A stretch of 64,000 nucleotides of DNA from Candidatus Woesearchaeota archaeon (lineage in GTDB: Archaea > Nanobdellota > Nanobdellia > SCGC-AAA011-G17 > GW2011-AR18), in the NCBI GenBank assembly GCA_018302765.1, contig JAGVZG010000001.1:68482-132481 (forward strand), written 5' to 3'. The position numbers and the translations under genes are program-made. The notes beneath the pieces were generated by a model. That model made no database searches. It was not told where the DNA came from and was given only the letters and a program-made list of their open reading frames with translations. Shown in pieces: positions 1 to 64,000 of this stretch (position 1 is the first letter of the stretch; the number at the start of each line of letters is the position of its first letter).

Positions 1-233
1 TAGATAAGAATACATTTGTAAATATATTGTCTTATCACGGCAAGGATTTTTCTGTTTGTAAGCACGTAAGCAAGAGTATTTCTGATGTAACTTTAGCATC
101 TGTTATTGTTGATTCTAGTGATCTTAAGATGTATATTGCAAAGGGAGGTCCATGCAAAAATAAACATGAAGTTTATTCTCTTGAGTAATAAGCTTTTTAT
201 ATTATTTTGTACTTGTATATTTGAGGTGATTTA

Positions 234-512
234 ATGGTAAAAAAAGTTAATAGTAAAAAACTTAGTGATTCTAAAAAGTTTAACGTTATGGTTTATAGAA
301 CTCAAAGTTGTCCATATTGCCACATGGTTGAAGAATTTTTAAAAGAGAATAAGATTAAATATAAATCAATAGACGTAGGTAGAGATCAAAAGGCTGCTCA
401 GGAAATGATTCAAAAATCTGGGCAGATGGGTGTGCCTGTTATTGATATAAACGGAAAGATAATTGTTGGATTTGATAAAACTGCTTTGAGGAAGACATTA
501 GGAATAAGTTAA
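234..512 (+). CDS. glutaredoxin-like / NrdH-like thiol-disulfide oxidoreductase
   Basis: 92 aa with a CPYC active-site motif (SCPYCHMVEEF) and a thioredoxin-fold length; it sits upstream of thioredoxin reductase. Confidence 0.7.
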   Translation: MVKKVNSKKLSDSKKFNVMVYRTQSCPYCHMVEEFLKENKIKYKSIDVGRDQKAAQEMIQKSGQMGVPVIDINGKIIVGFDKTALRKTLGIS

Positions 513-568
513 AATTTATCTGATTAAGAACAACAATTTTAATATACAACTGTGTTTAAGAAAAAAAT

Positions 569-1066
569 ATGACAGTGCATTATTTTGGTGGTGGCAATGA
601 AGATACTAGGGCTGTATATTTAACTAGGGATTCAGATCAGAGTTGGTTAGAAGATTTAGGATTTGATGATTTGGTGCGTAGAGTTCTTGAAATTCATCCA
701 GGATTAGAAGCAGTTGATACATCAGTAAGATATGCTAGGATTCCTTTATCATCTGAGCGCGGGACACGAGACCTTGTACTTGATGGAAGCGTAGCTAGGG
801 TTTATATTAAGGCGGTTCCTCATAATGATATAAAAATAGAAGTTTGGGCATATAAAGATAACAAGCGAGTATGGGTTAGAGTTTATCATAATGGTTTAAA
901 TTATTCTGAAGATGAAATAAGAAGCTCTATGGATTCTATTATCAGAGGTAGATTAATACCTGAAGGTTTCTCACATTTATTTTCTACAGTTGAGGATGTA
1001 CCAGTAATGTTTAAGCAGGCTTCTGTGGTTAGAGTAAAACCAATTGAACGTCTAGTTTTTTCGTGA
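569..1066 (+). CDS. hypothetical protein (GC-elevated relative to surroundings)
   Basis: 165-aa ORF with no recognisable motif; composition differs from its neighbours. Confidence 0.4.
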   Translation: MTVHYFGGGNEDTRAVYLTRDSDQSWLEDLGFDDLVRRVLEIHPGLEAVDTSVRYARIPLSSERGTRDLVLDGSVARVYIKAVPHNDIKIEVWAYKDNKRVWVRVYHNGLNYSEDEIRSSMDSIIRGRLIPEGFSHLFSTVEDVPVMFKQASVVRVKPIERLVFS

Positions 1067-1100
1067 TTAATTTTATATATATGTTTATTTTTTAGTTTGT

Positions 1101-2024
1101 ATGAAAAAGGAGTATGACTGCGTTATTGTGGGTGCTGGTCCTGCTGGAATTACTGCTTCAATATATCTAGCTAGGACGCAGCTCAGTTGCTTAGTTATAG
1201 GAAAATGGAAGCTAGGGAATTTGTATAAAGCACATATAGTCGGAAACTATCCTGGTTTTTCTAATGATGTAAGTGGTGCTTTCTTAATTGATGAGATGAT
1301 TAAGCAGGCCAAGAGATTTGGAGCTGAGTTTTTAGAAGAAGAAATTATAGCTGTGGATAAAAAAGGAGATAATTTTTTTATTAGCACAGATACAAAAAAA
1401 GAGTTTAAGTCAAAAACATTAATTCTTTGTCCTGGAAGGGCTTATAAGATGAGCAACATAAAAAATGAGAAAGAATTAATAGGCAAGGGAGTTTCCTACT
1501 GTGTTACATGCGATGGCTTTTTTTTCAAGAATAAGAAAGTTGCTTTGCTTGGAAGCAAAAATCTTGCTGCAGGTGAAGCTTTAGAATTGCTTACTTATAC
1601 CAAAGATATTACTATATTCACAAATGGAAGAAATCCTGAGTTTTCTGAAGTTTTGATGAAAGAAATACAGAAAAATGGTATAAAAATTAAGAAAGAAAAA
1701 GTTGTTGAGTTTAAGATGGGTGATGGTGGTTTCTTAGAGTATCTTGTTTTTGAAAATGGAGACAGAGAAAAATTTGATGGTGCTTTTATAGCTTTAGGAA
1801 CTACCTCTGCTTTGAATTTTGCCACAAGATTAGGATTAGAACTTTCTGATACTAATCTAAAGGTTGATAAGAATTGTAAAACAAATCTTGATGGAGTTTG
1901 GGCTGCAGGAGATTGCATAGGTAGCAATGCGCAGGCTGTTGTGAGTGCTGGAGATGGATGCAGTGCAGCAATATCTGTTATAAAATACATTAAAGGAAAA
2001 AATGTTTATCTAGATTATGAGTAA
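1101..2024 (+). CDS. trxB: thioredoxin-disulfide reductase
   Basis: FAD-binding GAGPAG near the N-terminus, redox-active CVTCDG, and a second nucleotide-binding motif; ~307 aa. Confidence 0.8.
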   Translation: MKKEYDCVIVGAGPAGITASIYLARTQLSCLVIGKWKLGNLYKAHIVGNYPGFSNDVSGAFLIDEMIKQAKRFGAEFLEEEIIAVDKKGDNFFISTDTKKEFKSKTLILCPGRAYKMSNIKNEKELIGKGVSYCVTCDGFFFKNKKVALLGSKNLAAGEALELLTYTKDITIFTNGRNPEFSEVLMKEIQKNGIKIKKEKVVEFKMGDGGFLEYLVFENGDREKFDGAFIALGTTSALNFATRLGLELSDTNLKVDKNCKTNLDGVWAAGDCIGSNAQAVVSAGDGCSAAISVIKYIKGKNVYLDYE

Positions 2025-2151
2025 AAATTATTATAAATGCAGCAAGTGTGGAATTAAATATAGAAATAAGAAGTGGGCAAATAAGTGTTATAAATGGTGC
2101 AGTAAGCATAAAAGCTGCAATATTGAAATCATTAAACATGCAAATCAATAA
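2017..2151 (+). CDS. small Cys-rich Zn-ribbon-like ORF (44 aa), not in the ORF track
   Basis: The ATG overlaps the trxB stop in another frame. The product is MSKNYYKCSKCGIKYRNKKWANKCYKWCSKHKSCNIEIIKHANQ, with five Cys in CxxC-type spacing. Confidence 0.3.
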   Translation: MSKNYYKCSKCGIKYRNKKWANKCYKWCSKHKSCNIEIIKHANQ

Positions 2152-2281
2152 ATGATATATAGTTTATTTATTATGGACTAGTTATTATAATTTTAATGGA
2201 AACATTATCAATAATGAATAACCAAAATTAGATTAGAAATATTTTTATATATGTTATTTTATTAATTTAGTAGGTGGTAAC

Positions 2282-2737
2282 TTGAAAAAAGTCTTTGTTT
2301 TATTATTAATGTTGTTAGTTTCTTTAGTTGCTTTTGCTTGCACAAGCCAGAGGGACGATCCAAGTATAAAGATAGTTGACACGCCAAAAAATACTCAAGA
2401 AAGTAGTTCTTCCTCAACACAAGAGCAACAAAAAAATACCCAAAGTCCAGGAGTTGGGCAAGTTAGGGAGTTTACTATTCATGGTTCAAGCTTTAAGCTT
2501 ACTTCTTCTGATATTAAAGTTAAGAAAGGAGATAAGGTAAGAATAAATTATGTATCGGATGACATAGGACATAATTTTGTGATTAGTGAATTTGATATTA
2601 AAACTAATATAATTACTAAAGATCAAACTGAAGTCGTTGAGTTTATTGCTGATAAGGAAGGAACTTTTTCAATGTTCTGTAGCGTTGGTAGCCATAGGGC
2701 TTTAGGAATGGAAGGAAAACTAATAGTAGAACCTTAA
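2282..2737 (+). CDS. cupredoxin (blue copper) lipoprotein
   Basis: Signal peptide followed by Cys (LVAFAC). Type-1 Cu ligands are present: H in GHNF and a C-x2-G-x-H-x3-G-M pattern (FCSVGSHRALGM). Confidence 0.65.
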   Translation: MKKVFVLLLMLLVSLVAFACTSQRDDPSIKIVDTPKNTQESSSSSTQEQQKNTQSPGVGQVREFTIHGSSFKLTSSDIKVKKGDKVRINYVSDDIGHNFVISEFDIKTNIITKDQTEVVEFIADKEGTFSMFCSVGSHRALGMEGKLIVEP

Positions 2738-2991
2738 CAATCTTTTTTATCTTCTTTTTTAAGACTATTATAAACTAGTCCAACTACAGCACCTACTAAT
2801 CCTGTACCAGCAGCAGTGTACAATAAATTCTTCGGGTCTGTTGCACTCATATAATATGCGCATCCTGGAGATAGCCTATAAGTGCTATTTGCAAATTCGT
2901 CTACTCCTCTATTAAATGATGGAGAAATTTCTAGACAAAGTAATGTAGTTAATGATGCTAGTCCAATTATTTTTCCTATTGCATTTGACAT
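2734..2991 (-). CDS. small putative membrane protein
   Basis: 85-aa ORF with a hydrophobic Gly/Ala-rich segment. It lies downstream of eno and overlaps an opposite-strand ORF judged spurious. Confidence 0.25.
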   Translation of the reverse strand: MSNAIGKIIGLASLTTLLCLEISPSFNRGVDEFANSTYRLSPGCAYYMSATDPKNLLYTAAGTGLVGAVVGLVYNSLKKEDKKDC

Positions 2992-3109
2992 TTTTACCTC
3001 TAAATTTGGAGAATTTTATAATTTATATACCTTTCTATTGTTGTATCTAATTAGTGGTAAATTCTGGAAAAGTTTATGTATTGTAATTTTGGCAGTCATG
3101 TTTTCAGGC

Positions 3110-4348
3110 TTAGAATTTTGCATATTTTGCTTTTTTACCCAGATCTTCTTCTATTTTTAATAACCTGTTGAATTTTGCTGTCCTTTCTCCTCTGCAAGGA
3201 GCACCTAATTTAATTTGACCGCAACCTAATGCAACTGCAAGATCTGCTATAAAAGTATCTTCTGTTTCTCCACTTCTATGACTAATCATTGTTTTCCATT
3301 TTGCTTTTGTTGCAAGCTTGAATGCTTCCAGAGCTTCTGTTAAAGTGCCTATTTGGTTGAGTTTTAATAGTAAACAATTGCATAAGTTTCCTTTTACTAC
3401 ATATTCTATTCTATTTTTATTTGTTGCCAATAAGTCATCTCCAACAATCTGTATTCTTATTTTTTTCTTCAGTTCTTTGTAAGCAGAGAAATCATCTTGG
3501 TCAAATGGGTCTTCCAATGATATTATAGGGTATTTCTTTATTAGGTCTTTATAATATTCTATGAGCTTATCTGAATTTAGCATCTTGTCTGGCTCTACTT
3601 TGTATTGGGTTCCTGTATAAAATTCTGATGCTGCTGCGTCTATGGCAAGTTTGACTTCATTTGTGTAATTATTTTCTTCTATTGCCTTTGATAGCATATC
3701 AAGGGCTTCACTAGGAGATTTTATTGGAGGAGCAAATCCTCCTTCATCTCCTACATGAGTTGCTAATTTTCCATATTTATCATCTAAATTTTGTTTTAGT
3801 GTGTAGTAAATTTCTGCTGCCATCTGTGTTGCTTGAGAGAATGATTTTGCTTTTATAGGAACTATCATAAATTCTTGTAACTGTAAGTCTCCTTCTGAGT
3901 GCCTTCCACCATTAATTATATTGCAAAAAGGTATTGGAATTATTGTTTTATTTCCTAAGTATTTGTATAAAGGTTTGTTTAATAAATTTGATGCAGCTAC
4001 AGCTACTGCAAGAGAAACAGCAAGCGTTGCATTCGCTCCCAAGTTTGACTTGTTAGGAGTGCCATCTAGATCTACAATTAAATTATCTATATCTTGCTGT
4101 TTTGTGATTTCTTTTCCTATTAATTTTGGAGCTATTAATTTATGTATATTATTGATTGCTTTGTACACTGATTTTCCATGATATTGTCTTTCTTTATCCC
4201 TAAGTTCCAGCGCCTCATATTTTCCAGTTGATGCTCCAGATGGAACTATTGCTGACCCTTTTGATTTTTCTGTAAACACTTCGCATTCTATAGTTGGGTT
4301 TCCTCTTGAATCTAGAACTTGCCTTGCTTTTATTTTTGTTATTTTCAT
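3110..4348 (-). CDS. eno: enolase (phosphopyruvate hydratase)
   Basis: 412 aa with the enolase signature SHRSGETED and conserved Mg-binding/catalytic regions. Confidence 0.9.
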   Translation of the reverse strand: MKITKIKARQVLDSRGNPTIECEVFTEKSKGSAIVPSGASTGKYEALELRDKERQYHGKSVYKAINNIHKLIAPKLIGKEITKQQDIDNLIVDLDGTPNKSNLGANATLAVSLAVAVAASNLLNKPLYKYLGNKTIIPIPFCNIINGGRHSEGDLQLQEFMIVPIKAKSFSQATQMAAEIYYTLKQNLDDKYGKLATHVGDEGGFAPPIKSPSEALDMLSKAIEENNYTNEVKLAIDAAASEFYTGTQYKVEPDKMLNSDKLIEYYKDLIKKYPIISLEDPFDQDDFSAYKELKKKIRIQIVGDDLLATNKNRIEYVVKGNLCNCLLLKLNQIGTLTEALEAFKLATKAKWKTMISHRSGETEDTFIADLAVALGCGQIKLGAPCRGERTAKFNRLLKIEEDLGKKAKYAKF

Positions 4349-4407
4349 CTCTTTTAATAATTTATAATTGAAAATGTTATTTATATTGGTTTTGGATTCT
4401 TAAATAA

Positions 4408-4647
4408 TCAAATTAATTCTACTCCTCTTAAATATTTGAAATCATTGTCTTTTGTTACAAGACCAATATCATTCATTATTGATGTTGTGAAGATTATTGA
4501 ATCTATTAAACCTATTTTTTTATTTATCTTTCTTAGTTCAATGTAATTTTTGCCGCAATTTATTTTGGCTTTAAAAATTTCTGTCATATTATAATATATT
4601 ATAATTATATTTATAAGCTTTTCTTTATAGTTTTTGAATATTTTCAA
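4408..4647 (-). pseudogene. PIN-domain (VapC-like) C-terminal fragment
   Basis: 79 aa. The C-terminus GLIDSIIFTTSIMNDIGLVTKDNDFKYLRGVELI resembles the last PIN helix/strand (xxTxDxDF). The N-terminal acidic catalytic region is absent. Confidence 0.3.
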
Positions 4648-4722
4648 TAGCGTAAAATGATAAAGTAAAATAGATTTCTTAGAAGAGATTTATTTAAATA
4701 ATTTTGATTTAATTTAGTTTTC

Positions 4723-6333
4723 ATGACTAGTTTTACTGCTGATGAAATTGCTTTATTGGCAAGATATGTTTCGGACCCTAATGAAAATATATTTGTTGTT
4801 AGTGGATTAACCGGTATAATTGGTGCAGTTTATGCGCGTTATAGTAGATCACCAACAGGTTTTAGAGAGACATTTCTTAGAGAATTCTTGAATAATGGAA
4901 ATTTGGATCCGAGAAGAGCAGATGAATTAATAGAGAGGGTCTTGGTTGCATATGGTGATGATTCTGTTGGCGAACTTGAGGGGACTCATCTGTCTATTGA
5001 GAACATATCTATTTTAGCCACAAAAGAAATTGAAGACAGGAGAATAGGTGGCTCTCCAATAGAACAATCAACCAGGTACATAATATATAATACTAAAGAT
5101 GATAATGGGAGATTTAGGTTTTTTAGAGATCCTAAAATTATGGCTTCTGAATTTGGACAAAGATGTGAAGACACACTTAATTTTGTTTTTCAAACTTATT
5201 CTGAATTAGTCTCTTTATTGCAAGATTATTTTAAAAAATTAAAACCTATTGAAGATACACAGTATGCTATTAGAGCTGGAGATGAAAGGGAGTATATGCT
5301 TAGTGATTTATCAGAAGAAAGAGACTTAAGAGCTTTTAGATTGACTTATAAGAATGATATTAAGACAAAGGCATGTGATGTAACCAGAGTTTTATTACCT
5401 GCTGCAACATTAACCAATATTGGTATTTTTGGCAATGGAAGATTTTTTCAGGGTTTGCTTTCACATTTATATACGTTAGATGCTTTTGAAATGAATGATA
5501 TTGCTGCTAGGGCACATACTGCTTTGAATACAGTGATGCCAAGATATGTCAAGAGAGCTAGCCGTAGTTATTATCTGCATTCTGTTGATGAGAATATGAA
5601 AGATTTATCTAATAGTATTTTTAGCAGTGTAACTCCAGATAATGATGAGGATGTTGTTTTGCTTGATAATCCAAAGAATGATAAGGAGTATATGGATTTT
5701 TTATTGGCTGTAATGTTGTATAAATATTCATTATGTCCTATGAGGCAAATTAGAAGTGTTATTAGTAAATTACCAGATGAAAGAAAAATTGAGATTTTTA
5801 ATACTTATATTTGTAATAGAGAAAATAGAAGAAACAGGCCAGGCAGGGCTTTAGAATTTGGATATCCTTTGACTTTTGATTTAACTTTAGACTATGGAGA
5901 CTATAGGGATTTAGAAAGGCATAGAATATTGACACAAGAAAGACAAATGTTAACTCCTGATATTGATTTTGTAATATCTGATGAAATAGATGCAGTTGGT
6001 TTTAGAGGCAGAGTAAATGAAGCAGTTGAAAGGTCTGCTGAGCTTTATAATTTACTAAAGAAAGATTTTCCTTATGAAGCACAGTATGCTGTTTTACTTG
6101 GATTTAAAATTAGATGGATGGTGGGAATGAATCCTAGAGAAGCTATGCATATGCTGGAACTAAGAACTGGAAAGCAAGGCCATCCAAGATATAGGGCTAT
6201 GTGTCAGTCAATGCATAACTTGATTTCTCAGAGATGGCCTTTAATTGGTGAATCCATGAGTTTTGTTGACCATAGATCTTATTATTGGAGCAGAGCAGAG
6301 TCTGAAGCTGGTCAAAGAAGGAGAGAAAAATAA
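4723..6333 (+). CDS. thyX: long-form flavin-dependent thymidylate synthase-like protein (ThyX-like)
   Basis: Contains an RHR motif (DLERHRILTQE) and an ARYSRS segment reminiscent of ThyX. At 536 aa it is about twice the length of canonical ThyX. Confidence 0.5.
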   Translation: MTSFTADEIALLARYVSDPNENIFVVSGLTGIIGAVYARYSRSPTGFRETFLREFLNNGNLDPRRADELIERVLVAYGDDSVGELEGTHLSIENISILATKEIEDRRIGGSPIEQSTRYIIYNTKDDNGRFRFFRDPKIMASEFGQRCEDTLNFVFQTYSELVSLLQDYFKKLKPIEDTQYAIRAGDEREYMLSDLSEERDLRAFRLTYKNDIKTKACDVTRVLLPAATLTNIGIFGNGRFFQGLLSHLYTLDAFEMNDIAARAHTALNTVMPRYVKRASRSYYLHSVDENMKDLSNSIFSSVTPDNDEDVVLLDNPKNDKEYMDFLLAVMLYKYSLCPMRQIRSVISKLPDERKIEIFNTYICNRENRRNRPGRALEFGYPLTFDLTLDYGDYRDLERHRILTQERQMLTPDIDFVISDEIDAVGFRGRVNEAVERSAELYNLLKKDFPYEAQYAVLLGFKIRWMVGMNPREAMHMLELRTGKQGHPRYRAMCQSMHNLISQRWPLIGESMSFVDHRSYYWSRAESEAGQRRREK

Positions 6334-6407
6334 TTATTTAGTTAATATACATTCTGCATAATCGAAATTTATTTTTATTAGTATTATTGTTTATATTTTG
6401 ATGCTAT

Positions 6408-7349
6408 TTGATTAATCGTGAATATTTTAATTATGATATGTTAAGACTATTCTGGTATTTTGTATGTGAGAGACAGAGCGTCTGGTATAAGCGTTTTTGT
6501 TGTAAATTAGATCCGCCATGGACCAAAGATATAATTTTACAAAAAGAGAGATTTACTAATGTTTATAGAGAATTAGATCCTGGAACGATTTACGCTATTA
6601 ATAATATACTTGAGGTTGATGCTCCAAAACAAGATAAAATTTTCAATACCATGTTCTATCGTTTGGTTGGTAGTTCCAATACTCACAAAGAAGTTGGATT
6701 TCAGAAACTAAGTTATTTTAATCCAGAGCATTTAGAGGCAAAGATGAAATATATTAGGGACGTTGAAAAGAAGTCTGTTTTTACTGCAGCTTATATGGTT
6801 AGTGGTTATTCCAAAATGGGTTCAAAAGATAAGGTAGAAAATGTTGTCAGGTTATTTACCAAACTGAGAAATTCTTTTGACTCTATTTATTCAGATATTC
6901 AAGGTTGCAAGAATTCTGAAGAGGTTTATAATGTTATTAGAGGTTTGTATGGTTTTGGCAATTTTTTATCATATCAGATATTGGTTGACTTGCTTTATCC
7001 TTTGAGAATATGTAAAGGCAAGAGTCTTTTACCTTATTCACATGATGACTGGGCAAGTGCAGGGCCTGGAGCAAAAATAGGAATCGAATTATTATTGAAA
7101 AAAGGCTTAAAGTTTAGCAATCTTGATGTAATGATGTGGTTAAGAAAAAATCAGTGTGAAGAATTTTTGAGGTTTGGCTTAAATTTTAATTATTTAACTG
7201 ATGACAAAGGTGATAAAATTGAGCTGTCTTTAGCAAACATACAGAACTGCCTTTGCGAATTTCATAAATACATTAAGATTAGGGATGGAACTGGAAGAGG
7301 AAGAAGAAAGTTTACTAGTGGTTTTTTTAATGTAAACAAAATATCCTAA
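6408..7349 (+). CDS. hypothetical protein (Trp/Tyr-rich N-terminus, no P-loop)
   Basis: 313-aa ORF. Its stop overlaps the convergent HIT gene. It is adjacent to the ThyX-like gene. Confidence 0.45.
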   Translation: MINREYFNYDMLRLFWYFVCERQSVWYKRFCCKLDPPWTKDIILQKERFTNVYRELDPGTIYAINNILEVDAPKQDKIFNTMFYRLVGSSNTHKEVGFQKLSYFNPEHLEAKMKYIRDVEKKSVFTAAYMVSGYSKMGSKDKVENVVRLFTKLRNSFDSIYSDIQGCKNSEEVYNVIRGLYGFGNFLSYQILVDLLYPLRICKGKSLLPYSHDDWASAGPGAKIGIELLLKKGLKFSNLDVMMWLRKNQCEEFLRFGLNFNYLTDDKGDKIELSLANIQNCLCEFHKYIKIRDGTGRGRRKFTSGFFNVNKIS

Positions 7350-7786
7350 TTTGATTTCAACATTCTTTTCATTTCCCTATGCAGTTTTAAAAATTCTTCA
7401 GATGATACATTCTTTTTTTTGTAAGATTCAATTCTAATTTTGTCTCCCCTATCTCTTGGTATTATGTGAAAATGTGTATGAGGGATTGTCTGGCTAGCTG
7501 ACTTGCCTTCATTAAGCAGAATATTACATCCTTCATGGTTTTTACGTAAAATATTTACAATTAAAATAGTATGAGTCATTAATTCTTTTAGAATATATTG
7601 TGGAACTTCTCCAATATTACAGTAATGTCTTATTGGAATTACCAGTATCTGTCCATCTTGTTTTTCTGGAACTGCATTTGATAAAAATGATATGGTGTGT
7701 TCTTTTCTATGAATTATTTTAAATGGAAGCCCATCTGAATGAGTTTTTCTTTCACCGTCTACAAATTGGCAAAAAATACATTGCAT
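7346..7786 (-). CDS. HIT-family (histidine triad) nucleotide hydrolase
   Basis: Histidine triad HTHFHIIPR (HxHxHxx) and an N-terminal CxxC. Confidence 0.75.
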   Translation of the reverse strand: MQCIFCQFVDGERKTHSDGLPFKIIHRKEHTISFLSNAVPEKQDGQILVIPIRHYCNIGEVPQYILKELMTHTILIVNILRKNHEGCNILLNEGKSASQTIPHTHFHIIPRDRGDKIRIESYKKKNVSSEEFLKLHREMKRMLKSN

Positions 7787-7870
7787 GAATTTTTGGGACT
7801 CTGCTTGTATTAAAAAGTTTCTAATTTGTATCTTAAAAATTATACCTAGAAAAAATTAAAAAATAAAAAT

Positions 7871-8623
7871 TTATTTTAATAAAACCATTTTTAAGTCTTC
7901 TATTTTGAATACAACGTTAACATTTGCATTTATATTAACTTGTTCTGGTTGTATTGGTGTTTCTTCTCTTTTAGCAGTGCTTTCTGCTGTTAACATATCT
8001 GTATTATAATATCTGTAATATGGAGTTATTGGTGTTTCCAAAGATATGGATTTTATGCCTTTTATTTTGAAACTAACAGACAATCCTAATTTTTTTGCTC
8101 TTTCTCTTGCATTTTCTCCAGCTTTAGCCAGCGCTTCCTGATATATTTCTTCTTTTTTCTCTTCAGACAGCGTGAACTGCAAATTATTTATGTTTTCAAC
8201 ACCATTCTTTGAAGCTAGGTCTATATATTTTCCGATCTTATCAATGTTTTTTGTTTTAATCTGCATTGAATTAATCACCTGAAAGTCTTTGTCAACATAC
8301 TTGTTATTCTCCCAGACAGTTCTTTTATTAGTGTAATAATTAATAGTTTGTATTTCTTTTTCTGTCATTCCAGCTTCTAATAGTACCTTAATTAAGTTAT
8401 TTGCAAGTTCTAAATTCATTTGTTGCGCTTCTAATATAGTGTCTGCCCTAGTTATTAAGTTGAAAGTAATTTCTGCTTGGTCAGGATCAACTTTTGTTGA
8501 ATATGAGCCTGTTATTGCTATTGTTTTTATCTCTTCGACTTTAGTCTGATATATTAAAAACAAAGATATTAATACCAGACCTATTGCCAAAATTATTGTT
8601 AGTATTGTGTTTTTGTTTTCCAT
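7871..8623 (-). CDS. SIMPL/DUF541-like secreted protein
   Basis: N-terminal TM/signal segment. The residue pattern (ITGSYSTKVDPDQAEITF... LGLSVSFKIKGI) is typical of the SIMPL domain; 250 aa. Confidence 0.5.
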   Translation of the reverse strand: MENKNTILTIILAIGLVLISLFLIYQTKVEEIKTIAITGSYSTKVDPDQAEITFNLITRADTILEAQQMNLELANNLIKVLLEAGMTEKEIQTINYYTNKRTVWENNKYVDKDFQVINSMQIKTKNIDKIGKYIDLASKNGVENINNLQFTLSEEKKEEIYQEALAKAGENARERAKKLGLSVSFKIKGIKSISLETPITPYYRYYNTDMLTAESTAKREETPIQPEQVNINANVNVVFKIEDLKMVLLK

Positions 8624-8724
8624 AAAAGTATGAAAATCAAACTTATTTAAATAGCTTTTTTAGACTTCAAATCAAATTGAAGCTTTAAGAAGGCTTATAT
8701 ATCATTATTTTTATAAAGGTTTTA

Positions 8725-9324
8725 ATGAAACAAGACAAATTTTTACTTGTTAATTTAGAAGATGAAAAATCCAAGAATCTGGCCAATGTTATTTCTTCAG
8801 ACAGTGCAAGAAAGATATTAAATTTATTAACAGACAAGCCTTTGTCTGAAACAGATATTTCTAAGAATTTAAATATTCCATTAACGACTGTGCATTATAA
8901 TATTAGTCAGTTACTTAATGCAAATCTGGTTGAGGTTCATGATTTTTTGTGGAGTGAAAAAGGCAAGAAGATTAATTTTTATAAGTTATCCAATAAGTTT
9001 ATTATTATAGCACCATTGAAAAATTCTAGTTCTTTTATTGACAAATTAAAGGAAATCATTCCTGTTGTGATATTTGGCAGTTTAACTTCATTTGGGATTT
9101 ATATTTATCAGTTGTACAAAAGTAAATTAAGTTTTGATAATATACTTTTAGAGGAGTCTATTGCTGATATACCTTTAAGTATGGCACAAGTTACATCCAG
9201 TGCTCCTGTAATGCCTACATTAAGCACTGATTTTAATTACGCTCTGTGGTTTTTCTTAGGATTTCTGAGCTTCACTTTGGTTTATGTTATTGTTGTTTAT
9301 TTAAAAACAAAGAAGAGACATTAA
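8725..9324 (+). CDS. membrane-anchored winged-helix (ArsR-type) transcriptional regulator
   Basis: N-terminal HTH (ARKILNLLTDKPLSETDISKNLNIPLTTVHYNISQL) followed by two hydrophobic helices at the C-terminus. Confidence 0.55.
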   Translation: MKQDKFLLVNLEDEKSKNLANVISSDSARKILNLLTDKPLSETDISKNLNIPLTTVHYNISQLLNANLVEVHDFLWSEKGKKINFYKLSNKFIIIAPLKNSSSFIDKLKEIIPVVIFGSLTSFGIYIYQLYKSKLSFDNILLEESIADIPLSMAQVTSSAPVMPTLSTDFNYALWFFLGFLSFTLVYVIVVYLKTKKRH

Positions 9325-9346
9325 AGGTATTTTTTATTTTATATGT

Positions 9347-10279
9347 TTAGTATATTTCTTTTTTCTTTATAATTAATAATCCTAAATAATATAATAATGA
9401 TGTTAATATCAATATAATAATTACCAATAAAAATAATGAAATGTTAGATACTTTTGCAGGTTCCATTACATAAGAGGGCAGGTTAGTGGACTGAAAATAA
9501 ATATTGCTAAAAACACCAGTAGGAGAAGCAATATTTTCTTTAGCTGCAGGAGTTAGATCAATGCCAAAGGTTTCTAAAATTTTAACAGAAGTTGAACCTA
9601 ATAAAAATGCCAAGTCTGGTACTTTATCTTGATAGCTGCCTATGGTTGCATTTATAATTGGAGGTATAAAAAATATAGATAAAATTAAAACAAAAAGTAC
9701 TGACATACTTATTATATTCTTTTTTATGTTGCTAGACAGAAACATACCAAATGATATTATAAAAAAAGTTAGAAGTATATTATAGAAAAATAAGCTAAAT
9801 GAGGCAGTATACAGACTTTTCATAATAGTTGCATCTAAAGCATAAAAAATGCCCACTAATGATGATACAAAAAATAAAATCATTGTATTTATGAATAAAC
9901 CGTAAAAAAATAATCCTAAGAATTTACCAAGTAAAAATTCATATCTTCTTAAAGGCCTAGTGAAGACTAACATTATAGTTCCATCGTTTATTTCCTTAGA
10001 AACAGAATTCACAGACAAAGCACCTATATAAAGCATGTAAGGCAGACCTACAATCCAGAAAAAGCCCATTAAGAAGTACCAGCTTACAAATTCAGCATTC
10101 TTATCTATAAAGTTTAGGTAACCTGGCTGAATAGATAGTTTCAGGCCTAAAAGTGTTATAGAAACAACAAAAATAAAATATATCCAAGTTTTCTTAAGAC
10201 TTAAGTTCTCTATAAATGTTTGTTTAGCTATAATAAGTGCCTTATTCATTTTTTCAGTTTCTCCATAACAACACTCCAA
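9347..10279 (-). CDS. ABC-2 type transporter permease
   Basis: Six predicted TM segments. It overlaps the downstream end of the ABC ATPase gene in an operon arrangement. Confidence 0.65.
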   Translation of the reverse strand: MECCYGETEKMNKALIIAKQTFIENLSLKKTWIYFIFVVSITLLGLKLSIQPGYLNFIDKNAEFVSWYFLMGFFWIVGLPYMLYIGALSVNSVSKEINDGTIMLVFTRPLRRYEFLLGKFLGLFFYGLFINTMILFFVSSLVGIFYALDATIMKSLYTASFSLFFYNILLTFFIISFGMFLSSNIKKNIISMSVLFVLILSIFFIPPIINATIGSYQDKVPDLAFLLGSTSVKILETFGIDLTPAAKENIASPTGVFSNIYFQSTNLPSYVMEPAKVSNISLFLLVIIILILTSLLYYLGLLIIKKKEIY

Positions 10280-11178
10280 AGTGATTTTCTAGATGTATGA
10301 ACAGATATTAATTCTTCACCGCTAGATATTATTGTTTCTAAAATACTTTTTCTTAATTTATCTATTCCTTTCGCTGACAGCACAATCTTGTCATCTATTA
10401 TAGTGGTGCTTTGCAAGTTGAATTTTTTTCTTAAAATATTGGCTACATTCTCTAAATTTGTAGTTTTTATTTCCAGCTGTTCACTTGAACCTTTCTTTAA
10501 TGATTCTATATCTGAATTAATAATTATTTTTCCAGCATCAAAAATTAAAACATAATCAACAATCATTTCCAATTCTTCCATATGATGACTACTAATAATA
10601 ATAGTTACGCCTTTTTTTTCTGATAAAAACTTAATCACATTCAGCAATTGTTTTTGTCCAATGGGATCCAGAGCAGTAGTAGGTTCGTCCAATATTAATA
10701 TTTCAGGATCGTGCATTAGAGCTTGTATAATTAGTAATTTTTGTTTCATACCAGAACTAAATGTTTCTATTTTCTTTTCTATAGCATTATCTAAATCAAA
10801 ATTCTTTAGAAATTCTTGAGCATAATTAATGGCTTTATCTTTATCCATTCCAGATAATCCTCCCATATATATTAAATAATCTAATGGAAGCATATCGCCG
10901 TATAGTGCTGGCTTTTCAGGAACGTAACCAATTTTGGAATAAATTTTTGTCAGCCCGCCAGCAATGTTAAATTTGACATTTCCAAAAGTAGGCTTAATCA
11001 AGCCCATAAGCATTTTTATTGTTGTTGTTTTACCAGAACCATTTTCTCCGACTAAACCATAAACTTTGCCTTTATTTATACTAAAGCTTATATCATCAAC
11101 TGCTTTAAATAAACCTTTTCTTGTTTTGAAATATTTTTTTATGTTGTTTACTTCTATTATCGTTTCATTCTTTTCCAT
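10246..11178 (-). CDS. ABC transporter ATP-binding protein
   Basis: Walker A GENGSGKTT, ABC signature FSSGMKQK, Walker B ILILDEPT, and an H-loop. Confidence 0.85.
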   Translation of the reverse strand: MEKNETIIEVNNIKKYFKTRKGLFKAVDDISFSINKGKVYGLVGENGSGKTTTIKMLMGLIKPTFGNVKFNIAGGLTKIYSKIGYVPEKPALYGDMLPLDYLIYMGGLSGMDKDKAINYAQEFLKNFDLDNAIEKKIETFSSGMKQKLLIIQALMHDPEILILDEPTTALDPIGQKQLLNVIKFLSEKKGVTIIISSHHMEELEMIVDYVLIFDAGKIIINSDIESLKKGSSEQLEIKTTNLENVANILRKKFNLQSTTIIDDKIVLSAKGIDKLRKSILETIISSGEELISVHTSRKSLWSVVMEKLKK

Positions 11179-14015
11179 TTTAGTATACTTCCTATTGCTA
11201 AAAATGATATTAAAATAAGTGCTATTATGTATTGTGAGATTGAAGTACTTCTAGATATATTTACAGTCAGGTAATCAACATTTGAGACTGTTGTTCCTGG
11301 TATTGTACTTAGAACAATTAAATTATGTTGGCCTGCTGATAATTTTATATCTTCTGAGTTACCAAGTGTTGATGTATAAAATTGATTGTCAGCGTATATT
11401 AATTTTAAATCTCCATTTGTAAATTGTATGTTAAAATCTCCTTTGAAGTATGCATTATCTGCTAAATTTAGTATAGATTGTGGCTTGCTTAGTTCTACAT
11501 CATTTGAATATATTTTACTATCGTATATAGATAGAGGCATTAAGGATATAATTTTTATTTTGTAGTCATTTAAATCAACTAGTATATTACTTGTTGGCCT
11601 AAAGGCTTCTCCACTTGTGCCATATTTTTGAGTTTCACTGGATTTAATTATTAGGTAATTTCCTGCAATATCTATATTTTTTAGTTCTCTAATGTCGATG
11701 TTCTGGTTGAATTTTCCTTTTTCATATACAATGTTACTTTTAGAAGAAGAAACATCAGTTACTATATCGTAACTATTTATAACAGATTTTGAGATTTTAT
11801 CAATGCAATATAGTTTTAAGTTAGAGCTTCCATCACTGCCAACTACAACGACGTCTTTTCTTTCATCCCCGCCACAATTATAAATCAAAACAGAATCTTT
11901 TCCAGGATTTAAGTAGTTAGGCAAGAAATCTAAAATTACATTGTTATTTTCATCTACTAAGACCGGAGCTCTTTCTGAATAATACAGAAGATGTTCACTG
12001 TCTAAAATTTCAGTAAACTGTAAATTATTAAAACTTTCTTCATTTACAACAGATAAGTCATTAACTCTGTATCTTAATATTTTGTTTCCACCAAATAATA
12101 TTATATTATTTCCAATTATATACTTGTGCTGCTGTATAAAATAAGTACCATTAATTATTTTGCTCTTTATCAGATTGTATTTTGCTCCATCAACAATACC
12201 AAACTTATCATTGCTTACAACTAAAACCTCTTTAACACCATCGTTGTTTATATCCTTAGTGCCATCTGTAAAAGAAAAATAAAAGTCTATATTTCCATCT
12301 TTGATCTCAACTTTATTCTTCTCAAATGTTGCAAGGCTTACTTCATAAGTATGTCCAGAATACAATAAGATAAATATTTTATTGCCTAAGTAAGCATAAC
12401 TGCTAATTTGCATTTTTTTCCCTATGTCAGAAGATTCCCAAAAAATCTTTTCATTCTGCAGTTTAAAAAGTTCATCTTGTGATACTTTATTTTTATTTTC
12501 TAATTTTGTTACATCTTCTCTAACGCTAATTATATTTTTCTCTATAGCTGGCTTATCACTTGCATTTGCAGCTGCTAACTTGGTCTGTAATTCATTAAAT
12601 TTGGTTTGCTTTTCAGATATTGACTTAAAATTACTATTTATAGAATTATTAACAGAACTAATTTTATTTATTATATCATCAATTATATCTGCCTGTTCTG
12701 CAGGAGAAACTTGGAAACTTATTTGCTTTAAAGCACTGGTTTTTGGGTATAAAATTCCTAAGGAATTTATATCAATGCCGCTTCCAAATAAAACTAAAAC
12801 CTCTTTAACACCATCGTTATTAATGTCATTTATTTCTTCTAGTCTAGAAATCTGAACGTTTTGTAGTTTGGTATCATCTACAGTACCAGAATATTGTTTA
12901 TATTTATAACTAAACGGCCAGTTTTTACTTATTATGAATTTAGAACTATCTAAATTTAAATTTACAAACTGTTTGTCAATTGAAAAAGTTCCTACTAATT
13001 TATTGTTTTTATATATGTTTACATTATTGTTACTATATGTCAAAATCAATGAATTATCAAACCAAGCTATTTTTGATGAAGAGTCTAAACTTATATTGCT
13101 AACATCAGCTATGTATTTTAATTCATTATCTTTTAGTACTTTAAGTTGTTTGTCCTGCACTATAAATGCTTGCTCATCATCTATGTTTGGCTGGTTTGTG
13201 GTGTCTAATTTAGTCTCTTCACTTCCAAATGTATTATAAATATAAAATTTATTTTCAAATTCATCAACTAAAATAATTTTATCACTAATAGCACTTACAA
13301 GTGTTTTTTGCAAACTAAAGCTGCTGTATTTATTTAATCTAGAATCATAGACAGTAAATTCAGTAGTAGTTCTGGCAGAATAAACTAATTTATACTGCAC
13401 AATAAAATTGCTTGTTAGAAAATACTTTTCCTGTCCGGTTTTTATGCTTTTTTCCTTTATTTTATTAAAATTTAAGTCATATACAACTATTTTTTGTGGT
13501 GTAATAATCACAAAATTATTTCCTAAAACACCAAAGTTTATTATATAATTTCCGGCATTTATTACTTTATTTATTTCACCGTTAATTGATTCATATATAT
13601 TATTAAAGTTTGAAAAAAATGTTCTTCCATTGTTTTTTAATATTTTTGTGGTTGGTGTAGGATAATTATTCTTGTAAGTTTTTTTTGTTATTGGAATTGT
13701 TTTAATTACTTTACCTTGTTTGCCATCTATAATTTTAGTGCTGGGAACAATAAAACTTTGCGAGCCAATTAAAATATCTTGATAACCATTACCATTTACA
13801 TCTTCTATTATTTCAAGGTCATTTATTTTGTCTTCATCAAAAAAGCTCCACATAAATTCTCCTTCTTTAGAAAATGCTAAAATATTACTTCCAGAACCAA
13901 ATAAAATGTAATTTGATGAAGATTTACTTATACTAAATTCAGCATAGCCTGCTGCACCAACAACCGGAAAAATTACTAAAGCCATCAAAATTAAGTATAT
14001 TGTTTGTTTTAGCAT
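11157..14015 (-). CDS. large surface protein with beta-propeller-like (FG-GAP/VCBS-like DxNGDG) repeats, central coiled coil and C-terminal TM anchor
   Basis: 952 aa with an N-terminal signal peptide and repeated motifs VNGNGYQDILIGS, NNDGVKEVLV (x2) and CGGDERKDVVVVGSDG. A heptad-like Lys/Glu stretch is present. The C-terminus is hydrophobic followed by KWKRMKR. It overlaps the ABC ATPase start. Confidence 0.6.
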   Translation of the reverse strand: MLKQTIYLILMALVIFPVVGAAGYAEFSISKSSSNYILFGSGSNILAFSKEGEFMWSFFDEDKINDLEIIEDVNGNGYQDILIGSQSFIVPSTKIIDGKQGKVIKTIPITKKTYKNNYPTPTTKILKNNGRTFFSNFNNIYESINGEINKVINAGNYIINFGVLGNNFVIITPQKIVVYDLNFNKIKEKSIKTGQEKYFLTSNFIVQYKLVYSARTTTEFTVYDSRLNKYSSFSLQKTLVSAISDKIILVDEFENKFYIYNTFGSEETKLDTTNQPNIDDEQAFIVQDKQLKVLKDNELKYIADVSNISLDSSSKIAWFDNSLILTYSNNNVNIYKNNKLVGTFSIDKQFVNLNLDSSKFIISKNWPFSYKYKQYSGTVDDTKLQNVQISRLEEINDINNDGVKEVLVLFGSGIDINSLGILYPKTSALKQISFQVSPAEQADIIDDIINKISSVNNSINSNFKSISEKQTKFNELQTKLAAANASDKPAIEKNIISVREDVTKLENKNKVSQDELFKLQNEKIFWESSDIGKKMQISSYAYLGNKIFILLYSGHTYEVSLATFEKNKVEIKDGNIDFYFSFTDGTKDINNDGVKEVLVVSNDKFGIVDGAKYNLIKSKIINGTYFIQQHKYIIGNNIILFGGNKILRYRVNDLSVVNEESFNNLQFTEILDSEHLLYYSERAPVLVDENNNVILDFLPNYLNPGKDSVLIYNCGGDERKDVVVVGSDGSSNLKLYCIDKISKSVINSYDIVTDVSSSKSNIVYEKGKFNQNIDIRELKNIDIAGNYLIIKSSETQKYGTSGEAFRPTSNILVDLNDYKIKIISLMPLSIYDSKIYSNDVELSKPQSILNLADNAYFKGDFNIQFTNGDLKLIYADNQFYTSTLGNSEDIKLSAGQHNLIVLSTIPGTTVSNVDYLTVNISRSTSISQYIIALILISFLAIGSILKWKRMKR

Positions 14016-14060
14016 ATTTCTCTTAATGTTTTATTATTTATATATTTTAGTAATCTTAAT

Positions 14061-15521
14061 TTATTTAACATTTCCTATCGGAATTAATTTTGTTACAGGT
14101 TTAGAAATTCCTGCTTTAGCTAATGCATCAATTACGTCATTTATTTCTTTGTATGCAGATCCTGCTTCTTCAGCTAATCCAGACATTGATCCAGACTTAA
14201 CATAAATCCCTCTTTGTTCCATTTCTTTTTGTAGTTGATCTCCTCTAAATTCTTTCTTGGCTTGATGCCTTGACATTGTTCTGCCAGAACCATGTGCTGT
14301 ACTTGAGAAAGTTTCATTGTCTGCTTTTTCTGTACCGACTAATAAATAACTTCCTGTTTCCATTGAGCCGCCAATTATTACTGGTGATCCTATATCTCTA
14401 TATAATTTTGAAACCTCTGAATTTCCTGGACCCTGACACAAAGTTGCGCCTTTTCTATGAACAACTAATTTTTTCTTTTTTCCATCAATTTTAAATTCTT
14501 GTAATCTTGCTAAATTATGAGCTACATCATAGACACAGTGCATCTCCATATCTTCTGCTTTAGTTTTGAAAATTTTTTCAAAACCTTCTCTTATTCTATG
14601 TAAAATTACTTGTCTATTTGCGAAAGCCATATTTGCTGCACAAGCCATTGCTTTGTAATAATCTTGTCCTTCCTTGCTTGAAAATGGAGCACATGATAAT
14701 TCTTTATCTAAAATTTTTATTTTTTCTCTTTGCATTACATTTTCAAAAATTTTTAAGTAGTCTGTAGCAACCTGATGACCAAAACCTCTAGAGCCACAGT
14801 GGAACATTATTACAATCTGATCTGGAAAAATTCCAAATTTCCTTGCTATATCTTTATCAATAATATTTTCTGGTTTTACATGCTGAATTTCTAGATAATG
14901 ATTACCTGAGCCAAGTGTTCCTAGTTGATCAATTCCTCTTTGTCTTGCTTTTTGTGAAACTTTACTTGAGTCAGCCCAGTCAATTCTTCCATTACTTTCT
15001 ATTCTTTCTAAGTCTTTTTGCCAACCATAATTATTTTCAACACACCATTTAACACCTTCTTCCATTACATTATTGAATTGCTGATTATTTATTTTTACAA
15101 AACCTTTGCAGCCTACACCAGATGGTACTGTTTGGAAGAAAGTATTCACTAGTTCTTTTAATTTAGGCTGAACGTCTTTAATTGTGAGATTTGTTGTAAC
15201 AAGCCTCATGCCACAATTTATATCAAAACCAATTCCTCCTGGAGAGATTACTCCTGTCTCAGCATCCATTGCAGCAACTCCACCAATTGGAAAACCATAC
15301 CCCCAATGCCCATCAGGCATGCATAGTGCAGCTTTTTGTATTCCAGGTAGGCATGCTACATTGGTTACTTGGTCAAACACTCCGGGATCCATTGTTTCTA
15401 ATAATTTTTTAGTTGCGTAAATCCTTGCAGGTACGTTCATACCTTGCTTGAAACTAGTTGGGATTTCCCAAACTGCTTCTTCTATCTGTTTTGTATCTTT
15501 TGGTATATTTGACATAATCAA
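14061..15521 (-). CDS. rtcB: RNA-splicing ligase RtcB
   Basis: 486 aa. Metal-binding motifs typical of RtcB are present, including DGHWGYGFPIGGV, HCGSRGFGH and NHYLE. Confidence 0.9.
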   Translation of the reverse strand: MIMSNIPKDTKQIEEAVWEIPTSFKQGMNVPARIYATKKLLETMDPGVFDQVTNVACLPGIQKAALCMPDGHWGYGFPIGGVAAMDAETGVISPGGIGFDINCGMRLVTTNLTIKDVQPKLKELVNTFFQTVPSGVGCKGFVKINNQQFNNVMEEGVKWCVENNYGWQKDLERIESNGRIDWADSSKVSQKARQRGIDQLGTLGSGNHYLEIQHVKPENIIDKDIARKFGIFPDQIVIMFHCGSRGFGHQVATDYLKIFENVMQREKIKILDKELSCAPFSSKEGQDYYKAMACAANMAFANRQVILHRIREGFEKIFKTKAEDMEMHCVYDVAHNLARLQEFKIDGKKKKLVVHRKGATLCQGPGNSEVSKLYRDIGSPVIIGGSMETGSYLLVGTEKADNETFSSTAHGSGRTMSRHQAKKEFRGDQLQKEMEQRGIYVKSGSMSGLAEEAGSAYKEINDVIDALAKAGISKPVTKLIPIGNVK

Positions 15522-15590
15522 AATAAATTATGGTGAGTTTATTAAGTTTTACTGTTATTTTACATTATAAAGAAGTCTTATTTTTGGAAT

Positions 15591-15679
15591 TATATTCAAC
15601 GGCTTTGTGTAAGAAGTAGCTGGATTTAATCACTTTATACACAGATTTTGGACTTTTTACACAAAGCTATATTCAACGG
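15591..15679. promoter_or_regulatory. divergent rtcB/downstream-gene intergenic region with direct repeat TATATTCAACGG (x2) nested with 10-bp inverted repeat CTTTGTGTAA/TTACACAAAG
   Basis: Direct repeats at 15591-15602 and 15668-15679. Inverted repeat arms at 15603-15612 and 15657-15666. A TATA-like TTTATAAAT at 15684-15692 lies ~33 bp upstream of the 15725 ATG. Confidence 0.3.
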
Positions 15680-15724
15680 AACATTTATAAATAATTAACT
15701 ATTGCTTAGTAGTGTATTTAAAAT

Positions 15725-17041
15725 ATGGCAGACGTAGTTGTTCCGGATGGATCTAGCAGAGATGACGATACAGATAAAATTATAACTATAGATATGAGTG
15801 CAATAGCAGATGATACTACGCCTTTACTTCAACAAGTTCATAATGAAAAAAGTGAACCAATGGCTATACCTAATTCTTTAAATTTAAATCTTATTCATGA
15901 TACTAAAATTCATGAGCAAATTGAAGATTTGCGTGTTAGAGACTGTCCTAGTTTAGAAAAGGTTTTGATAGGTTTGGGATATGATGATTCACACAATATT
16001 GTTAATGTATCTGTAGAAGACGCTGATCCTATTTATTATAAGGTTGGAACTGGTCTTGTATTTCAAGTAGACTTAGAAATTAATATTGGTACGACTACAA
16101 GTGGTTTTGTTGGAATTGATTATAGGACATGTGAAATTCCGAATTTGCATGTTTTGGCAAGAAATTCTTCTAATTTAAATCGTAATAATAAATTAGCGAG
16201 CTTGTATAAGAAATGGGTAGATTTTAGTTATAAACATAATTTTAGTAAAATTGTAGGAATGATGGACAGCGATGATGTCGTTAGAATATTCAGAATTTTT
16301 GATTATGATAATATTGAAAATGTTGAAATTCATAAAGTTGAATTAGTTAAAAATGAATATTATTTAGAGGCTTCTTGTTTTTATAGATCTTCTGTTGGGA
16401 GTATAAAATCAAGTTTATTTTGTGGAAAAATTCCAGCGAGTAAAATTTTATTAGACGTACGTTATTTGGAAGCAAATGTGATGAATTTGAAGAGAAAATC
16501 TTCAGCAGGAAAAATTATATCTATTGGCGCTTTTGGACTTGCTAGTTTGCTTGGCTTAGCTTATTTAGGATTGAGTACTCAGGATGTTTCTGGCTATAGT
16601 CCTGATTTATTGACTTCAAGTGGCGGTGATTTAGTAAGTCCTGCAGATATGACGCTTCATGAAGATCTTAAGTCTGAATATTTAGGTGACGCTAGCAATG
16701 GCGTTGCGGTTGATTTAGGAAGTAGTTCTAGTCATCCACCAGTTAGAATTTCTTTTATGGCACGCAGACCTAAAACTAAGGGCAGTTTATTTGTTAAGGT
16801 TGGTGGTGCTTCAGATGGAAGACATGTATTTAAGTATACTGCTGGAAAAGTAGGTTCTTATAGTACAAAAACAGGTAAGCCATCTTTTTATTCAGATGCA
16901 TTTAATGATTGGGTTGGCACAACTGCTGACAAATATGAAAAAGTTGATTCAGACGGTGTTTATAATAATAAAAATTGCAACAAACCACAGAAAGGTTTAA
17001 TGAAAGATATGCCTGCTTATGTTTGTGCGCAGCCAAAGTAA
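15725..17041 (+). CDS. membrane protein P1: acidic N-terminal domain, central TM helix, C-terminal FKY/CKPQ/AYVC domain (paralog family)
   Basis: TM segment ISIGAFGLASLLGLAYLGL. The C-terminus (VRISFMARRPKTKGSLFVKVGG...VFKY...VYNNKNCNKPQKGLMKDMPAYVCAQPK) is near-identical in key motifs to the 32512 and 33830 proteins. Confidence 0.55.
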   Translation: MADVVVPDGSSRDDDTDKIITIDMSAIADDTTPLLQQVHNEKSEPMAIPNSLNLNLIHDTKIHEQIEDLRVRDCPSLEKVLIGLGYDDSHNIVNVSVEDADPIYYKVGTGLVFQVDLEINIGTTTSGFVGIDYRTCEIPNLHVLARNSSNLNRNNKLASLYKKWVDFSYKHNFSKIVGMMDSDDVVRIFRIFDYDNIENVEIHKVELVKNEYYLEASCFYRSSVGSIKSSLFCGKIPASKILLDVRYLEANVMNLKRKSSAGKIISIGAFGLASLLGLAYLGLSTQDVSGYSPDLLTSSGGDLVSPADMTLHEDLKSEYLGDASNGVAVDLGSSSSHPPVRISFMARRPKTKGSLFVKVGGASDGRHVFKYTAGKVGSYSTKTGKPSFYSDAFNDWVGTTADKYEKVDSDGVYNNKNCNKPQKGLMKDMPAYVCAQPK

Positions 17042-17102
17042 GATTCTTAGCAATAGAAATGTTTATTTATCTTCACTATTTTAAAGTAGTGCAAATGATA
17101 AA

Positions 17103-18176
17103 ATGGCTGCAATAATTCCAGATGTTTTACCTTTATTGATTGGACAAGATTTATTAGTTAGATATAGTGACGCTGCTACATTGCCTCCTTTTTATGAGGG
17201 GTATGTTGCTAAACTTGTCGATTCTTCGTTAGGAGGTATAAGTAGGATAGCTGATTTAGACACTTTGACTGCAGATCCATGTGATTTAGACGGTATGTTT
17301 TTTAATAGTACTAATGACACTGCTGCCAGGATAGAATACTTTAGAATTTATAGTGGTCGTATTGATAGATTTGATGCAAGTTCTGGAAAATTGTTTTACA
17401 GAGCTGACGCTAGTCTAGGAGTAATTGGAAGTATTGGTGACAGCAGCAGTATATTTGAAGTTGGTAGAAGAGAATATTTATTTTGCTATTACAATGCTAG
17501 AAATGGTAAATGTTCTGTATTAAACGTTAATAATGATTTATGTAATGTGAGTTCTTATCTTCTTCCTTTTCTAAAAACATTTGTTCCTATTACGCATGTT
17601 GAATGCAGCAGTTCTCCTGTAGGAGTTATATATAATAAAGTATTTTTGGATAAGTTAGACATTCCTGAAGATTTTGTTAAAGGTATTCAGGGCGTTGTGC
17701 TTAAAGAAATAAAAAGAGAAAAGTCAAGTAATAGTTATATTTTATCAGGTACAGTTTATTATGCTAACCCAAATGCCAGAGGATTTTCGTTTGTTAAAGG
17801 TGCTTTTAGTAAATTTGATAATTTATTTTTAGAACATGGAACTAATTTTTTTGTAGATGGTGATTATTTGAAATCATGTGGCGTTGATTTAGGCCAAGAT
17901 AATGACTATTCTTATGGTAGTCTTGTTATCAGTAGAGGCACTAATCTTGATTGGAAATTGATTGGATTGGCTGGAGGTATTGCTTTAGGAGTTTTATCTG
18001 CAATTTGGATTGCTTATAATATTGTTCCTGGTTATTCTGCTGTAATGGCTCCAAGTGTTGATGCTGGCGCTGACTTAATTAAATCCTCTGCAGATAAAGA
18101 CAATAGTGGACCAAAATATAAGAAAAAAATTTCTAAACCTAAAAAACATAAAGCCAAGAAAAAATCATCTAAATAA
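17103..18176 (+). CDS. tail-anchored Cys-containing protein P2 with Lys-rich C-terminus
   Basis: 357 aa with several N-x-S/T sequons, a TM helix near the C-terminus (LIGLAGGIALGVLSAIWIAY) and the tail KKKISKPKKHKAKKKSSK. Its stop abuts the convergent archease stop. Confidence 0.5.
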   Translation: MAAIIPDVLPLLIGQDLLVRYSDAATLPPFYEGYVAKLVDSSLGGISRIADLDTLTADPCDLDGMFFNSTNDTAARIEYFRIYSGRIDRFDASSGKLFYRADASLGVIGSIGDSSSIFEVGRREYLFCYYNARNGKCSVLNVNNDLCNVSSYLLPFLKTFVPITHVECSSSPVGVIYNKVFLDKLDIPEDFVKGIQGVVLKEIKREKSSNSYILSGTVYYANPNARGFSFVKGAFSKFDNLFLEHGTNFFVDGDYLKSCGVDLGQDNDYSYGSLVISRGTNLDWKLIGLAGGIALGVLSAIWIAYNIVPGYSAVMAPSVDAGADLIKSSADKDNSGPKYKKKISKPKKHKAKKKSSK

Positions 18177-18611
18177 TTAAATGTCAACAAGCACTTTTGC
18201 TTTCCATTTGTCTTCTTCTTTTATTATTTCAAATTCATGCATTGTAATTGCCTTTGCATCGTCATGGAGATCCTGAGTTTCTCTGTTGATAAAATCACCT
18301 TCACATCTTGCAAATATTTCATATACTTTATTTTTGTGTGATATAACAACATCGAACTTGTTAAACAGCAAACCTTCTGTGTCTTTAACAAATATAAGTT
18401 CTGAAAGAAAATCATAAAGAAGATTTTCTATGGAATTTGTTTTTAGTGATATTTCATAATGCTCTTTAGTCTCCAATGTTTTTATGTCTACCATGATTTC
18501 TTCTAGAGCCAGAGCTGAATTTTCAAATAGGCTTTCTAATGTTTTTCCATAGGCTTCAAAAATTATATCTGCTGTGTGTGGTAGAAATTTATACTTCATC
18601 TTCTTTAACAT
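18177..18611 (-). CDS. archease (RtcB activator)
   Basis: 144 aa. The N-terminal FLPHTADIIFEAYG motif (HTAD) and a C-terminal ...KVLVDI match the archease family. Confidence 0.8.
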   Translation of the reverse strand: MLKKMKYKFLPHTADIIFEAYGKTLESLFENSALALEEIMVDIKTLETKEHYEISLKTNSIENLLYDFLSELIFVKDTEGLLFNKFDVVISHKNKVYEIFARCEGDFINRETQDLHDDAKAITMHEFEIIKEEDKWKAKVLVDI

Positions 18612-19053
18612 TCCTTCTTTCTACAACAATATTTATTTGCGTTGTCACACCTTCTTTATCTTCCCTTATTAAAATATTTCTGTCAGTTATTTGTTTTACA
18701 ATGTCTTTTATTGTGTAATCTGACTTCATTTTATCTCCAATCAAAACAGCATTTAGCATATATTCATTTGAAATTTGTTCTATTGTGATCTGCTTTATTG
18801 CTGATAATACAAATAACTCGTTATTTGCTAGTTCAAATAATCTTTTTAGAAATTGGAAAAGCAGATTTTTAAGATCCCTTGCTCTTATTATCAGTGTTTT
18901 TGTAATAGCTAGATCTATTTCTTCTGTGTTTATTACAATTTCAAATAATGACTTTGCTATTTTTGAGAACGATGCTTCTAAACTTGATGCTTTTTCTGAT
19001 ATTGTTATTTCTTCGACTTTGTGCTTTGACATAAGCTTTTTAATGCAATGCAC
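18589..19053 (-). CDS. archease-like paralog lacking the HTAD motif
   Basis: 154 aa. ASSLEASFSKIAKSLFEIV and ARDLKNLLFQFLKRLFELANNELFV align with archease core helices, but the metal-binding H-T-A-D is replaced by T-I-S-E. It overlaps the archease start by 23 nt. Confidence 0.45.
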   Translation of the reverse strand: MHCIKKLMSKHKVEEITISEKASSLEASFSKIAKSLFEIVINTEEIDLAITKTLIIRARDLKNLLFQFLKRLFELANNELFVLSAIKQITIEQISNEYMLNAVLIGDKMKSDYTIKDIVKQITDRNILIREDKEGVTTQINIVVERRNVKEDEV

Positions 19054-19144
19054 TTTATATAATTAACCTTGATAATGTTATTACTTTTAAGTAGCTAAAT
19101 ATAGGAAGATTTTTAAATAACTGAAGTTTTATTTTCATGTTAAT

Positions 19145-21649
19145 ATGGGAAAGGTTTTGAACTACGTAGGTAGAGGCATAAGAAATTTTGTTAGAAGGCA
19201 CAAGAAAGGGATTTCGCTAGCTGGAGCTTTAGTATTTGGCACTTCTGCTGCTTTAACTTGTGGCATTTATAAGTATATAACTACTCCTCCAAAGGATTTT
19301 GGAAGAGTAGGGCAATACTGGCATACTTACAAAGAACGTGAAAAATTAAAAAGTATAGAAAATAATGGTGCTTTAGAAAATAAGTTGAATATAAATAGAA
19401 AAGATAATGGTTCTTCAGGCGGGGCTTATCCTGATCCTAATATAATAGGCATTTGGCCGTTAACTCCGGATAACGGAATTAAGGTAGTTACTTCCAGTGG
19501 CAGAGAAATTGTTACTAGATACGCCACTTGGAACTATGCTTCTTTGGATGAAGTACCTAAAACTGTTATAAATTCTGTTTTAAGTGTAGAAGATGCAGAC
19601 TATCTTGAGCATAAAGGAGTAAACTGGAATTTAAGGAAGATTAAGGGTTTATTTTCTCCTATTCTTGGTGGAAGACGTGTTGGTGGAAGTGGCATAACAG
19701 AACAAGTATCTAAAATGATGTTTACTGATTTTGGTAAGATAAAGCCTAGGAGATCAGCAATGCAGAAACTTCGTGAGTTGCGTTATGCTTATTATTTAGA
19801 TAGTGTGCTTGGCAAGGAACAAGTATTAGAATTTTATTTGAATACAACGCCATTAGGAGACAGTTGTTATGGCGTAAAGTGCGCTGCTATGAATTACTTT
19901 GGTAAGGAACTGAGTAATTTAACTTTTCCTGAGAGTTTGTTTTTAGCAGCAATTATTAAAAATCCAGGAGCAAATCCAAAGAATAGTGGTTTTGAATTTC
20001 AAAAACGTAGATATGACATGCTCTGTGAGTCTTTGCACGATCTTGAAAGGATTACTGAAGATCAATATAAGGAGTGCAAATCTGCAGATGTGATTAAAAT
20101 GAAGCCTGGCTTAAAAAGAAGAAGATCTCCAATAAGTGATCCTAGTGTTTTTAGTGCTTTGGCTTATGAATTAGAAAATTATGATTTTGATTTAGTTGAC
20201 AATGTTGTTCATCAGCCAAATCCAGGTTTTGGGTTTACAGTTTATACTACAATAAATGATGAGATGCATGACGCTTTAGGCCAAGCATTTGTGGATGGAC
20301 TTAAACCAAATCAAGAACAGGTTCAACTTGGCGCTGGCGCTGTGCTGAATAGCGAGGCTCAAATAGTTGCTATTTTAGGCAGGACAGACTACAGTACGCT
20401 AAGCGGAGCTTGGAGTTTTAGGAATCTTGCTGTAGCTGGGAGACGTGCTGCTGCTTCTTCAATAAAGCCTTTTGTTTATGGTTCTTGCTATGACCAAGAG
20501 AATTCAAATATTACATGCAAACCAGGCAATGTTATTTCTGATTCTAAAAAAGGATTGAGAAATCCTCCTCATAATTTTGATGGAAAGTATGAAAGAAGAA
20601 TGTCTTTAGCAGAAGCTTTAACTTCATCGAATAATGTAATAGCTTATAAAGTGTGTCGTAGAATTGGACTTAGAAATGTACTTCCAGTTATAGAAGCTGT
20701 TGGATTTGATGTTGCTGAATATGAAACAGTATTTAGGGACTGCAGAAATACTGCTTTAGGCTCAGGGCGTGTAACTCCTTTAGAACTTGCTGCTGCTTAT
20801 CGTGTTTTTGTAAAAGACGATGATGGTAATTTTTCTGCAGAATATAGAAAGCCAACAATTATTGATAGGGTTGATTTATGGTCTTTTAATTACAAAGTAA
20901 ATCTATCTGCAACAAAAGTTTTTCGTAGTGCTAACACAGTTGAATCTGTTAGAATTAGCTTAGACAGGCTTGGAAATAAAATTGTTGGCAGTAAATATGA
21001 AGCAGATATAGGTTTTAAGACTGGCACTCCAAACCCCACTACACATTGGTATTTAGGTGGAGTTCTTGACCTTGATAGTGTTTCTTATTCTATAGGTTTT
21101 CTGGCTGTGGCTAAACCTAAAGTTGTACCTTCAAAAAAAAATCCTAAGGTTTTAGTAAAAGTTTATCCTAATAAGTTGTATGCTAGTGGCGTTCTTGGTC
21201 CTGTGGTAAAAAGTTTTGTTGACGGAGTTGCTCCTAGAAAAGAAATGAAGCCTATTGATCTATATGTTCCTGCTGTTGCTAGCTTGGACAGCGTATGCAG
21301 TAATTATAATTTAGCAAGCGTTGAGCTAACTTTGCCTAGTGCTGATAATCACGATCTTGAGACACTGGGAGATATTTTAAGTGCTTGCTCTTCTTATTTT
21401 TCTGCTAATAATGAAAATGAAAAGTATGGCTTATTTTCTTACGCTGCAGGCCGTGTCTGGGAGACTTTGTACAGTAATGAAGCAACGTCTTCTCCAGGCA
21501 GCAAAACTGCTTTGCTTTACTATAGCAGTGCAATTAATTCTTATAAAACAGCTGTTCAGGAAGACAGTTTTAGTAGTTTAGCTGAAGAAAGAATTAGAGA
21601 TTTAAAGATTAAAAGAGAACAGGAAGCTAATAGAATTCATGCAGATTAA
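19145..21649 (+). CDS. class A penicillin-binding protein (bifunctional GT51 peptidoglycan glycosyltransferase / D,D-transpeptidase), N-terminal TM anchor
   Basis: GT51 motifs EDADYLEHKG, GGSGITEQ, QKLRE and VLEFYLNTTPLG...YGVKCAAMNYFGK...LTFPESLFLAAIIKNP. Transpeptidase motifs SSIKP (SxxK), SSN (SxN) and KTGT appear with canonical spacing. A TM segment lies near the N-terminus. Confidence 0.8.
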   Translation: MGKVLNYVGRGIRNFVRRHKKGISLAGALVFGTSAALTCGIYKYITTPPKDFGRVGQYWHTYKEREKLKSIENNGALENKLNINRKDNGSSGGAYPDPNIIGIWPLTPDNGIKVVTSSGREIVTRYATWNYASLDEVPKTVINSVLSVEDADYLEHKGVNWNLRKIKGLFSPILGGRRVGGSGITEQVSKMMFTDFGKIKPRRSAMQKLRELRYAYYLDSVLGKEQVLEFYLNTTPLGDSCYGVKCAAMNYFGKELSNLTFPESLFLAAIIKNPGANPKNSGFEFQKRRYDMLCESLHDLERITEDQYKECKSADVIKMKPGLKRRRSPISDPSVFSALAYELENYDFDLVDNVVHQPNPGFGFTVYTTINDEMHDALGQAFVDGLKPNQEQVQLGAGAVLNSEAQIVAILGRTDYSTLSGAWSFRNLAVAGRRAAASSIKPFVYGSCYDQENSNITCKPGNVISDSKKGLRNPPHNFDGKYERRMSLAEALTSSNNVIAYKVCRRIGLRNVLPVIEAVGFDVAEYETVFRDCRNTALGSGRVTPLELAAAYRVFVKDDDGNFSAEYRKPTIIDRVDLWSFNYKVNLSATKVFRSANTVESVRISLDRLGNKIVGSKYEADIGFKTGTPNPTTHWYLGGVLDLDSVSYSIGFLAVAKPKVVPSKKNPKVLVKVYPNKLYASGVLGPVVKSFVDGVAPRKEMKPIDLYVPAVASLDSVCSNYNLASVELTLPSADNHDLETLGDILSACSSYFSANNENEKYGLFSYAAGRVWETLYSNEATSSPGSKTALLYYSSAINSYKTAVQEDSFSSLAEERIRDLKIKREQEANRIHAD

Positions 21650-21745
21650 TTTTATATATATGTACTATTATTACTATTGAATATAGCAAATCATTTAAGG
21701 TATGAAAAAATAACCAGACTTTACACACAAAAATTTTTCGTAAGC

Positions 21746-21754
21746 TTTATAAAT
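21746..21754 (+). promoter_or_regulatory. putative archaeal TATA box (TTTATAAAT) for the EF-1alpha operon
   Basis: AT-rich TATA-like element ~49 bp upstream of the ATG. A GAGGGGGA Shine-Dalgarno-like element lies 9-16 nt upstream of the start. Confidence 0.35.
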
Positions 21755-21802
21755 TACTTAAAAATCCAAGTTTTATTGAAATTTTGAGGGGGATATTCAA
21801 AT

Positions 21803-23083
21803 ATGGCTAAGGCAAAACCACATTTAAACGTTGTATTTGTAGGTCACGTAGACCACGGAAAGAGCACTACAGTTGGGAGATTAATGTATGACGCAGGTGT
21901 TATTCCTGAGCAGGATATGAGAAAACTTAAGGAAATGGCTCAGCAGTTAGGAAAGGTTGGTTTTGAATTTGCTTTTGTTATGGATAATCTTAAAGAAGAA
22001 AGAGAGAGAGGAGTTACTATTGATTTAAGCCATAAAAAATTTGACACTCCTAAATTCGAATGTACAATTATAGATGCTCCAGGGCACAGAGATTTCATTA
22101 AAAATATGATTACAGGCGCTAGCCAAGCAGACGTTGCTTTCTTAGTTGTGGCTGCACCTGACGGAGTAATGGCACAAACTAAAGAACATGTTTTCTTGTT
22201 AAAGACTTTTGGTGTAAATCAGATTGCTATTGTTGTTAACAAGATGGACGTAGTAAAATATGACCAAGCTAGATTTAATAAAGTAAAGGAAGATGTAAGT
22301 GCTTTGTTAAAGTCTGTTGGATACAAGCCAGATCAAGTTAAGTTTATTCCAGCTGCTTCTTTCTTAGGAGATAACGTAGTGAAGAAGAGTACAAATATGT
22401 CTTGGTATACTGGATCAACTATCTTAGAACAAATAGATAATTTCAGTCCTCCTGAAAAACCAACAAACTTGCCGCTAAGATTGCCTTTGCAAGATGTTTA
22501 TAATATTACAGGCATTGGCGTTGTTCCAGTTGGTAGAGTTGAAACTGGAGTAATGAAAGTTGGCGATAAAGTGATTATAGTTCCTGGAAGGGAAGGAACT
22601 GGTATAAAAGGAGAAGTTAAAACTATTGAGATGCATCACGAGCAAATACAAGAGGCTGTTCCAGGTGATAATATAGGATTTTCAGTCAGAGGAGTTAATA
22701 AAAAAGATATTGCTAGAGGAGATGTTGTAGGACATGAAAATAATTCACCAATAGTTGTAAGTGAGTTTACAGCACAGATAGTTGTTTTAAATCATCCTAC
22801 AGTATTGACAGTTGGATACACTCCTGTATTTCATATACACACTGCACAAGTTGCTTGCCAATTTGTTAAGTTGTTAGCAAAACTTGATCCTGCAACAGGA
22901 CAAGTAATGCAAGAAAATCCTGACATGCTAAAGAACGGAGATGCAGCTAGGGTTGTTATAAAACCTACAAAACCTTTAGTAATTGAGAAACAGAAAGATA
23001 TACCTCAAATGAGTAGGTTTGCAGTTAGAGATGCAGGTCAAACTGTTGCTGCAGGCATGTGTATTGATTATGTGAAAAAGTAA
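21803..23083 (+). CDS. tuf: translation elongation factor 1-alpha (aEF-1A)
   Basis: 426 aa. [14 protein letters not shown] and the FKYAWV-like segment ([22 protein letters not shown]) are diagnostic of the archaeal/eukaryotic EF-1alpha form. Confidence 0.95.
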
Positions 23084-23091
23084 ATTTAACT

Positions 23092-23110
23092 TCTTTTTTT
23101 AATTTTTAAT
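23092..23110 (+). terminator. T-rich tract downstream of EF-1alpha (archaeal oligo-T terminator-like)
   Basis: cttctttttttaatttttaa lies immediately after the stop. Confidence 0.25.
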
Positions 23111-23185
23111 ATAAAATCAAGAAAGTATAAATTCTGTAAAACTGAACTAAGAAAGCTTTAAAAATAGTCGTCTTTTCTAAATGTC

Positions 23186-23497
23186 ATGCAAAAAGCAAGA
23201 ATAAAATTGGCAAGCGCTGAAATTGACTTACTCAATGAAGTAGTTAATTCTATAGTCGATATAGCTAAAAAAACTAATACTGTTATTAGAGGACCAATTC
23301 CTTTGCCAACTAAGAAATTAAAAATAACCACTAGAAAGTGCCCTTGCGGCGACGGCAGGGCTAGTTTTGATAGGTTTGAAATGAGAGTTCATAAAAGACT
23401 AATTGATTTAGGCGTTGATGAGAGAGCATTAAGATTAGTTATGAGAGTTCCTTTACCAAAAGGGGTGAACATAGAAATAAACCTTTTGGAGAAGTAA
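23186..23497 (+). CDS. rps10: 30S ribosomal protein S10
   Basis: 103 aa. The conserved tuf-rps10 order of archaea is present, and [11 protein letters not shown] matches the S10 loop. Confidence 0.85.
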
Positions 23498-23956
23498 ATG
23501 ACTAGAGAATTAGAATTAATGTTGGGCGTTGACCTTGCTGGTGAAAATGCACCAAATAGATTAGCTATTTTTCTAAATGATTTTGTTAAAGTATTACATT
23601 CTCCCAATTTAAGAGTTTTTCAATTTCATCCTTTGCCTTCTAAGAAAGGAGATAACTATAGAAGATTAATATCCTTAGGTTCTCATGAAGTTCCTCTCGA
23701 TGTTTTTAGTCAAAGTGACTGGGGTCCAAAGGTTTCTTTGTATGATGCTGTAAGAAAGGATAGATTTTTTTCTTTTGAGTTAAATTATGGTAGGATTGTT
23801 CCTGTTGAAATTCTTCCAGACAATTTACTTCCAGGTAACTATCTTTTGATGGAATTGCATAATGGAAATAGTCATAAATCTTATCATATTCTATATTTAG
23901 ATGAAGGATTACAAGAGTTTGCTTTTTCTGGCGGACCAAAGTATAAGAAACAGTAA
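23498..23956 (+). CDS. hypothetical protein
   Basis: 152-aa ORF that starts directly at the S10 stop. Confidence 0.4.
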   Translation: MTRELELMLGVDLAGENAPNRLAIFLNDFVKVLHSPNLRVFQFHPLPSKKGDNYRRLISLGSHEVPLDVFSQSDWGPKVSLYDAVRKDRFFSFELNYGRIVPVEILPDNLLPGNYLLMELHNGNSHKSYHILYLDEGLQEFAFSGGPKYKKQ

Positions 23957-24304
23957 TTATAAGAATTCTACTTCAGTTTCTAATTCTTGTTCATCTGGAA
24001 TAAATTCTACAATTGCAGGTATTAAGTTTTTGGATTTTATTTCTTGTTTATGTCTAAGAACAATTCTTCTGGATGTCCATAATCTGTAATGTTTTTCATC
24101 GACTAAAATATCTTGCTTATTTATTCTAAGATCTTGGCATATTTCTGTTCTTAAGTGCTTTAGCTTTTCTATTTCCTCTTGTTTGTTTTTTTGTTTTAGG
24201 TATTCTGTATAATTGAAAGAAGGTTTTTCTGTATATATTGCCCCTCTTATTATTGTTCCTTGTTCTGTTTTTAGATCAAATTTTGCTTTTTTAAACTCTT
24301 TCAT
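23957..24304 (-). CDS. hypothetical protein (charged, Lys/Glu-rich)
   Basis: 115-aa ORF. Confidence 0.35.
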   Translation of the reverse strand: MKEFKKAKFDLKTEQGTIIRGAIYTEKPSFNYTEYLKQKNKQEEIEKLKHLRTEICQDLRINKQDILVDEKHYRLWTSRRIVLRHKQEIKSKNLIPAIVEFIPDEQELETEVEFL

Positions 24305-24339
24305 GGGATTGTTTCTTTAGGAAAAGATTTAAATATTAG

Positions 24340-25383
24340 TTGCATTTATTTTTATACCTTGATGGTGATAACATAAATAAGATGGCAAGAGAAATTAAAC
24401 GTACAAGATTTGGAGATGGTCCTAATGATATTCTTGTTATAGAGATTGATACAGGAGATGAAGGAGGCGCCAAGGAAGTTGAACCAAGTTCATCTGCTCA
24501 TTGCCTTGCAATAAAATATTTGCATGAAAGTATGAATACAGTTTATCCAGATAGCTATGTTAAATATAGGGTTGCTTTGTACGACGCTGCTAATCTTGCA
24601 CATAAGAACAGGGTTGGTTCAAGTAATGTTAAAGAGGGCAGAACAGTAGGATACGTTAAACCTTATGAAGGTATAAATCCTGAAATACTTCTTCTTAACC
24701 CTAGTGTTGTTAGCTATACTTTTTCAGTTTTGGAGCGCTGTAGAAAGGATCCTAAAAGATCGCTTAACGGGCAATCTTATATTAAACTAGAGAACCTTGT
24801 TAGATCAACTTTAGAGAAAAGAAGAAGGCTGGAAGCGCAAGATTTAGAGACTGGTTTAATTGAGACAGTTTACAGCCCTTTTATTTCTAATGTGCCAGAT
24901 GACTTTAAGATTGAAGCAGCAGTTTTGGATTATCTTATAAACCAGGGAGTGCCGCCTACTTTTGTTCCTGTAGAATATGAAATGCCAATTTCCCAGCTTT
25001 ATAATTCTGTACCTAAAAATCACCCTAAGGTAAGTAAAGATTTTCAGGCAGGTATTTTAACTGCATTAAATCTTGTTAGTACACAATTAGCTTCTTTTGT
25101 TAAGACGTTATCACCTGATGCTAAAAATGCAACTGCAATTAAAAAGAGTCAGTTTTTTTCTGCAATAATGGATTTGAATAAAGGAAAGTCACTTATTCCT
25201 GATTCATGTATGCATCAACTACTTGAGGTTTATGATAGATTTACTGGAGCAAAAATTTTTGATGATGGAAGTAAGCCTCCTATGTTTTACCTTAATAGGC
25301 CAGGTAATCATTTTTTAACAAGTTTAACTATACGTATGATAATTAAAGAACTAGAGAAAAAAGAATTTATAGTTGTTGGTTAA
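24340..25383 (+). CDS. hypothetical protein
   Basis: 347-aa ORF. The true start is possibly at the internal MAREIK (24382). Confidence 0.45.
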   Translation: MHLFLYLDGDNINKMAREIKRTRFGDGPNDILVIEIDTGDEGGAKEVEPSSSAHCLAIKYLHESMNTVYPDSYVKYRVALYDAANLAHKNRVGSSNVKEGRTVGYVKPYEGINPEILLLNPSVVSYTFSVLERCRKDPKRSLNGQSYIKLENLVRSTLEKRRRLEAQDLETGLIETVYSPFISNVPDDFKIEAAVLDYLINQGVPPTFVPVEYEMPISQLYNSVPKNHPKVSKDFQAGILTALNLVSTQLASFVKTLSPDAKNATAIKKSQFFSAIMDLNKGKSLIPDSCMHQLLEVYDRFTGAKIFDDGSKPPMFYLNRPGNHFLTSLTIRMIIKELEKKEFIVVG

Positions 25384-25430
25384 TTCTTTAGAACAAACTA
25401 TTTAAATTTGTATTTCTCTTTATTTAAGAG

Positions 25431-25748
25431 GTGATGTTAATGTCTGAATTTGTCAAAGTAGCAGGTGTTGATGAAATAAAAAATGGTAAGATGAAGAGCT
25501 TTTCTGTTAATGGAAGTAAATTGTTAATAGCAAATGTTGATGGAAAATATTATTCTATGTGTTCTGTTTGTACTCACAAAGGTGGTCCTTTAGAGTATGG
25601 CAAACTTAATGGCAATATAGTGACTTGCCCGTGGCATGGTGCTGAATTTGATGTTACAAACGGGAAAGTTTTGAAAGGGCCTGCTGAGAAGAATGAAAAA
25701 AAATATGAAGTAAAGATACAAGGTAATGATATATTAGTTAAAATTTAA
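25431..25748 (+). CDS. Rieske [2Fe-2S] domain protein
   Basis: CSVCTHKGGPL (CxH) and CPWHGAEF (CxxH) with canonical spacing; 105 aa. Confidence 0.75.
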   Translation: MMLMSEFVKVAGVDEIKNGKMKSFSVNGSKLLIANVDGKYYSMCSVCTHKGGPLEYGKLNGNIVTCPWHGAEFDVTNGKVLKGPAEKNEKKYEVKIQGNDILVKI

Positions 25749-26156
25749 TATTTGTTGATATTAATTTGGGAGCGTTTGGGCTTCTGATATTTAGAAGCAT
25801 TTTTCCTGGAAATTGATCTGAATGGTATAAACAGTAAGTTATATTTGTTTTATATTTATTATTTATTTTTTTAATAATATTACTTAATTCTTTTAAATCC
25901 ACTTCTGTAATATGGGTGTTTCCTAGATTGAAATCTATTTCTAAATCGTTTTTTGATATTAGTTTAGAAGGAATTTTTCCGTATAGTTTGAATTTTATTG
26001 ATATTATATTTTTAATTATACTATTTAAGAATTCTTTATTTTTGAATGGCTTTTGTGTATTAATTTTGGTTCACCCTAAACTATTTAGATTTTTATTTTA
26101 TTTAAAATTATCTGTAAAGCGAAAGGTTAATTTATTACCTATTTTTTGATTTTACC

Positions 26157-26702
26157 ATGAGAAAATTAATTTTAGTATTGTTTTTTATCTTAGCTGTTTC
26201 TTCAGTTTTTGCTGGCTGTTCTGGACAAAGTAATACATCTTTGCCTATGGGTCATAGTGTTCAGGATGTTGGAAATGACAAAGGAGATGTAGCTCCTGAT
26301 TTCAGTGTTAAACTTATTGATGGTACAGATTTTAAATTAAGTGATTACAAAGGTGAGAAACCAGTTTTACTTTATTTCTGGGCTACTTGGTGCCCTTATT
26401 GCAAGGAAGATTTTTCTGTTGTGAAAAATGTTTATCCTAAATATAAAGACGGTGTTGAGTTTTTAGCAATGGATTTGGATTCTAGTGAAGACATTGAATC
26501 TATTAAGGAATATGTTAATAAAATGGGTTTGCATGATATTAAGTTTACAACTGCTCAATCAAGTGTATTAGTTGATTATGGAGTTCATTCTACTACAACT
26601 AAATACGCTATTGGCAGAAATGGTCTTATTTTATGGAAGGGTAGTGGGGCAGTAGATGAAGAAACTTGGGAGACAATATTTACAGGTTTGAAGAATTCTT
26701 AG
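26157..26702 (+). CDS. TlpA/ResA-like thioredoxin-fold lipoprotein
   Basis: Signal peptide followed by Cys (VFAGCSG) and a WCPYC thioredoxin active site (FWATWCPYCKED). Confidence 0.7.
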   Translation: MRKLILVLFFILAVSSVFAGCSGQSNTSLPMGHSVQDVGNDKGDVAPDFSVKLIDGTDFKLSDYKGEKPVLLYFWATWCPYCKEDFSVVKNVYPKYKDGVEFLAMDLDSSEDIESIKEYVNKMGLHDIKFTTAQSSVLVDYGVHSTTTKYAIGRNGLILWKGSGAVDEETWETIFTGLKNS

Positions 26703-26910
26703 ATTTTTGAATATTTAGACAATTTTATAAACTAATTATGTTCATTCAGATCACGCTGATGTTTTCCGATGTTCTAATTTTACACTGTTTTTGTGTTTTA
26801 AACTTTATATCTTTGTTTCTTGCTTAGCTGTGCAATGGAACACTTGACTTATAGATGTCATAGTTTTCTAAAACCTTATCTACATAATAAAGACGTGACT
26901 TATATTTAAG

Positions 26911-26936
26911 CTCATCCCTGTTTTTCTAATATTTGT
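26911..26936. repeat. 26-bp direct repeat CTCATCCCTGTTTTTCTAATATTTGT (copy 1 of 2, flanking the Fic gene)
   Basis: Exact copy also at 27899-27924. Confidence 0.85.
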
Positions 26937-27003
26937 GCTATATTTACCCCTACATTTTGTATAAAATGGTAATATTTATATAGTTGTAGAGGTAGTTATT
27001 TGT

Positions 27004-27894
27004 ATGGTTTTGATAAGAAAAAAATCAATAGATAGCAAGGAGTATTATTATTTGGAACATTCATTTAGAGAAGCAGGTTCTGTCAAAAAAAAAGAACTTT
27101 ACTTAGGAACTGAGATTCCCAAAAATATTGAAGAAATCAAGATAAAATTTACTGAAGAAATATATAAAGAAAGATGGAGTAAAACATTAGAAGAGATAAA
27201 AAAAGAGTATAATAAAGAAAATAGATCAATACCAGAATCGTTAACTGAAAAAGAAATAGAATCTTTTATGATTAAATTTACTTATAATACTCAAAGGATA
27301 GAAGGTTCAAGGTTAACATTAAGAGAAACTGCAAATTTATTAGAAAAAGGAATAACGCCCAAAGAAAAACCTGTTAGAGATGTTAGAGAAGCAGAAGCAC
27401 ATAAAAAAGTATTCTATGAAGTGTTAAAATTCAAAAAAGACTTGTCATTAGATTTAATTCTTCATTGGCATAGAATGTTGTTTTTAGAAACAAAAAAAGA
27501 TATGGCTGGAATACTAAGAAAACACCAGGTTGCAATATCTGGGAGTAAGTTTATACCTTCCTCTCCTGTAGAAGTTTATTTATTATTAAGGGAATTCTTT
27601 AAATGGTATGAAAAAAATAAAAGTAAGATAAATCCTGTAGAATTAGCAGCATGCGTTCATTTAAAATTTGTTACAATACACCCATTTGGAGATGGGAATG
27701 GGAGAATATCAAGACTGATGATGAATTTTGTTCTCAAAAAAAATAAATATCCAATGTTAAATATAAAATATGAAGGAAGAAATAGTTATTATAATGCGCT
27801 TGAAAGATCGCAAGTAAAGAAAAATGAAGGAATATTTATACAATGGTTTATAAAAACTTATATAAAAGAAAATAAAAGATATTTGAAGAAATAA
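27004..27894 (+). CDS. fic: Fic-family protein (AMPylase-type) with putative inhibitory helix
   Basis: Fic motif HPFGDGNGRISR (HPFx[DE]GNGR). An upstream TQRIEG matches the [ST]xxxE[GN] auto-inhibition motif. Confidence 0.8.
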   Translation: MVLIRKKSIDSKEYYYLEHSFREAGSVKKKELYLGTEIPKNIEEIKIKFTEEIYKERWSKTLEEIKKEYNKENRSIPESLTEKEIESFMIKFTYNTQRIEGSRLTLRETANLLEKGITPKEKPVRDVREAEAHKKVFYEVLKFKKDLSLDLILHWHRMLFLETKKDMAGILRKHQVAISGSKFIPSSPVEVYLLLREFFKWYEKNKSKINPVELAACVHLKFVTIHPFGDGNGRISRLMMNFVLKKNKYPMLNIKYEGRNSYYNALERSQVKKNEGIFIQWFIKTYIKENKRYLKK

Positions 27895-27898
27895 GTTC

Positions 27899-27924
27899 CT
27901 CATCCCTGTTTTTCTAATATTTGT
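27899..27924. repeat. 26-bp direct repeat (copy 2 of 2)
   Basis: Identical to 26911-26936. Confidence 0.85.
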
Positions 27925-28078
27925 ACAAATATAGATCCTTTAATTCGTTTTGGAAAAATTTTTAGCTATCTCTCTTGAAGTTAAACTAAACTATGAATTT
28001 CCGCAAGGGTATGCTCATACTATCTAAATAAAACTTTGAAATTTTAAAAATTTAAGATGAATAGTCGCCAGAAATCTA

Positions 28079-28665
28079 GCGAGCTTCTAAATTGAGAAAT
28101 TATTTAATTAAGCTCGCGACCACTCTTTAGAGTGGAGTGAATGGTGTGTAGAAACATTATTCTAGAAATAGTTTAGGAATAATGCTGGTAAAGTGATGCA
28201 TCCCGAAGGAGGCAACGATGAGCATCTACTAGCAAAATACTCATGCACATTCAATCGCATGGAGCACATGGCATTTTGAATGGTGCACTAAGTATTGGTA
28301 TAATATATTCAGGCAAGACTACATTAAAAATCTTTGCCTGATTGCAATAAGCGAAGCTGCAAAGAAGAATAAGATAGAAATTATGGAAATTGAAGTGGAT
28401 GTAGATCACATTCATCTTATTGCTTCAATTCCACTAACAATGGCGCCTAGTAAAGCACTAAACTTAATCAAAGGATTTAGTGCTTACTTATTGTTTAAGA
28501 TTGTACCAAATCTCAGGCTTAGATATAGAAAAGGACATTTATGGAGCAAGGGAAAATTTGCAGCAAGTGTTGGGCATATAACTTTAGAAAATGCGAAAAA
28601 ATATCTCGAGGAGCATCACGCCAAATCAATTAAAGGAATCTCCACCCTTTAGGGTGTGAGAGGAT
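28079..28665 (+). mobile_element. IS200-like (tnpA-only IS200/IS605 family) element with subterminal hairpins
   Basis: Left hairpins GCGAGCTT/AAGCTCGC (28079-28117) and CCACTC-TTTA-GAGTGG (28120-28135). A similar CACCC-TTTA-GGGTG hairpin sits at the tnpA stop (~28645-28660). An HUH/Y1 transposase ORF lies in between. Confidence 0.55.
28233..28652 (+). pseudogene. tnpA: IS200/IS605 family transposase TnpA (HUH Y1), N-terminally degenerate or frameshifted
   Basis: The C-terminal two-thirds is conserved (EIEVDVDHIHLI HUH motif; GHLWSKGKFAASVG; catalytic Tyr region KKYLEEH). The in-frame upstream part has no ATG, and an ATG is found only in another frame. Confidence 0.55.
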
Positions 28666-29193
28666 GTCAATTTTTAGAAATGTGGAAACAAGCTGAGAGA
28701 TGATACAGGGTGTTTTATGGGATGTACTTTATATTCTAATTCTACTTATTATAACTATGAAAACAAAAATTAAATTGGAGGTAAATAAAATGCACTTATG
28801 TCATGAAACTGAGGATTTTGTGATTGTTTCAAAAGATCTCAAAAGTTAATTTTATATAGGTATGGAAGACTTTCTAAAATTACGCCGAGGTCGCCTAACC
28901 TGGTATGGCACAGGATTGCTATATAATGGTTTGCAAATATCCTGCGTCCTCACGGACTTGTGGGTTCAAAAACCATTTAGCACTATCAATGATGTGGCTT
29001 AGTGCCTTTAGATGATTGATAGTCCCACCCTATAAAGGTTCATTTAGAATCTTTAGGTGAACGGCGTTTATAGTAACTGTGCTTAAGACCTCGGATAAAC
29101 TTTTTTAATAGATAAAAATGGTAAAATAAAAGATATTATTGATAAAATTAATTGTGAAACACATGGTAAAGATGTTTTGGAGATGTTTTAAAA

Positions 29194-29454
29194 ATGGGAA
29201 AAAAATATAGGGTTGAATTGGATAGAGAAGGTTGTATAGGTGCAGCAGCCTGCGTTGCTGTAGATTCTGATAATTGGATAATTGTTGAAGATGGAAAAGT
29301 TGATTTGAAAGATAGTATTAAAGATCAAAAAACTAGTTTTTTTGTAAGAGAAATTGATGAGTCTGAATTACAGAAATGGAAGGAAGCTGCTGAAGCTTGT
29401 CCTGTTACTGTAATACATATTGTTGATTTAGAAACTGGTAAGAGGATAATATGA
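29194..29454 (+). CDS. small ferredoxin-like protein (single-cluster 4Fe-4S/3Fe-4S type)
   Basis: CIGAAACVAV...EACP Cys pattern; 86 aa. Confidence 0.45.
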   Translation: MGKKYRVELDREGCIGAAACVAVDSDNWIIVEDGKVDLKDSIKDQKTSFFVREIDESELQKWKEAAEACPVTVIHIVDLETGKRII

Positions 29455-29651
29455 AAACTGAATGTCCCAAATGCAAAAGCAAGCACATTGATGCTGTTGA
29501 ATTAATGGGAAGTAAATTTCTAATATGTTTAAGTTGTGGTTATGATGAAAGTGAAAGTGTGTTAGATGTTTATCCAGAATCCAGGGGTGGAAAAGGCGGG
29601 AAAGGTACCCCTTATAAACGTGGTGGACCAATGAGAAGTGTAAAAAGATAA
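29451..29651 (+). CDS. small zinc-ribbon protein with Gly/Lys-rich basic tail
   Basis: CPKC...CLSCG (two CxxC pairs); the start overlaps the ferredoxin-like stop. Confidence 0.45.
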   Translation: MKTECPKCKSKHIDAVELMGSKFLICLSCGYDESESVLDVYPESRGGKGGKGTPYKRGGPMRSVKR

Positions 29652-29655
29652 TTTT

Positions 29656-30018
29656 TTATATTTTTACTCTAAAATGGAATTTTCTTCCTATATAATATCC
29701 TTTAAGATATGACTCTGAAGCCTCACTTGGGGAAATATTTATTAATCCGTCGTTTAATCCCCTAGAGAACTTAATGGCAGCAACGTCTTGTGTCCTTGCT
29801 TTGGCTAAATCTTGACCAGCTTGATATAGTTTTGATCCGTCACCACAACTTATATCTTGATTTGTATTCATTATTCTTTTATCATAAAATCCTTTAATAA
29901 TATATTCTATATTAATAAAAGTTAATTTATTTAAGATTGTGTCTAAAGAATTACTTGGTAATTGGTATTTTGTAGCAATGCGTTTTAAAGTTACTACTTC
30001 TTCATCTGCGCCAAACAT
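29656..30018 (-). CDS. hypothetical protein
   Basis: 120-aa ORF downstream of trpS on the same strand. Confidence 0.4.
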   Translation of the reverse strand: MFGADEEVVTLKRIATKYQLPSNSLDTILNKLTFINIEYIIKGFYDKRIMNTNQDISCGDGSKLYQAGQDLAKARTQDVAAIKFSRGLNDGLINISPSEASESYLKGYYIGRKFHFRVKI

Positions 30019-30055
30019 AAATCATCAATTTTTTCTTTACTTTTTAAATATTTAG

Positions 30056-31186
30056 TTATTTCATCATATTATTTTTATAAATAAATTTGTCAATTTGCTT
30101 TTTTGCCAATTCTCTTTTTCTTTGATGTTCTTTTAGAAAAGAATTTATTTTTTCAATTAATATTTCTTTCAGTTCTCCTGTTAATAATTTTCCTGATTTG
30201 TAATCGTAGTAAATTTTTTCTAGTTTTTTATCATCAGGTTCAAACAACATTCTTAACCATTGGTAGCTTATATCTATTTCTGGATTGCCGCCTTTTTTTC
30301 TGTGTTCCTCTACTGTTGCTTGACCGCCTGAAAATGCGTACTTTCTGATTTTTTTAGCTACTACTTCAGGCGGATCTATTGTGTGTAGTGCAGATGATTC
30401 TTCTGATGATGACATTTTTCCACTTGATCCTGTTAGTGATGGCAAGAACATGCACTGAATACTTGCTGGTTTGTAATAACCTAATTTTGGTAGAATATCT
30501 CTTGTAATTCTGAAATGTGGATCTTGATCGATGGCATGTGGTATTAAACAAGGGATATTTTTATTTTTTATAACTGAAGGTAGGAATGCTGGAACAGTTT
30601 GCATTGAAGTATAAAATATGGCACCTATATTTGTTTGTTCATTTAATCCAAAAGAGGATTTAACCATAGAAAATGTTATTTTTTTAGCGATTTTGCATGC
30701 TTCTTTATACATTAAGTCAGCATGTTTTGTATCAACTAAGAATTTTGTTTTTTTCTGATCAAAACCAATAGCAATAACGTCTAGCATATTTTCATGTAAA
30801 TATTTTTCTGTATCTTCAGATGTTAATTCTTGTTTGAATAAAAATTTTTCTTCATCTGGAAATTGGAACCACAATTCCGCATCAAATTGGTCTTGCAACC
30901 ACTTTGTGAACAACCAAGGCATTAAATGTCCTAAATGTACATTACCAGATGGAGCCCTGCCACTATATAAGTAAAATTTATTTCCTTTTTCGTATTCGTT
31001 AAGCAGCCAATTTAAATCTCTATGAGCAAAGAATACTTTTCTTCTTAACATGAAATGTAGATCTTTTGTGTGTTTTTTTATTCTTGTTAGGATTTCATCA
31101 TTAATTTTTTCAACGCCAAATTCCTTGATTAATCTGTCGTAATCAACTTCCCCTTTTACATCCCATGGAGTTACTGTGAAATTCAT
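30056..31186 (-). CDS. trpS: tryptophanyl-tRNA synthetase (archaeal/eukaryotic type)
   Basis: Class I HIGH-type motif PSGNVHLGHL and KMSSS (KMSKS variant typical of TrpRS); 376 aa. Confidence 0.75.
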   Translation of the reverse strand: MNFTVTPWDVKGEVDYDRLIKEFGVEKINDEILTRIKKHTKDLHFMLRRKVFFAHRDLNWLLNEYEKGNKFYLYSGRAPSGNVHLGHLMPWLFTKWLQDQFDAELWFQFPDEEKFLFKQELTSEDTEKYLHENMLDVIAIGFDQKKTKFLVDTKHADLMYKEACKIAKKITFSMVKSSFGLNEQTNIGAIFYTSMQTVPAFLPSVIKNKNIPCLIPHAIDQDPHFRITRDILPKLGYYKPASIQCMFLPSLTGSSGKMSSSEESSALHTIDPPEVVAKKIRKYAFSGGQATVEEHRKKGGNPEIDISYQWLRMLFEPDDKKLEKIYYDYKSGKLLTGELKEILIEKINSFLKEHQRKRELAKKQIDKFIYKNNMMK

Positions 31187-31282
31187 ACAAGAATTGGTTT
31201 TAGCTTATTTTTAATTTTATTGTTTTACTTTTTAATGGTGTTAATATGCTTTTGAAGCTAGTTTTATAAGTTTTTTGTATTT

Positions 31283-32281
31283 TTGTTATTTATGGTTTAT
31301 AAAGAAGCAGCAAATATGCACACTGTAGGAGATGGCGAAATACCTTATTTAATTATTAGGCTATTAAACGGTAGAGGAAGCCTTAAGAATTTAGACATTA
31401 ATGCAGTGATATGTTCTCCTTTAGAAAGTCAACATAGTGATATAATTAGAACTGGAGGACTAAATGCTATTAATTGTGTTTATTCTGATTTAAGTCCTGA
31501 TTATATAAGAATGAAAATTGCAGAGAAGGGCAACTATAAATTTAATGTTCTTTTGGTTTTTCCCGGTGGTCCTGTTGTTGATTCTTTTATGTATGATAAA
31601 GTTTCTTCTGCTTTGGAAATATCAATGGAAGAAATTCAAATGCCTATTAATCTAATTGTTTCTGATGATACAATACTTAATGATAGAGCTTTTGTTCCTA
31701 CTGATGTTGAATTTATATTGAGATACGGATATAAATATTTTGTTGGAAAAAAAGAATATGAAAAATTTGATTTAGACGTTCCTGATAAATTAAAAGCCAG
31801 ATTTGCAAACAACTTGTCTGCTGTAAGAGCTAATTTATTAACTTCTAGACATTACTTAGCTTATAATGAAGAAAAGTTCTATGAAAATTTTAAAGAATCT
31901 GTGCGTATTGCAATTGGCTCTATAGGCCTTATGACATCAATACTCAGAAGTGACGGCCACAACATACCTGACGTTAAATTACTAAGCAACTTAAAAACAT
32001 ATCTTGGCGAATTAGACTTTAGTGGGCTTATTGAATTAGTTGATGAAGGTAAATTAGACCACAATTACAATCACTTAAGAGGAAGAGCTGACGAAGTGTT
32101 AAAATATTCTAAGGTTTGTGTTAACATTTTGGAAAACTTAGTAAGATCTTATTTGAGAACTTATAGAGTTGACAGTGATATTTATGAACAATTTCTTGTT
32201 ACTAGATGTTCTGCAGAAAGACTTGTTGGGCTACAAGCATTTAGGGGAAATTCTCTGCAGCATTTAGAGTGCAGAATTTAG
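31283..32281 (+). CDS. hypothetical protein
   Basis: 332-aa ORF. Confidence 0.45.
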   Translation: MLFMVYKEAANMHTVGDGEIPYLIIRLLNGRGSLKNLDINAVICSPLESQHSDIIRTGGLNAINCVYSDLSPDYIRMKIAEKGNYKFNVLLVFPGGPVVDSFMYDKVSSALEISMEEIQMPINLIVSDDTILNDRAFVPTDVEFILRYGYKYFVGKKEYEKFDLDVPDKLKARFANNLSAVRANLLTSRHYLAYNEEKFYENFKESVRIAIGSIGLMTSILRSDGHNIPDVKLLSNLKTYLGELDFSGLIELVDEGKLDHNYNHLRGRADEVLKYSKVCVNILENLVRSYLRTYRVDSDIYEQFLVTRCSAERLVGLQAFRGNSLQHLECRI

Positions 32282-32511
32282 TAAATTTTATTATTTTGTA
32301 GTTATTTTATTTTTTGTGAGCACTTTCAGATTTATCAGAACGGCCCCAATTGTTAATATAAAATAATAAGCATTGCTGGGGAAAGATGCTGTGCGCAGGA
32401 GTTGCGGCTACAAAAAGCTTCGTTATTAAATTGCTGTTTTTGATAAATGCTGCAAAATAGAAATCTTTATAAGTATGTTACTACTTTAGGGATGTTACGG
32501 AGTTTTGAATT

Positions 32512-33774
32512 ATGTCTATTAAAAATTGGACAATAGGTGGCCTTGGTGCACTTGTTTTAGGACTTGCTGCTTCTTCTTTAACTTGTAAGCCTTGCAATGA
32601 TTTAGCAAGAAAAGTTAGTGGTAAAGAACTTCCTTTATTTGGTCGTGTTAATGGAAATACGCAAAACAAAAATCCTGCTCCTTTGCCTAAGCCTCATGTT
32701 GCAGATGACGAACCTGCTGCTGACGAAGGTAGTAGTGATGATAGTTCTGAAAAAACTACAGAATCTGCAGAAGTAGAATCAAAAAGTTCTGGTTCATCAG
32801 ACGCAGATTCTTCTTCTAAAAAACCTAGTTTTGTTAAAGTTGGCAATGTTGGAAATAAAGACGTATTCAAATATGACTTAGGTAAAGTTAGGGATGGAGA
32901 GGGTTCATTTTTGTACGCTGTTAGATTTAATAAATGGGACGACAGTTCTGAAGGAGACACCTATAAAAAAGTTGGTCAAAATGATGTTTACAATAATAAA
33001 AATTGTAAGCCACAGAAAAATTTTATGAAAGGTATGCCTGCTTATGTTTGTGTTCTTCCTAATAATGGGGAAAGTGGAGACACTCCTGGAGATGCTGGTG
33101 ATCGTGCTCCAAATAATGTTGAAGTGAGGTCAGATTCTGGTGCAGTTGCAACAACAGATCCTACATCTACTCGAACTTTGCACGTAGCAATAGAACGTCC
33201 AAGTTCTCCAGATCTTGGTTCAGATTCTGGCGTAGGCAGTTCTGGAACAATTGAATTAGTTGTTAATCCTTATGCTAATGCTACTGAGACAGCAACTCCT
33301 GCTGAGAGTGGCGACTCTGAAGATGATAGTTCTGGCGATACTTACGATGAAGATGCTGCTGGCACTTCTGGTCGTCGTGATTATACTGACCCTTTTGGCG
33401 TTGTTTTGTCTGGCGACCCAGTTGCAGCACAATATGGCACTGCAATAATAAGTGGTTTTAATGAAGCTTATCAAGATAAATATAGGACTAAGAACAGCGG
33501 TAAATGCTTAAGTGTAAATATTGGTTTAGAATACGCTGTTGGAGCAAAAGGCGAACTTGTTAGTATAAGGGGATATTTTTGTGGGGACTTAGAATCATGC
33601 GCTGGAAGAGGAAAACTTTATTTGGATCAACCTCATGATTCTAGTTTAGATGAAAATTTTACTTTTGGAAGAGAGCTGATTAAGGTAATAAGAGTAGAGA
33701 ATTCTAAAAGGCCACTTGTTTCTGTCAAAAGAGGAAACTACGTAGGTTCTATAATTGAATTTGGTTGTGAATGA
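32512..33774 (+). CDS. secreted protein P3: signal/TM N-terminus, acidic Ser/Asp/Glu-rich low-complexity linkers, FKY/CKPQ/AYVC domain (paralog family)
   Basis: N-terminal hydrophobic segment GGLGALVLGLAASSL. The KKPSFVKVGNVG...VFKY...VYNNKNCKPQKNFMKGMPAYVCVLP domain matches the C-terminus of the 15725 protein. Confidence 0.55.
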   Translation: MSIKNWTIGGLGALVLGLAASSLTCKPCNDLARKVSGKELPLFGRVNGNTQNKNPAPLPKPHVADDEPAADEGSSDDSSEKTTESAEVESKSSGSSDADSSSKKPSFVKVGNVGNKDVFKYDLGKVRDGEGSFLYAVRFNKWDDSSEGDTYKKVGQNDVYNNKNCKPQKNFMKGMPAYVCVLPNNGESGDTPGDAGDRAPNNVEVRSDSGAVATTDPTSTRTLHVAIERPSSPDLGSDSGVGSSGTIELVVNPYANATETATPAESGDSEDDSSGDTYDEDAAGTSGRRDYTDPFGVVLSGDPVAAQYGTAIISGFNEAYQDKYRTKNSGKCLSVNIGLEYAVGAKGELVSIRGYFCGDLESCAGRGKLYLDQPHDSSLDENFTFGRELIKVIRVENSKRPLVSVKRGNYVGSIIEFGCE

Positions 33775-33829
33775 TAAGTTTTAAATAGTAGTAATCACTC
33801 TTGTGTGATAACACCATTGGGAGGAGTAA

Positions 33830-36061
33830 ATGTCTTTAAGATCACTACTATATGCAGCGCTTTTTTTATTTATTGGCAGTGCTGAAACTAACGTTGATGC
33901 TGCTAGAAAACCTAGGTCAGAGAGAACAGCGTTTTCTAAAATAAAAGAAAAGGGTAATGTACATGTTTTTAAGTACAGAGTATCTAGTGGTGAAAAAGAC
34001 AGTGATATTGCTTTGAAATTTGGGATTTGGGACAGAGGCCAAGGCAGTTTGTATGAAACAGTTACTTCTGCAAGCGTTACTGGCGACCCTTCTTGTAAAC
34101 CTCAACTTCTTAAAAAAGAAAACATTGCTTATGTTTGCGCTAATAGAAAACTACGTGTAGTGCCTAATGATTTCAAAGGGCCTTCTATTGAATTTATAGA
34201 TTTGTTTGATACTCCTTATTGGGGTTCTTTGTTGAAGGTTACAAAGAGTTTTGGTCCTGATGGATTTCCAGTTCACACTGTTGATTTAAATATAACTGCA
34301 AGAGAAAAAATAAATGTTAATTCTAGGAGAAGTGCTTATGCTTATAGAGGTTCACATGATTTGGAAAGTATAACTATTTTTGCTTTTGATAGAGATGCTG
34401 AGAGAGATCTTACTTTATGTCCAGAAAAAGTCTATGAGTTTAAGTATGACGAGCTAGTTACTTTGCCTAATTGCATTACTGATGGTTCTTATGGTATTTT
34501 GGCAGCTTTAGAACATTTTGCTAAGTTTGAGTATGGCGTTTTAGATAAATATACAGAAACTGTTCCGCCAGGATTAGCAGGTTTTAAGGCTGGAAGATTA
34601 GTTAAACCATCTGCAGAACTTGCACCAGCTCCGATAATATTTATAACTCCTCCACCTTCTCCAACACCTTTAGTTCCAGTTCCAGTTTCAACAATACCAG
34701 CAGCTCCTAGTGGTTCAAGTGCTTCATCTTCTGCTACTACAACAGTTCATTCTCCACCTATTAGTTTCAAAGCTAGAAGACCAGGACCTGGTTCAGCTGT
34801 ACCTTCAGTTGGTTCAGGAATTTCAACAATACCAGCAGCTCCTAGTGGTTCAAGTGCTTCATCTTCTGCTACTACAACAGTTCCTTCTCCACCTATTAGT
34901 TTCAAAGCTAGAAGACCAGGACCTGGTTCAGCTGTACCTTCAGTTCCAGCTTCGGTTTCTGTTTTTAGCGGTTGGACTGATACCGCTTTAGGTTCAAGCA
35001 CTGAATCTTGTAGTGCCTGCGCATCAACAAACTCAGTACAATTTGTAGGAGGAGTTAGAGTTCGTGGCTTGTTAAGTAACGTTGAATTTAATAGCAACAC
35101 AGGTTTAGAATCTTCTTATGGTTTTATTGGTGGAGATTTACGTTTAGTTTTGGGTGGGGGTGTTGGGAATAATTATTTAGCAGTTTCTGCAGCTGCTGGA
35201 TTAAGAAAAGTTGGCGTAGATGGATTATTAAGTAAAAGGCTTTTGGACTTTGGTGACAATAGTAATACAACTCATGTAGAAGTTGGACCGTCTGGAAGAT
35301 TACATTTAGCTAAAGGAAATAAATTGGAAGTTGATGCTGTACTTAATCCTGCTTTTTTATATAGTAGAGAGCGTGTAAATAATTTTGGCGGAAATAGTTT
35401 CTTAGAGGAAGGTAAAGGGCTTAGGATAAATGGCAGTGTAGCTTTACCTCGTCTCTTATTTAATGGAGAAAAATTTGCTTGGGGTTTATACGGTGATTTT
35501 GATTTAGAGGCATTGAGACTAAAGCAAACTAATCTGAATAGTGGACAGGAAACTTTGTTTGGCTGGAGAACTAGAGGATCTTATGGCGGAGGCAGTTCTT
35601 TTAGTTTTGATGCTTTAGGAACAGACGTTAATATTGGTGTTGGATTTAGGACGCACCATAATTATAATTTAGCTTTAAGAAGTAATTTATCTCCTAATGA
35701 TTTAAAGTGGTTACAATACAGACAACAGAGAGGTTTTATACTTGATTTAAGTGATCTTACTGTAGGTGATTCTAGAGGGTATACTTTAGACCCAGCTTTA
35801 ACTATTGAAAATGATAGGTTTTATTTAAGACTTGAAGGACAAGTATCTATTTATGGAAATGTAAGGAGAGGGGGATTTTGCTTAAATACTGGTGGCAAAA
35901 CCAGAGGTGGTTTATACATTGGTAGTGGGTTTTGTTACAGTGATATTACTCAAGAATCTGAAGCAGGCAGTGCCAGAAGCAGGGGAGGATCAGTTAATAT
36001 TACTTTAGGAAGTCCCAGTATTAAATTAAATCCAAGAATTGATCAGGCAGACATAAGATAA
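33830..36061 (+). CDS. secreted protein P4: signal peptide, divergent FKY/CKPQ/AYVC domain, Pro/Ser-rich region with tandem ISFKARRP-containing repeat, Gly/aromatic-rich beta-strand-like C-terminal domain
   Basis: Signal peptide LLYAALFLFIGSA. Motifs VFKY...SCKPQ...IAYVCA are present. SPPISFKARRPGPGSAVPSV appears twice. The C-terminal ~350 aa shows alternating hydrophobic/polar residues rich in G, N, R, Y and F. Confidence 0.55.
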   Translation: MSLRSLLYAALFLFIGSAETNVDAARKPRSERTAFSKIKEKGNVHVFKYRVSSGEKDSDIALKFGIWDRGQGSLYETVTSASVTGDPSCKPQLLKKENIAYVCANRKLRVVPNDFKGPSIEFIDLFDTPYWGSLLKVTKSFGPDGFPVHTVDLNITAREKINVNSRRSAYAYRGSHDLESITIFAFDRDAERDLTLCPEKVYEFKYDELVTLPNCITDGSYGILAALEHFAKFEYGVLDKYTETVPPGLAGFKAGRLVKPSAELAPAPIIFITPPPSPTPLVPVPVSTIPAAPSGSSASSSATTTVHSPPISFKARRPGPGSAVPSVGSGISTIPAAPSGSSASSSATTTVPSPPISFKARRPGPGSAVPSVPASVSVFSGWTDTALGSSTESCSACASTNSVQFVGGVRVRGLLSNVEFNSNTGLESSYGFIGGDLRLVLGGGVGNNYLAVSAAAGLRKVGVDGLLSKRLLDFGDNSNTTHVEVGPSGRLHLAKGNKLEVDAVLNPAFLYSRERVNNFGGNSFLEEGKGLRINGSVALPRLLFNGEKFAWGLYGDFDLEALRLKQTNLNSGQETLFGWRTRGSYGGGSSFSFDALGTDVNIGVGFRTHHNYNLALRSNLSPNDLKWLQYRQQRGFILDLSDLTVGDSRGYTLDPALTIENDRFYLRLEGQVSIYGNVRRGGFCLNTGGKTRGGLYIGSGFCYSDITQESEAGSARSRGGSVNITLGSPSIKLNPRIDQADIR
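34688..34945 (+). repeat. near-perfect tandem duplication: two 123-bp units separated by 12 bp (period 135 bp) inside the P4 coding sequence
   Basis: Units 34688-34810 and 34823-34945 differ at about one base (cattct vs ccttct). Each encodes STIPAAPSGSSASSSATTTV[H/P]SPPISFKARRPGPGSAVPSV. Confidence 0.85.
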
Positions 36062-36091
36062 ATTTTTATAGCTTTAATTTTTTAAAAAATC

Positions 36092-36565
36092 ATGATATTT
36101 TCTATTATAGTTATTTTGGGATGCTTTTTTGGATATTTAATAGCTAGGCTTACAAAGGAGGAATTGAAGAAAGGCTTGGTTTATTTTAAAATATTAGAAC
36201 TTTTTATTTTGGCTTTGTTGCCTTTTATATTTTTATATCATTCTTTTAATATTTTCTTTTTTATTTTAGGAATGTTATTTGGATTTGTTTTTAGATACGA
36301 ATATTTTTATTTTGGTGTTGGTTTTTTTTCTAGTTTTCTGAATAAAGACTTAAATTTTTTAACTTCTTCTTTGATTTTTATTTACGGTCTGCCTTATGGA
36401 AGCGTATTATTTTTTGTTAAGAAATTTAGAATGTTGTTTTATAATGTTGTTTTATTTTTTATACCATTTTTAATTTATTATCTGAATTATGATTTTTTGT
36501 CTTTCTCTGCTGGGGGCTTGTTAGTATTGTTTTTCATGAATTTTTATAGGCTTTTTAATAAATGA
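36092..36565 (+). CDS. Phe-rich small integral membrane protein
   Basis: 157 aa with 4-5 hydrophobic segments; immediately downstream of P4. Confidence 0.4.
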   Translation: MIFSIIVILGCFFGYLIARLTKEELKKGLVYFKILELFILALLPFIFLYHSFNIFFFILGMLFGFVFRYEYFYFGVGFFSSFLNKDLNFLTSSLIFIYGLPYGSVLFFVKKFRMLFYNVVLFFIPFLIYYLNYDFLSFSAGGLLVLFFMNFYRLFNK

Positions 36566-36632
36566 ATATACTTTATGAAATTTATATTGAATTTACAAAA
36601 TTTTTATAAGTTAAATATCTAAGAATTATTAA

Positions 36633-37091
36633 ATGGGATTTAAAGCAAGAGTTATTTTGCCTGAAAATAGACCGCCTGGCAGGGCTTATATTCATTACCT
36701 TGGAATGAACGAAGTTTATGGCTCTGTTAAATCAGCTTATAATTATTTGTTTTTTGCTCTTTCAAAGCATGGTGATAAATTATTGACTTTTGATTTCTTT
36801 TTGGCTAATGTTTGGGGAGATATTAAAGAGGACAAGAAGGTTATAGATTTTTTTGGCTATAAAGATATTAAAGTATGGGGCAATAGTAATCCAAGTGCAA
36901 TTCCATTTCAAGTTGTAAATGGGGATTATTTTCCAGATGGAATTATCACTTGCGAAGATACTCTTATTGCTTTTGGTAGAGAAGGTGAATTTAGGAGAAA
37001 AACTAATAATCTAGATGAGTTTATGAGAAATTATCCAAGTGATATTGGCGGTTTAGAAAAAGGAATAATTACTATTTATCCTAGAAAATAG
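36633..37091 (+). CDS. hypothetical protein
   Basis: 152-aa ORF. Confidence 0.4.
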   Translation: MGFKARVILPENRPPGRAYIHYLGMNEVYGSVKSAYNYLFFALSKHGDKLLTFDFFLANVWGDIKEDKKVIDFFGYKDIKVWGNSNPSAIPFQVVNGDYFPDGIITCEDTLIAFGREGEFRRKTNNLDEFMRNYPSDIGGLEKGIITIYPRK

Positions 37092-37127
37092 CACTAATCT
37101 TATAAACTTTCTTGAAGTTTTATTTTT

Positions 37128-37871
37128 ATGTTATACTTAATTGGACTAGGATTGGGAGATGAGAAGGATTTAACTCTTAATTCTCTGGACGTTATTAAAA
37201 ACTGCAGTTTTGTTTACTTAGAAAATTATACTTCTTTTTTAGTATTTGATGTTAAGAAATTAGAATCTTTAATTGGCAAAAATGTTATTTTAGCAGAAAG
37301 GGAGTTTGTTGAAACCAGTGATGAAATGATTAACAATGCTTTAAATTCTGATGTTGCATTTTTAGTAAAAGGTGATGTTTTTTCCGCAACAACGCATGTG
37401 GACTTGTTTTTGAGAGCAGTTCATCATGGCATTAGGTGTAGTGTTTTGCATAATTCTTCCGTGCTTACAGCTGTAAGTGATACTGGATTAAGCTTATATA
37501 AATTTGGAAGAGTTGTTTCTATACCTTTTGATTATAATAATGTTTACAGTTCTTATGAAACATTTTTAAGCAACGGAGATTCACATACACTTTTCTTACT
37601 AGACTTAAAACCCAGTGAGAATAAATTCATGAACTTTAAAGACGGATTTAATTATTTATTAAATAAAAGTGGAGAAAGAAATGACAGTAGAATTGGCCTT
37701 GACACTATGTGTGTTGTTTGCGCAGCATTAGGAACTGATAAGGCTGTTATAAAATATGGCAAGATCTGTGACTTATTAAATTTTAATATTGATGCTTACC
37801 CGCAGTGCATTATAATTCCTGGCAAGACGCATTTTGTTGAAGAAGAAGTTCTTAATTTATTTAGACTATAA
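37128..37871 (+). CDS. dph5: diphthine synthase
   Basis: MLYLIGLGLGDEKDLT at the N-terminus, and a tetrapyrrole-methylase fold pattern characteristic of Dph5; 247 aa. Confidence 0.8.
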   Translation: MLYLIGLGLGDEKDLTLNSLDVIKNCSFVYLENYTSFLVFDVKKLESLIGKNVILAEREFVETSDEMINNALNSDVAFLVKGDVFSATTHVDLFLRAVHHGIRCSVLHNSSVLTAVSDTGLSLYKFGRVVSIPFDYNNVYSSYETFLSNGDSHTLFLLDLKPSENKFMNFKDGFNYLLNKSGERNDSRIGLDTMCVVCAALGTDKAVIKYGKICDLLNFNIDAYPQCIIIPGKTHFVEEEVLNLFRL

Positions 37872-38566
37872 TGGTGTCGGAACAATACAAGAGATATGTA
37901 GAAAATTTTTCTCGAGTAAATGGCAATGGTGATTTATTTAATCCTATTCGTGAAATTTTTAGAACTAGAAGTGATTGGGTATTACCTATTGATTTTTTCT
38001 TAGTTGGATATCTAAATGATTCTGGAGACTATATTGAAAGTCTTGGAATTCCCGGTCTTCGTATAATGTGTCGAAGAGATTCTGCAATGTGGAATGGTTT
38101 TTGTTCTTATACTGAAAGACAATTAAATACTATTATTAATTATCTAAATAATAGTTATGGTTTACCAACAAAAGATAGATTAAATTTTTCTAGTAGAAAA
38201 TTTGTTATGCACACTGTTAAAATAACTGATATTCTTGATAGTTGTTGTTTGGAATTACCTGGCGATGAAGTAGTTGATTTATCTTCTAAAATTGACTCAA
38301 TTACTGTTAGAATTATACCAAGACTATCCCATCCATCAAAGTTTAATGTTGAACAAGGATTTTATCATGCGAATGGCGTTCTTGATATTTATCAATCTCC
38401 TGTTTTAAGAGGAGATATTTTAGCTCATGAAATAGGGCATGGCATATTTGGTTATGACCATCATGAAATAAAGGGTTGTTTGATGGATAGTACTTCAAAT
38501 AAAAATGAACCAAATATTAGCTTTTGTGAAGAAGATCAAAAAGTACTTGCAAGATTAATATCTTAA
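37871..38566 (+). CDS. archaemetzincin-like zinc metalloprotease
   Basis: HEIGHGIFGYDHH...GCLMD...FCEED matches the HExxHxxGxxH...CxM...C pattern of the archaemetzincin family. Confidence 0.55.
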   Translation: MVSEQYKRYVENFSRVNGNGDLFNPIREIFRTRSDWVLPIDFFLVGYLNDSGDYIESLGIPGLRIMCRRDSAMWNGFCSYTERQLNTIINYLNNSYGLPTKDRLNFSSRKFVMHTVKITDILDSCCLELPGDEVVDLSSKIDSITVRIIPRLSHPSKFNVEQGFYHANGVLDIYQSPVLRGDILAHEIGHGIFGYDHHEIKGCLMDSTSNKNEPNISFCEEDQKVLARLIS

Positions 38567-38803
38567 TTATTCTTCATCTGCCACAATCAATGTGCTTGTT
38601 TTTACTACGCCTTTTACTTTTCCTATTTTTTCCAAAGCCAGTTCTTTTAAGTCAATTAGGTTTTTTGATTTTACATGCACCATTATATCATATTCACCAT
38701 ATATTAAATGCACATTCTCTATTTCTTCTATATTTGTTAGTTCTTTGGCTACTTTATTTACATCTACACCTTCAACTGCAATCATAACATAAGCTCTTAC
38801 CAC
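38567..38803 (-). CDS. stand-alone Lrp/AsnC C-terminal (RAM) domain protein
   Basis: 78 aa. RAYVMIAVEGVDVNKVAKELTNIEEIENVHLIYGEYDIMVHVKSKNLIDLKELALEKIGKVKGV fits the RAM-domain beta-alpha-beta-beta-alpha-beta pattern. Confidence 0.5.
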   Translation of the reverse strand: MVRAYVMIAVEGVDVNKVAKELTNIEEIENVHLIYGEYDIMVHVKSKNLIDLKELALEKIGKVKGVVKTSTLIVADEE

Positions 38804-38815
38804 ATTAAAGCCTCC

Positions 38816-39340
38816 TTATTTTTTCTCCTTTACCAGCTCTAATTTTGTTAGGTTTGAATTAGGTATAAATATTATCTCATTATTATTTGTTTCTATTTTT
38901 GTTTCTAATAGTTTTATCTCTATTACTTTGCCTTTTATATCTTTGGTTTTTATTTTATCCCCTAGTTTTATTTTTTCAGTCCTTATTATATAAATTCCTG
39001 ATATAAGGTTTGGAAGCCAGTCTTTGAATGCCAAAATTATAAATATAACTATTAAAATAATGAATACTACAAGAATTGTCTGCAATATCTTTGTTGATAC
39101 ACCTAATTGGTTTAGTGCAAATATTATTGTTATCAGGTATATTATATATTTTACAATTGCGCTTATGTAATTCTCTAGATTTATTTTTATCTTTAATTGT
39201 TGTTCTAGTGTTTTGTTTACTTCTATGCCTTTTATAAATCTTCTAAGTATGTTGCTTGTTACTTGCGCTATTATTAGACCCATAATTAATATTAAAAACC
39301 CAGTTAATAGCCTTATTAATAATTCTTGATACGGGACCAT
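38816..39340 (-). CDS. small MscS-family mechanosensitive channel
   Basis: N-terminal TM helices followed by an MscS-like beta domain (KLGDKIKTKDIKGKVIEIKLLETKIETNNNEIIFIPNSNL). Confidence 0.55.
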   Translation of the reverse strand: MVPYQELLIRLLTGFLILIMGLIIAQVTSNILRRFIKGIEVNKTLEQQLKIKINLENYISAIVKYIIYLITIIFALNQLGVSTKILQTILVVFIILIVIFIILAFKDWLPNLISGIYIIRTEKIKLGDKIKTKDIKGKVIEIKLLETKIETNNNEIIFIPNSNLTKLELVKEKK

Positions 39341-39416
39341 ATTTGTTGTTTTGATTAAATCTTTTTAATTTTATGGCTATGAATTTATAAAAGTTGTGCT
39401 TTTTTATAGTTTTATT

Positions 39417-40016
39417 CTAAGAATCTGAATTTTTGCTTATATAAATCCTGTAGCCTGAGGATTTTGATATTTCAGTTACGTTGTTAAAAACCTCTTTCAT
39501 TTTCCTTGAGAGCTCTTTTCCGCCCTTGTTGTGCCTTGCTACTACCTGCAGTAAACCATTTTTTTCTAAGTATTCTTTAGAATTTTCTATTAATTTAAAG
39601 CACAATTCTTTGCCTGCAGTTTGCGGTGGATTTAATAGTATTGCATTAAATTTTTCTCTTATATTTTCAAACCCATTGCTTTGGACAACTGTTGCTTTTA
39701 GTTTATATATATCTAAGTTTTTCTTTGTTAACTGTATTGCTCTTTCATTTATGTCTGAGAAAGTTAATTTTAATGTTTTATTTGATTTAAGTAAAGCTAG
39801 ACCTATAATTCCATAACCGCAGCCTAAATCTAAAACTTTCCAGTTGTCTTCTATTATACATTTATTTATTAATATTTCAGAACCTAGGTCTACTCTAGAA
39901 ATTGAGAATAAACCAGATGCTGTGAAGAACTCTATTTCTTTGTTTCTTAATTTAACTTTTAATTTCTTTATTATTAATTTTGATTGGGGTGACTTGGTAA
40001 AGTAATGTTCTTGCAT
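39417..40016 (-). CDS. class I SAM-dependent methyltransferase (MTS small domain, NPPQ motif)
   Basis: SAM-binding LDLGCGYGIIG and catalytic NPPQ; 199 aa. Confidence 0.65.
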   Translation of the reverse strand: MQEHYFTKSPQSKLIIKKLKVKLRNKEIEFFTASGLFSISRVDLGSEILINKCIIEDNWKVLDLGCGYGIIGLALLKSNKTLKLTFSDINERAIQLTKKNLDIYKLKATVVQSNGFENIREKFNAILLNPPQTAGKELCFKLIENSKEYLEKNGLLQVVARHNKGGKELSRKMKEVFNNVTEISKSSGYRIYISKNSDS

Positions 40017-40090
40017 ATCTTTTATAAAATCTATAAATCTTTTAATAATTGCTCCGAAACATATTAAAATCTGAATAAGTTATTATTTTT

Positions 40091-41089
40091 ATGTCTGTCT
40101 ATGAATTGATAAAAATTAATTGGAAAGCCTATTGCTTAATGTCTGCTATTGCTTATATTGAAGAAATGACTAAACCTAAACATAAAGTTGAATATAAAAC
40201 TCGTTATGGTAAAAATTACAAATGTAATTCTTTTAGAAGTTTAAGACTTAAAATGAAAGATAAAGAATTTATTGATTATTTATTTAATATAACTAAAGAA
40301 TGGGGAAAAAAGAAAGGCATTAGATTTATTGGGCCTTCTTATAAAAAACCTAGATTAGAAAACTATGATAAACAATATTCATTTTTATTTAGTCCTTTAT
40401 GGTTGAATTTAATAATAGCTGAATGTGGAAAATTACCTAATAATTATTCTTATTCTACAGCATTAAAAAGAATTGAATATATGAAACATTATGATATAGT
40501 CCCAATAGATAAAGATAAAAATCTCTTTAATTTATTATTTAAAGATAAAAAATTAGCTGCTGGTGCTTTTATATTAAGTTTTGATTTAGAATGCCGTGGA
40601 GTACAATTTGGAAGAATTTCTTTGTGTATGAGTGAACCATTTAAAGATTTTTTAGAATTTATGCTAAATGTTGCTAAACATTATAGATGGACTAATAATA
40701 AAAATTTATCTCCTGTGAGTGTTGAGTATAGTAGAAAAATAGGAATAAAAGCATCAAATCAATACCAATTTGGAATAAGTATTAAAGGCTTAAAAGAAAT
40801 CTATGAATTAGCTGGCCCATTGATAATTAAAAATAAAGATCAATGTGTTAATTTTCATGTTCAACGTTCTAAAAATTATGTAAATCTAGGTGGAAAAGGC
40901 AGATTTAAATTAACTAGAGATAAAATATTAAATCAATTCAAAAATAAAAGTAATTTAACAACAACTCAATTACAATTTGTTGCTGGTGTTGGCGGTGATG
41001 TAGTTCTTGATCACTTAAATAAATTATATAAGGATGGAAAAATAAATAAAAAAAGACAGGGAAAAAGATATATATGGAACTTAATTTAA
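40091..41089 (+). CDS. hypothetical protein
   Basis: 332-aa ORF, Lys-rich, with no convincing motif. Confidence 0.45.
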   Translation: MSVYELIKINWKAYCLMSAIAYIEEMTKPKHKVEYKTRYGKNYKCNSFRSLRLKMKDKEFIDYLFNITKEWGKKKGIRFIGPSYKKPRLENYDKQYSFLFSPLWLNLIIAECGKLPNNYSYSTALKRIEYMKHYDIVPIDKDKNLFNLLFKDKKLAAGAFILSFDLECRGVQFGRISLCMSEPFKDFLEFMLNVAKHYRWTNNKNLSPVSVEYSRKIGIKASNQYQFGISIKGLKEIYELAGPLIIKNKDQCVNFHVQRSKNYVNLGGKGRFKLTRDKILNQFKNKSNLTTTQLQFVAGVGGDVVLDHLNKLYKDGKINKKRQGKRYIWNLI

Positions 41090-41104
41090 TTCTAATGAGA
41101 TAAA

Positions 41105-42091
41105 ATGCCAACAAATGCAGGAGTAGAATACAGCTTAGCTTTAGTAGAATATAATAAAGCTAAAACTAACGAGGAGAAAATTAGAGCTTTAGAAAAGGTT
41201 TATGCAGCTGCTCCCAAACACAAATCAGCGGAAAAGCTTTTACAAGAAATAAAAACTAAAATTTCAAAATTAAAAGCGAAAGTTGAAAAAGATAGAAGTA
41301 AAAAATCCGGAGGTTTTAGTTTAAGCATTAAAAAAGAAGGTGCTGCACAAGTTGCTTTAGTTGGATTGCCCAATTCTGGCAAAAGTACTATATTAAATAA
41401 ATTGACAGGAGCTAAAGTTGAGATTGCTGCTTATCCATTCACAACTAAAATGCCTGAAGTTGGAGTAATGGATTACAATGGGGTAAAGATACAAATTATA
41501 GAAATACCTGCTTTATTTGAAGGATTTATAGAAAGTGATAGAGGACCAAGTTTTTTAGCTATAGCAAGAAGCGCTGATTTAGTTATTGTTGTTTTAGATG
41601 GTACTGAGAACTGTGAGAAACAATTAGAAATTATTGAGGGGGAAATTGACAAAGCTTTTTTTAGATTAAAAACAGTAAAAAATTATAAAGCTAAAAATAA
41701 GACCGGTTTTGCCCAAGATTTAATAAATAAATATGAAAAGGAATTAGAGGAAAATACAAAAAAGTGTTTAGTTGTAGTAAATAAACTCATAAATAATTTT
41801 AAGTGTCCATATCCTGTATGCTGGGTTGATGATTTAAAAAATGCCATATGGAGTCTGCTAGATTTGGTTTATGTGCAGACTAAGATGCCTGGAAAAAAAG
41901 CAGACTGGCCTCCTGTTGCTTTGAGAAAAGGAAGCACTGTTGGAGAACTAGCTGGGGTTGTACATAAAGATTTTGTTAAGAACTTTAAATATGCGAGAAT
42001 ATGGGGAAAAAGTGTGAAACATAATAGAAGCACTGTTGGTTTAGATCATGTTTTAGGCGAAGGGGACGTTGTTGAGATTCATACTAAATAA
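41105..42091 (+). CDS. Obg/DRG-family GTPase with C-terminal TGS domain
   Basis: G1 GLPNSGKST, G2 PFTT, a G3 region, and a C-terminal TGS-like RIWGKSVKH...GDVVEI. Confidence 0.75.
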   Translation: MPTNAGVEYSLALVEYNKAKTNEEKIRALEKVYAAAPKHKSAEKLLQEIKTKISKLKAKVEKDRSKKSGGFSLSIKKEGAAQVALVGLPNSGKSTILNKLTGAKVEIAAYPFTTKMPEVGVMDYNGVKIQIIEIPALFEGFIESDRGPSFLAIARSADLVIVVLDGTENCEKQLEIIEGEIDKAFFRLKTVKNYKAKNKTGFAQDLINKYEKELEENTKKCLVVVNKLINNFKCPYPVCWVDDLKNAIWSLLDLVYVQTKMPGKKADWPPVALRKGSTVGELAGVVHKDFVKNFKYARIWGKSVKHNRSTVGLDHVLGEGDVVEIHTK

Positions 42092-42148
42092 TTTTGTTGT
42101 TCTGCCACCATAAAGCTTAAAAAAGGCTTATATCTTAATAGTTTTGGT

Positions 42149-42778
42149 ATGATTAGCAGGATAAAGGGTTTTTTCGGCGGCGTTTTTAGTGTATTTAAAA
42201 AAAGAAGATCTATAAAATTAGGAATATATGGTCACCCGAATGCAGGTAAGAGTACAATCGCAAATAGAATTTCTAAGGACTGGTTAGGTGAAGAGTTTAC
42301 AAAATCAAGTGCAGTTCCTCATGAAACTAGAGAAGTAATAGTAAAGGAAAAGGTTACTATTAAGTCAAAAGGAAAAGAACTTACTTTTAATTTAGTTGAT
42401 ACTCCAGGCATAGCAACAAAGATTGATTATGAAGATTTCTTGAAGTTTAAAATTAATCCTAAAGAGGCAAAGGAAAGGGCTAAGGAAGCTACCAAAGGAG
42501 TTATAGAAGCTATTAAGTGGCTTGACGATATGGATTGCGTTTTAGTAGTTATAGATTCAACACAAAACCCTTACAGTCAAGTTAATATTACAATTATTGG
42601 AAATTTAGCTGCTAGAGATATTCCAGTTTTAATAGTTGCTAATAAAATAGATTTAAGGAAGTCAGACGTTAAAAGGGTAGAATCAGCTTTCCCGCAATAC
42701 CCAACTGTTGCAGTAAGTGCTATTAAGGGAGACAATATGGAGTCATTTTATGAGCACTTGTTTAAGCTTGTCAAATAA
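42149..42778 (+). CDS. small GTP-binding protein (Era/EngB-like)
   Basis: G1 GHPNAGKST, G3 DTPG, G4 ANKID. Confidence 0.65.
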   Translation: MISRIKGFFGGVFSVFKKRRSIKLGIYGHPNAGKSTIANRISKDWLGEEFTKSSAVPHETREVIVKEKVTIKSKGKELTFNLVDTPGIATKIDYEDFLKFKINPKEAKERAKEATKGVIEAIKWLDDMDCVLVVIDSTQNPYSQVNITIIGNLAARDIPVLIVANKIDLRKSDVKRVESAFPQYPTVAVSAIKGDNMESFYEHLFKLVK

Positions 42779-42793
42779 AAAAGAGGAGGAAAC

Positions 42794-43168
42794 ATGCTAA
42801 CATTACAATATGTACCACATCATGAATTTGTTTCTTTGGACATGGATGAAAAGATAAGAAGAATTCTTAAATCTGTTAAGGATGGTAAAATTTTGTTGAT
42901 TGAAGGAAGATTGGATCATATTGAAGAATCAGAACTAATAAAGAGAACAATGCAGATAATAAACAAAACTTTCAAAGGCATAGAGATTGCAAGCATAGAT
43001 TATGAGTTCAAGGGTGATTTTTTAGACAAACTTAAGAAAGATATTGCGCATTTTTTATTAAGAAAGAGATCTGGTTTAACAATTGTAGGTCCTGCAACCA
43101 TAGTTAAGGAAATAAGGAAAGATCCTAGCAAAATAGAACTTTTAACTATGGAAAAAAAGAAGAAATGA
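42794..43168 (+). CDS. hypothetical protein (possibly DUF2073-like archaeal protein)
   Basis: 124-aa ORF downstream of the GTPase. The family assignment is from memory only. Confidence 0.35.
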   Translation: MLTLQYVPHHEFVSLDMDEKIRRILKSVKDGKILLIEGRLDHIEESELIKRTMQIINKTFKGIEIASIDYEFKGDFLDKLKKDIAHFLLRKRSGLTIVGPATIVKEIRKDPSKIELLTMEKKKK

Positions 43169-43357
43169 TATTTAGGAATCATAGGATAAACCCTGGCTTT
43201 ATTGTTGTTGGGTCTTTTGTTTTTACTTCTTTAGTACATTATTTTATATTTAGTAGATTGCAGCAGGTTAATTCTACAGTGCATGCTTTTATTGGAACAT
43301 TATTATTTTTTATAGTTTTTACTGTAAGTTCTTCTTTGAATAGGAAATAATATTTTA

Positions 43358-43759
43358 CTAAAAATATTTATTGTTTTTTCCTGATATTGAGTAAAATGCT
43401 AAGCCAACTGCAACCAGACCTAAGCCTATTTCTAGTTCATGGTTTCCTAATTTGACAGCTAGATCTCTGTCTCTTTGAATTTTTCCGCCTGTTGCTGTCA
43501 ATTCACTATAACAGCACCAAGATCCAGATATGAAACCAGATTCGTCACAAGTTCCTTCATTATAATTACTAACTCTTGTTTGATAAAGAGGAAAGCATTC
43601 GTGTTCAAGTTTAACTCCTAAAATTTTTGAAGTTATATTTACATCGGGAAGAACGCCATCATCAAGAGTATTTTCTAGAGTGCATTTAATTAAAACATTA
43701 CCAGCAAGCACCAAACCTCCTAAAAATGCAATTGCTCCAGCAGGTTTATTTTTTATCAT
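43358..43759 (-). CDS. secreted/membrane Cys-containing hypothetical protein
   Basis: N-terminal hydrophobic segment, several Cys, and a C-terminal hydrophobic segment. Confidence 0.4.
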   Translation of the reverse strand: MIKNKPAGAIAFLGGLVLAGNVLIKCTLENTLDDGVLPDVNITSKILGVKLEHECFPLYQTRVSNYNEGTCDESGFISGSWCCYSELTATGGKIQRDRDLAVKLGNHELEIGLGLVAVGLAFYSISGKNNKYF

Positions 43760-43900
43760 TTTAAGTAATTGTTCTGTTATTTTATTTAAAACTTTCTATT
43801 GGTAATTACTTGTTAGTAATTAAATAATTCAGTACAAAACTAATTATTTTTACAGAAACTTTAATATAGTACGTTTTTTTATTAATTATAGTGATACAAA

Positions 43901-44287
43901 GTGCCCCACCAATGTGTTAAGTGTAATAAAATATACGAAGATGCAAGTAACGAAATTCTGAAAGGTTGCAACAGTTGCGGTGGTAAATTTTTCTTTTTTA
44001 TTAAGAAAGAGGCTTTGGAACGTGTTAAGGAAGTTACAAGTCAATTAACAAAGGAAGATAAAGAAAAGATAGAAAGGGATGTTTTAGATATTATTGGCTA
44101 TGAAGAGGATAAGCCTATTATTTTGGATTTGGCTTCTGTCAATATCCTGAAACCTGGCAAATTTGAATTGGATATAGTTAGATTGTTTAAGGGAGAGCCA
44201 ATGGTTTATAGACTAGAAGAGGGAAAATATGTTATAGATATAGCTGAGACTTTTAAAAACGTGAAAAAGAGCTTAGTTGGAAAGTAA
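43901..44287 (+). CDS. Zn-ribbon protein
   Basis: CVKC...CNSCG (two CxxC pairs) at the N-terminus; 128 aa. Confidence 0.45.
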   Translation: MPHQCVKCNKIYEDASNEILKGCNSCGGKFFFFIKKEALERVKEVTSQLTKEDKEKIERDVLDIIGYEEDKPIILDLASVNILKPGKFELDIVRLFKGEPMVYRLEEGKYVIDIAETFKNVKKSLVGK

Positions 44288-44603
44288 AATGTCAATGCAG
44301 CATATTCAGAAACAAGTTGATGAATGGACTCAACAATTTAAAGTTCCTTATTGGAGTCCGTTAGAAATGCTGGCTAGGTTAACTGAAGAGACTGGAGAGC
44401 TAGCGAGAGAAGTAAATCATCGTTTTGGTCCTAAAAAGAAAAAACCTACTGAGGAAGTTAAAGAGGTTGGAGATGAAATAGGAGACATAATATTTACAGT
44501 TTGCTGCTTAGCTAATTCTCTCAATATAAATCTTGATGATAGCTTTTCTAGAGTAATGGATAAATGTTATGGAAGAGATAAAGATAGATATGAGAAAAAA
44601 TAA
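44277..44603 (+). CDS. MazG-like nucleoside triphosphate pyrophosphohydrolase
   Basis: EExGELAxE and EVGDEIGDIIF motifs (the EExxE...ExxD pattern of all-alpha NTP-PPases). Confidence 0.7.
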   Translation: MESKMSMQHIQKQVDEWTQQFKVPYWSPLEMLARLTEETGELAREVNHRFGPKKKKPTEEVKEVGDEIGDIIFTVCCLANSLNINLDDSFSRVMDKCYGRDKDRYEKK

Positions 44604-44611
44604 TTTCTAAA

Positions 44612-45247
44612 ATGGCATTTAAACTAATTTGTTTTGATATGGATGGCGTTATTTTTAAAGATATTAATTTTTGGATTGAGCTACATAAAAAGTTTGGAAC
44701 ACTAGAACAAGGTAAAATATTGACTGAAAAATATCTCCATTCAGATTATGCTAAATTAGTTGAGGAAGTAGTTATTAAGTTGTGGAAGGGGAAAAACGCT
44801 GAACTATATTATGATTTAGTTAATTCTTTGGAATATTTGCCTGGTGTTAAAGAAGTTTTTAATTATGTGAAGAACAATTATTATTTTACTGCAATTATTA
44901 GTGGTTCAAGTATAGATGTTGCTAGAAGAGTTCAAAGAGATTTTGGTATAGATCATATATATGCTAATGAATTAGTTATTAAAAATGGAAAAGTAAGTGG
45001 TGAATTTGTTTGGCCAATAGGTGCAGGAAAAGAGAAAAAGGCACAAATTATTATGAATTTATGTAATGATTTGAATATACTTACAAAAGAAGCTATTTAT
45101 ATTGGAGATAGTGATAATGATATAGAAGCATTTAAAGAAGTAGGTTTATCTATTGCGTTTAATTCTGATTCTAAAGAACTGAAAAAATTTGCAACTTATG
45201 TTGTTGATAGTAATAATTTATCTGATATATTGAAGTATTTACCTTAA
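44612..45247 (+). CDS. HAD-superfamily hydrolase (phosphoserine phosphatase-like, subfamily IB)
   Basis: Motif I FDMDGV and motif IV GDSDND. Confidence 0.7.
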   Translation: MAFKLICFDMDGVIFKDINFWIELHKKFGTLEQGKILTEKYLHSDYAKLVEEVVIKLWKGKNAELYYDLVNSLEYLPGVKEVFNYVKNNYYFTAIISGSSIDVARRVQRDFGIDHIYANELVIKNGKVSGEFVWPIGAGKEKKAQIIMNLCNDLNILTKEAIYIGDSDNDIEAFKEVGLSIAFNSDSKELKKFATYVVDSNNLSDILKYLP

Positions 45248-45317
45248 ACTCTAACTTCAATTTTTCTTCTATTGTCTAGGTCTTTAAGAAGCTCTTGTCC
45301 TAATTTGGATTTTTTAT
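45244..45317. repeat. 74-bp perfect direct repeat, copy 1 of 2 (flanks the hicBA cassette; duplicates the 3' end of the PIN-PhoH-KH ATPase gene)
   Basis: Identical to 45805-45878. Confidence 0.85.
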
Positions 45318-45559
45318 AAATATTTTGCAAATTCTTCTTCATCTATTTTTGCTAGTTTTAATACAGATTTAAGAGTTCCTATTTTTATTTCTTTATGCAT
45401 TGGAACAACAGTACCAACTTTTCCTTCAGGTGTTTCTTTAGATAATCTTACATGGCTTCCAGTTCTGCCACTTATTTGGAATCCAAGTTTATTACAAAGA
45501 ATTTTAATTGCTTCCTGTCCTGAAACTTTTCTTAGCTGTGGCATGAATATCAACCTCAA
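45314..45559 (-). CDS. hicA: HicA-family mRNA interferase toxin
   Basis: SGRTGSHVRL motif (GSH) and a dsRBD-like fold; 81 aa (the start may be the internal Met). Confidence 0.7.
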   Translation of the reverse strand: MRLIFMPQLRKVSGQEAIKILCNKLGFQISGRTGSHVRLSKETPEGKVGTVVPMHKEIKIGTLKSVLKLAKIDEEEFAKYL

Positions 45560-45743
45560 ATGTAGTCATTATGGGCTTCTCTATATCCTCTGCAGGAAAT
45601 TCTTCTAAGTATAACTCTGTAGCTTCTTTTAGATTAAATATTGCTTCTTCTATAGTATTGCCCTGACTAACTGTACCAATTTCAGGGCATTCGGCAACAT
45701 ACACATCTTCTTCTTTATGTAAAACTGCAGTTAACGTTTTCAT
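45504..45743 (-). CDS. hicB: HicB-family antitoxin
   Basis: YVAECPEIGTVSQGNTIEEAIFNLKEATELYLEE matches the HicB/UPF0150 N-terminal domain. It lies upstream of hicA with overlap. Confidence 0.7.
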   Translation of the reverse strand: MKTLTAVLHKEEDVYVAECPEIGTVSQGNTIEEAIFNLKEATELYLEEFPAEDIEKPIMTTFEVDIHATAKKSFRTGSN

Positions 45744-45804
45744 AATATTTTATAGTTGTACATTTTTATATACTTATCGCCCCTTTAAACGTAAATCTTT
45801 CAGA

Positions 45805-45878
45805 TTAAACTCTAACTTCAATTTTTCTTCTATTGTCTAGGTCTTTAAGAAGCTCTTGTCCTAATTTGGATTTTTTAT
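45805..45878. repeat. 74-bp direct repeat, copy 2 of 2 (native 3' end of the ATPase gene)
   Basis: Identical to 45244-45317. Confidence 0.85.
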
Positions 45879-47628
45879 TTATTTTTAATTCTGCTTTATT
45901 TCCTATAGTATATGTTAACAAAAAATGGCCATCAACGTAAACTTCTGCTATTTTTCCTGCATGTTCTTGGGGAAGTTTGAATACTAATGCTTTTTTTGAT
46001 TCTTCAACTTTATAATTTATAGGAATTTTATCAGACTCTTCATTTTCTATAACTTCTTTTAGTTCTTTTACTGTTAGACCAAAACCTAACTTTTTTTCTA
46101 TTTGAGAAATGTTCTTGCCTTCTTTGCCTATGAATTTAGCTATTTCATCTTCTGGAAGATATACTTCTGCTCTGTTATTATTTATTATTTTTACTTTGAC
46201 ATCATTAACATAAGCTCTAAGTTCTCTTTCTAGTTGTTTTGCTGCTAATGCTTTTGTAGGATCATGCAAGAATTCTTCTTGTACAGGAATTACTACTGTT
46301 TCTTCACCATAGCTGTATATTTCAAATTCTAGTTTGTTTGTTATATAATCACGAACTTCAATTACAGGTCTTGCAAGGTCTGCTTCTGTCATCCCAGAAG
46401 GGACTTTTACTATCATTTGTACTGTAAGTATTCTTGAGACATTTCCTTTTTCTATAAATATTAAAGTATCTAGAACACTTGGAATCATACCAACTTCTAA
46501 TCTTCCAATAAATCTTTGTATTGCATCTATGGGGGTAGCTGCATGTAATACTCCTAAAACATTTGATCCACCTAATCTTAAATCTGTGAATAATATAAAA
46601 TCTGGAGTATCTCTCATTTCATCAAATATAATATAATCAGGCCTTGATAAAAACAAAATGTCATGGATTTCTTCTGAGCTTGCTAGATTTTTACTGTACT
46701 GCGTAACGTCTTTGCTTAGAATTAAACTTCTAGGACTTTCTATTGTTTTTGTTATAAAACTATTAGTTGCATAATATTCTGCTAGAGATTGTGCGAAGGT
46801 AGATTTTCCAGATCCCGTAGTGCCAGCAATTATAACACCTCTTGCTTTTGTCTTTACTCTTTCTGCTATGTTAGTTGGTAAATTATAATCATCAATTTTT
46901 AAGACTTTAATCGGTCTTACAGCAGTTATTTCCCAGCCGTCAGAAACTGGTGTTTTAGTTATTACTATTCTGTAATTTTTGTATTGAACTATTGTTGATC
47001 CAGGTCTTGAAATTTCAATAAATGCATCAGACTCTATCCTTGATCTTTCTACTATTTCTTTTGCCATTTCTTGTACTTCTTGTTGAGTTAGAATATTTGT
47101 GGCTACGTCTAATAATTTCCATTCTCCTGGCTTTCCTTTTTTAGCCCTTGGAGGGCAACCTTCTCTCAGATGCACAGACATTGTTTCATAATCAAAATAT
47201 TGTTCAATTTCTAAAGCTTCTGTTAATTGCCTATGTGGAGAATATATTACTTCTACGCCTAATGCTTTTGCTGATTCTGCTTGTATTCTATCTGCTGTAA
47301 CCAGAATAGCTCCTTCATTGTAGGCAATATCCCTTATTATAGCATCTATCTCTCCACCTTGTTTTGCATAAGCAATTTGATAGAGGTTTGGACGTTCTCC
47401 TGTAAACATTAGTGTTATTTTTCCTTCTTTGAATAGCTTTTGTAAGTTTTGAACTTCTTCTAAACCTAGAAATCCAATCTCTTGGCCTGTGTTAGCCTGG
47501 TGTTCTAGTTCAGCCATTACAGCTTTAGGCACTATAATTTTACCTGAAATTTTCTTAGATTTGATAAACTGAGACACTAGGCGTTCTACAACTACAGATG
47601 TATCAACAACATATGTTTTTTCTTCCAT
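45805..47628 (-). CDS. PIN-domain + PhoH-like ATPase + KH-domain protein (archaeal PilT/PhoH2-like)
   Basis: N-terminal PIN (VVDTSVV), Walker A AGTTGSGKST, and a C-terminal KH GxxG (IGKEGKNI); 607 aa. Confidence 0.7.
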   Translation of the reverse strand: MEEKTYVVDTSVVVERLVSQFIKSKKISGKIIVPKAVMAELEHQANTGQEIGFLGLEEVQNLQKLFKEGKITLMFTGERPNLYQIAYAKQGGEIDAIIRDIAYNEGAILVTADRIQAESAKALGVEVIYSPHRQLTEALEIEQYFDYETMSVHLREGCPPRAKKGKPGEWKLLDVATNILTQQEVQEMAKEIVERSRIESDAFIEISRPGSTIVQYKNYRIVITKTPVSDGWEITAVRPIKVLKIDDYNLPTNIAERVKTKARGVIIAGTTGSGKSTFAQSLAEYYATNSFITKTIESPRSLILSKDVTQYSKNLASSEEIHDILFLSRPDYIIFDEMRDTPDFILFTDLRLGGSNVLGVLHAATPIDAIQRFIGRLEVGMIPSVLDTLIFIEKGNVSRILTVQMIVKVPSGMTEADLARPVIEVRDYITNKLEFEIYSYGEETVVIPVQEEFLHDPTKALAAKQLERELRAYVNDVKVKIINNNRAEVYLPEDEIAKFIGKEGKNISQIEKKLGFGLTVKELKEVIENEESDKIPINYKVEESKKALVFKLPQEHAGKIAEVYVDGHFLLTYTIGNKAELKINKKSKLGQELLKDLDNRRKIEVRV

Positions 47629-47736
47629 TGTATTTTGTTTTATTATATTTTATTTAAATGTTTCTAGTACTTTTCTTTGCTATGGATTTGATTTATAACT
47701 AATAAAGGACATCACAAACTATAAATATTATTTTTC

Positions 47737-48102
47737 TTGAATACATTTTATATGACAAAATTTAAAGAAATTTCAAATCATGATTTTAGAGATTTTTTAT
47801 CAAAATTAGTTTCAGATTATAGATCTGGAAAATTACCTACAAGTAAAGCAACCCATAATTTTAAAGTTGAGAAAATTGATTTTAGGATTGAGGCTGATGG
47901 TATTTTATCATCTGCTTTTAAATGCTCAGATGTTGAATTATCTATAGAAGTCTCGTATGATCTTATGCAATTTTCTATTAATTATCCTAATCGCGGAAAT
48001 CCAAGTACTAGAATTATTGTCCCAAGGTATAATATTTTGTCGCCTAGTAATGATATCTATAAAATTTCATTTAAAGATTTGGAAATTGTACTGAGATTTT
48101 AG
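47737..48102 (+). CDS. hypothetical protein
   Basis: 121-aa ORF. Confidence 0.4.
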   Translation: MNTFYMTKFKEISNHDFRDFLSKLVSDYRSGKLPTSKATHNFKVEKIDFRIEADGILSSAFKCSDVELSIEVSYDLMQFSINYPNRGNPSTRIIVPRYNILSPSNDIYKISFKDLEIVLRF

Positions 48103-48352
48103 TTTTTGATATTTATTTGTTTCTAGTTAAAATAATCTTTCTAAGTTCATTATCTAATAACTTTGTATTTTTAATCTGTGTTTTTGTTTCTATTTGCTTG
48201 CAGATTTTTCTTATTATTTCTTTCATAGTGCTGCCTTGGTAATTGTTATGGGATTTTTTGACTTAAATAGCTTTATATATTAGTTATAAGACATATTTTT
48301 TAGTCAACATCTACTTCTTTGGAAGTATTTGTTATTATAGGAGGAATATAGA

Positions 48353-48520
48353 ATGAGAGAAGGACACGGCAGATCTGGTGGTTTTAGAAGTATGGGTCCT
48401 AGAGAAATGCACGACGCAGTTTGTCATAAGTGCGGCGAACAGACTCAAGTACCATTTAAACCGGCAGAAGGAAGACCTGTATTTTGTAAGAAGTGTTACA
48501 TGGAAAATAAAGGAATGTAA
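48353..48520 (+). CDS. small Zn-ribbon protein (55 aa), not in the ORF track
   Basis: GGAGG Shine-Dalgarno 8 nt upstream of the ATG. The product is MREGHGRSGGFRSMGPREMHDAVCHKCGEQTQVPFKPAEGRPVFCKKCYMENKGM (CxxC-x17-CxxC). Confidence 0.5.
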   Translation: MREGHGRSGGFRSMGPREMHDAVCHKCGEQTQVPFKPAEGRPVFCKKCYMENKGM

Positions 48521-48567
48521 TAACCTCAATAATATAGCGTTCTAATCTAATTAATTATTTTTTATTT

Positions 48568-48939
48568 TTGTTTAATTTTTTAGGAATATTTATAATTTTT
48601 GTTCATTATGAATTTTATGGAAGCAATAGAAAATCCTTATTGCCTTATTTCAAAGCTGTAAGTCAAGTATTAAGAGGAACAGTTGTTGAAGATCTTGATA
48701 GTATTAGGGATAAATGTAATGAAAGATTTTTTGCTTCTGTTGATCGTAGTTTAGGTAGAATTGTTGGTTATACTCCGGAAGCTATCATAATAAGTTATGC
48801 AGCAGATGCGGAAAATAGAATTCTTAGGGGTGAAGATCCTATAATTTTATATAATGTTTTTAAAGGGCTTGACCCTTCTATAGCTAGGAGTAAATATAGA
48901 ACTATTCTTGAACATACTGCGTCTGAGCATTTACATTAA
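48568..48939 (+). CDS. hypothetical protein
   Basis: 123-aa ORF; the N-terminal 20 codons are doubtful. Confidence 0.35.
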   Translation: MFNFLGIFIIFVHYEFYGSNRKSLLPYFKAVSQVLRGTVVEDLDSIRDKCNERFFASVDRSLGRIVGYTPEAIIISYAADAENRILRGEDPIILYNVFKGLDPSIARSKYRTILEHTASEHLH

Positions 48940-48974
48940 AAATGTTTATATATTAGTTTAAGCCGTATAATTAT

Positions 48975-49775
48975 ATGGGAAAACTTGTCTTAGGCTTGTT
49001 TCTTCTGGTTTTACTTTTTGGTTGTACTCAACAGACTATTAATCAAGAGAAGGTTTCTTCTGGAAGGGTTGTTTTTGTGGTTACAGATGCTGCAGCAGAT
49101 ATGAAGATAGCCACAAATGTAAAATTAACTTTTGATAGTGTAGAAGTTCATAGCAATACAGAAGGATGGACAAATGTATCTTCTACTCCTAAAACTTATG
49201 ATTTGCTGCAGCTGACTGAAGGTCATAAAGTTATATTAGCTGATGTTCAATTAAAAGAAGGAACATATCAACAAGTTCGTTTAGATGTTTCAAAAGTTGT
49301 TGTGACAGATGCTAGTGGTGATCATGAAGCTAAATTGCCTTCTGGAGAATTGAAGATAGTTGGCGAGTTGGTAGTTAAATCTAATACAACTACTGCAGTA
49401 ACTTTTGACTTTATTATGAATGAGTCATTGCACGTAACTGGAAATGGTAAGTATATATTGGCTCCTGTTGTACGTTTAGAAATACATGAGGATGCTGATA
49501 TTAAACCTCAGCCATATGGTAAATTTGAAGTTATAGGTAAATTAAAAACTAATGTTAAAGTTGGTATGGATATTAATGGAAATTTTGGTACTGGTCTTAG
49601 CATTCCAAAAGGTAGCGAGTTATCAATTGAAAATGATAAAGTTAAAGTTGGCGCAAGAATTACAGGCGCTGCTGTTAGTGAGAAACCAAAAGTTGTTGTT
49701 CGTGATTTATCTTCTGATAGCGGTGATGATGGTGGTATTGTTGATATAGAGGGTTATTCTATTGTTAATCAGTAG
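48975..49775 (+). CDS. secreted lipoprotein (DUF4382-like)
   Basis: Signal peptide plus LFGC lipobox-like Cys. The YDLLQLTEG...GTYQQVRLDV...LPSGELKI pattern resembles the DUF4382 family. Confidence 0.45.
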   Translation: MGKLVLGLFLLVLLFGCTQQTINQEKVSSGRVVFVVTDAAADMKIATNVKLTFDSVEVHSNTEGWTNVSSTPKTYDLLQLTEGHKVILADVQLKEGTYQQVRLDVSKVVVTDASGDHEAKLPSGELKIVGELVVKSNTTTAVTFDFIMNESLHVTGNGKYILAPVVRLEIHEDADIKPQPYGKFEVIGKLKTNVKVGMDINGNFGTGLSIPKGSELSIENDKVKVGARITGAAVSEKPKVVVRDLSSDSGDDGGIVDIEGYSIVNQ

Positions 49776-49813
49776 AATAGTAGTTTTTTAAATTTTCTTG
49801 TTTCTCTATTTTT

Positions 49814-50340
49814 ATGAGTTTAGATAAAATTGTTTACAATGGTCTTATACTTGCAATTTATGAATATATAATAATATTTGGAGATTCTTTTTGGAGCAGT
49901 GTTAGAAAAATAGCAGCTGAAAGGCATAGTACTAATTTAGATTTATCTTTTAATTTTTTTGAATCTGCTTCTGAGGCTTGGGAAGACACTAGAAGCAAAG
50001 CTTATGATTTGTATATAATAGATGGTGCTTGCGATAATGAAGTTTTAAAAAACAAAGTTTTTCTAGAGCTCTTCGGGATATTTATCCTTCTAGATATATT
50101 TTAGGCGTTAGTGCGAATGCAGGATTTTTAAGAGCAGACTATTTTGCCAGAGAAAATAACCCTTATAGTAGTATTATATCTACACTTAGTTTAAATCCGG
50201 GGTCATTTATAAGGGTTTTAGTTGATGGTAGTTTTATACCTGAGGATACTAATAATATCACGCCTGAAGAAGATAAATTAGTTGATAGACTTATTGATGA
50301 TAGGAGAGTAGGTAGAATTCTTGAGGATGAAGGTTATTAA
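49814..50340 (+). pseudogene. frameshifted gene: ORF 49814-50104 continues in another frame (50054-50340) across a T5 homopolymer
   Basis: The second frame is stop-free for ~95 codons with protein-like sequence (ALRDIYPSRYILGVSANAGFLRADYFARENNPY...). The junction is at aaagtttttcta (~50063-50074). Confidence 0.35.
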
Positions 50341-50347
50341 CAATTGT

Positions 50348-51055
50348 TTATATTTTTCTTGCAAATACTAAAAAAGCTGTATGTCCAAGCATTTGATTTT
50401 TAGGACGGACTTTTAATCCTTCAATATGCCACTCCCTTTCCAATAATTCTGAAACTTTCCACAGGTAGAATTTATTTTCTAAGTTTTTTACAAATTCCAT
50501 AACTTGCGTTATTGTTGGAAGATAAGCAACCAGAAAAGCTCCAGATTTTAAAGATTTCTGAGCATGATCAATAACTTTCCAAGGTTCTAATAAATCTAAA
50601 GTTATAATATCTAGGTCTTTTTCTTCTATTCCTTCATAAATATCTTGGTTTTTTATTTCTACTTTTAATTTTAAGTTTTCCAGATTTTCTTTTGCTATTT
50701 TATAAAATTCTGGATTTATTTCATAAGTTGTAACATCACAACCTATTCTAGCTAGATGCGCAGCTATTTTTCCAGATCCAGATCCTACATCAACTACTTT
50801 TGATTTTACACCAATTCCTGTTTCTGTTATAATTAATCCTATATCTTTAATGTGTGCTATTGCTGGACCTCTTTTTATTCCATGAATATTATCACTAAAA
50901 TTTGCATCAAATACTAGAAATTCCTTACCTATATCACTTTTAACTATGCCAGGTTTAATTTCTTTTTCTCTTATTACTCCAAACATACTATGGAAATCTC
51001 CTTTTTTATAATTAGATAAGTTTCCTTTTCTGTCTATTATTATTTTTGTAATCAT
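50348..51055 (-). CDS. trmI: tRNA (adenine57/58-N1)-methyltransferase TrmI
   Basis: VVDVGSGSGKIAAHLA SAM motif, DLLEPW (DLPxPW) motif, and an N-terminal beta-barrel domain; 235 aa. Confidence 0.7.
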   Translation of the reverse strand: MITKIIIDRKGNLSNYKKGDFHSMFGVIREKEIKPGIVKSDIGKEFLVFDANFSDNIHGIKRGPAIAHIKDIGLIITETGIGVKSKVVDVGSGSGKIAAHLARIGCDVTTYEINPEFYKIAKENLENLKLKVEIKNQDIYEGIEEKDLDIITLDLLEPWKVIDHAQKSLKSGAFLVAYLPTITQVMEFVKNLENKFYLWKVSELLEREWHIEGLKVRPKNQMLGHTAFLVFARKI

Positions 51056-51459
51056 AGCAATTTTCTCATTGATTTTTTCAAATTTTTTATTTTATTTATT
51101 ATTAATTCTGCTTCTTCTATAGAGACATCTTTTCCATAATAATTTATATTGTTTCTTATCTTTCTTATTTCATCAAATTCTTCTGCTTGTGAATTCATTT
51201 TTAGAATTTCTTTTAGAAATGGCGTGTAACATTCATGATTGTATATTTTGTATTTGTTTTTTATTGCTATTGCTTCTAGTAGTTCTCTTAGTGAATCATA
51301 AACTAAGCTTATTTTTGAACTTGCAGTTATTTTATCCATAATTAGCTTATCTTCTGATAGTTCTTTGTTTTTACTTGATTTTATTAAAGAATTAATTAAT
51401 TCGTTATCAATGTTAATTTCTTTTGCTATTCTTTTATTGCAACATTCTTTCCAATCCAT
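51052..51459 (-). CDS. HEPN-like domain protein (partner of adjacent nucleotidyltransferase)
   Basis: All-alpha 135-aa protein. IRKIRNNINYYG resembles Rx4-6H with Tyr in place of His. Confidence 0.45.
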   Translation of the reverse strand: MDWKECCNKRIAKEINIDNELINSLIKSSKNKELSEDKLIMDKITASSKISLVYDSLRELLEAIAIKNKYKIYNHECYTPFLKEILKMNSQAEEFDEIRKIRNNINYYGKDVSIEEAELIINKIKNLKKSMRKLL

Positions 51460-51968
51460 TATAGTCTTAACCTTCCGCTTAATGTTACTCCATTAATAAT
51501 ACTATTTTTTAATTCGTTGTTTTTAACTTCCTCCATTGATTTAAACCATAATATTTGAATTTTTCTTTTTATTCTAGCTTCAAAATTTTTTATGTCTATA
51601 TCTTTTTTTATACCTATAATTGCTATGTCTATGTCTGAATCTTCCTTAATTTCTCCTTTTGAAGTTGAACCAAAAAGTATTATTGTTTGTGTTATTAGTT
51701 TTTTTTCTATGTGTTCTATAAATTCTTTTAATCTTAATCTCCAGTAGATTTTTGATAATTCTATAAACAATTTATTTTCTTTATTTGCATAGAATAACAT
51801 ATAATTTTTGTATTCTTCCATTAGCAATAATCCTTCTTTTTTGTAGTAAGATAGTAGTTTTGATGCTGTAGGGGGAGAAATCTTAACTAATTTTCCATAT
51901 TCCCTGACATTTATTCTTCTATAATTATCTTCGAAGAATGGTTGTAAATCATTAATTATTTTTAACAT
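51459..51968 (-). CDS. minimal nucleotidyltransferase (MNT) with N-terminal winged-helix domain
   Basis: GSTSKGEIKEDSDIDIAI (the GSx9-13DxD NTase motif). Its stop overlaps the HEPN-like start. Confidence 0.6.
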   Translation of the reverse strand: MLKIINDLQPFFEDNYRRINVREYGKLVKISPPTASKLLSYYKKEGLLLMEEYKNYMLFYANKENKLFIELSKIYWRLRLKEFIEHIEKKLITQTIILFGSTSKGEIKEDSDIDIAIIGIKKDIDIKNFEARIKRKIQILWFKSMEEVKNNELKNSIINGVTLSGRLRL

Positions 51969-52085
51969 ATGTAAAATATATTTAACACTTGTTTAAATAA
52001 CTTTCTATATTTTCCTGTTTTTATTGCATAGTTAAAGTGACTACAATTAATAATTATTTTGTTGTTTTGAGTCAAATTTAAATAA

Positions 52086-52598
52086 TTGTTAATGTCTTGT
52101 AATGGTGTGAATATAAAACAAAAATTAATTTACTTAAATATGATAGAGAAGGGAGAATTTCTTTTAAGGAGTGGTGGGAAAAGTAATATTTATTTTAATG
52201 TTAAAAAAGCATATGGAAATCCAGGCTTGCTGAGTAATATTGCAGATAATTTATTTAATTTGTTTGATAAGAATATCACATGCGTAGCTGCTTCTGGCCA
52301 TGGAGGTTTACCTTTAGCTACAGTTATAAGCCAGACTTATGATTTACCTTTGGTTTTAGTCAGACAAGAAATTAAAGATCATGGTTTGCAGAATAGTATT
52401 GACGGTTATATTCCTAATAAGACTGACAACGTTGCTGTAGTTGATGATGTTTTTACAACTGGAAGTAGTTTGTTAGATACAATAAGTATTTTGAAGAGTA
52501 TTACAAACATTGAAGGTTGTTATGTTGTTTTTAGAAGAACAGAGAATGATTTTAATTATAAGATTAAATTTTTATTTGATTACAGAGAATTTTTGTAA
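52086..52598 (+). CDS. type I phosphoribosyltransferase (orotate PRTase-like)
   Basis: PRPP-binding motif VAVVDDVFTTGSSL; 170 aa. Confidence 0.5.
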   Translation: MLMSCNGVNIKQKLIYLNMIEKGEFLLRSGGKSNIYFNVKKAYGNPGLLSNIADNLFNLFDKNITCVAASGHGGLPLATVISQTYDLPLVLVRQEIKDHGLQNSIDGYIPNKTDNVAVVDDVFTTGSSLLDTISILKSITNIEGCYVVFRRTENDFNYKIKFLFDYREFL

Positions 52599-52604
52599 AA
52601 ATTT

Positions 52605-52754
52605 TGGTGCGGGGGACAGGACTTTCGTTTTTGTTTAAACTTTTTCAAAAAGTTTGTATTCGAACCTGCGTAGGCCTGAGCCAGTAGCTCTTGAGGCTAC
52701 CCCGTCAAGCCATGGTTAATTTATAATCCATTTTGGCCACTCCGGCACCCCCGC
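52605..52754 (-). tRNA. tRNA-Leu(CAA) with two putative non-canonical introns (D-loop region and T-loop/T-stem junction), encoded CCA
   Basis: Acceptor GCGGGGG/CCCCCGC with discriminator A and CCA. Anticodon stem GTAGC/GCTAC with loop CTCAAGA (anticodon CAA). A long variable arm is present. The T-arm GCAGG-TTCGAAT...CCTGT is interrupted by a 37-nt insert containing hairpin AAACTTTTT-G-AAAAAGTTT. A ~26-nt insert lies between the D-loop and the 3' D-stem. Mature length is ~86 nt. Confidence 0.6.
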
Positions 52755-52841
52755 TTACAAAATAGATTTTAATGTTTATTTATAAGTATTTCTGACTAGC
52801 TATTCAAAATATTTATTAACATAACATTAACTTAATTTATT

Positions 52842-53987
52842 GTGTCTAAAATAAATAAAAAAGTTGTGTGGCTTGGAATAGCTAGCTTTTTTAGTGATGT
52901 TGCTTCTGAGATGATTTTTCCAATATTGCCTTTGTTCTTTGCTAATGTTCTAAACCTAAATAAATCAGTAATTGGATTAATTGAAGGGACAGCTGAGAGT
53001 TTTTCTTCTTTACTTAAAGTATTTGCTGGCTGGTTAAGTGATAAATTAAAGAAGAGAAGGATTTTTTTATTATTTGGCTATGGAGTTCCTGTATTAACTA
53101 AGCCAATATTAGCACTATCTACAATATGGCAATATGTTTTTTTGTTCAGATTTTTTGATAGAACTGGAAAGGGATTAAGAACAAGCCCAAGAGATGCATT
53201 GATTTCAGAGTTAAGTGATGTAAAAATAAGAGGTGAATATTTTGGTTTTCATAGAACGATGGATACACTTGGAGCTGTTCTAGGTGTTTTGGTTACTGTG
53301 TTTTTAATATATTTTGTAGGAAACCAATATAGATTTATATTCTGGCTAACATTAATACCTGCATTTATTTCTTTTCTAATTATACTTTTATTTGTCAAGG
53401 AAAGCAAAAATAAGTTTGTCAGTAATTTTAAATTTAGTTTTAGTAACCTTGACGGCAAGTTCAAGAAGTTTATTTTTGTCAGTTTCTTGTTTTCCTTGGC
53501 TAACTTTAGTTATGCTTTTTTTATTTTAAGAGTTAATGAATTAGGAATTGCTTTGTTTTTAATACCTTTATTGTATTTGGTTTACAATATTTTTTATGCT
53601 TCTGCATCATTGCCTTTTGGAAAATTGAGTGATAAAATTGGAAGATTACCAACTTTATTTTTAGGATATGTTTTATTTGCTTTATTGTGTTTAGGATTTG
53701 TATTTGTAAAGAATAGTTTATTTTTGTGGTTGTTATTCGCTATATATGGTATTGTTGTAGCAATAGTGCAGACTGTACCAAGTGCTTATATTGGTGACTT
53801 AATAGAACAAGATAAAAGAGGAACTGCTTATGGTATTTATTTTGCAGTTGTAGGATTTACTATTTTATTATCCAATATTATTGCTGGTATTTTGTGGGAT
53901 AAGTTTACTTTTGCTGGAGCTTTTTACTTTGGGGCTGTAGTTTCTTTTTTAAGTGCTATAATTTTAGTTTTATTGTTTAGAAAGTAG
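52842..53987 (+). CDS. MFS transporter
   Basis: 12 predicted TM segments and an MFS loop motif region (DRTGKGLRTSPRDAL). Confidence 0.7.
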   Translation: MSKINKKVVWLGIASFFSDVASEMIFPILPLFFANVLNLNKSVIGLIEGTAESFSSLLKVFAGWLSDKLKKRRIFLLFGYGVPVLTKPILALSTIWQYVFLFRFFDRTGKGLRTSPRDALISELSDVKIRGEYFGFHRTMDTLGAVLGVLVTVFLIYFVGNQYRFIFWLTLIPAFISFLIILLFVKESKNKFVSNFKFSFSNLDGKFKKFIFVSFLFSLANFSYAFFILRVNELGIALFLIPLLYLVYNIFYASASLPFGKLSDKIGRLPTLFLGYVLFALLCLGFVFVKNSLFLWLLFAIYGIVVAIVQTVPSAYIGDLIEQDKRGTAYGIYFAVVGFTILLSNIIAGILWDKFTFAGAFYFGAVVSFLSAIILVLLFRK

Positions 53988-54520
53988 GTTTTTAGTTTTA
54001 TTATACATAGTATTATTATTAATAACATTGCAGTTATATTCATTAAAGGTATTGTTATGTATCCATATTGCATAAAACTTGTTTGAGAACAAGAAGGTCC
54101 TGTCGCTGAGCATACTGCATTTTGCACAGTAAAAAATACATTTTTTATTTGTAAACTATAATGATAAGTCCCTATTAACAGGCTTATTGCTGCAAGAGAT
54201 AGTATACACTTTGCGTATACTCTTTCTTTTGTAATTAAGCTCACTAATGCAATTATAAGTATTGGATATGTAAATGCTCTTTGATACCAGCATAGTTTAC
54301 ATGGATCTATTCCTGCAATTTCTGATATAAATAAACTAGCTAGAACTGCTATTAGGCTTATTGCTATTATTATTTCTATGTTTCTTTCATACAGAAATTT
54401 GTTTATTTTATCTGATATTTTATTTTTTGTGACTAATGTAATTATATAAATTAAAATAAATATCTGGATAATTAAAGTCCCAGTTGATAGTATATTTATT
54501 ATTATTTCTTTGGCAGTCAT
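53924..54520 (-). CDS. DsbB/BdbC-like disulfide bond formation membrane protein
   Basis: Four TM helices. DPCKLCWYQR (the PCxLCxYQR DsbB signature) is in the first extracytoplasmic loop, with a second Cys pair CSATGPSC. Confidence 0.55.
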   Translation of the reverse strand: MTAKEIIINILSTGTLIIQIFILIYIITLVTKNKISDKINKFLYERNIEIIIAISLIAVLASLFISEIAGIDPCKLCWYQRAFTYPILIIALVSLITKERVYAKCILSLAAISLLIGTYHYSLQIKNVFFTVQNAVCSATGPSCSQTSFMQYGYITIPLMNITAMLLIIILCIIKLKTYFLNNKTKIIALKKETTAPK

Positions 54521-54522
54521 TT

Positions 54523-54900
54523 TTATTGTGGAATTTCACATCCGCTATACTGGCTTAACTGCTCAAATGGTAATTCTCTTTCTACTCTTTTACTATCTTT
54601 AAATTCCCAAGTAGGATATCTTCTTATTCCTGCTTGGTTGCATTCTTGGGTCTGGCCTTTTCCATCAGGAAGTGAACATTCAATGTAGTTAATGTGCTTG
54701 AAAGAATCTCCAAACATTTCTTTTTGATTTTTACAATGAGAGCACCAGTATGCACCATACATCTTTGTTCCATTTTCTGTCAGGCATTTTGCAAAGTTGT
54801 CATACTTACTTTCTTTTGTCACATTACCTGTTGAAGTGCAAGCACTTATAGCAGTGCCTGTTAACACAAATAGAATTATTATTATTGCTAATTTTTTCAT
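54523..54900 (-). CDS. thioredoxin-fold lipoprotein (DsbA/BdbA-like)
   Basis: Signal peptide followed by Cys (ISAC) and a WCSHC CxxC active site. It is immediately upstream of the DsbB-like gene. Confidence 0.6.
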   Translation of the reverse strand: MKKLAIIIILFVLTGTAISACTSTGNVTKESKYDNFAKCLTENGTKMYGAYWCSHCKNQKEMFGDSFKHINYIECSLPDGKGQTQECNQAGIRRYPTWEFKDSKRVERELPFEQLSQYSGCEIPQ

Positions 54901-54995
54901 AAACTTCTATTTTTTAATTCTTATTTATAAAGTTTATTAAAGTAAGTTCTTTATGTAACAAATAGTTTTATTAATCTTTAATTGAATCCTATTTT

Positions 54996-55934
54996 ATGGG
55001 ATACTTATTGTTTCTGAATAAGTTTGACTTAGACAAGGAAAAACTAAAGAATAAGATAAATAATTTGGATAACTCTGCTAAATTTGAATATGATGAAGGA
55101 AGATTATTTGTAAATACTAAACTAGATCCTGAGAATTTTTTAGAGCTTCAAGAAGTTTCTAAATTATGCGTTGTTTTTAATCATTGGAAAAAATTTAGTT
55201 TTAAAATTTTGAAGGAAGATTGTTTGAGGCTTTGCCAGGATAAAAACATTAAAAGTTATTTTATTGAAGTAAAGTTTCATAATAAAGTTCCTATGTCTGC
55301 AAGTTCTTTATACAAACATATTAATCCTTATCTTAAGCATGAAGGCATTTTAGTTAATGAAGAAAACGGAAACATAATTTATTTAGAGTTTAAGAAGATC
55401 AATGGTATATTAAATTATAGATTAAGTTATTCTAAGAAAGAATACTGGTATAAAATTAATAATATTGATGTTGATCTAAGCAGGTTTGTTGTTGTTATTG
55501 AAAATCCAACTTTGGTTAGTGAAGTTTCTGATTTTTTAAGACTATGCTGGATCTTTAGATTGCCTTTATACATTTTAACTGGAGATAAAGTTGGTTTTGG
55601 TAATATACTTAAAAAAGCAAAAGAAGAAACAAAAGGAATAGACTATGAAAAGTTTAAATTAAATATTGCTGAAAAAATTCCTACAGGATTTGTGCTTGTC
55701 GGATTTAGCAAACATGCCAATAGAAATGAAAAATATATGAAAGATGTAATTTTTAACGATGCAAAAATTGCTTTGGTATTTGGGGATGATAAATATGGAT
55801 TAACGCAAGAAACCAGAGACAAGTTAAATTATTGCTTTAGATTAACTCCTGAAATTAAAAAGCCATTAAGAGCAAGCCATGCTTTAAGTTACGTTATTGG
55901 TTTTTATACTGCTTATAAAATTTTAGATAAATAA
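54996..55934 (+). CDS. SPOUT-class RNA methyltransferase with N-terminal extension
   Basis: C-terminal SpoU-like motifs (IALVFGDDKYGLTQE ... LRASHALSYVIGFY). Confidence 0.5.
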   Translation: MGYLLFLNKFDLDKEKLKNKINNLDNSAKFEYDEGRLFVNTKLDPENFLELQEVSKLCVVFNHWKKFSFKILKEDCLRLCQDKNIKSYFIEVKFHNKVPMSASSLYKHINPYLKHEGILVNEENGNIIYLEFKKINGILNYRLSYSKKEYWYKINNIDVDLSRFVVVIENPTLVSEVSDFLRLCWIFRLPLYILTGDKVGFGNILKKAKEETKGIDYEKFKLNIAEKIPTGFVLVGFSKHANRNEKYMKDVIFNDAKIALVFGDDKYGLTQETRDKLNYCFRLTPEIKKPLRASHALSYVIGFYTAYKILDK

Positions 55935-56206
55935 CTGCCAATTGTTGCTCCTGTATAAATTCCTAATGATCCTGAAATTCTTCCTGAATTATCAGTTTTA
56001 AAAAATGGCAGATAACTCATTAATAACGTACTTGAAGTTGCAATCTCAGGATACTTTTTAATTCCTATACTTCCAAAAATATAACCACAAACTAAGCCAA
56101 ACCCTAATGCCACAATAAACTTTTCAATAAAAATTCTTTCTCCTACATTTTCTTCTCTTTTATTGCTTACTTCAACTGCTAAATCTTCTAATCTTATATC
56201 TTCCAT
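55913..56206 (-). CDS. small membrane protein
   Basis: 97-aa ORF with two hydrophobic segments. Confidence 0.3.
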   Translation of the reverse strand: MEDIRLEDLAVEVSNKREENVGERIFIEKFIVALGFGLVCGYIFGSIGIKKYPEIATSSTLLMSYLPFFKTDNSGRISGSLGIYTGATIGSYLSKIL

Positions 56207-56306
56207 AGTAAAGAGAAATTTACTTTATTTATAAATTTTACTATCTTAATTACTTATAAGTAGTAAAAATAGTAAGGTTTATAAACTTTGAACACTCATT
56301 ATTTTT

Positions 56307-57365
56307 ATGGAAATTTTTAAAGTATTCAATCCGGAAACTGGCGAAGAGGCAGTTGCGTACGTACCACCAAAAATACCTGATGAGCTTTCTGATGCTATAT
56401 TAAAATTTGATGAACGAGCTAGAAGGCCAGCATTTACTTTAGTTGAAACATTATATGATTCTTCTGATGCAGGAAATTGGGACTTGGAAAGTTTAATTTG
56501 GGTTGCAAATGCAGTTTCTAGGATTTATAGCGCAGTTCCTGAGAAAGGAGACGCTCTTGTTGAATCTGGATATTGTTTATCTCTTTTAGATGCTAAAGCT
56601 AGAGAAGCATATTTTTCTAGATTTTCTGGATGTTTAACTAATGGAATTAATAAGAGTGAATTAAATAATTTTGTTGATGCTGTTCTTAATTTAGTTTTGG
56701 GAGTAAGAGCAGGATTAGATTCTGAATATGCTGTTGATTTTGCAAATAATGCAACTGATGGCAAATTACGTGAAGCTGGAAAGGTTTTTGCAAATTTTTA
56801 TCGTTTAAAGGAAGACAATGCTGATCTTTTTGGTAGAATATATGAAATAGCTTGTGAGAAACATGGCTTGTTTAACGCTACTCTTGGATTTGCATGTCCT
56901 TATATTGCTAGTCTTCGTGTCGCTACAAATAGATTTAATGTTGAAGAATTAACATTAACTGGTTTAGCTAATTTCGTAGACCCTTGCGTAGAAATATTTC
57001 AGGATGGAATGGTAAGAATAGATAATTTAGATAACTTAGCTTATCATGCTTTAGGTGCACAACTAAGTGGAATGACTAATTGCCCAGACCAAGCTTGGTG
57101 GTACGCTACTGCTTTATTAGAAGCTGCTTCAGAGAAATGGAATATAAATAGATGGAGTGAATCTGTTAAAAGATATGTTTCAAATCGTTTAAGTTTAGAT
57201 GGGGCAGTATCTTTGGCTAGTTCATTAGAGATGCATGCTAAGGAAAAAGGTCAATATTGCGATAATACTGTAGATAGATGTGTAAATTTGCAGCAAGGTA
57301 TGATATTTGATAATGAAGAGAAATTGGTAAATAATGCTGTTAGTGCACTATATGATTATCTTTGA
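56307..57365 (+). CDS. hypothetical protein (GC-elevated)
   Basis: 352-aa ORF with multiple Cys and no recognised motif. Confidence 0.45.
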   Translation: MEIFKVFNPETGEEAVAYVPPKIPDELSDAILKFDERARRPAFTLVETLYDSSDAGNWDLESLIWVANAVSRIYSAVPEKGDALVESGYCLSLLDAKAREAYFSRFSGCLTNGINKSELNNFVDAVLNLVLGVRAGLDSEYAVDFANNATDGKLREAGKVFANFYRLKEDNADLFGRIYEIACEKHGLFNATLGFACPYIASLRVATNRFNVEELTLTGLANFVDPCVEIFQDGMVRIDNLDNLAYHALGAQLSGMTNCPDQAWWYATALLEAASEKWNINRWSESVKRYVSNRLSLDGAVSLASSLEMHAKEKGQYCDNTVDRCVNLQQGMIFDNEEKLVNNAVSALYDYL

Positions 57366-57375
57366 TATAGTTGCA

Positions 57376-59139
57376 TTATTTTTTAACTATGTCTAATTTT
57401 ATATTAAGTTCTTTTAACTGTTTTTCATCAATGTCGCTTGGTGAGCCATCCATAGGACATTGAGCTGCTTTGTTTTTTGGAAATGCTATTACTTCTCTAA
57501 TGTCTTTTAATCCTATTAGTAGTGTAACTAATCTGTCTAAACCTATACCAACTCCTCCGTGTGGCGGACCAGCATACTTATATGCTTCAAGTAAAAATCC
57601 GAATTTCTTTTCTGCTTCTTTTTCACTTAACCCTATTATTGAGAATATTTTTTTTTGTATTTCTGGTTTGTGGATACGTAAGCTTCCTGAGCATAATTCT
57701 ACTCCATTTAAGACAAGATCATAAAGTGTTGCATATACTTTACCTGGATCAGAATCTAAAAATTTAATATGTTCTTGCTTTGGCATGCAAAACGGATGAT
57801 GTTCTGGTTCCCATTTTTGTTCTTCTTCATTCCATGCAAAAAGTGGAAAGTCTGTAATCCAGCAGAATTTATATTCATTTTTTGGAATGGTTTTAAGTTT
57901 TTCTGCTATTGCTAATCTAACTTGACCAAGCGCAGTGCAAGTAGTCTTGAAACTGTCTGCTATAAATAATAACAAATCACCTTCTTTTGCTTTTGTTACT
58001 TTTATTAATTCTTTTTGTAATTTTTCATCTATATATTTTGTAATTGAACTTTCTAGTTTTCCTTTTTCTACTTTTGCCCATGCCATTCCCTTAGCGTGAT
58101 ATCTTTTTGACAGTTCAATTAATTCATCAATGTCTTTTCTTGAGAAATTGGAGCAGCCGACTGCATTTAGACATTTAATTAATCCTTTATTTTTAACTGC
58201 TGACTTAAATACTTCAAAATCTGAATCTGCAACAGTATTAGTTACGTCAATTAATTCTAAATTAAATCTTAAGTCTGGCTTGTCAGATCCGTATCTTGAC
58301 ATTGCTTCATTATAAGATAATCTAACAAATGGTTTTTTGATTTTTATATTTCTTGTTTTAAATACTGCTTCCATTAATCCTTCTACAGTTTTAAATATGT
58401 CTTCTTCAGTAACAAAACTCATTTCTATGTCGATCTGCGTGTGCTCTGGCTGTCTGTCTGCTCTTAGATCTTCATCTCTTAGACATCTAGCTAATTGAAA
58501 GTATCTATCGCAGCCAGCCACCATAAGAATTTGCTTATATAATTGTGGGCTTTGAGGCAGGGCATAAAATTTTCCAGGATTTATCCTGCTTGGAACTAAG
58601 TAATCACGTGCTCCTTCAGGAGTTGGTTTTACGAGCATTGGTGTTTCTATTTCTAGGAATCCTTGAGACGATAGATATTCTCTTGCAGCTTGGGCAGCTT
58701 TATGCCTTATTAACAAACGTTCCTGCATTACAGGTCTTCTTAAATCTAGATATCTATATTTTAGTCTTATTTCTTCATTTGCTTCTATTCTGTCATCAAT
58801 TTCAAAAGGCGGAATTTCTGATTCATTTATTATTTCTAGTTTTTTAACCTCTACTTCAATTTCTCCTGTTATTAGTTTTTTATTTTCCATTCCTTTTGGT
58901 CTTTCTCTTACTTTACCTTCTATTTTTATACACCATTCTCTTCTTAGCTTATTTGCATCTGGAATTTTACTTGGATCTAGAACTACTTGGGTAAAACCAT
59001 ATTTGTCTCTTAAATCTATAAAGATAATACCGCCATGATCTCTTCTAGAGTTAACCCAACCACATAACTTAATCTCTTTTTTAATATCTTTACTTGTAAG
59101 TTGTCCACAAGTGTGGGTTCTTAGTGTTGTTGTTAACAT
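57376..59139 (-). CDS. aspS: aspartyl-tRNA synthetase, bacterial-type (with GAD insertion domain)
   Basis: 587 aa. N-terminal OB fold (GGIIFIDLRD) and class II motifs (FRAD...QPEHTQIDIE; GGVGIGLDRLV). Confidence 0.85.
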   Translation of the reverse strand: MLTTTLRTHTCGQLTSKDIKKEIKLCGWVNSRRDHGGIIFIDLRDKYGFTQVVLDPSKIPDANKLRREWCIKIEGKVRERPKGMENKKLITGEIEVEVKKLEIINESEIPPFEIDDRIEANEEIRLKYRYLDLRRPVMQERLLIRHKAAQAAREYLSSQGFLEIETPMLVKPTPEGARDYLVPSRINPGKFYALPQSPQLYKQILMVAGCDRYFQLARCLRDEDLRADRQPEHTQIDIEMSFVTEEDIFKTVEGLMEAVFKTRNIKIKKPFVRLSYNEAMSRYGSDKPDLRFNLELIDVTNTVADSDFEVFKSAVKNKGLIKCLNAVGCSNFSRKDIDELIELSKRYHAKGMAWAKVEKGKLESSITKYIDEKLQKELIKVTKAKEGDLLLFIADSFKTTCTALGQVRLAIAEKLKTIPKNEYKFCWITDFPLFAWNEEEQKWEPEHHPFCMPKQEHIKFLDSDPGKVYATLYDLVLNGVELCSGSLRIHKPEIQKKIFSIIGLSEKEAEKKFGFLLEAYKYAGPPHGGVGIGLDRLVTLLIGLKDIREVIAFPKNKAAQCPMDGSPSDIDEKQLKELNIKLDIVKK

Positions 59140-59207
59140 AGAGTTGTTAGTTCTTAGTACATTTATAAAATTAATTGTTTTAAAAGTAAAATAGCTTTTG
59201 ACTTTAT

Positions 59208-60218
59208 TTATTCAGCTAAGCCATCTCCTCTTTTTACAAGCCTTTCTTTAATTATTGTAGTTATGTAAGGGGTAATTTCATCAGATAGTTTGTTTTTAAG
59301 ATCATATAAAGAGTCACCAAAGTAGCCTTGTTTTTTCTTTGCAGCTATTAGTTCATTGACTCTTTCTACAATTTCTGATAGTGACTTAAATTCATGAATC
59401 TCAATTTTCTCTTTTATCTTATCAAGACCAATTCTGCGTTTTTCCCAATTGTCTTGGACTCCGAATATTACACATATCGAATCTAAGGGTTTTCCTAGCA
59501 ATAGTGTACTTGTTTTATAATTAAGAACGAAAGTGAATGGCGTATGAGATAATCCTATAATTCCTTCGTATGAATCATCCAGGTTTTCTCCCTTAACAAT
59601 TCTCGTACTTCCATTTTCTATTTTTCTTCCTTCTAATGATGTCACACCAATGCCATTCGGTAAGCTGTAGCCATATGAAAGATATTCTCTGACTGTTTTT
59701 TCAGCTTCAATATCACCTTTGAATTCATCTTCAATCAAATTGTATGATATTGCTAGATTTGATTTTCCTTTTGGAGTAAATCTTGTAAACCTGAAGTCGT
59801 ATTCTCCATTTCTAATATTTACCCCATCTAGAAAGTCAATTGCAGCAAGTTCCTTATCTAAATAATGGTGTTTTCCTTCATCAAAACATAAGTTTGCTAT
59901 ATGGTCAACTATATTATCCAATAAGTTTTCATCAAATAGGAAACCTCCTGAAGAATATTGACTTGTTTGATCAACATCGTAATTTCTTTGTTTTAGTCTT
60001 TGCAATATTAATGGAATTTGTTCTCTTCTTTCTTCTTTTGAATCATATGCTGTTAATAAACCGTGAGTTGATGTAATAACTCTTCTAGTGTCGTCGTCAT
60101 TTGCAATATTGTCTAACCATAAGTCTTTTAACTCAGTACCTTTTTGTACTGCGCTTAGTGCAATAAGTAAGTGATTGTATATATTTGATTCACTATAAAT
60201 ATGCATAATATTTGGCAC
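59208..60218 (-). CDS. hypothetical protein
   Basis: 336-aa ORF. Confidence 0.45.
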   Translation of the reverse strand: MPNIMHIYSESNIYNHLLIALSAVQKGTELKDLWLDNIANDDDTRRVITSTHGLLTAYDSKEERREQIPLILQRLKQRNYDVDQTSQYSSGGFLFDENLLDNIVDHIANLCFDEGKHHYLDKELAAIDFLDGVNIRNGEYDFRFTRFTPKGKSNLAISYNLIEDEFKGDIEAEKTVREYLSYGYSLPNGIGVTSLEGRKIENGSTRIVKGENLDDSYEGIIGLSHTPFTFVLNYKTSTLLLGKPLDSICVIFGVQDNWEKRRIGLDKIKEKIEIHEFKSLSEIVERVNELIAAKKKQGYFGDSLYDLKNKLSDEITPYITTIIKERLVKRGDGLAE

Positions 60219-60224
60219 TTCTTT

Positions 60225-60719
60225 TTAATATTTTTCTCTTGCTTTTTCTGCTAAGATTTCATATATTTCATTGAAATTATCTTTGTTCTTATCAAAAGAA
60301 GCAATGATGTCTAAAATACCTATTAATCTATTAAACTGTGGTGAGAATTTTCTTACTGCTTCTCTAGTTACACTTTTATGTTTACACCATTCTCTTAGTT
60401 CTCTTTTAAATTCTACTAGCATTTCATTGTAATGTGGTCTTACTACATCAGCAAACTTGTCTTTCTTGAAATCATTTCTTAATTGTTCTTTAGTTCCACC
60501 ATATTGTTCATAGACTTCTTCTAGTGTAATTGGCCTTTCTGTTTTTTTAACTTCTACTTCAAATCTGGCCTTGATGTCTTTATCTTTACCAGCAACATTT
60601 TGATCAGTAGCAAGCGGTAAAATATATGAAACTTTGTATAAATTAATAGAAAAAGGCTTAGTTGAAGTTTTTGTTGAAAATGGAGTAAAGCAGTTTATAG
60701 CAGCTGACCCTGATAGCAT
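60225..60719 (-). CDS. hypothetical protein (start uncertain; the N-terminal ~45 codons are antisense to a TrmB-like remnant)
   Basis: 164-aa ORF; the C-terminal 120 aa look protein-like. Confidence 0.35.
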   Translation of the reverse strand: MLSGSAAINCFTPFSTKTSTKPFSINLYKVSYILPLATDQNVAGKDKDIKARFEVEVKKTERPITLEEVYEQYGGTKEQLRNDFKKDKFADVVRPHYNEMLVEFKRELREWCKHKSVTREAVRKFSPQFNRLIGILDIIASFDKNKDNFNEIYEILAEKAREKY

Positions 60720-61230
60720 ACTGCTTTACATGGAAGAAAGAAAAAGAGCAATAAGCGAGCAAGCAAAAAAACTTCAGGATGCTCTTCCTGAAATGCAGAA
60801 ATTAAAGAGGTTTAAGAATTTTGACAATGTTTATCTAATTAAAGGATTTAGAGGAATACAGCCCATTGTTTACAAGGCGTTAAGAGAAGCTAATGGTGAG
60901 ATAAAAATCATGGGAGTAAGGTCTTCCAAAGATAAAAAATTTAATATTTTTTGGCAACATTGGCATAAGGAACGCGTTGATTTAAAGATTAATGCAAAAA
61001 TGTTGTTTACAGATAGAAATACAGAATATTGGAATTTTTTTAAAAGTTTAGGCAATACTGTTATTAGAACTGTATCTGAATTAAGCCCTTCAGCAATAAT
61101 GATTATTGATGAAAATGTCTTTATACTTTCTTATGAAAAAGAATTTACATGCATACATATAAGATCTGAAGATATTTCTAAATCATTTAGTTCATTTTTT
61201 GATGGGCTTTGGAACACAGGGAAACTTTAG
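60604..61230 (+). pseudogene. TrmB-family transcriptional regulator, N-terminally truncated (HTH lost)
   Basis: The frame opens after a stop at 60601-60603. It retains only the end of the recognition helix (SGKIYETLYKLIEKGLV) plus the C-terminal domain. The annotated start is TTG at 60634. Confidence 0.4.
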
Positions 61231-61347
61231 GATTTTGTATTGCAATTGTTTATTGAATTGAGTTTTCGCTCTAACTACCAAGTGGTTGCTATGACTGGCT
61301 ATAGAAATCTTTTTATATTTAAGCATTTACAGTATTTCGAGGGTTTT

Positions 61348-62739
61348 ATGATGAAGGGGAAATTAACTATACTGTTGCCTATTTTGTTTGTTTTATTGTC
61401 TAGTTTTGTATTTGCTGCTCCTATAGCTCCTACTAATTTTCAAGCCAGAGCAGTCAGTATAAATACTATTAATTTAACTTGGAACTACAATTTTGGCAGT
61501 GAAGACCGTTATTATATATACCAATCTACAGACGGTACAAATTTTGCATATAAAACTACAGTTCTTTTTAGTGCTTTTGCCATGAGTACTTTGATTGGAA
61601 GTTTATCTCCTAATACTAGGTATTGGTATTCTATTAGGTCTTCAGACGGATTTCAAAATTCCACTGCTGTTTTTGCATTTCCGGTTTATACTTTGGCTAG
61701 TACACCTACATCTGTGGCAGCCGCAACCTTAAACAAAACCTCTGTTTTTGTTTCGTGGAATGGAGATGGAAATGATTATTATGTAACAGCAACTACAGGT
61801 TTAACTTCAAAGGCTTCAGGTTTTGTGACAGGCAAAAATTATACTTTTACAGATTTAAGTTGTTCTTCTACTTACGGTTTTCGTGTTTTAGGTAGAAATG
61901 GAGATGGACGTAATTCAAGTTTTTCGTTCCCTGAATTTTCTGCAACAACAAGTTCTTGTTTTACTCCTCCTCCTGCAGACGCTGTTAGTCCGCGAGTTAC
62001 TGGGGTTGTTGATAAATCTATAGCTGTTAGTTGGGACGATGGTGGCGGAGGAGAAATCCAATATAAATTAGAGCAGTCTACAAATGGAACAGATTTTGTT
62101 CAGATTGCTACAGTTCCTGCAACAACTTTACAATTTGCTTTTAGTTCTTTGGTGCCAAACACCCCTTATTGGTTTAAGATTAAAGCTACAAATGGCGAAA
62201 CTACTACTGACGGAGTTATAGCGATTGTAGCTCCTACTCATACAAGAGCAGAACCTCCAGGGTTAACTCAAGGTACTGCAACAGAGACTGAAATTCCTTT
62301 GTTTATAGATCCAGGAAATAATACTGATTATACATTATATAATATTAGAGTAAATAATGGCGGCTTTTTAGGTTCTTGGCAAAATCTTTCTTCTTGGGGC
62401 AATATAGTTGCTAGAAATCTAATACCTAATACTGTTTATGTTTTTGATGTTTACGCTGTAAATGAAGGTGGGTATATAGCACAGGGCTCAACAGTTGTTG
62501 AAAGTACACTTCCTACAACTACTCCATTGGCTCCTTATAATTTAGCTGTTAGTGACGTAGTAAATGATTCAGTAACATTACAATGGTCTCCAAGTTTTGG
62601 AACAGAAACAAATTTCTTGATAGAGCAAGACAGCGGAGCAGGATTTGTTCAGGTAGGTTCAGTTCCATCAACATCAACATCATACCAGGCTACAGGTCTT
62701 CTTCAGCATATACAAATACAGAACAGGCAACTACATTAG
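61348..62739 (+). CDS. fibronectin type III repeat surface protein (N-terminal part, up to the frameshift)
   Basis: Signal peptide MMKGKLTILLPILFVLLSSFVFAA and a GAGGG Shine-Dalgarno. Repeated ~95-aa FN3-like units (PTNF..L.W; Y.Y.V.A.N..G). Confidence 0.6.
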   Translation: MMKGKLTILLPILFVLLSSFVFAAPIAPTNFQARAVSINTINLTWNYNFGSEDRYYIYQSTDGTNFAYKTTVLFSAFAMSTLIGSLSPNTRYWYSIRSSDGFQNSTAVFAFPVYTLASTPTSVAAATLNKTSVFVSWNGDGNDYYVTATTGLTSKASGFVTGKNYTFTDLSCSSTYGFRVLGRNGDGRNSSFSFPEFSATTSSCFTPPPADAVSPRVTGVVDKSIAVSWDDGGGGEIQYKLEQSTNGTDFVQIATVPATTLQFAFSSLVPNTPYWFKIKATNGETTTDGVIAIVAPTHTRAEPPGLTQGTATETEIPLFIDPGNNTDYTLYNIRVNNGGFLGSWQNLSSWGNIVARNLIPNTVYVFDVYAVNEGGYIAQGSTVVESTLPTTTPLAPYNLAVSDVVNDSVTLQWSPSFGTETNFLIEQDSGAGFVQVGSVPSTSTSYQATGLLQHIQIQNRQLH

Positions 62740-64000
62740 CTAATATTCCTACTGGTGTTGTAGCCAATACAATTGATAGAGACTCTATTATCGTTTCATG
62801 GAATGGGGATGCAACTGAATACTATGTTTTTGATATTTTTAATCCAAGTACTAATTCAGATTGGATTACTGGAACGTCTTATACTTTTAATAATTTAAAT
62901 TGTGGCGTTTTTTATAGCTTTAGTGTTAGAGGAAGAAATTCTATTGGTAATGAGACAACAGATTCTGAAGTTGTTTCAAATAGAACAGCTGACTGCCCAG
63001 CACCATTAAATCCTACTAGTGTTATTGCAGAAAATGCTACCAATGAAAGTATGGACATAAGTTGGACTCCTGCAAGTGGAGGTATAGAAACTAATTATAT
63101 AGTACAAAAATCTACTAATGGGTTTAGTTTTTCAACAATAGCAACAGTTCCTGCAATAGTTACATCATATCAAGCTAGAGATTTATTTACAGATACTAGT
63201 TATTGGTTTAGGATACAGTCAACTGACGGAACAATAATATCAAGTGGCACTGTATCAAGTCCTCTTTATACACTAGCAAATATTCCAGGAATTCCCACAT
63301 TGACTAGTGAAACTTCAAATACTATTAAAGTAGTAATAGATCCAGCTAATAATCCATTTAACACAGGGTACTTTTTATATGATTCTACAACAAATAAATA
63401 TCTTCAATCAGATTATAGTTGGGGAGATGTTTCTACTCGTGGTTTGTTTGGTTATTTTGGTTTAGGTGGACCAAATGGAGCAACTACAATAGGAATAAGT
63501 CCAAATAGTTTACATAGTATAAATGTTGCTTCTGTTAATGGTAATGGGATTGTAAGAGGTGGCTCTGCTGCTAATGTATATACTTTAGCAAGCATCCCTG
63601 CAAATGTTACAACAAATGCAAATAATAATAGTGCCATTACTGTTTCATGGAATGGAGATGCAACTGATTATTATGTTCTTGAGTCTTCTGGAATGAATTC
63701 AGACTGGATTACTGGAACGTCTTATACTTTTAATAATTTAAATTGTGGCGCTTTTTATAGCTTTAGAGTGAAGGGAAATAATGCTGTGGGCGCTGAGACA
63801 ATATATTCAAATGATTTTGGTCAGAGTACCCAAGCTTGTGATCCTACAGTTAATGCTCCTACAGATCTTCAAGTTGATTTTGTAACTAATGAGACAGTAG
63901 ATTTAAGCTGGACATCAGGAAGAGGAAGTGAGAGTACTTTTATAATAGAACAAAGTTTAAATGGAAATGATTTCAGTGTTGTAGGTTTCACTCAGTCTCT
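62697..64000 (+). pseudogene. continuation of the FN3-repeat protein in the +2 frame (more FN3 units; runs off the window end)
   Basis: Stop-free frame to the window end. It encodes repeats such as IVSWNGDATEYYV...NLNCG.FYSF.V.G.N. The junction lies inside an FN3 unit. Confidence 0.5.

What the first reader, a model, noticed from the sequence alone, without database searches (positions are those of the whole stretch)
52605..52754. tRNA-Leu(CAA) gene carrying two non-canonical introns
The minus-strand sequence reads GCGGGGGTGCCGGAGTGGCCAAAA-[~26 nt]-CGGG-GTAGC-CTCAAGA-GCTAC-TGGCTCAGGCCTAC-GCAGG-TTCGAAT-[37 nt incl. hairpin AAACTTTTTGAAAAAGTTT]-CCTGT-CCCCCGC-A-CCA. All stems of a class II Leu tRNA are present (discriminator A73, long variable arm, anticodon CAA). 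The mature length is about 86 nt only if two inserts are removed, one at the D-loop/D-stem boundary and one at the T-loop/T-stem boundary (about positions 59-61). Multiple non-canonical introns are a signature of some archaeal lineages, and exact BHB junctions could not be resolved by eye.
Basis: partly seen in the sequence, partly recalled or inferred. Interest (0 to 1): 0.55.

Follow-up and report, generated by a model that had tools for sequence, protein, structure and literature searches.

The report
Woesearchaeal tRNA-Leu gene with two introns
This is a real leucine tRNA gene from an uncultivated groundwater archaeon (Woesearchaeota), interrupted by two short protein-spliced introns that hide it from standard tRNA finders; the phenomenon is already known in archaea, so this is a new example, not a new kind of thing.

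Summary
Window 52754-52605 (minus strand) encodes tRNA-Leu(CAA) in three exons of 22, 47 and 17 nt. They are separated by a 27-nt intron in the D-loop (21/22) and a 37-nt intron in the T-loop (59/60).

- **Detection:** ARAGORN and Rfam find nothing in the raw 64 kb. The doubly spliced 86-nt product is called tRNA-Leu(caa).
- **Independent model:** a covariance model built only from 12 uninterrupted relatives matches the locus end to end (76.9 bits, E about 2e-15), with inserts at those two sites.
- **Junction structure:** intron 1 forms a near-canonical bulge-helix-bulge (BHB; HBh' type). Intron 2 forms a relaxed hBH/BHL motif, the same type and position as the ARMAN-2 tRNA-Cys intron that was cleaved in vitro.
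- **Relatives:** a different Woesearchaeota species (L008) has identical exons, a homologous T-loop intron and no D-loop intron.
- **Reproducibility:** ten independent assemblies carry both inserts (nine base-identical across the introns).
- **Splicing machinery:** the window encodes RtcB and Archease. No EndA endonuclease was found in it.
- **Second gene:** tRNA-Ser(GCU) with three introns lies at 28884-29066(+).

This is a new member of a known kind, and interest is modest. No RNA-level evidence of splicing was available.

The parts
52605..52754 (-). Complete tRNA-Leu(CAA) gene: 3 exons, 2 introns, encoded CCA at 52607-52605
   Evidence: Sequence; ARAGORN on the spliced product; covariance model R1 hit 52754-52608, 76.9 bits
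52733..52754 (-). Exon 1 (22 nt): 5' acceptor strand, 5' D-stem and D-loop up to A21
   Evidence: identical to L008, and to L007/L010 over this stretch
52706..52732 (-). Intron 1 (27 nt), D-loop 21/22. HBh'-type BHB: central helix GGCC/GGCU, bulges AA|A and UG|A, inner helix AUGG/CCAU. The outer helix is interrupted by GAGU before the D-stem.
   Evidence: Local fold; register scoring 4/4 central and 4 bp inner; 0.019% of shuffles reach this; absent from all 13 genome relatives
52659..52705 (-). Exon 2 (47 nt): 3' D-stem, anticodon arm (CAA), variable arm, 5' T-stem and T-loop 54-59
52622..52658 (-). Intron 2 (37 nt), T-loop 59/60. Relaxed hBH/BHL motif: the T-stem is the outer helix, central helix UUCG/CGAA, canonical 3' bulge AG|U, 5' side open. 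Internal hairpin AAACUUUU/AAAAGUUU.
   Evidence: Folds; register 4/4 central, 5 bp outer; 1.7% of shuffles reach this; homologous intron in L008
52605..52621 (-). Exon 3 (17 nt): U60, 3' T-stem, 3' acceptor strand, A73, CCA
52778..52785 (-). TTATAAAT, a TATA-box-like element centred about 27 nt upstream of G1 (inferred archaeal promoter)
   Evidence: Read from the sequence; inference only
52596..52600 (-). T5 run just after CCA (inferred transcription stop)
   Evidence: Read from the sequence; inference only
28884..29066 (+). Second hidden gene, tRNA-Ser(GCU), with three introns: 28922-28938 (17 nt, 37/38), 28971-29022 (52 nt, 59/60) and 29032-29061 (30 nt, acceptor 68/69, strict BHB CACC[CUA]...GGUG[AAC])
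   Evidence: GC-island scan; sequence; in-silico splicing plus ARAGORN; BHB scoring
14061..15521 (-). RtcB tRNA-splicing ligase (would join the exons)
   Evidence: Pfam PF01139, E 2e-169
18589..19053 (-). Archease (RtcB cofactor)
   Evidence: Pfam PF01951, E 1.6e-14

Best explanation
The locus is a functional tRNA-Leu(CAA) gene of a Candidatus Woesearchaeota archaeon, interrupted by two protein-spliced (BHB-type) archaeal introns.

Proposed pathway:
1. The gene is transcribed from a TATA-like promoter as a precursor of about 150 nt.
2. The archaeal splicing endonuclease EndA cuts at the two 3-nt bulges of each motif. For intron 1 (D-loop 21/22) this is GGCC[AA|A]AUGG...CCAU-GGCU[UG|A]. For intron 2 (T-loop 59/60) this is T-stem + UUCG[AA|U]...CGAA[AG|U].
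3. RtcB, with Archease (both encoded in the window), ligates the three exons into an 83-nt class II tRNA that ends in the genomically encoded CCA.

Shown here: the exon/intron anatomy, the junction registers, conservation of the exons and of the T-loop intron in another species, reproducibility across assemblies, and the presence of the ligase genes.

Inferred: transcription, EndA cleavage (the enzyme was not located, and intron 2 needs a broad-specificity enzyme), the order of intron removal, and aminoacylation.
For: - The quoted sequence is present.
- Only removal of both inserts gives an ARAGORN tRNA-Leu(caa).
- Model R1, built from 12 intact relatives, hits 52754-52608 over model positions 1-84 with 76.9 bits, E about 2e-15. 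The inserts fall exactly in the D-loop and the T-loop.
- The relatives' cloverleaf is 100% paired, with 8 pairs showing compensatory changes.
- The predicted ligated junctions equal the continuous sequence of intact orthologues.
- BHB registers: intron 1 has a 4/4 central helix plus a 4-bp inner helix. Intron 2 has a 4/4 central helix plus a 5-bp outer helix. Shuffle frequencies are 0.00019 and 0.017.
- L008 is a different Woesearchaeota species: its AspRS is 66% identical at DNA level and synteny is partial. It has 100% identical exons and a homologous T-loop intron (25 of 31 aligned positions identical). The intron-bearing gene has therefore stayed under purifying selection since the two lineages split.
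- Ten independent assemblies carry both inserts. Nine are base-identical across the introns. L031 has a 2-nt deletion at the 5' end of intron 1.
- RtcB and Archease are in the window.
- A second gene in the window, tRNA-Ser(GCU), has three BHB introns, one also at 59/60.
- Other metagenomic tRNA-Leu(CAA) genes carry 59/60 introns, including a strict hBHBh' in L018.
- Literature: a 59/60 hBH intron in ARMAN-2 tRNA-Cys is cleaved in vitro (PMC3239211). DPANN lineages, including Woesearchaeota and Pacearchaeota, show increased tRNA gene disruption and incomplete predicted tRNA sets (PMC5829648).
Against: - There is no RNA-level evidence of splicing.
- No EndA was found among the window's ORFs, nor among the Pfam calls for about 9 kb of upstream contig. 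This is only a fraction of the genome.
- Intron 2 lacks the inner helix and the 5' bulge (relaxed hBH/BHL). According to the literature, classical alpha4 and alpha'2 enzymes handle this poorly.
- Intron 1 has no contiguous outer helix, and it is not seen in any other species, so it has no comparative support of its own.
- In the global minimum-free-energy fold of the whole precursor, the intron-1 BHB is not the predicted conformation. It appears only in the local fold.
- A few assemblies carry uncompensated changes: anticodon-stem position 28 in L026 and L027, and a 2-nt deletion in the 5' bulge of intron 1 in L031.
- It is unknown whether the genome has another, intact tRNA-Leu(CAA).
Confidence: 0.88

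Rival explanations
1. The T-loop intron is a genuine, spliced intron, but the D-loop insert is a recent insertion that is spliced poorly or not at all. On this reading the copy is impaired or on its way to becoming a pseudogene in the window's population.
For: - The D-loop insert is absent from all 13 genome relatives, including L008 with identical exons, so it has no comparative support.
- Its outer helix is interrupted by 4 unpaired nt.
- One assembly (L031) has a 2-nt deletion in its 5' bulge, and two others have uncompensated anticodon-stem changes.
- The global MFE fold does not form its BHB.
Against: - The insert has a 4/4 central helix, two exact 3-nt bulges and a 4-bp inner helix in the correct register, reached by 0.019% of shuffles. 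A random insertion would not be expected to produce this.
- Excision regenerates exactly the D-loop of the intact relatives.
- HBh' D-loop introns are known substrates of broad-specificity EndAs (PMC5829648).
- Nine of ten assemblies are identical to the window across the intron.
Confidence: 0.07
2. The whole locus is a non-functional tRNA pseudogene or remnant carrying two insertions, for example debris from mobile-element integration into a tRNA gene.
For: - Standard tools do not call it.
- tRNA genes are common integration targets (general knowledge).
- An IS200-like transposase remnant lies near the other disrupted tRNA.
Against: - Exons are 100% identical to L008, while neighbouring coding DNA is only about 66% identical.
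- All stems are intact, and both inserts sit in a BHB register.
- No repeat or extra copy of intron 1 exists in the window.
- Promoter-like and terminator-like signals are in place.
- The splicing ligase genes are present.
Confidence: 0.04
3. The inserts are an assembly artefact, or the tRNA resemblance is due to chance.
For: None beyond the negative ARAGORN and Rfam results on the raw sequence.
Against: - Ten independent assemblies from different samples and assemblers reproduce the locus.
- The covariance model E-value is about 2e-15.
Confidence: 0.01

Closest known systems
ARMAN-2 (Ca. Micrarchaeum acidiphilum) pre-tRNA-Cys(GCA) intron at 59/60, relaxed hBH/BHL motif (Fujishima et al. 2011, PMC3239211)
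   Same: Same insertion site (T-loop 59/60), same relaxed motif type (outer helix, central helix and 3' bulge, with the 5' side open), and a DPANN host. That intron was shown to be cleaved in vitro by the host's EndA.
   Different: The intron here is 37 nt rather than 13 nt and has an internal hairpin. The tRNA is Leu, not Cys. The host is Woesearchaeota, whose EndA type was not determined here; ARMAN-2 uses the epsilon2 enzyme. The gene carries a second intron in the D-loop.
Methanopyrus kandleri pre-tRNA-Glu(UUC), with a D-loop HBh' intron plus a second intron (Kaneta et al. 2018, PMC5829648)
   Same: A two-intron tRNA, one intron being an HBh'-type relaxed BHB in the D-loop near position 21. 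Broad-specificity EndA cleaves it efficiently.
   Different: The second intron there is at the canonical 37/38 site, whereas here neither intron is canonical. The phylum and tRNA isotype also differ.
Multi-intron tRNA genes of Thermoproteales (Sugahara 2008 and Fujishima 2010, as reviewed in PMC4033280 and PMC8450103)
   Same: Up to three BHB introns per tRNA at non-canonical positions. These genes are hidden from standard finders, and there is evidence for lineage-specific intron gain.
   Different: Those hosts are TACK archaea with (alpha-beta)2 EndA carrying the L1/CSL loop. Here the host is a DPANN archaeon. No sequence-similar intron copies that would indicate transposition were found in the window.
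Disrupted tRNA genes reported for DPANN MAGs, including Woesearchaeota RBG_13_36_6 and Pacearchaeota RBG_13_33_26 (Kaneta et al. 2018, PMC5829648)
   Same: Same superphylum and same class of phenomenon. That paper explicitly predicts undetected disrupted tRNA genes in these lineages.
   Different: This specific gene, its junctions and the presence/absence polymorphism of its introns were not described in the text available to me.

Membership tests
Archaeal protein-spliced (BHB / EndA-dependent) tRNA intron | Removing the insert(s) restores a canonical cloverleaf tRNA | tested here: met
   ARAGORN calls only the doubly spliced sequence. The covariance model built from intact relatives aligns all 84 positions with two local inserts.
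Archaeal protein-spliced (BHB / EndA-dependent) tRNA intron | The exon-intron junctions lie in two 3-nt bulges separated by a 4-bp helix (strict hBHBh'), or in a recognised relaxed form (HBh', hBH/BHL) | tested here: met
   Intron 1 is HBh': 4/4 central helix, both 3-nt bulges and a 4-bp inner helix. Intron 2 is hBH/BHL: 5-bp outer helix, 4/4 central helix and a 3' bulge, with no inner helix. Neither is the strict form.
Archaeal protein-spliced (BHB / EndA-dependent) tRNA intron | The host is an archaeon (or eukaryote) | tested here: met
   EF-1alpha with the eEF1A C-terminal domain, RtcB and Archease. Exact protein matches are named Candidatus Woesearchaeota archaeon by NCBI. The nearest tRNA relatives are all DPANN MAGs.
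Archaeal protein-spliced (BHB / EndA-dependent) tRNA intron | The host encodes a splicing endonuclease (EndA) able to cut relaxed motifs | tested here: inconclusive
   No EndA domain was found in the 50 window ORFs scanned with Pfam (the 49 of at least 150 aa plus 51052-51459; the unannotated ones and two ORFs of about 120 aa rescanned at E up to 0.1). None appears in the precomputed Pfam calls for about 9 kb of upstream contig either. Only about 73 kb of the genome was visible. The literature reports alpha4 EndA with an L3 loop in such DPANN lineages (PMC5829648).
Archaeal protein-spliced (BHB / EndA-dependent) tRNA intron | The host encodes the 3'-phosphate RNA ligase RtcB for exon joining | tested here: met
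   RtcB at 14061-15521(-), E 2e-169. Archease at 18589-19053(-).
Archaeal protein-spliced (BHB / EndA-dependent) tRNA intron | The intron is actually excised and the exons ligated (RNA evidence) | not testable with these tools
   No transcriptome data were accessible.
Class II tRNA-Leu | Leu anticodon, long variable arm with its own stem, and discriminator A73 | tested here: met
   Anticodon CAA, variable-arm stem GGC/GCC, A73. The gene is homologous to 12 intact tRNA-Leu(CAA) genes.
Split or permuted tRNA gene | Exons encoded at separate loci or in permuted order | tested here: not met
   All three exons are colinear on one strand within 150 nt.
Self-splicing group I / group II intron | Catalytic intron core (hundreds of nt; matches the Rfam intron models) | tested here: not met
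   The inserts are 27 and 37 nt. There are no Rfam hits in the window even at E up to 1.

The most novel reading that the evidence does not exclude
The window and L008 may capture a very recent gain of a BHB intron. The exons are identical and the T-loop intron is shared, but the 27-nt D-loop intron is present only in the window lineage. This would be in a DPANN lineage reported to have an alpha4-type EndA with the L3 loop.

The 59/60 site recurs in Leu and Ser here, and in several unrelated metagenomic tRNA-Leu genes, so it looks like an insertion hot spot.

If true, this pair of genomes would be a natural before/after case for how archaeal tRNA introns are gained. It would also be a defined substrate set (strict, HBh' and hBH motifs) for testing whether L3-loop alpha4 enzymes really have broad specificity.
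Probability: 0.35. Interest if true: 0.45.

Novelty: new member of a known kind. Interest (0 to 1): 0.3.

Why it matters
**Practical point.** Both tRNA genes in this 64-kb stretch are invisible to ARAGORN and Rfam. tRNA complements and completeness estimates of Woesearchaeota and other DPANN MAGs will therefore be understated unless intron-aware, lineage-aware searches are used. Kaneta et al. 2018 already suspected this gap.

**Biological point.** The locus adds concrete, junction-resolved examples for a poorly characterised phylum: an HBh' intron at 21/22, hBH introns at 59/60 and a strict BHB at 68/69. Together with L008 it gives an intron presence/absence contrast on identical exons. That contrast is useful for studying intron gain or loss, and the substrate range of DPANN splicing endonucleases.

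It does not change the current understanding of tRNA splicing.

Tried and rejected
- **Standard finders on the raw window.** ARAGORN, and Rfam at both gathering and E up to 1 thresholds, gave no hits at all. This shows that these tools miss such genes. It is not evidence against the gene.
- **Removing one insert only.** No tRNA was called, so both inserts must be removed.
- **Extra copies of intron 1 in the window** (transposition hypothesis). With up to 3 mismatches only the intron itself was found.
- **EndA search.** The window's ORFs of at least 150 aa plus a few smaller ones were scanned with Pfam, and the precomputed Pfam calls for about 9 kb of upstream contig were checked. None was found. 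Extension downstream was not possible because the contig ends just past the window.
- **Other GC-rich islands as possible further hidden RNAs.**
  - 23327-23370 lies in an ORF resembling ribosomal protein S10 (by eye, not scanned).
  - 48354-48521 is a small zinc-ribbon ORF.
  - 62740-64000 is an fn3-repeat ORF.
  - 29581-29611 is coding.
  - 32330-32450 folds no better than shuffles (z = -0.11).
  - Sources.
- **Upstream 9.6 kb (L032).** No tRNA, GC island or credible T-loop motif.
- **Literature look-ups that failed.** PMC1852824 (Sugahara 2007) is not held. No supplements are held for PMC5829648. PMC12397907 had no relevant passages.
- **Group I/II intron or split/permuted readings.** Rejected on size, colinearity and the lack of Rfam hits.

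Full report
**1. Observation**

The window is AT-rich (30.9% GC). The proposed exons stand out as GC-rich islands.

ARAGORN finds no tRNA in the 64 kb. Rfam finds no RNA family at all, either at gathering thresholds or at E up to 1. The claim therefore had to be tested in other ways.

**2. Is it a tRNA with two inserts?**

I defined exons of 22, 47 and 17 nt and inserts of 27 and 37 nt.
- ARAGORN calls nothing in the precursor, and nothing in either singly spliced form.
- It calls the doubly spliced 86-nt sequence as tRNA-Leu(caa). The fold has a 7-bp acceptor stem, a 3-bp D-stem, a 5-bp anticodon stem, a variable-arm stem, a 5-bp T-stem, A73 and CCA.

As a test that does not depend on my parse, I scanned the GTDB species genomes with a pattern that allows 8-38 nt between the 5' end and the anticodon arm.
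- Thirteen loci came back, all from Nanoarchaeia, Woesearchaeota or Pacearchaeota MAGs.
- Twelve carry an uninterrupted tRNA-Leu(CAA) that ARAGORN recognises.
- Their cloverleaf is 100% paired, with compensatory changes at 8 pairs.
- A covariance model built from those twelve alone hits the window at 52754-52608(-). It covers model positions 1-84 with 76.9 bits, E about 2e-15.
- The hit has two local inserts, 28 nt in the D-loop and 38 nt in the T-loop. There is no other hit in the window.
- The intact relatives read GGCCAAACGGG in the D-loop (L007, L010) and GGTTCGAATCC in the T-loop. These are exactly the ligated junctions I predicted.

**3. Junction anatomy**

I used the standard archaeal rule. 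Each cut falls between the 2nd and 3rd nucleotide of a 3-nt bulge, and the two bulges are separated by a 4-bp helix. This is established knowledge, summarised in PMC5829648 and PMC6379350.

*Intron 1 (52732-52706)*
- It forms GGCC[AA|A]AUGG-loop-CCAU-GGCU[UG|A]CGG.
- The central helix is 4/4, both bulges are exactly 3 nt, and the inner helix is 4 bp.
- Four unpaired nucleotides (GAGU) separate it from the D-stem, so it is an HBh'-type motif.
- The junction is D-loop 21/22. Because of the A-run, 22/23 gives the same product.

*Intron 2 (52658-52622)*
- The T-stem serves as the outer helix (5 bp).
- UUCG(54-57) pairs with CGAA at the intron's 3' end (4/4), followed by a canonical 3' bulge AG|U.
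- The 5' side opens into a loop that holds an 8-bp hairpin (AAACUUUU/AAAAGUUU) and an A-rich tail. This is a relaxed hBH/BHL motif at 59/60.

*Chance expectation.* Shuffling each intron reproduces these registers in 0.019% of trials for intron 1 and 1.7% for intron 2.

**4. Comparative evidence**

*L008 (CAYXPX010000001.1, Ca. Woesearchaeota)*
- It belongs to a different species or genus. Its AspRS is 66% identical at DNA level, and synteny around the tRNA is only partial.
- Its tRNA-Leu exons are nonetheless 100% identical to the window's.
- It carries a homologous T-loop intron of 31 nt: the same 5' end, the same hairpin with a different loop, and a shorter tail. Of the 31 aligned positions, 25 are identical.
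- It has no D-loop intron.
- The T-loop intron therefore predates the split of the two lineages, and the interrupted gene has stayed under strong purifying selection. That argues it is spliced.
- The D-loop intron is either a recent gain in the window lineage or a loss in L008.

*Metagenome scan*
- L018 has a strict hBHBh' intron at 59/60.
- L019 and L020 combine a 59/60 hBH intron with a D-loop intron at a different site (15/16).
- L021 has introns at about 30/31 and at 59/60.
- So 59/60 is a recurrent site.

*Independent assemblies*
- Ten assemblies from different samples reproduce the window's locus. Nine are identical across the introns.
- Three carry variants. L031 has AAAA to AA at the 5' bulge of intron 1. 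L026 and L027 have uncompensated substitutions at stem position 28, and L026 has a second change in the variable arm.
- This excludes an assembly artefact.

**5. Context**

- The organism is an archaeon. The window encodes EF-1alpha of the eEF1A type, and exact protein matches are named Candidatus Woesearchaeota archaeon by NCBI.
- The contigs come from the groundwater project PRJNA268031.
- The window encodes the exon-joining half of the archaeal splicing pathway: RtcB (14061-15521, E 2e-169) and Archease (18589-19053).
- It also encodes a GCD14/TrmI-like tRNA methyltransferase next to the locus.
- No EndA was found in the window or in about 9 kb of upstream contig. The contig ends just downstream.
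- A TATA-like TTATAAAT lies about 27 nt upstream of G1, and a T5 run follows the CCA. These are inferred signals only.

**6. A second hidden gene**

The GC-island scan exposed 28884-29066(+), a tRNA-Ser(GCU) with three introns.

| Intron | Length | Site | Motif |
|---|---|---|---|
| 1 | 17 nt | canonical 37/38 | central helix 4/4, weak inner helix |
| 2 | 52 nt | T-loop 59/60 | relaxed; central helix 3/4 |
| 3 | 30 nt | acceptor 68/69 | strict BHB: CACC[CU\|A]-9 bp-GGUG[AA\|C] |

- About 0.001% of shuffles reach the register of intron 3.
- The spliced 84-nt sequence with CCA appended (87 nt) is called tRNA-Ser(gct) by ARAGORN.
- Both tRNA genes detectable in about 73 kb of this genome are therefore multi-intron. 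Neither is visible to the standard tools.

**7. Mechanism**

The most likely pathway is:
1. transcription of a precursor of about 150 nt;
2. EndA cleavage at the four bulge sites;
3. RtcB/Archease ligation;
4. a mature 83-nt class II tRNA-Leu ending in the encoded CCA.

The anatomy, the conservation and the ligase genes are shown here. Cleavage itself, the enzyme type and the order of intron removal are inferred.

Intron 2 needs a broad-specificity endonuclease. The literature shows that an identical type of intron (59/60, hBH) in ARMAN-2 tRNA-Cys is cut by that organism's EndA (PMC3239211). It also reports that DPANN lineages, including Woesearchaeota and Pacearchaeota MAGs, carry L3-loop EndAs associated with increased tRNA gene disruption (PMC5829648).

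**8. Comparison with what is known, and novelty**

- Multiple non-canonical BHB introns (up to three per gene) are well documented in Thermoproteales, Thaumarchaeota and ARMAN-2. They have been inferred for other DPANN lineages (PMC4033280, PMC8450103, PMC3239211, PMC5829648).
- Kaneta et al. explicitly predicted undetected disrupted tRNA genes in DPANN genomes.
- This locus meets the structural criteria for membership. In vivo excision and the endonuclease remain untested.
- It is therefore a new member of a known kind.
- The modest added value is threefold: resolved junctions in Woesearchaeota, the intron presence/absence contrast on identical exons, and a demonstration that routine tools miss these genes.

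**9. Verdict**

Confidence is about 0.88 that this is a functional, EndA/RtcB-spliced tRNA-Leu(CAA) gene. Interest is 0.3.

Noticed in passing
window 28884-29066 (+): A second hidden gene, tRNA-Ser(GCU), with three introns (37/38, 59/60 and acceptor 68/69). ARAGORN and Rfam miss it. No CCA is encoded, unlike the Leu gene.
   Followed up: yes
window 28233-28652 (+): An IS200/IS605 TnpA-like (HUH/Y1 transposase) reading frame with no in-frame ATG at its N-terminus, flanked by hairpin-prone sequence. It ends about 230 nt upstream of the disrupted tRNA-Ser.
   Followed up: partly
window 14061-15521 (-) and 18589-19053 (-): RtcB tRNA-splicing ligase and Archease are encoded about 3 kb apart in the same window as the two multi-intron tRNA genes.
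   Followed up: partly
window 19145-21649 (+): An 834-aa protein with penicillin-binding-protein transglycosylase and transpeptidase domains, which is unusual for an archaeon.
   Followed up: no
window 57376-59139 (-): A bacterial-type AspRS with a GAD insertion domain in an archaeal genome. Its orthologue in L008 is syntenic.
   Followed up: no
L031, L026, L027 (independent assemblies of window 52605-52754): Population variants. L031 has AAAA to AA in the 5' bulge of intron 1. L026 and L027 carry two different uncompensated substitutions at anticodon-stem position 28 (T to G and T to C). L026 also has a C to G change in the variable arm. These may be real microdiversity or assembly errors.
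   Followed up: partly
L019 1688-1838 (+), identical in L020; L018 1576-1682 (+); L021 2689-2845 (-): Other metagenomic tRNA-Leu(CAA) genes with T-loop 59/60 introns. L019 and L020 also have a 32-nt D-loop intron at 15/16, a different site from the window's. L018 has a strict hBHBh' motif. L021 has a 51-nt intron at about 30/31.
   Followed up: partly
L005 from about 865 and L017 (downstream of their tRNA-Leu): Directly after the intact tRNA-Leu there are T-arm-like sequences on the opposite strand (GGATTTGAACC...). These may be further, possibly disrupted, tRNA genes.
   Followed up: no
window 28971-29022 (+), tRNA-Ser intron 2: The 52-nt intron contains AUGAUGU and GAUGAUUGA, which resemble C/C' boxes, but no clear CUGA D box. 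Whether it encodes a small guide RNA was not examined.
   Followed up: no
window 4723-6333 (+) and 6408-7349 (+): A 536-aa ThyX-domain protein with a long N-terminal extension lies next to a protein with the helical domain of 5-hmdU DNA kinase. This hints at DNA base hypermodification chemistry.
   Followed up: no
window 50348-51055 (-): A GCD14/TrmI-like (m1A58-type) tRNA methyltransferase about 1.5 kb from the tRNA-Leu gene. Its target position, 58, is next to the 59/60 intron site.
   Followed up: no
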